A DNA stretch of 24,954 bases, taken from assembly GCF_006345805.1 (NCBI RefSeq), contig NW_021836251.1, positions 1-24,954 of the forward strand. Reading direction: 5' to 3'. Both the position numbers and the translations under genes were made by a program. This DNA is from Octopus sinensis. Its lineage: Eukaryota. Of the stretch, positions 1-24,954 are shown in pieces; position 1 is the stretch's first letter; the number at the start of each line of letters is the position of its first letter. The notes beneath the pieces are model-generated. The model did no database searches. It was not told the DNA's origin and was given only the letters and a program-made list of their open reading frames with translations.

Positions 1-325
1 TATATCCTATCCAAGCTTGATTTACCGCGTCGCCACCACAACCTCGTTTAGGCTTAGCAGCCCTTCCTGTTTGTGTTAGCAATTTTGAACCTCCGCAAAA
101 TACCAAATTTTCTTTAATTTGCTTTGCGAGAGCAACTGTTTTATCGAAAGCGTATCGTGTTGTAAAATGCTCGAAATACGGGAGTAGAAAAACAGCCAAC
201 AACTGTCAAAGTCTTATTCTTTGTGTTGTTTGTCTTATTTTCGTTGTTCGAAAAAATAGTTCATATTCCTTGTACTCGTACTTCGTATTCTTTGTTGTTC
301 ACATTTCGTGACGTCCTGTGCCCTC

Positions 326-326
<1 letters not shown>
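1..326 (+). mobile_element. Unclassified interspersed repeat fragment ending in a (TA)n tract
   Basis: Non-repetitive, CpG-containing block ending abruptly at (TA)n (...gacgtcctgtgccctca|tatgtata). Same end architecture as the other (TA)n-anchored elements in the window. Single copy here; family recognition is from memory only. Confidence 0.35.
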
Positions 327-361
<35 letters not shown>

Positions 362-530
362 GTATAGATATAAGTATGTACATATATGTATGTATATATG
401 CATATATATATATATTAATTATATTATATATATATATATATACACATATATATATACCCATATATACATGCATACATATGTGTGTATATGTACTTATGCA
501 TGAATGTGTGTGTATGTATGTATATCTATG
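327..530. repeat. Compound (TA)n/(TG)n/(TATG)n microsatellite
   Basis: Read directly from the sequence. Confidence 0.95.
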
Positions 531-534
531 TGTG

Positions 535-735
535 TGTCTTTATGTTTGTTTCCCACCACCGCCTGGCAACTGGTATTGGCTTGCTTACGTTCCCGTAACT
601 TCGCAGTTCGTCAAAAGAGACATAGAATGAGTAACACGCTTTACTAGATAAGTACTGGGGTCCGCTAACCTTTTAGGGCAGTGATCCAGCATGGCCGTAG
701 CCCGATTACTGAAACAAGTAAAAAGCAAATAAAAT
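535..735 (+). mobile_element. tRNA-derived SINE (family A), 3' half, diverged
   Basis: Aligns by eye with the 3' half of the copies at 901-1342 and 10035-10440 (…ccgtaact…aaaagagac…atagaat…ccagcatggcc…ctgaaacaagtaaaa). Confidence 0.8.
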
Positions 736-900
736 ATCATATGTAATAAATCAAATATATATATGTGTGTGCGTATGTCCCATAAGGAACATACGCACAC
801 ACACACACACACACATACACACACACTCACGCACACACACATGAACTCTATTGTATATATATATATGTATATATTGTGGATACACACACACACTCTAATT

Positions 901-1342
901 GAGGCGGGGCTACGTGGTAAGAAGCTTGCTTCCCAACTACATGGTTTAGGGCTGTTTTCTACTATAGCCGTGGGCTGACCAAAGCCTTGTGAGTGGATTT
1001 GGTAGACAGAAACTGAAATAATCCTGTCGTATATGTGTGTGTGTGCGTGTGTGTGTATGTGGATGTGCATGTACTCATGAGTGTGTGTGCGTGTGTGTGT
1101 AAGTATTCATGTATGTGCGCGTGTGTGTTTGTCCTCTCTTCCACCCCACGCCATAGCTTGACAACAGATGCTGGTGTGTTTATATCCCTGTAACTTAGCG
1201 GTTCGACAAAAGAGCCCGATTTAATAAGTATCAGGCTTTAAAAAATAAGTCCCGGGGTTGAGTTATTCGACTAAAATTCACTTTAAGACGGCACTGCAGC
1301 ATGACCGCAGTGAAATGACTGAAACAAATAAAAGAATAAAAG
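901..1342 (+). mobile_element. tRNA-derived CORE-type SINE (family A), B-box region deleted
   Basis: Head gaggcggggctacgtggtaagaagcttgct, body ctactatagcc…aaagccttgtgagtggatttggtagac, central (TG)n, tail gcagcatgaccgcagtgaaatgactgaaac. Lacks the ggttcagtccc…cttgggcaag segment present in the 10035 copy. Confidence 0.85.
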
Positions 1343-2139
1343 AAAACAATATGTATATATACATATATATATATCAAAACAAAATAAAACAAAACCCTTC
1401 CAACGGATGATAACTTGATCCTCCACAACGAAGATTTGTTTCCTCTACCACCCAGCTGCCGACTTCCATGATAAGGAGCTGGAGAAAAACAATGCAAACT
1501 ATGTAAAGCAATAATTAAATAAATGAAAGAATAGATAAATAATTAAATAAATAAATAAATATGCAAATAAATAAACACTCGACAAGAAAAGTATATAAAT
1601 GTCAAGCTCTTCTAGAAAACAATGTTATATTCACTGGGCTTCGTCAAACTACGGATTGATGGCTGCGTCGTCGCCATTAAATATTGAAACAGGTTAATTG
1701 TTCTGAGGAAAGGCTGCGATTTCACAATGGAAAATGGAGAAGTACACGAGCGTATGCGTGCATCGTTCACAGAGACCAAAATACGATTACATTTATAGTA
1801 ATAATAGACACACGTATATATATATATATATATATGTATTCGCAGTGATAGGTAGACATACAGCACGAGGCACGCAGCTATGTTTGATTACATACAAATA
1901 TGTCTGTATATACCGAATTATGCTTGAATTTATGCATACATACATGCAGACATATACACAGACACTCACACATACTAGGCTAAATACGTGTATACTTGTA
2001 CACATAGAATAGCAAGTTCACAAATGCATACACGTGTATATATACACGTAATCATACCATTACCCAAACTCGTGTGCGTTTGTATATATATGTATATATC
2101 TATACACACACACATATATATATATATATATGCATGTTT

Positions 2140-2260
2140 ATGCATGTATGTACGTATGTATGTATGTATGTATGTATGTATGTATGTATGTATGTATGTG
2201 TGTATGTATGCATGTATGCATGTATGTATGTATAGGTAGATAGGTAGGTAGGTAGGTAGG

Positions 2261-2333
<73 letters not shown>
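2140..2333. repeat. Compound tetranucleotide array (ATGT)n-(AGGT)n-(AGAT)n
   Basis: Read directly from the sequence. Confidence 0.97.
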
Positions 2334-2335
<2 letters not shown>

Positions 2336-2905
2336 GCCACACACACACATACAGATACGCATATAGAAAATATAACTATAGAGTCATAGAAATATATAAC
2401 TACATCAACGGATACACACACACATACACATACACATACATAAATGCAAACGCAATATATACATGCATACATTAGGCACAAACTCATAAAATTTGAAACA
2501 CACACATACACAAACTCATATATACATGCATCTAGAAAAATAAAACGTAATATTAATCACCCCATACCCTACTCACTCACACAAGTACACATGCATACAC
2601 AAACATATATATATTCACTCAGACATATATATAGACTCAAACAACTACAATTGCAACCGCCATCAGCATGCACACATATGCAAAAATGAAATAGAACTTC
2701 GCAGACAGAAGCTCACAATACACACATAACCACACACTCCACAATCACACACACAGACATACACATATATATGCACAAACACAAGATAACGTACACACAG
2801 TCACACAGTTACATACACAAACTCTGTCACACATTATCGCGTAAGGACACAGACAGTCGCACAATCTCACAAATACAAGCATATACTTGCAGTCGCATAA
2901 ATAGA

Positions 2906-2928
2906 GACACACACGCGCGCGCGCGCGC

Positions 2929-2976
<48 letters not shown>

Positions 2977-2990
2977 ACAAACAAACATAC
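2906..2990. repeat. (CA)n with embedded (CG)n run; alternating purine-pyrimidine
   Basis: acacacgcgcgcgcgcgcgcttacacacac… read directly. Confidence 0.9.
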
Positions 2991-3002
2991 ATTCATACAC
3001 AC

Positions 3003-3601
3003 CCATAAAATTCAAAATGGGACAAGAACGCAAAACATCCGGACAGCTAGGTGATACTAAAAGGGACAACAAAACAATCCAGATAGACGATACAAACAAA
3101 ACAAGGACGGGTCATTCGAAGTTTTCTTTCCTCAGTCAAGCACCAGATTATTCCCGCAATTTCGGCTGATTATTCTTGATATTGCTCCAATCTGGCCAGC
3201 TCCAAGGAAAAACTAAGCTAAGAGCATTAGATTCCTTGGAAGAAACCAGCAAATGTATACAAAAACAAGGACGGAAAAAAGGACAATGTTACACAAATAT
3301 AAATACAATAAAAATAAAAACAGGACATAACAACAGGTGTCTTTCGACTAAGGACAATTGAATTAAGCTGGCACGTGTGGAAATGAAGCCTTGCGACAGA
3401 GATACAAATATTTCACAAACACAGGGAAGAATATCGATTTTGCACTAACAGCGGTCAGACCAAGAAAGAAAGAGCAGGCTTGGCCGAACGGCGGTCACGT
3501 GGGAAGAGAAGAGAGAGAAGTAGAAGCAGAGGAACAGAAGAATTAAGGAGGGTCGAGAAAAAATGACAGGAACACAATGAAGTGAAAAGTGGAGGGAAAG
3601 T
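3003..3601 (-). mobile_element. Unclassified interspersed repeat (family X), longest copy
   Basis: Shares gggacaagaacgcaaaacat…gtcattcgaag…gcaatttcggctga with 4392-4516 (opposite strand) and gtcattcgaag…ctccaa…ggccagc…aaggaaaaactaagc…attagatt with 14989-15233. Strand is assigned by assuming the microsatellite-abutting end is 3'. Confidence 0.7.
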
Positions 3602-3621
3602 GTATATATATATATTCATAG

Positions 3622-4075
3622 CATATTCCTAACAGTGAGGTACTAACAAAACGCAACATATCAGGTATTGAAACCATCCTCATCAAAATACAACTTAGAT
3701 GGTTCGATCATCTCTTACGTATGAGTAGCATCAGAATTCTGAAGTAACTTCTCTTTGGTCAATTCTCAACAGAGAAGGTCAGTTGGAAGGCCACTCTTGC
3801 GCTTCAAAGTAAAACTAAAAGGCAATCCGAAGCGATGCAGCATTCCTTTTTCTTCCAGGGAAAACAAAGTATCAGAACGCAAGACCTGGCGCCAGTCCTA
3901 CTTCTCCTCAGTTCAAAGATTTGAGCAAAGTCAACTCCAACGTCGGAACCAACTTTGAGCAAACATAAAGGCACGCTGGCAAAAAGCTGCTTCTCTAAAT
4001 GGAAACCTTACGTGTCATTGTGGCGTTGTAGCGCGAAGCAAAGCAGGTCTTGCCGTCCATTGAAGAAAACACATA
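3622..4075 (+). pseudogene. RTE-clade (BovB-like) non-LTR retrotransposon, 3' end of ORF, 5'-truncated and decayed
   Basis: Manual translation: HIPNSEVL…QLRWFDHLLRM…*LLFGQ (frameshift) RSVGRPLLRFK…W…TCHCGVVARSKAGLAVH*RKH. This matches the RTE post-RT C-terminus (LRWxGHVxRM, GxRxxGRP) and its terminal C2H2-type finger; stops and a frameshift are present. Confidence 0.9.
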
Positions 4076-4149
4076 GTAAATGATCCACAAGCACTCAAAC
4101 AAACGGGTTCCTCAACTTATTCCATTTTATTTTACTGGACCCTTATATA

Positions 4150-4377
4150 TATATAATATGATTTTAAACCTATCATCATTGATTAGAAAAAACCGTTAGT
4201 TGAAAGGACCAATGAAAAGAGACCAATTCCAAATGTATATCTGCCAATGTAAACTGTATGTTTTATACATACAAACTTTATTTTGTTCCATTCACAATCT
4301 TGACTGTACGACGAACGGAAACGTGAAACTCTGAGTAGCAGTTTTTATGATATTCTTTGCAGCTTTAATAATAAATT
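4150..4377 (+). mobile_element. Penelope-like terminal-repeat fragment (family B) with variant HHR
   Basis: 4304-4375 aligns with the minus-strand element at 13313-13382 (ctgt-[a/c]cga[c/t]ga-acg-gnra-cg…ctc-n-gagta-rcag…gctttaa). Ends at a short (TA)n. Confidence 0.6.
4304..4341 (+). ncRNA. Variant minimal type I hammerhead motif (C3>A, U4>C)
   Basis: CTGT|ACGACGA|ACG-GAAA-CGT|GAAA|CTC-T-GAG-T-A|GCAG: stem I 4 bp (one G-U), stem II 3 bp with GNRA loop, near-palindromic stem III, GUA triplet. Confidence 0.55.
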
Positions 4378-4391
4378 GTATATATATATAT

Positions 4392-4516
4392 CAGCCGAAA
4401 TTGCGAGTATGATCCGGTTCTTGACTGAAGATTGAAGGCTTCGAATGCCCCGTCCGTGTTTTTTGTATCGTCTTCTAAATGTTTTGCGTTCTTGTCCCAG
4501 TTTGTATTTTCTTACA
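4392..4516 (+). mobile_element. Family X repeat, 3' fragment
   Basis: Reverse complement aligns with 3005-3170; ends directly in (TA)n at 4517. Confidence 0.75.
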
Positions 4517-4517
4517 T

Positions 4518-4603
<86 letters not shown>

Positions 4604-4717
4604 TATATATATACATGTATATACATATATACATATACATACATATATACATGTACATACATATATATATGTGTGTGTGTATGCATGTATGCATGTATAT
4701 ATATATATATATATATA
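4517..4717. repeat. (TA)n/(TACA)n microsatellite
   Basis: Read directly. Confidence 0.97.
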
Positions 4718-5553
4718 AATGATAGGAGGCGTTCTCGTTAGGGTGACTGATACTAACATGTATGCGTTGTATGTGCTCAAATTGTCGTTCCATTAAAATT
4801 CCAGTTTTAAAAAGCAGTTGAAGTTGTTATATGTGACTGTCTTGCTCAAAACGGCTAGCAGTGGCTTCCCCTTGAGTTAGTACGTATAGGTTAAAGTAGT
4901 GAGGAAATATAAGTAATTAGGCAAGACTTGACAAGAACATTCAATTTAATTTGATTTAATTTGATTTAATTTAGCTACATAGCGAATGATAAAAAATAAT
5001 CTCTAACACCTGTTTCTGGGATATCTCGGGCATTGCAACATCGTGTCGGGCGAAGACTCCATAAGTTGGGTATACCGTCATCGGAGAGATATACGTTAAA
5101 TAGTGGTAGAAAGTTACTCATTAATGATAGTTGTTGTGGTTCATTATGTTGCGGTTCATTATGTCATTATGTCGAAGAACGAGGAGAGATTCAATTAAAT
5201 CCAGTTAGATCAGGTATTCCTTAGGTAAATCTATGACCAGAAAGAATGGTTAGATAGTACACGATGGTGAGAGAAAAAATGGTTAGATAGTACTTCGTAG
5301 TGAGGGAAAATGAACACTGGCAGTTCTAAAGTTGGACAAATACTGAGAGGAAGAATAAATAATACCATTATTATGAATCATGGCAACTACCATTGACGGA
5401 GAAACTTTATTCCACTATCTAACCTAATGTTTCTCAACCTCTTTACCCTTGCGTAACCCTTAACATAGGAAGCCGTGCACACAAAAAAAAATTATATACC
5501 ATATCTTTCTCATATTTTCTTCATTGTAATTAACGTGGTAAATATCATATATA

Positions 5554-6160
5554 CAGGGTGGCCCAAAAGTAGGTTTACAGTTATCACGTAGGAACTTTAA
5601 ATTTCTTTTAAAACATTTTATTACATTTGAATTTCTTATTTTTTTCTTTCTTTTCAGGATCCCTTTTGATCGGAATTCCACATTTCCCCCGCCCTTCTTC
5701 TTCCCAAAAAGAAAAGCTCTACCTTGTATTTTGTCCCTTCTGTGTTCAGCCCTGCGTGGCCAATAAAGAAATCTATCTTACAATCATATTGTTTATGCAC
5801 ATCTTAAACAGACAATGTTTAATCTCTCAGATGCTCAAAATGTCCTCCTTCAACATTGCGACATTCTTCAAACCTCTTCAGAGCACTCTGATACACAGAG
5901 CGGCACAAATTCTGATCTCCATAATTTCAGTGAATGCGTCAGAAATGTAATCTTTTAATTCATTTACTGTTTTAGGATTCTTTTCATAAACGTTGTTCTT
6001 TACAACACCCCCAAAAAAGAAATCCATTGATGTCAAGTCAGGTGAACGTGGTAGCCATTCGATGTTGCCCCGTCTTCCAAACCAACGCTGTGGAAAGGCT
6101 TGGTTAAGGTAGTCTGTTACTGTCAACGCATAACGTAGAAGTGCTCCATTTTGGTGAATA
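5554..6160 (-). mobile_element. Tc1/mariner DD41D (rosa/Visitor-type) transposon, 3' portion with one TIR
   Basis: TA|CAGGGTGGCCCAAAAGTAGGTTTACAGTT terminus at 5552-5582. Translation HQNGA…RWFGRRGNIEWLPRSPDLTSMDFFFGGVVK…GGHFEHLRD*. I count 41 residues between the QDGA-position residue (here N) and the final D. Confidence 0.88.
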
Positions 6161-6229
6161 ATAGTTTCATATTTGTTTTTATAATTAAGATCTAAACTGT
6201 TTATATATGAAAACGAAATAATTGAATAA

Positions 6230-6230
<1 letters not shown>

Positions 6231-6272
<42 letters not shown>

Positions 6273-6279
6273 GTATATG

Positions 6280-6339
<60 letters not shown>

Positions 6340-6340
6340 A
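6231..6340. repeat. (TA)n-(TG)n microsatellite inside the hAT MITE
   Basis: Read directly. Confidence 0.95.
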
Positions 6341-6719
6341 TATATTATGCCTTGTAATATTACGATAGTACAATAACCAATAATATCTTGTGCATGTATA
6401 GTAATACTACGATCAGGAAATAACATTAGTATATCTCACTCTATCTCGCAGAATCCCTAGGAACCTTTTGCAGAACCCTAGGGTTTCTAGGGAACCCCGG
6501 TTGAGAAACTCTGATTGAACCTATATCTCTCCGGTGATGGTATTCCCAGCTTAAGAAGTCTTCGCCCGACACCATATTTCAATAGCTGGGATATCAAAAG
6601 AAACAGCTGTTAAAGGTTATTATTTTTACCGTTCGTTCTAGAGCTAAATTAAATTAAATTAAATTAAATGTCCTTGTCAAGTCTTGCCAACTTCTTTGCC
6701 TTTCCTCACTACTTTAAGG

Positions 6720-6773
6720 TATGTATGCGTATGTGTGTATTTATGCATTTATCTATATACATACATATATATC

Positions 6774-6814
<41 letters not shown>

Positions 6815-7043
6815 TATATATATGTATGTATGTTGTATATGTATGTATGTATATGTCTATATATATACATACATATATATATATATATGTGAGCATGTGT
6901 ATGTGTATATATATATATATATACATGCTCACACACACATACGTAACATAGTCAGGTAGCCACAAAGACACGTTCACGCATACACACCCAATCACATAAA
7001 CACGCAAGGAAATCACATGCTTAGGCAAACACACTTCTATATA

Positions 7044-7120
<77 letters not shown>

Positions 7121-7160
7121 ATATATATATGTGTGTGTGTGTATGTATACACACACACAC
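6720..7160. repeat. Compound TA/TG/CA microsatellite block
   Basis: Read directly; short unique spacer at about 6945-7035. Confidence 0.9.
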
Positions 7161-7319
7161 ACACGCATACAATCACACAATCACCCACATGCATGTCATC
7201 AGCAACAAACAACATACGATGAAAATAGCAAAATGTTCTACGCGTATGCACACGTACCCACGTACGCACGCACGCACGCACACACACACACATACACACA
7301 CAACGTACAATAGACAATG

Positions 7320-7620
7320 AAACACAATCTCCACAACAACAACAAGAACAACAGCAATAGCGGTGACAACAACTACAACAACAAAAAACACACGCATGGC
7401 AAAAAATATACAATGAGCGTATCTGGTGGTTTCCTCACCTGTTAGAAAACAATAAGACCAGGGACAATGAAATACGGACTTACCTATTACAACTACTACT
7501 ACTACTACGACAACTACTACTACCACTACTACCACCACTACGACTACTACTGCCACTGTTGTTGCTGTTTTTGCCGCTGCTGCAATTTTTGTAGCTCTTT
7601 CTGCTGTTGTTAATTGCTGC
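7320..7620. repeat. Trinucleotide repeats (CAA)n, (CTA/CCA)n, (GCT/GTT)n
   Basis: Read directly. Confidence 0.85.
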
Positions 7621-7760
7621 AGGTAAATAAATCTGCCTTGCCAGGTTTCCCAGGGATTAATTAGTTCTTCAGGTAGATACTCTGCCTTGTTATTGGGATC
7701 TTCAAATCCTTGATAATAGTAGTAAGGGCGATGTCCCTTTCTGGTCTAACTACAGTCGAT
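7615..7760 (-). mobile_element. Possible Penelope-like terminal fragment with degenerate HHR core
   Basis: Minus strand CTGAAGA (7672-7666) …GAAAC (7649-7645), flanked by a duplicated CAAGGCAGA…TACCTG unit. Stems are imperfect and the U of the NUH triplet is missing. Confidence 0.3.
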
Positions 7761-7838
7761 TTCTTCCAGAAAGAGACACACATACACAAACACACACAAA
7801 CAAACACAAACAATGAGAGAAGTACTCCGCAGAACAGG

Positions 7839-7963
7839 ACTGGTACTTTATTTATCGACCCAGAAAAAATGAAAGGCAAGCTTGATTTTGGTAGGATTTG
7901 AACTCAGAATATAGAGAGCCGAAACGAGTACCACAAACCAATCTATCCAACACGCTAACGACT
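7839..7963 (-). mobile_element. tRNA-derived SINE (family C), 5'/central part
   Basis: Aligns with 9521-9727 (tttatcgaccc…atgaaaggcaa…atttgaactcagaa…gctaacga). Confidence 0.75.
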
Positions 7964-8060
7964 CGGGGTCGATAAATTAAGTACCAGTTGCGTACTGCGG
8001 TCGATCTAATCGACTGGTCCCTCCCCAAAAATTTCGGGCCTTGCGCCTAGAGTAGAAAAG
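7963..8060 (+). mobile_element. tRNA-derived SINE (family C), 3' part, opposite orientation
   Basis: tcggggtcgataaattaagtaccagt…cgactgg…aaatttcgggccttgcgcctagagtagaaaag is the reverse complement of the tail pattern at 9521-9600. Confidence 0.8.
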
Positions 8061-8069
8061 TGTAATATA

Positions 8070-8470
8070 CCTATATACACTAAACGTACATTAAAATATA
8101 CACACTATATACACTAAATATATATGATAGATATATACTCTATATACACTAATTATATGCTTACAATATAAACACTAAATATCTACTAGATATTTACCAA
8201 CCTTGGTGATTCCGAAGCGAGTTGTCTCGCCTGGTCGCTAGCATTTATATGTTCTTTAATACTCGATGACGTGTAGGGAGTTTTCTCCGGATGCTAACCT
8301 GCAGCAAATATAAACAAAACTCATACACTTTCCATGTGGGACCGAAAACATTTACATTTCTAGAGCTGCCTTTAATTCCTAGTATAATCTACTAAATATA
8401 TACGTTAAATATGCACTACACAGTATATGCACTAAACACACAATTGATATATACTAAATATATACATTAA
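8070..8470. repeat. Degenerate ~13-nt tandem array (ATATACACTAAAT-like) interrupted by a unique ~190-bp block
   Basis: Units such as tatacactaaa, aacactaaat, atctactaaat, tgcactaaac occur on both sides of about 8196-8385. Confidence 0.7.
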
Positions 8471-8474
8471 AAGT

Positions 8475-8724
8475 GGAGGCGTGTGGCTTAGTGGTTAGGG
8501 TGTCAGCATCATGATCGTAAGATTGTGGTTTCGATTCTTGGACCGAGCGACACGTTGTGTTCTTGAGCAAAACACCTCATTTCACGTTGCTCCAGTCCAC
8601 TCAGCTGGCAAAAATGAGTAACGCTGCGATGGACTGGCGTCCCATCCAGCTGGGGAACACATTCGCCATTGAAACCGGGAAACCGGGCCCATGAGCCTGG
8701 CTAGGCTTTAAAAAGGGTGCATTT
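8475..8724 (+). mobile_element. tRNA-derived SINE (family D), apparently full length
   Basis: A box TGGCTTAGTGG, B-box-like GGTTTCGATTC, central tgtgttcttgagcaaaacac (CORE-like) and tgcgatggactggcgtccc (resembles the V-SINE motif, from memory). Confidence 0.85.
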
Positions 8725-8725
8725 A

Positions 8726-8814
8726 TTGTATTCTTGAGCAAAACATTTCATTCCACGTTGCTCCAGTCCACTCAGCTGGCAAAAATGAGTGACGCTGAGA
8801 TGGACTGACGTCCC
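8726..8814 (+). mobile_element. Partial tandem duplicate of the family D SINE centre
   Basis: Near-identical to 8556-8644 (ttcttgagcaaaaca…ttgctccagtccactcagctggcaaaaatgagt…tggactg.cgtccc). Confidence 0.9.
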
Positions 8815-9229
8815 GAATTGAAGTTGTTTCACGGCAAAGAATTCATCAAGGTATCTTTTTACGTCATCCAAGGAATTGAAATTTTTACCATTAAGACTAT
8901 TCTGCAGAGACCTGAACAAGTGGAAATCCAAAGGAGCAATATCTGGTGAATATGAAGGGTGGGGTAACACATCCCAGCCGAGCTGCAGCAATTTTTGTCT
9001 GGTTCCCAAAGCATCAAGTGCCGAAAATGAACTTTCTTATCTTCCATTTTAAAGGGTTACAGATTTAACACAGGTTATAGGAACATAAACCTTCTTCCCT
9101 GAAAAGATAGCTTAAACTGTGCTCTAAATGGAGGTGTAGGCAAATCCTACTTTATGGACTCAACCATGTTCTAAAATAAGTCGAAAGGTAAGCTACAATA
9201 AATCGGCACGAACTCTCCGGACAACCCAA
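8815..9229 (-). mobile_element. Mariner (DD34D-type) element, internally deleted and 3'-truncated
   Basis: 5' TIR TA|TTGGGTTGTCCGGAGAGTTCGTGCCG at 9231-9204. ATG at 9047 gives MEDKKVHFRHLML, fused directly to GTRQKLLQLGWDVLPHPSYSPDIAPLDFHLFRSLQNSLNGKNF. Confidence 0.9.
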
Positions 9230-9520
9230 TAGAATCGAGGTGGTATCAGGTGGATTGGTATGAAATAGGTAAGGGTAAAACTGATGGGTAGCAGTTTCCT
9301 TGAAGAGATCAAAACTAGGCAAGATTCTTACTTGTATGTACCCAATAAAGGACGACTAAATAAAAGCATCAAGGAAAACTTCACGCCGGAGCGGACGAAT
9401 TTACCTGCGCTAGCATACCGAGAGATTGTTTGCCTGAAAAATTCATACCTCCATGCCAAAATGTCCGGTCTACACCAAAAGTCTTTGTGCCTTAGAGCAT
9501 GGGATTCACCCTGGTAGTAA

Positions 9521-9727
9521 TAACTCTTTCTACTCTTAGCACAAGGCCTGAAATTTGGTGAAGTGGGCCTAGTCGATTACAGCTCAAGTGGTGCTTATTT
9601 TATTGACCTGAAAAGATGAAAGGTAAAGTCGATCCTGGTGACATTTGAATCCAGAACGTAAGGAACCGGAAGATATACCGCAAGGCATTTCGCCCGGCTC
9701 GGTAATGATTCTGCCAGCTTGCCGCCT
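9521..9727 (-). mobile_element. tRNA-derived SINE (family C), near full length
   Basis: Minus-strand head aggcggcaagctggcagaatcattaccgagccgggcgaaatg, B-box-like ttctggattcaaatg, central cctttcatcttttcaggtcaataaa, tail gtgctaagagtagaaag. Confidence 0.85.
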
Positions 9728-9939
9728 CACTTTGGTATTAATAACAAATTTGGGCGTCAGTACATTATAAACCAAACATTTTCAAAATTAAAAAAATTAA
9801 ATGTTAAAATACAATCAAATTTCACAGCTTAGTCTTATGGTATCTTCGCCAATGATGATATACAGGTTTACTCACCGCTTTCCCCACGTCTCAAGCTTCT
9901 AAACATTCCCTGTAGCATAATTTTGCTCACCACCTCCTC

Positions 9940-9998
9940 CTCTTATTGCTCTATCGCTCTCCCCCAAGAGATGGTACGGTCTTTTTTGAGAAACACTG
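9940..9998. mobile_element. Orphan hAT-type terminus
   Basis: TTTGAGAAACACTG (9985-9998) is the same TIR type as 6499-6513; no partner TIR found. Confidence 0.4.
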
Positions 9999-10034
9999 CC
10001 AAAAATTATTATCTTTTTTTTTAAATCAGTATAC

Positions 10035-10175
10035 AGGCGTAGGAGTGGCTGTGCGGTAAGTAGCTTGCTTACCAACCACATGGTTCCGGGGTTCAGTCCC
10101 ACCACGTGGTATCTTGGGCAAGTGTCTTCTACTATAGCCTCGGGCCGACCAAAGCTTTGTGAGTGGAAGCCCGTC

Positions 10176-10215
<40 letters not shown>

Positions 10216-10440
10216 GTATATATGCGTGTGTGTATGTTTGTATGTCTGTGTTTGTCCCCCCAACATCGCTTGACAACCGATGCTGGTATATTTACGTCCT
10301 CGTAACTTAGCGGTTCGGCAAAATACACCGATAGAATAAATACTAGACTTACAAAGAATAAGTCCCGGGGTCGATTTGCTCGACTAAAAGCGGTGCTCCA
10401 GCATGGCCACAGCCAAATGACTGAAACAAGTAAAAGAGAG
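10035..10440 (+). mobile_element. tRNA-derived CORE-type SINE (family A), near full length
   Basis: A box TGGCTGTGCGG, B-box-like GGTTCAGTCCC, CORE-like tcttgggcaagtgtctt, central (TA)n/(TG)n, tail ctccagcatggccacagccaaatgactgaaacaagtaaaagag. A short deletion at gagtgg|aagcccg relative to the other copies. Confidence 0.92.
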
Positions 10441-10954
10441 TAAATTTTTATAGATCAGTAATCGGTGACTGAATCGAGTACTTCGTAGTTATAAAACAGT
10501 CTAAGTGTTTTCTTTTGTCAGGAGCTGAGAAAAACAAAACTTATCTGATCATGACTTTGTCCTTGAAATGGCACCCCCTTTCTGAAAAATCTAGGTCCTT
10601 TGCTCCAGCCCTAATTACGTGGTGTTGGCTTGTGCGCCACAGTGACTGCCAGGGTGACGTCAGTAGAGGGCAAGCTTCCTCGTAAGGCTTCTCATGCCGG
10701 ACGAGTCAAATGATAGGGGACAGATATTAATATAGACTACCTCTTTCCAGAGGTACAAATGGATTTACTTAGGACCTAGAAGAAAGCAGAGAATCCCTGC
10801 CTAGAAGAAAGCAGAGTTACAGAAATGTTTGACGATGGTTCGAAACCCACAAGGTCTATGGCATCATCGATGATGGTGTCGTTTGGAACCAAACAAAGAA
10901 GATTAGCGCTAGAATAGTGTTGAGGACGTGATGATGGATATTCATTAATTATGT

Positions 10955-11516
10955 GACAATGATGAAGATGACGACGACGACGACGATGCTGATGATGACG
11001 ACGAAAACGACGACGATCATAATAATTATGATGATGACGAAAAGGACGATGATGATTATAATGATGATGATGATGATGATGATGATGTTGATGTTGTTGT
11101 GGTGGTTGTGATGGTGGTGGTGGTGGTGGTGACGACGATGATGATGACGATGACGATGATGGTGACGGCGATGATGATGTAGTTTTGGTGGCAGTGGTAA
11201 TACGACGACGATGATGCTGATGACGACGACGACGACGACGACGACGACAACAATGATGATGATGCTGTGGTGGCGGTGATGGTGGGGAAAACGATGACGG
11301 AAGCAACGGTGGCGGTGACTGTAGCGGTGGCGGTGGTGACGACGACGACGATTATAGAGATAATGATGGTGATGCAATAATGTTGGTTATATTCTAACCA
11401 ACAATCTCAGTCATCAACGCCATCGTCGTCGCCATCATCCTCACTACATCACCACCACCATTATCTTTGTCATATCATTTTCATCATCAACAACAATGTC
11501 ATCACCGTCGTCGTCG

Positions 11517-11550
<34 letters not shown>

Positions 11551-11820
11551 TATGAGCGTCATGGTCGTTGTCATCATCGCTCTCGACCTACTCCTACAAC
11601 ACCTCCACCTCCTCCTCCACCTCCTCCTCCTCCTGCTAACTACTACTACTACTACTTACTACTACTACTACTACTCGTCCTCCTACTCCGATTCTTCATC
11701 ATCACCAGAGGAAGACCAACAACAGCAATATTAGTGATAATGCAATGCTAACAGCAACAACAACAGCAACAACAGCAATAGCAGCAGTAGCAGCAGCAGC
11801 AGCAGTAGCAGCAACCCCAA
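10955..11820. repeat. Large compound trinucleotide array: (GAT/GAC/GGT)n switching to (CAT/CGT/CAC)n, then (CCT), (CTA), (CAA/CAG)
   Basis: Read directly; strand polarity flips at about 11390. Confidence 0.95.
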
Positions 11821-12339
11821 CAAGTACGTAATGAGGGAGAATAAGAAAAGAAAGTAGATATAGAAGAGTTTGCAATTGAACTGTAAGAAAGACACGCATG
11901 GTCGACTCCTTTCAAGATGGAGATGAATGAGAATTGAAATGAGTTGAAAAGAAGGTTCCAGAAAATTTCTTAGACGACAAAACAACAATCAAGAAAAAAA
12001 CAAAAATACAAACAATGATAGGGCACTGAGGATAAAGAGATTAGAAGTAGGAGTTAAAAGAGGGAGATTGAATGAGCGAAGGAGAAAGACGGCAGAAGAG
12101 AGCGAGAGAGAGAGGGGGGGAAATGGAGAGAAAGGAGTGGAAGTGAGAGTGTGAATGAGAGAAGGAAAGAATGGCAGAAAGGTTGCGAACAAATGCTTTT
12201 CTAATGTTGCACTCTATGTGTGTATATGAGTGTGAGCGGTGTGTGGGTATACATATATGTGTTTATACTTAGGTATGATATATATACATGCATGCCTGCT
12301 TACATACATATGAATTGTATATCTACATATACATATGTA

Positions 12340-12344
12340 TACAT

Positions 12345-12436
<92 letters not shown>
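12340..12436. repeat. (TA)n microsatellite
   Basis: Read directly. Confidence 0.97.
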
Positions 12437-12438
<2 letters not shown>

Positions 12439-12481
12439 GATAAATATCAAAGTGAGTTATATACAGTAGCGGTAACACATC

Positions 12482-12795
12482 GTGACGTATATTTGCCATC
12501 TCAATATGGCTACCCCTAAGGGTGGATGCTACTGTAGTTTTTAGCCCCAGGAGGACACACTCCTCCCTCGCCGACAACTATGATTGTCACACGCTGACGA
12601 GAGGTCAATACCTCGAAACTCGAGTCCGGTGTATCATAAGTTGAAGACGGGAAGGATGACTTCCCTTTGCAAATACTGACAGAGGACCATAAAGTGTGTC
12701 TATGGCCAGCTGGAGGAGTGTGTCCTCCTGGGGCTAAAAATACAGTAGCATCCACCCTTAGGGGTAGCCATATTGAGATGGCAAATATACGTCAC
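12482..12795 (+). mobile_element. Fold-back element: 85/84-bp inverted arms around a hammerhead-containing spacer (Penelope-like pLTR derivative or HHR-carrying MITE)
   Basis: 12482-12566 equals the reverse complement of 12712-12795 except one G indel. Right end runs into (TA)n. HHR in the 145-bp spacer. Confidence 0.85.
12575..12643 (+). ncRNA. Type I hammerhead ribozyme, canonical core
   Basis: CTGACGA (12594-12600), stem II GAGGT/ACCTC, GAAA (12615-12618), stem III AC-TCGA-GT (palindromic), GUC triplet with predicted cleavage after 12626. Stem I: ACACG/CG(G)TGT plus distal CAACTATGAT/ATCATA(A)GTTG, with a TGTC bulge. Confidence 0.88.
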
Positions 12796-12935
12796 TATAT
12801 ATATATATATATATCTATATATATATATATATATTATATATATATATACATATATACATATATATATACATATATATTATATATATATATATTATATATA
12901 TATGTATATATATACATATATATATATATAATATA

Positions 12936-12966
<31 letters not shown>

Positions 12967-12989
12967 GGATTAACATATATGTATATATG

Positions 12990-13049
<60 letters not shown>

Positions 13050-13120
13050 AGAATAATGTATACATATATATATATACATATTATATATAATAATATATAT
13101 GTATATATTTGTATATATAC

Positions 13121-13153
<33 letters not shown>

Positions 13154-13224
13154 TATAATATATATATCATATATATATATATATATATATGTATGTATAT
13201 ATATATCATACATATATATATATG

Positions 13225-13286
<62 letters not shown>

Positions 13287-13311
13287 TATATTATATATAT
13301 ATTATATATAT
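12796..13311. repeat. ~0.5-kb degenerate (TA)n array
   Basis: Read directly; almost entirely A/T with scattered TG/CA variants. Confidence 0.97.
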
Positions 13312-13312
13312 A

Positions 13313-13512
13313 CTTTATTTAAAGCAGCAGAAAATTCAACAAAACCTGTTACTCTGAGTTCCCGTTGCCGTTCATCGGACAGTTTTTGCTAGAATCTATC
13401 AAAAACTGTCCGATGAAAGGCAACGGGAACTTTAAATAAAGCATATTACTCTACCACTGGTATTTGAGTACTCTCTTTTCCACCTTGTTTCACATTTATG
13501 TGTTTACTCCGG
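13313..13512. mobile_element. Head-to-head inverted pair of family B terminal repeats (Penelope-like), both 3' ends on (TA)n
   Basis: 13357-13388 versus 13400-13431 is a 31/32 inverted match. Both copies continue into TTTAAATAAAG. The plus copy lacks ~33 nt (CAGAGTAAC…GCTGC). Confidence 0.75.
13346..13382 (-). ncRNA. Variant minimal type I hammerhead motif (U4>C; damaged GAAA/stem II junction)
   Basis: Minus strand CTGT|CCGATGA|ACG-GCAA-CGG|GAA|CTC-A-GAG-T-A|ACAG: perfect 4-bp stem I, GNRA loop, same layout as 4304-4341. Confidence 0.55.
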
Positions 13513-13741
13513 TATATATATTTATATATATTTATATATATGGAGTGGGAGTGTAAAGCCGGTTAGCTGGTTAGTTAAAAATGTAAATATTGTCTTACTT
13601 TCTTCCATGATAAAGTTCTCAAAGCATTTTATTTTTATTTTGAAACTTCAGATTTTTCAATATGCTAGACCACTGGTTTCAAATTGATATTAATCAAATT
13701 AATATTCAATTTTTCAGCCTTATTATTTTTAATTTATATAT

Positions 13742-13886
13742 TTGTGTGTGTGTGTGTGTGTGTGTGCGTGTGTGTGTGTGTGTATTTCTGTGTGTGTGTA
13801 TGCATATATGTATTTATTTATTTGTATATATTTATTTATATATGTATGTGTGTGTATTGACATACATATATTTGTGCGTATGTGTG

Positions 13887-13935
<49 letters not shown>

Positions 13936-13956
13936 TGTGTGTGTGGTGTGTGTGTG
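13742..13956. repeat. (TG)n-rich microsatellite
   Basis: Read directly. Confidence 0.95.
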
Positions 13957-14110
13957 ATATCAGTAAGTCATTGATATATGATGAACTGCAAATAAATTGT
14001 CACAATTATCGGGGAGAAAAAAAAAACAAAAACAAAAAATATTGATTTCTAATATTGGCGCTTCGTCACAAACAGAAGGGTTGTTGTATATTAGACGTAA
14101 TCGATCACAG

Positions 14111-14145
<35 letters not shown>

Positions 14146-14399
14146 GCTGGCTACTTACTTTATTGATTCCAGCGCATGAATGAATGACAAAGTCGATCTC
14201 GTAAGGACCCTTGCTCACGACAAGGGACATAACTAAATAGTCCATACGGTTCTATTGTTTCCACCAGCCATAGATATCCGAATATGGATTTTTTGCATAT
14301 TGGTTGGTGGCCATAAGGCTACACATATATGTAGAATGGGTGCATTTCATTGAATTGCACCCCATCACGGCTGATTAGTGTATGCTTGCAACTTTTTTT

Positions 14400-14460
14400 C
14401 ATTGATTTCCAATGAATGAAAGACAAGAGTTAACTCCAACAGGATCAGAACGTAGAACAT
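14400..14460 (-). mobile_element. Old family C SINE remnant (another at about 14150-14200)
   Basis: attgatttccaatgaatgaaagacaagagttaactc…tcagaacgta resembles the family C centre; highly diverged. Confidence 0.45.
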
Positions 14461-14661
14461 CAGGGTGAACCGACAGGTCGGCAAATTTTCCAGTTCACTG
14501 TTGATAAATTATATGAAAACTAACAGACAATGCCTACTGGTGGGTTGAATTCTCCTAGTGTGTGTGGTGTGTATACAAACAAACACACACATATGTGTGT
14601 GTTTGTATAGATACACACACGTGTGTATATACATATATACATATATATATATATACATATA

Positions 14662-14706
<45 letters not shown>

Positions 14707-14739
14707 AATCCAAACATGAACAAAGATATATATATATAT

Positions 14740-14920
14740 ATTTTTTTTTTTTTCTCTCCTTGTTTTTCTCTCCTTGTTTTTTTTTCTGTATCCCTTTCTG
14801 CAGAAGAGCGTAGGGTCGAAACGTAAAAGACTTTTTCTATTCCTGAGCATTATACTAATACATCTGTTTGTTTTGTACACCACCTGTCTTCGTCTTTTGT
14901 TTTTTTCGTAAACTCTCCCT
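14740..14920 (+). mobile_element. Penelope-like terminal fragment with degenerate minimal HHR, 3' end on (TA)n
   Basis: CTTT|CTGCAGA|A|GAGC-GTAG-GGTC|GAAA|CGTA|AAAG at 14794-14829, followed by ~90 nt and then (TA)n. Confidence 0.55.
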
Positions 14921-14922
14921 AC

Positions 14923-14987
<65 letters not shown>

Positions 14988-14988
14988 A

Positions 14989-15233
14989 GGAATAAAAAAT
15001 TATATATAAAGAACGTGAAATACACGAGGGACGAACACGGAAAACAGACAAGTCATTCGAAGCCTTCAATCTTCAATCAGAAACCGAATCATCATGGCAA
15101 ATTTCGGCCGATTAATTCTGATATTTGCTCCAACTCGGCCAGCCCAAGGAAAAAACTAAGCTGTGGCCATTAGATTTCTTGGTAGAAGGAAAGAATGTAA
15201 ACGCAACAGAGACGAATATAAATACAAGAAACG
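14989..15233 (-). mobile_element. Family X repeat copy
   Basis: Aligns with 3090-3300 (gtcattcgaagccttcaatcttca…aatttcggc.ga…ctccaa…ggccagc…aaggaaaaaactaagc). Confidence 0.75.
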
Positions 15234-15237
15234 ATAT

Positions 15238-15254
15238 AATATATATATATATTA

Positions 15255-15285
<31 letters not shown>

Positions 15286-15375
15286 CATACATGCATGCAT
15301 ACATACATACATACATACATACATACATACATACATACATACATACATACATACATACATACATACATACACACA
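15238..15375. repeat. (TA)n-(TACA)n microsatellite
   Basis: Read directly. Confidence 0.95.
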
Positions 15376-15413
15376 TTCAGGTTTAAATACACACACAGAT
15401 GCACACATTTCTA

Positions 15414-16669
15414 TTAGGCTGTCCCGAAAATAATGGCCGCTCTAAGTGTTTTGTTTTGAAATGCAATTTTTTCAAAGTATTTTAATTATATTTTCGGTGA
15501 ATTTCGACATACTTAATGATTGATGTATGCTCTTTAATAATTTTCTACATATTTCAGACAGAAAACATTCTTGAAGCATAGGTGTCCTTAATCATGAACA
15601 TGAAAAAAAGGACCTTCGCTTACTTTTCTTGCATGAGTTCAAGCTTGGGCATAATGCCTTCCAAACTGCTGCCAATATCTACAGAGCATGGGGAGAGGGT
15701 CCACAAGTGATCGCACAGTACGAAGGTGGTTTCAGAAATTCTGTAGTGATAATGAGATCCTAGAAGATGCAGAAAGTAGAGGACGGTCATGCAGTCTTGA
15801 CAATGAATAATTGAAAGCAATCGTTGAACAAAACCCACGTCAAAGTGTCAGAGAAATGTCTCAGGCACTTGATGTTGGTATTGCAACGGTCTCACGCAAT
15901 CTGTAGATTTGTAAGGTGAAAAATTTCGATAAATGGGTACCGCAAGAGCTCAATGAAAATCAAAATGTTCGGCTCTTTCTGTGGAACACTAATGATCCTT
16001 TTCTTGACCGAATAGTCACTTGTGCTGAAAAGCAGATCCTTTATGATAACTGTAAACGATTAGGTCAATGGCTTGATCATGATGAGTCCCACAAACATTT
16101 CCCAAAGCCAAAGTTGCATCAGCAAAATATTATGGTGACTGTCTGGTGGTCTGCAATTGGTGTTGTCCATTACAGCTTTCTGGAAGCCAATCAGAGCATT
16201 ACAGCAGAGGTTTACTGCAATCAACTCGCCGAAATGCATGGTCACTTGCAAAAATTGAGACCTGCATTGGTGAATCGGATTGGCCCAATTCTGCTCCACG
16301 ATAATGCAAAGCTACATGTTGCAATAATAACGCTGCAGAAACTCACAGACTTGGGATACGAGACTTTACCATATCCTTCATACTCTCCCGATCTTTCACT
16401 CGCTGACTACCATTTTTTAAAGCATCTAAACACGTTTTTAAGTGATAAAACTTTCAGGTCCAAACCAGAGATGGAATCAGCTTTTAAAGATTTCTTAGCA
16501 CCAAAGCCAATAAGTTTTTACCAGCAAGTCATAAATAATCTCGTTGATTGATGGCAGAGACGCATAAATATTCACGGTTCATACTTTGACTAATCAAACT
16601 ATTTCTATTATTAATTTTTCCAGAATAAAATAGTTTCTGAAATTGGCCATTATCTTCGGAACAACCTAA
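15414..16669 (+). mobile_element. Near-full-length mariner (DD34D, Hsmar1/cecropia-like), 1256 bp
   Basis: TA duplications at 15412-13 and 16670-71. TIRs TTAGGCTGTCCCGAAAATAATGGCC / GGCCATTATCTTCGGAACAACCTAA (3 mismatches in 25). Confidence 0.95.
15594..16593 (+). pseudogene. Mariner transposase pseudogene
   Basis: WVPQEL, HDNA…YSPDLSLAD (34 residues between the Ds). First catalytic D mutated (IVTCAEK). Frameshifts near 15605 and 15700, stops near 15810, 15905 and 16550. ORF-track 15916-16551 is the surviving open stretch. Confidence 0.93.
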
Positions 16670-16693
16670 TATATTACACATGAAAATTATAAC

Positions 16694-16696
<3 letters not shown>

Positions 16697-16734
<38 letters not shown>

Positions 16735-16885
16735 ATATATATATCAATACATACACACACATACATACATACATACATACATACATACACATACATACAT
16801 ACATACATACATACATACATACATACATACATACATACATACGTACATACATACATACGTATATACACACACACACACATCATCA
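16697..16885. repeat. (TA)n-(TACA)n-(CA)n microsatellite
   Basis: Read directly. Confidence 0.95.
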
Positions 16886-16892
16886 TTATCAT

Positions 16893-16940
16893 CTTCTCTT
16901 TGACTCGTTTCAGATGGAGCCATGCTGGAGTACCGCCTTT
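16893..16940 (-). mobile_element. Family A SINE extreme 3' fragment
   Basis: gtttcag…gccatgctggagtaccgccttt matches the tail of the copies at 20005 and 22908. Confidence 0.55.
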
Positions 16941-16974
16941 CGCTGTGTTTTGTTTTCCTTTCTGTACTACTTTT

Positions 16975-18485
16975 GCTGAAATAGCGAGTTGGACGGAGCC
17001 GCTCTTCTTTGTACCTCCTACCGCATTGTGGGTTCATCTGGTATCTCAGACAAAAATTTGAGCAGACGCTCGTTGAAGACCATCGCATCTACACCTCGTG
17101 AATCTCTGAGGTTGTTTGGCAGGATGTTGAACAGCTGTGGACTCCTGAAACCCAAGCTGTTACAGTATTGTGTCTTTATTTGAGATGGAGAAGATAGAGT
17201 CTTTGGTACTTTGCAGTTCATTGGCAGGAATAGCATTCGATTCGAAAGCTGGGAGCTAGATCTTCTAGAGTCTTCCGTATCTATATTACTACATATCTTG
17301 CACGCATTTTTTCTTAAGGAGTAGAGCTTCAGTTCTTTTAGCCTCTTCACTAGATCACTTGCTCCACCAAGTCAATCTTTTTGTAGTGGTGTTGGATTGT
17401 GTCAAACTCTTCCACTAGTTTAATACACTGCAGTGACCACAATTGGGATCAGTAATCCAGACGACTGAGAACGAAATTTCTGCATAGAAGAAGTATGGTA
17501 TCTTTTTTTCTGGTTTTGAATGATCTAAGCTATTGCCTGCACATTGTTGCCATCTTGGTAATATGCACATGGAATATTGCATCATTAATTATGTGAATTC
17601 CGAGGTCACACACAGACTCTGACTCTGGTCTTGTGTATTCAGATTGTAGTCTGTTTGTGGGCCGATAGTGGAGTGCTTGAATCTTATCAACATTGAACTG
17701 CATGTTATTTTTATCAGCCAATTTATATAATGCTTGCAGGTCGTTTTGCAGCTTTTATATGTCATAAGGGTCCTTGACCGCCTGTGATAATTTTGTATGA
17801 TCAACATACATGGTGCGAGTGGCGGACTGTATGGCTGACGGCACATCAGAGAAAGCCGTCACAGGCAGTATTGGTCCAAGTGAACTTCCTTGAGTTCCAC
17901 TGCGGGTTGATGTCTCCTCAGATAGAATGCCATTGAGTACAACTATATGGCTCCTATATTTAAAAAAATCCTGCAGCTACTCTCCTAGTTTTCCAGTGAA
18001 GCCAAGATCACGGCAGCTTGTATCTTATTATCTCATGATAAAGCTTGTCAAAGACATTGGTAAAGTCGAGTTACATCTCATCAACATTTGAGTGGTTGAG
18101 CTGTTGTTTCAGTAACCAGTTGTAATGCTGTAGTAGTTGTGTGATGCAGCTCCTCCCCGGGCGGACGCCATGCTTTGCATTAGTGAGCAAGTTATTTTCT
18201 TCCAAGAATGTGGTCAGTCTCCTTCTGACAACACGTTCCATGACCTTGCTAACATGGGAAGTCAGAGAGATAGGCCTGTAACTCTTAGCATCTGCTCTGC
18301 TTCCTCCTTTATGACAGGGCATATGATAACGTCTTTTAACTGTTTGGGAAGTTTATTGCATGCAATAAAACTCTGAAAAACCATCTGCAGCGGTTTTACG
18401 AAGGTTTTCTTGCAAATCTTTAAAAGAACAGCTGGGAATCCATCCAGGTTCTTTGGTGAGTTCGACCAGTGCATATAAATTGCCA
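16975..18485 (-). mobile_element. 5'-truncated non-LTR retrotransposon, CR1/L2 group, decayed RT and C-terminus
   Basis: DGFPAVLLK…CPxxKGGSRADAKSYRPISLTSHVSKVMERVV…HGVRPGRSC…SGTQGSSLGP…YVDHTK (YADD site, 17797-17808)…LFNILPNNLRD…FLSEIPDEP. Many stops and frameshifts. Exact clade not resolvable by eye. Confidence 0.92.
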
Positions 18486-18561
18486 CACATATTTACCTTT
18501 ACATTGTAAATTATCCTACAAAATATATTTACGAAAATATGCTATAAAGGGTTTTAATCAC

Positions 18562-18833
18562 GGGCATATGGCGTAGTGGTTAAGAACGCGGGCTACTAAC
18601 TCCAAGATTCCGAGTTCGATTCCAGGCAGTGACCTTAATGATAATAATAATAATAATAATAATAACAACAACAACCACAACAACATCGAAAAATACCTTA
18701 GGAATGAGAATCCAGGTTCGAAATTTCCCCCAAGACACCTGATGGAGGCCGGAGGGTATATCAGCCGAAACGTTGTATTAACAGCAAACAAGATGAGGAC
18801 AAATATCCGTCAAATGTAAATAATGTAAATAAT
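18562..18833 (+). mobile_element. tRNA-derived SINE (family E) with internal (TAA/CAA)n and hammerhead-like 3' region
   Basis: A box TGGCGTAGTGG, B box GAGTTCGATTCC, tRNA-like spacing, tail ending (AATGTAAAT)x2. HHR-like motif at 18734-18779. Confidence 0.85.
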
Positions 18834-19578
18834 ATATTTAATCACGTTCGATTAAAATACCTACCGTACCGTCACATTCAACTGCGGTAATAGTTGAATA
18901 ATATTCTTAAGGCCGCAATTTACTCACACGCAGCATCTTTCAGAGCTTGTCGCTGATTCAATTCTCAACCAAATGGGAAACAATTAAAATTTTTGAAGAG
19001 GACTGGTTCCTAGCTACATTTTGGCTTTAAAAAAATTGAGATTTGGTCCAGAAGAAAACAGTTTACATCAAAATTTATAGCAACATTATTGAAGAGTAAG
19101 TAACGCCTCTAATCAAGTTTAGATCTAAATAATTTTTTTATTTTAAAAGAAAAATATATTTATTTATTTTAGCATCAATGACAGAAAAAAGCATGAGGAA
19201 TTTTGTAGTTATGGTCCCATGCAACAAAAAGTTGTGAGGTAAAATATGAAAAAATATATAAATGAGGCAAAAAAATGGATTTAAATGTAATTAAATCTTT
19301 TATTTTAACAACAAACTATATTTTAATCAAGCTTAAATGATAGAGCTCAATTCTCAAGCAATGAAGTTTTATAATAAAAAAGTTATGAGTGATTGCTTCT
19401 CAAATTTGAGGGTGATAATATAATTCTATACTTTTTTATGAATATAGTTCTAGGAGACTTTTAATATATGGCACCGGCATCACTGAGGTAAGAAAAAAAC
19501 TATCAACGACACCGCAAATTGACACATTTGACACACTATTAATTAGCATAATAGCATAGCCTGGAATAGCATGGATTA

Positions 19579-20853
19579 CATGGGAAAATGCGAGCTGGAG
19601 ATATAATATTCTGAAAATTATAAATCTGGAAAAGACAGCACAAGTTATTACACTTGCAAAAGTTCAAGACAATTTATTGCATCAGGTAAAGTACAGAACA
19701 AAGAAAATTTTACTTTAAATATTGCAGCTAAGGATAAAATTTGAATGTTAAAAATTATTTGATTTTAATTTACAAAGTAACATTATAATTAAAAAAGGCT
19801 CCATCATTTTGTTAAAATTACCAAAATTACCAATATAATTAAAGTTTTATGCAAGGTAGAATAGTATATATGGTAGGCAAATTCATTATGTAAAAAGATA
19901 GGCATTGGGCCAAGACTAAAGTTGTGAAGAGTTGCCAATAACTTAGGCAATAACTCAAGCAAATTTTACTGTGAATTTGTTGTTATAGGCAGATTTTACT
20001 GTAATACTCTTTACTCTTTATTCTTTTACTTGTTTCAGTCATTTGACTGTGGCCATGTTGGAGCACCACCAATAGTCGGGCAAATCGACACCAGGACTTA
20101 TTCCTTGTAAGCCTAGTACTTATTCTATCGGTCTCTTTCGCCGAACCGCTAAGTTGCGAGCGCGTAAACACACCAGCATCGGTTGTCAAGCGATGCGGGG
20201 GGGGGGACACAAACACAAACACACAAACACACACACATATAAGCCTTGTGCCAAAATACATACATATATACGACGGGCTTCTTTCAGTTTCCGTCCACCA
20301 AATCCACTCACAAGGCTTTGGTCGGCCCGAAGCTATAGTAGAAGACACTAGCCCAAGGTGCTACGCAGTGGGACCGAACCCACTTGGTAAGTTGGTAAGC
20401 AAGCTACTTACCACACAGCCACTCCTACGCCTATGTCACAAATTTTTGTATTATTCTATTTATTGTACTAATTACGTACTACTATTATTTTTATAACCCA
20501 TTTTCAAATTTGTAATCATTAATTGATAATTAAAAAAATGAATTTTCTTAAAGTGCAAAATATAATTTGAGTTATTTTTAATTTTTAATAGAAGTAACAA
20601 GTAATAACAAATAGAAGTAATAACTTGTAATAAATTTTTTTAGTTTTAATAAAAGCTAATATTTTCTAAATCTAAATATTTTATTTGAAATTTTATCCTT
20701 AGCTGCAATATTTTAAGTAAAAATTTCCTTGTTCTGTACTTTACCTGATGTAATAACTTGTCCTGAACTTTTCCAGGTGTAATAACTTGTACTGTACTCT
20801 TCCAGATTTATAATTTTAAGAATAATATTTCTCTTGCTCGCACTTTTTCCATG
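19579..20853. mobile_element. Non-autonomous TIR element with ~165-bp inverted arms and TA flanks, interrupted by a SINE
   Basis: TA|CATGGGAAAATGCGAGC…GCTCGCACTTTTTCCATG|TA. Arms 19579-19742 and 20688-20853 align by eye at roughly 85%. Repeated ACAAGTTATTACA motifs in the arms. Confidence 0.8.
20005..20432 (-). mobile_element. Family A SINE, full length, nested in the TIR element
   Basis: Reverse complement of the 10035-10440 pattern, from head (aggcgtaggagtggctgtgtggtaagtagc) to tail. Confidence 0.93.
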
Positions 20854-20951
20854 TAATATCTGCGTGTGTGCGCGCGCGCATGCACATATATACATGCATC
20901 AATCCATTAACTCACACATATATATATATATGTATTTATGCATATATATAT

Positions 20952-21323
<372 letters not shown>

Positions 21324-21564
21324 ATATATATACATATATATATATATGTAATTTTGAGACAATTTTAGGAGAAGCAGTTATAACTGCAATTTTATTATAT
21401 TACTACAAAACATCTAATAAGCTGACCTGCCAACTTTTGTTATCCTTCAAGATGTTGTTGACTGTTCAAGTTGTTCCTGTAAAAAAAAAAACATATTAAA
21501 AAAAATCGTCAAATTGTTTCCGAGCATCCAGCATGTGTATTAATATGTATATATATACATAAAA

Positions 21565-21622
21565 ATTCTTATACAAAATAAAATCTAGACATTAAAAGCT
21601 AAACGTATGATATATACATATA

Positions 21623-21653
<31 letters not shown>

Positions 21654-21714
21654 ACGTATATGTATATATCATACGTTTAGCTTTTAATGTCTGGATTTTA
21701 TTTTGTATAAGAAT
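21565..21714. repeat. 58-bp near-perfect inverted repeat around a (TG)n loop
   Basis: 21565-21622 versus 21657-21714: 57/58 complementary, and the single difference is a G-U pair in RNA. Confidence 0.95.
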
Positions 21715-22081
21715 CTTTTCTTCAATTTAACAGTGCACATTATGCGTGCGAACGCACTATACACTGTGACACACGATAAATATGTTAATGTGTGTGTGTA
21801 TGTGTGTGTGCATGTGTGTGCATGTGTGTGCCTGTTCGACGTAGTCACTCTATCTGCTAGATATAGCAGCCAGATATCCCTGAAATTGCATTCCGCTGTT
21901 TGTTTAATTTTTAAAAAACACAATAGATAAGATTTTCTCGATAACCCCAAAATTCAAGAGGGTCCCGACACAAATGGAACGCCTCTTATAAGACTAATCG
22001 TTAATAAAAACACTATTATTTATAATTGTTTCTAATTTAGGCAAAAATGCTATCAATTTTGAGAGGAGGAATTTATCAATT

Positions 22082-22210
22082 AAACAGACCCCAGAACAAA
22101 AACTGGTATTTTATTAACTCCGAAAGAATTGAAAGGAAGGGTAACCTCGGTGGCATTTGAACGAGCCGGAAAAATCGAAGACATTTTCTCCGACACTTAA
22201 CGATTCTGTC
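22082..22210 (-). mobile_element. Old family C SINE remnant
   Basis: ctggtattttattaactccgaaagaattgaaagg…acctcggtggcatttgaac…ttaacgattctg. Confidence 0.6.
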
Positions 22211-22907
22211 ATACACAAAGCTTGTACACACAGACCGCAGTTTTTTGTATACACACGTGCACTGCACACGTAGCGCTCTTTAAATATACTTCAGCAAACG
22301 TTATATAGTGTTACATACACACCTGACTGCTCTTTTTATACACTCACTCTTGAACGAGGAAACGTTTTAATGTCAAGTATAATAAAAAGGGAAAAGAAAA
22401 TACAGACAAGTAAAAATAAAGAGAAATAAAATCAAAGTCAATAATAAAAGGGAAAGCAAATTCCCGCCCAATGTGTGCAGACGACACGATTGATAGAAGC
22501 AAGGCGTTAACTAGCAGCCGACAGTTCGTTCATTCATATATTTTCTCCTCTCTTATACACTCACACTACCACAAGGGAAAGTCATTTTTACTTTACCTTC
22601 TCCTTCTTTCTCTCTACTACTCTTTTTTCCTATCCCCGTGCCCCAGTCTCTTTCGTGTATATATGTATGTATATGTGTGTGTGTGCGTATGTAGGCACGT
22701 GTGTGTCTACACGAATATATATAGTACATATATATAGTGTGCTTTTTGTAACTCTAAGGGCCTTTGACTATTGTTTCTAGCAATGTAGATGCTATCCTGC
22801 ACTTTCTGTCACTATCAGTGACAATTGTTTTTTTTCTTTTTTGGGTTTATATTGCGTCTAGCCACCTTCGTTTATATATATATATATATATACATACATA
22901 TATATAT

Positions 22908-23135
22908 CTCTTTTACTTGTTTCAGTCATTTGACTGCGGCCATGCTGGAGCACCGCCTTTAATCGAGCAACTGGACCCCGGGACTTATTCTTTTGTAAGC
23001 CCAGTACTTATTCTATCGGTCTCTTTTGCCGAACCGCTAAGTGACGGGGACATAAACACACCAACATCGGTTGTCAAGCAATGCTAGGGGGACAGACACA
23101 GACACAGACACACAAACACACACCCCATATATATA

Positions 23136-23176
<41 letters not shown>

Positions 23177-23250
23177 TACGACAGGCTTCTTTCAGTTCCG
23201 TCTACCAAATCCACTCACAAGGCTTTGGTCGGCCCCAGGCTATAGTAGAA
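22908..23250 (-). mobile_element. Family A SINE, 5'-truncated
   Basis: Tail tttcagtcatttgactgcggccatgctggagcaccgcc through body ccaaatccactcacaaggctttggtcggcc…ctatagtagaa. Confidence 0.92.
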
Positions 23251-23689
23251 CTCTGTCTGTTTTTTATGTTTTATTTATATTCTTTATAATATTAATGTAG
23301 AATATAGAATATATAGTATATATAGTATATATAGTATAAAATGAAATGAAGTATTGATTGTCTTATTGAATAGATGAAATATTGAATATCAAATATTAAG
23401 GGACTAGTATACTTTCTTGCATTTAAGCAGTCTTCAAAGTCCCAGGTTGTGACAGGAGATTCTCCCAAGGTGAAATACAATTGCGGTTAACGTTCAAATC
23501 CACAGGAACTTAAGAATTAATTTGTTCATCATCGTTTTGATCCTGTCTCTTCTCCGTGCTAATGATTATAATGGATTATATATACATATAAACATGCATA
23601 TGCGCGCGCGCGCGCGTGTGTGTGTGTATGTAAGTGCGTGCGTTCGTTCGTGTACCTGTGTGCGTGTGCGCCGCGGACAAATACATGTA

Positions 23690-24228
23690 TACATACATAA
23701 TACATACATACATACATAATGCATATATGCATGCACGCATACATATATACATACATACATACATACATACATACATGCATGCATACATACATACATACAT
23801 ACATACATGCATACATACATACATACATGCATACATACATACATGCATACATACGTACGTACGTACGTACGTACATACATACATACATACACACATACAT
23901 ACATACATACATACATACATACATACATACACACATGCATACATACATACATACACACATGCATGCATACATACATACATACATACATACATACATACAT
24001 ACATACACACATACGTACATACATACGTACATACATAATACATACATACATACATACATACATACATACATACATGCATACATTCATACATACATACATA
24101 CATACATACATACATACATAAGTACATACATACGTACATACATACATACATACATACATACGTACATACGTACATACGTACATACGTACATACATACATA
24201 CATACATACATGCGTACGTACGTACGTT
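23690..24228. repeat. ~0.54-kb (TACA)n array with TGCA/TACG variants
   Basis: Read directly. Confidence 0.97.
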
Positions 24229-24354
24229 CATATGTACTTAATTGTGAGTTGGTCTCATCTGTTTCGTCACATTTTTTTTGTATTTTTGTTGAGGTGGATG
24301 AGTGGTTCAACGTTCGCTTCTCATTTTTTCTTTATGACTTTCACTATTTCATTA

Positions 24355-24780
24355 TGTCCGTCTCTACCTCCCTCTCTCTGTCTATCTGTCTCTCTCTCTC
24401 TCTCTCTCTCTCACATCCACTTTCTCTCTCTCTCTTTTTCGCTCTCTCTCCCCCTCTCTCTCGCCCTTTTTCCCCTCCCCCTTATGCCACAAACTTTCAT
24501 CAAGCCATCTTTATTTTCCCCCGTCCCACATTCATTCACTTTCTCTCAACATCCCATTCTCTCTTTCTCATTACTAAATATCCCACCCCCGCTACCACCA
24601 CCACCACCACCTCCACCACTCTCAGTTTCTTACTTAATATTTCTCCTTCCTCTACCACTCTTCCTTTTCTTCTCTCTCTATCCTTCACTCCCCTCTCACT
24701 CCCTCTCTCTTCCTCTCTCTCATCACTCGAAATACCGTCTCACTTCTTTTAAACTCTTCCATACTTTCCTTCTTTCATTG
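24355..24780. repeat. Polypyrimidine (CT-rich) low-complexity tract
   Basis: (CT)n, (CCA)n and mixed C/T runs read directly. Confidence 0.9.
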
Positions 24781-24804
24781 TGAATTTGTCTTCATTAATT
24801 GCCG

Positions 24805-24910
24805 AGTCCCCAGTTTCCTTCAGATCACTCCCACATCGGCTTACAAAAGATAAGAGCAGAGCAGATACGGGATGGTCACGGCTGGAATACTTTTGAATAC
24901 AGTCTAGTTC
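24805..24910 (+). mobile_element. Probable diverged SINE 3'-region fragment
   Basis: acgggatggtcacggctggaatac…ttga resembles an octopus SINE tail recalled from memory; a possibly related piece lies at about 21845-21900. Confidence 0.4.
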
Positions 24911-24954
24911 AATCACAGTCGGCACTGTCGCAATTGTGCTTCTCAACCACTCGC

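Follow-up and report, generated by a model that had tools for sequence, protein, structure and literature searches.

The stretch of Octopus sinensis DNA analysed here (a small contig of 24,954 bp taken whole, referred to as the window) contains a hammerhead ribozyme (HHR) motif between two inverted arms in a (TA)n microsatellite, and the question is what kind of element this is and how it came to lie there. The original prediction described a 314-bp fold-back element with arms of 84 and 85 bp that differ by one indel. These sequence features were found as read: 12482-12566 (85 nt, - strand) and 12712-12795 (84 nt, + strand) are reverse complements but for one 1-nt indel, and (TA)n, read directly, embeds them on both sides, with the left part of the target at 12345-12435 and the right part at 12796-12960. 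The 314-nt stretch 12482-12795 folds into a single hairpin of -211 kcal/mol (z = -24.7 versus shuffles). The limits and the nature of the element had to be revised, however: the insertion starts at 12436, not 12482, measures 360 bp (12436-12795) since 46 more nt on the left belong to the repeat, and is no TIR element. Its parts can be assigned to a 352-bp repeat unit. A 46-nt tail at 12436-12481 (- strand, unit 1-46, 100% match) extends an inverted, 5'-truncated copy at 12482-12566 (- strand, unit 268-352, 100% match) beyond the usual 3' end; this inverted copy is the predicted left arm. It is followed by a 5'-truncated copy with the HHR at 12567-12795 (+ strand, unit 123-352, 97.4% match), which runs to the fixed 3' end ...CGTCAC and whose last 84 nt are the predicted right arm. 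The 145-nt hairpin "loop" is unit 123-267, the part of the longer copy that is absent from the shorter. We concluded that the window insertion is two 5'-truncated copies of a 352-bp repeat, joined head to head in (TA)n in Penelope style, and the proposed architecture of a Penelope-type repeat with an inverted partial copy was right in this respect.

The near identity of the arms had also been taken as the mark of a young fold-back copy. Both arms are copies of one very young family, and their likeness gives no date. The private differences of the window copy are mostly indels of 1-2 nt, and on such a small, unplaced contig they may be assembly errors rather than signs of age. A palindromic long-read assembly artefact was considered as the source of the inverted arms and rejected: the palindrome does not reach beyond the element, the two flanks are not alike, and chromosome-scale contigs show the architecture again. 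When 1 kb of flank from either side was used to search the genome for an empty allele or a paralogous site, the matches were the window itself and dispersed repeats unrelated to it, and nothing else.

The family was characterized by searching the 2.72-Gb genome assembly. Most matches cover only query positions 86-314, are ~97% identical, and are spaced 352 bp apart in the same orientation. Tandem arrays, which the original prediction had proposed to look for, were among the copies, with a period of 352 bp; the constant arm length that it had also proposed to look for was not found. The unit was derived from the array at locus L029 and is numbered on the HHR strand from the nucleotide just after ...CGTCAC. 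It is a plain, non-coding tandem repeat with one HHR per unit, a GC content of 42.9% and no ORF (in a trimer, no stop-free stretch exceeds 84 aa), and units within arrays are up to 100% identical. The circular monomer has a minimum free energy of -117.4 kcal/mol, compared with -82.3 +/- 5.4 kcal/mol for shuffles (z = -6.4), with 64% of its bases paired. Genome-wide, a 33-nt HHR string has at least 783 copies (with up to 2 mismatches), 3' ends of the form CGTCAC-N-ATATATA number 1,056, junctions from unit to unit or unit to tail (CGTCAC|GATGTGTT) number 1,594, and tail ends number ~180 (235 raw matches, in which some sites were counted twice); each of the reversed control strings gave 0. The 3' ends outnumber the HHRs, and many copies are truncated beyond the HHR, for example the minus-strand arm in the window. 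Arrays range from a partial unit up to several units, with ~6 units at most among the matches listed. About 40% of the unit-352 ends among the matches listed read CGTCAC-G-ATATA and so reach 1-3 nt (G or GAT) into the next unit, which hints at short microhomology between the priming site and the (TA)n target.

We compared 24 independent insertions, the window among them. All 24 lie in a TA-rich microsatellite, and the (TA)n flanks would hide any target-site duplication, for which the loci were also checked. The flanks are unrelated between loci. The 3' ends on the HHR strand are fixed: they fall at unit 352 or 45 to 49 nt into the next unit, save for two odd loci with 3' extensions of 75 and 107 nt that adjoin non-TA sequence; the 5' ends vary from unit 37 to unit 311. 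Six of the 24 are simple insertions, with as little as one 5'-truncated unit (233 bp, L022) and as much as almost four units (L029), and the other 18 are head to head with both 3' ends outward. Because 13 of these 18 were chosen for their resemblance to the window, frequency can be read only from the ~12 loci found through the tandem part, of which 6 are head to head. The unit positions at the junctions differ between loci (for example, 121/273, 273/105, 264/137, 160/231, 304/78 and 311/91), with 0-9 nt of microhomology or some filler bases at the join. Exactly one 45-49-nt tail is present in 15 of the 18 head-to-head insertions. A tail or longer extension was seen in 17/18 head-to-head insertions versus 1/6 simple insertions (Fisher p = 0.0008). 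Among the HHR sites listed on the two largest contigs, adjacent pairs on opposite strands are head to head in 12 cases and tail to tail in 2. The 5' ends cluster at unit 120-123 in six loci (window position 12567, L002, L005, L008, L022 and L024) and at unit 65-66 in two (L019 and L029); the former cluster is partly due to ascertainment bias, and such clusters could mark the 5' end of a transcript or a stop of the reverse transcriptase.

We regard it as likely that 12436-12795 represents a single insertion of a retroelement that is non-autonomous, of the type of the metazoan non-LTR retrozymes, and integrated in the manner of Penelope-like elements (PLEs). Metazoan non-LTR retrozymes are tandem repeats of ~170-400 bp with low GC (below 45-50%) and a type I HHR, and are expressed as circular RNAs that are self-paired (Cervera and de la Pena, 2020; PMC7229834). 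The octopus family shares with them the non-coding tandem unit, whose 352 bp fall in the 170-400 range, the single type I HHR, the GC content and the strongly self-paired monomer. Expression as linear or circular RNA is a property of the published retrozymes, whereas the octopus family is known from genome sequence alone. The strict link to (TA)n, the tail and the inverted-copy signature belong to the octopus family; no mention of them was found in the accessible portions of the retrozyme papers. They are features of PLE insertions, which are highly 5'-truncated, form partial tandems, in many cases have beside their 5' end an inverted copy that is itself 5'-truncated, carry a 30-40-bp tail at one end, and are biased to microsatellites, (TA)n among them (Craig et al., 2021; PMC8557442). 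All five are present in the octopus family, with a tail of 45-49 nt instead of the published 30-40 bp. Opposite-strand HHR pairs 100-700 bp apart have been described in Schistosoma mansoni (Cervera and de la Pena, 2014; PMC4209133). Satellite 2 of newts and salamanders and Sm-alpha of Schistosoma are also repeats with a type I HHR, one whose helix III is short and palindromic and which forms a double hammerhead in tandem transcripts (PMC7229834; PMC4209133), but they differ from the octopus family in sequence, host phylum and copy number (10^5 compared with hundreds to low thousands in octopus).

The alternative that survives best, though still improbable in our view, is a strict Penelope origin, in which the repeat would be the terminal repeat of an autonomous PLE. 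A 5'-truncated copy of that PLE would have left behind a solo pLTR together with a partial pLTR in inverted orientation; a pLTR with an inverted partial pLTR was one of the two versions in the original prediction. The insertion architecture is that of PLEs, HHRs are known to lie in the repeats (pLTRs) of PLEs as they do in the octopus unit (PMC4209133), and PLEs are abundant in this genome, where a GIY-YIG scan gave 4,846 first-look candidates and 147 scored matches. The resident PLEs have a C-terminal GIY-YIG domain and a linker of the form CX4CX2C; they measure ~3.95 kb and, like the retrozyme copies, terminate in (TA)n. Two full-length copies of ~3.95 kb that are 98% identical (L068:1643-5590, and 1843-5797 of the reverse complement of L069) have a 3' end, ...TTTTTTACAA, that adjoins (TA)n, and this PLE is a candidate source of the enzyme. 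PLEs have an RT/GIY-YIG ORF between their repeats, however, and the octopus arrays, with their 352-bp period, have no ORF between units. Neither RT nor GIY-YIG was found in the window or within 1.5 kb of the sampled loci: tblastn with the resident PLE RT-EN protein gave no match in the window or in L002-L037, and the ten longest ORFs of the window contain no RT/EN domain. The expected link to an RT plus GIY-YIG ORF was therefore not borne out, and the pLTR of an autonomous PLE gives way to a non-coding tandem unit. In a blastn comparison with 30 PLE (GIY-YIG) loci the unit matched only L064, where an older retrozyme copy lies beside a truncated PLE in the same microsatellite and is unrelated to the PLE itself. 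The unit also shares no sequence with the one resident PLE family that was compared through its two full-length copies, in which our HHR descriptor detected no canonical HHR; Rfam models on 20 PLE loci returned microsatellite noise and no hammerhead. HHR pairs ~3-4 kb apart, in either subfamily of the repeat, were absent among the matches listed. One GIY-YIG match (G000:C2:75906033-75906296) lies 4.5 kb from a retrozyme copy (75910812-75911041) on the same strand; it is the sole such proximity among the matches listed and may be due to chance or to a shared microsatellite target.

It is very unlikely that the family is ordinary satellite DNA, spread and inverted by unequal crossing-over, fork switching or segmental duplication without an RNA intermediate and with the HHR as a passenger. 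Tandem arrays are present, and a preprint proposes local amplification of retrozyme arrays by unequal crossover (10.64898/2026.07.22.740005). Against this, the family is dispersed, with more than 1,000 ends on at least 19 chromosome-scale contigs and on unplaced contigs, and these ends meet (TA)n at one defined nucleotide. Copies are strictly polar, with the fixed 3' end and variable 5' end on the HHR strand; the arrays among the matches listed are short, and the loci share no flanking sequence.

Equally hard to credit is a hammerhead that is only a chance match or a decayed relic without catalytic ability. Positions 1-45 of the Hammerhead_1 model (Rfam RF00163) could be aligned end to end with 12589-12632 (+ strand), the type I HHR of the window, at 32.1 bits (E = 3e-6 in a 401-nt search). 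The Infernal comparison envisaged in the original prediction thus gave a full-length alignment, but one under the 34-bit gathering score, which is missed by the window HHR as well as by consensus copies (32.2 bits). A default Rfam scan of the whole window yielded zero matches because the window HHR is 2 bits short of that score. All of the core bases, helix II and the palindromic stem III claimed for the motif were confirmed by reading and by the full-length alignment. On the + strand, the core CTGACGA (CUGACGA in RNA) is at 12594-12600, helix II with its loop, GAGGTCAATACCTC, at 12601-12614, GAAA at 12615-12618, and the helix III palindrome ACTCGAGT at 12618-12625; U16.1 falls on 12625 and C17 on 12626, with the predicted cleavage site at 12626/12627. 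The conserved positions C3-U4-G5-A6-N7-G8-A9, G12-A13-A14, A15.1-U16.1 and H17 (non-G) are all as they should be, and the HHR domain with its extended helix I (unit 123-208) takes up 12567-12651 (+ strand) by fold and alignment. Helix II of the window copy is GAGG/CCUC, with a fifth U-A pair possible. A private 1-nt deletion in the 3' strand of helix I (CGGTGT versus CGTGTGT in the family consensus), which no other sampled copy has, disturbs this helix. This deletion and the score below threshold would suit a relic, and the minimal HHRs of PLE type that were assayed cleaved poorly in vitro (PMC4209133).

The family consensus argues otherwise. It has an open helix I of 6 bp (CACACG/CGUGUG), a helix II of 4 bp (GAGG/CCUC) and the helix III palindrome ACUCGAGU, set round the core. 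The usual metazoan type I HHR has a helix I of 6 bp, a helix II of 4 bp, and a helix III of 1-2 bp with a palindromic loop of 2-4 nt that forces dimeric action (PMC4209133). We read ACUCGAGU as fitting this 1-2-bp stem with a 2-4-nt palindromic loop, and in its predicted helices the consensus HHR matches the "canonical" metazoan type I of that work. In folding computations the structure predicted for two HHR segments together is a double hammerhead in which helix III has 8 bp (-35.1 versus 2 x -16.0 kcal/mol). Core and helices are identical in 36 of 45 HHR domains of the young family, and covariation is not visible within it because it is too uniform. An older subfamily with 143 copies in the genome allows a comparison: its helix III is ACCCGGGU where the young one has ACUCGAGU, and its helix II is CGGGU/ACCCA versus GAGGU/ACCUC. 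The young family has U-A at pair 15.3-16.3 and A-U at pair 10.2-11.2, where the older subfamily has C-G and G-C, and position N7 is freely variable. Compensatory change in these two pairs only, one in each of two helices, is a suggestive but thin sign of constraint on the HHR. A full copy of the older subfamily (L064:45-416) is 77% identical and has (TA)n, an inverted arm and a tail as in the young family. The complete core, three helices of standard metazoan dimensions, these compensatory differences, 783 near-identical copies against 0 for the control, and several unrelated HHR repeat families with the same architecture in the genome all speak against chance or decay. Judged by its core and helices, the window HHR is a genuine type I hammerhead; its palindromic helix III is very short, and hammerheads of this sort are expected to work as dimers.

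The weakest reading, also considered in the original prediction, is a MITE or fold-back DNA transposon with 85-bp TIRs that moves by cut-and-paste and carries the HHR as cargo; the window copy alone looks so, with its near-perfect 85-bp inverted arms and AT-rich target, but the comparison of copy sequences refutes it and we give it next to no credence: each copy has its own arm lengths and junction positions, the arms do not form constant termini, what lies outermost is the fixed 3' end of a retro-copied unit, many copies (L018-L022 and L029) have no inverted arm, copies are multimeric and 5'-truncated with one end fixed, and the left boundary lies 46 nt beyond the supposed inverted repeat.

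For the retrozyme-type element with PLE-style integration, a route can be outlined that follows the published retrozyme model in its first steps. Arrays would be transcribed as multimers; the HHRs of neighbouring units, paired via the palindromic helix III, would cleave the RNA after unit 182, releasing 352-nt monomers that a host RNA ligase would perhaps circularise. An uncleaved multimer or a circle would then be reverse-transcribed at a nick in (TA)n by the enzymes of a resident PLE; the anatomy of the insertions and the shared target point to a PLE as the mobilising enzyme. The fixed 3' end, the variable 5' end and the strict polarity argue for target-primed reverse transcription of an RNA with HHR polarity. 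The HHR cut site (unit 182/183) is not the start or end of any copy, and copies are often multimeric, so that the template must have spanned the cut site, as an uncleaved multimer or a re-ligated circle; such a template fits the rolling-circle proposal for retrozymes. The inverted copies terminate in the defined 3' ends of the element and overlap the direct copy in content, from which we infer two priming events, one on each (TA)n strand: both nicked strands of the self-complementary (TA)n would prime cDNA, and the two cDNAs would be joined at their 5' ends. The window copy would be a minimal product of this kind, with 229 nt from one strand and 85 + 46 nt from the other. Snap-back (self-primed) cDNA was considered as the origin of the inversion and rejected, as it would give symmetric junctions and those observed are asymmetric (e.g., unit 268 meets unit 123).

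Double priming at a single target has a reported precedent in L1, for which Ostertag and Kazazian are said to have described "twin priming" as the cause of 5' inversions in 2001. L1 twin priming shares with the octopus insertions the head-to-head cDNAs, the two priming events at one target and the microhomology at the junction. The octopus insertions differ in that each outer end is a defined 3' end of the element itself and the arms overlap in content, which requires a multimeric or circular template or two template molecules. We tentatively propose, as a possibility that is rather less likely than its opposite, that reverse transcription starts at two defined sites of the template, unit 352 and the tail end, which lie 46-49 nt from each other, that head-to-head insertions use one of each, and that both 3'-OH ends of a staggered (TA)n break prime on a multimeric or circular HHR RNA.

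What the window copy itself can do is a separate matter. The original prediction foresaw a self-cleaving hairpin that yields defined small RNAs or circles. The copy has one HHR, inside the loop of an 85-bp hairpin, with no second HHR for a dimer in cis. Because its HHR is single, it could not release a defined monomer or circle alone, and this expectation had to be abandoned. The window copy is most likely an inert, dead-on-arrival insertion and probably has no function of its own.

Other HHR repeats and neighbouring elements were noted in the course of the analysis. At L029:583-965 (G000:C5, ~13458347-13458729), ~200 bp from the main array, there is a second, unrelated fold-back HHR insertion beside (TA)n; its HHR reads CCTGATGAGAAGGCG...CCTTCGAAACATATGTC with the helix III palindrome ACATATGT, and the copy in the other arm has a mutated GAAA. 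A further HHR repeat family with helix III ACAATTGT and a long helix II lies at L068:6165-7571, an HHR repeat at L034:767-1116 and 1351-1700 forms an inverted duplicate that is 99.7% identical, and L036:1351-2132 is a tandem HHR repeat with a period of ~434 bp. Judging from these families, the head-to-head or tandem layout is general for the HHR repeats of this genome. Within the window, a 211-aa ORF at 15916-16551 (+ strand) with a mariner-type Transposase_1 domain (E = 5e-25) is a DNA-transposon remnant unrelated to the HHR insertion. Just right of the (TA)n tract, 13100-13540 is a separate dispersed repeat with at least 150 genomic copies on both strands (77-86% identity), in which our HHR scan found no hammerhead.

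This kind of element is known and well described, and the octopus family is apparently the first to be described in cephalopods. In line with the novelty suggested by the original prediction, no description of such an HHR retrozyme family in cephalopods was found in the searchable literature. The accessible part of the metazoan retrozyme paper makes no mention of cephalopods that we found (PMC7229834). The giant squid genome paper lists 235 Rfam hammerhead hits and nothing further (PMC6962438), and the 2026 repeat annotation of Octopus vulgaris lists PLEs and does not list ribozymes (PMC13282606). For annotators the family calls for caution: single copies resemble MITEs or hairpin genes, and the HHR falls just below the Rfam threshold.

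Retrozymes have been argued to be non-autonomous PLE derivatives from vertebrate data, other animals being left out (10.64898/2026.07.22.740005), and the link between the two has so far drawn mainly on their co-occurrence and on pLTR similarity in vertebrates. The octopus family adds insertion-site evidence from an invertebrate, a non-coding HHR unit with all the structural hallmarks of PLE integration at single-nucleotide resolution. The tail and the inverted pLTRs of PLEs are features that still need a mechanistic explanation (Craig et al., 2021; PMC8557442). If priming at two template sites is true, their origin would be directly testable with a 352-nt template, and fold-back copies such as the one in the window would give rise to hairpin RNAs of at least 85 bp, which might feed RNAi or ADAR editing against the family.
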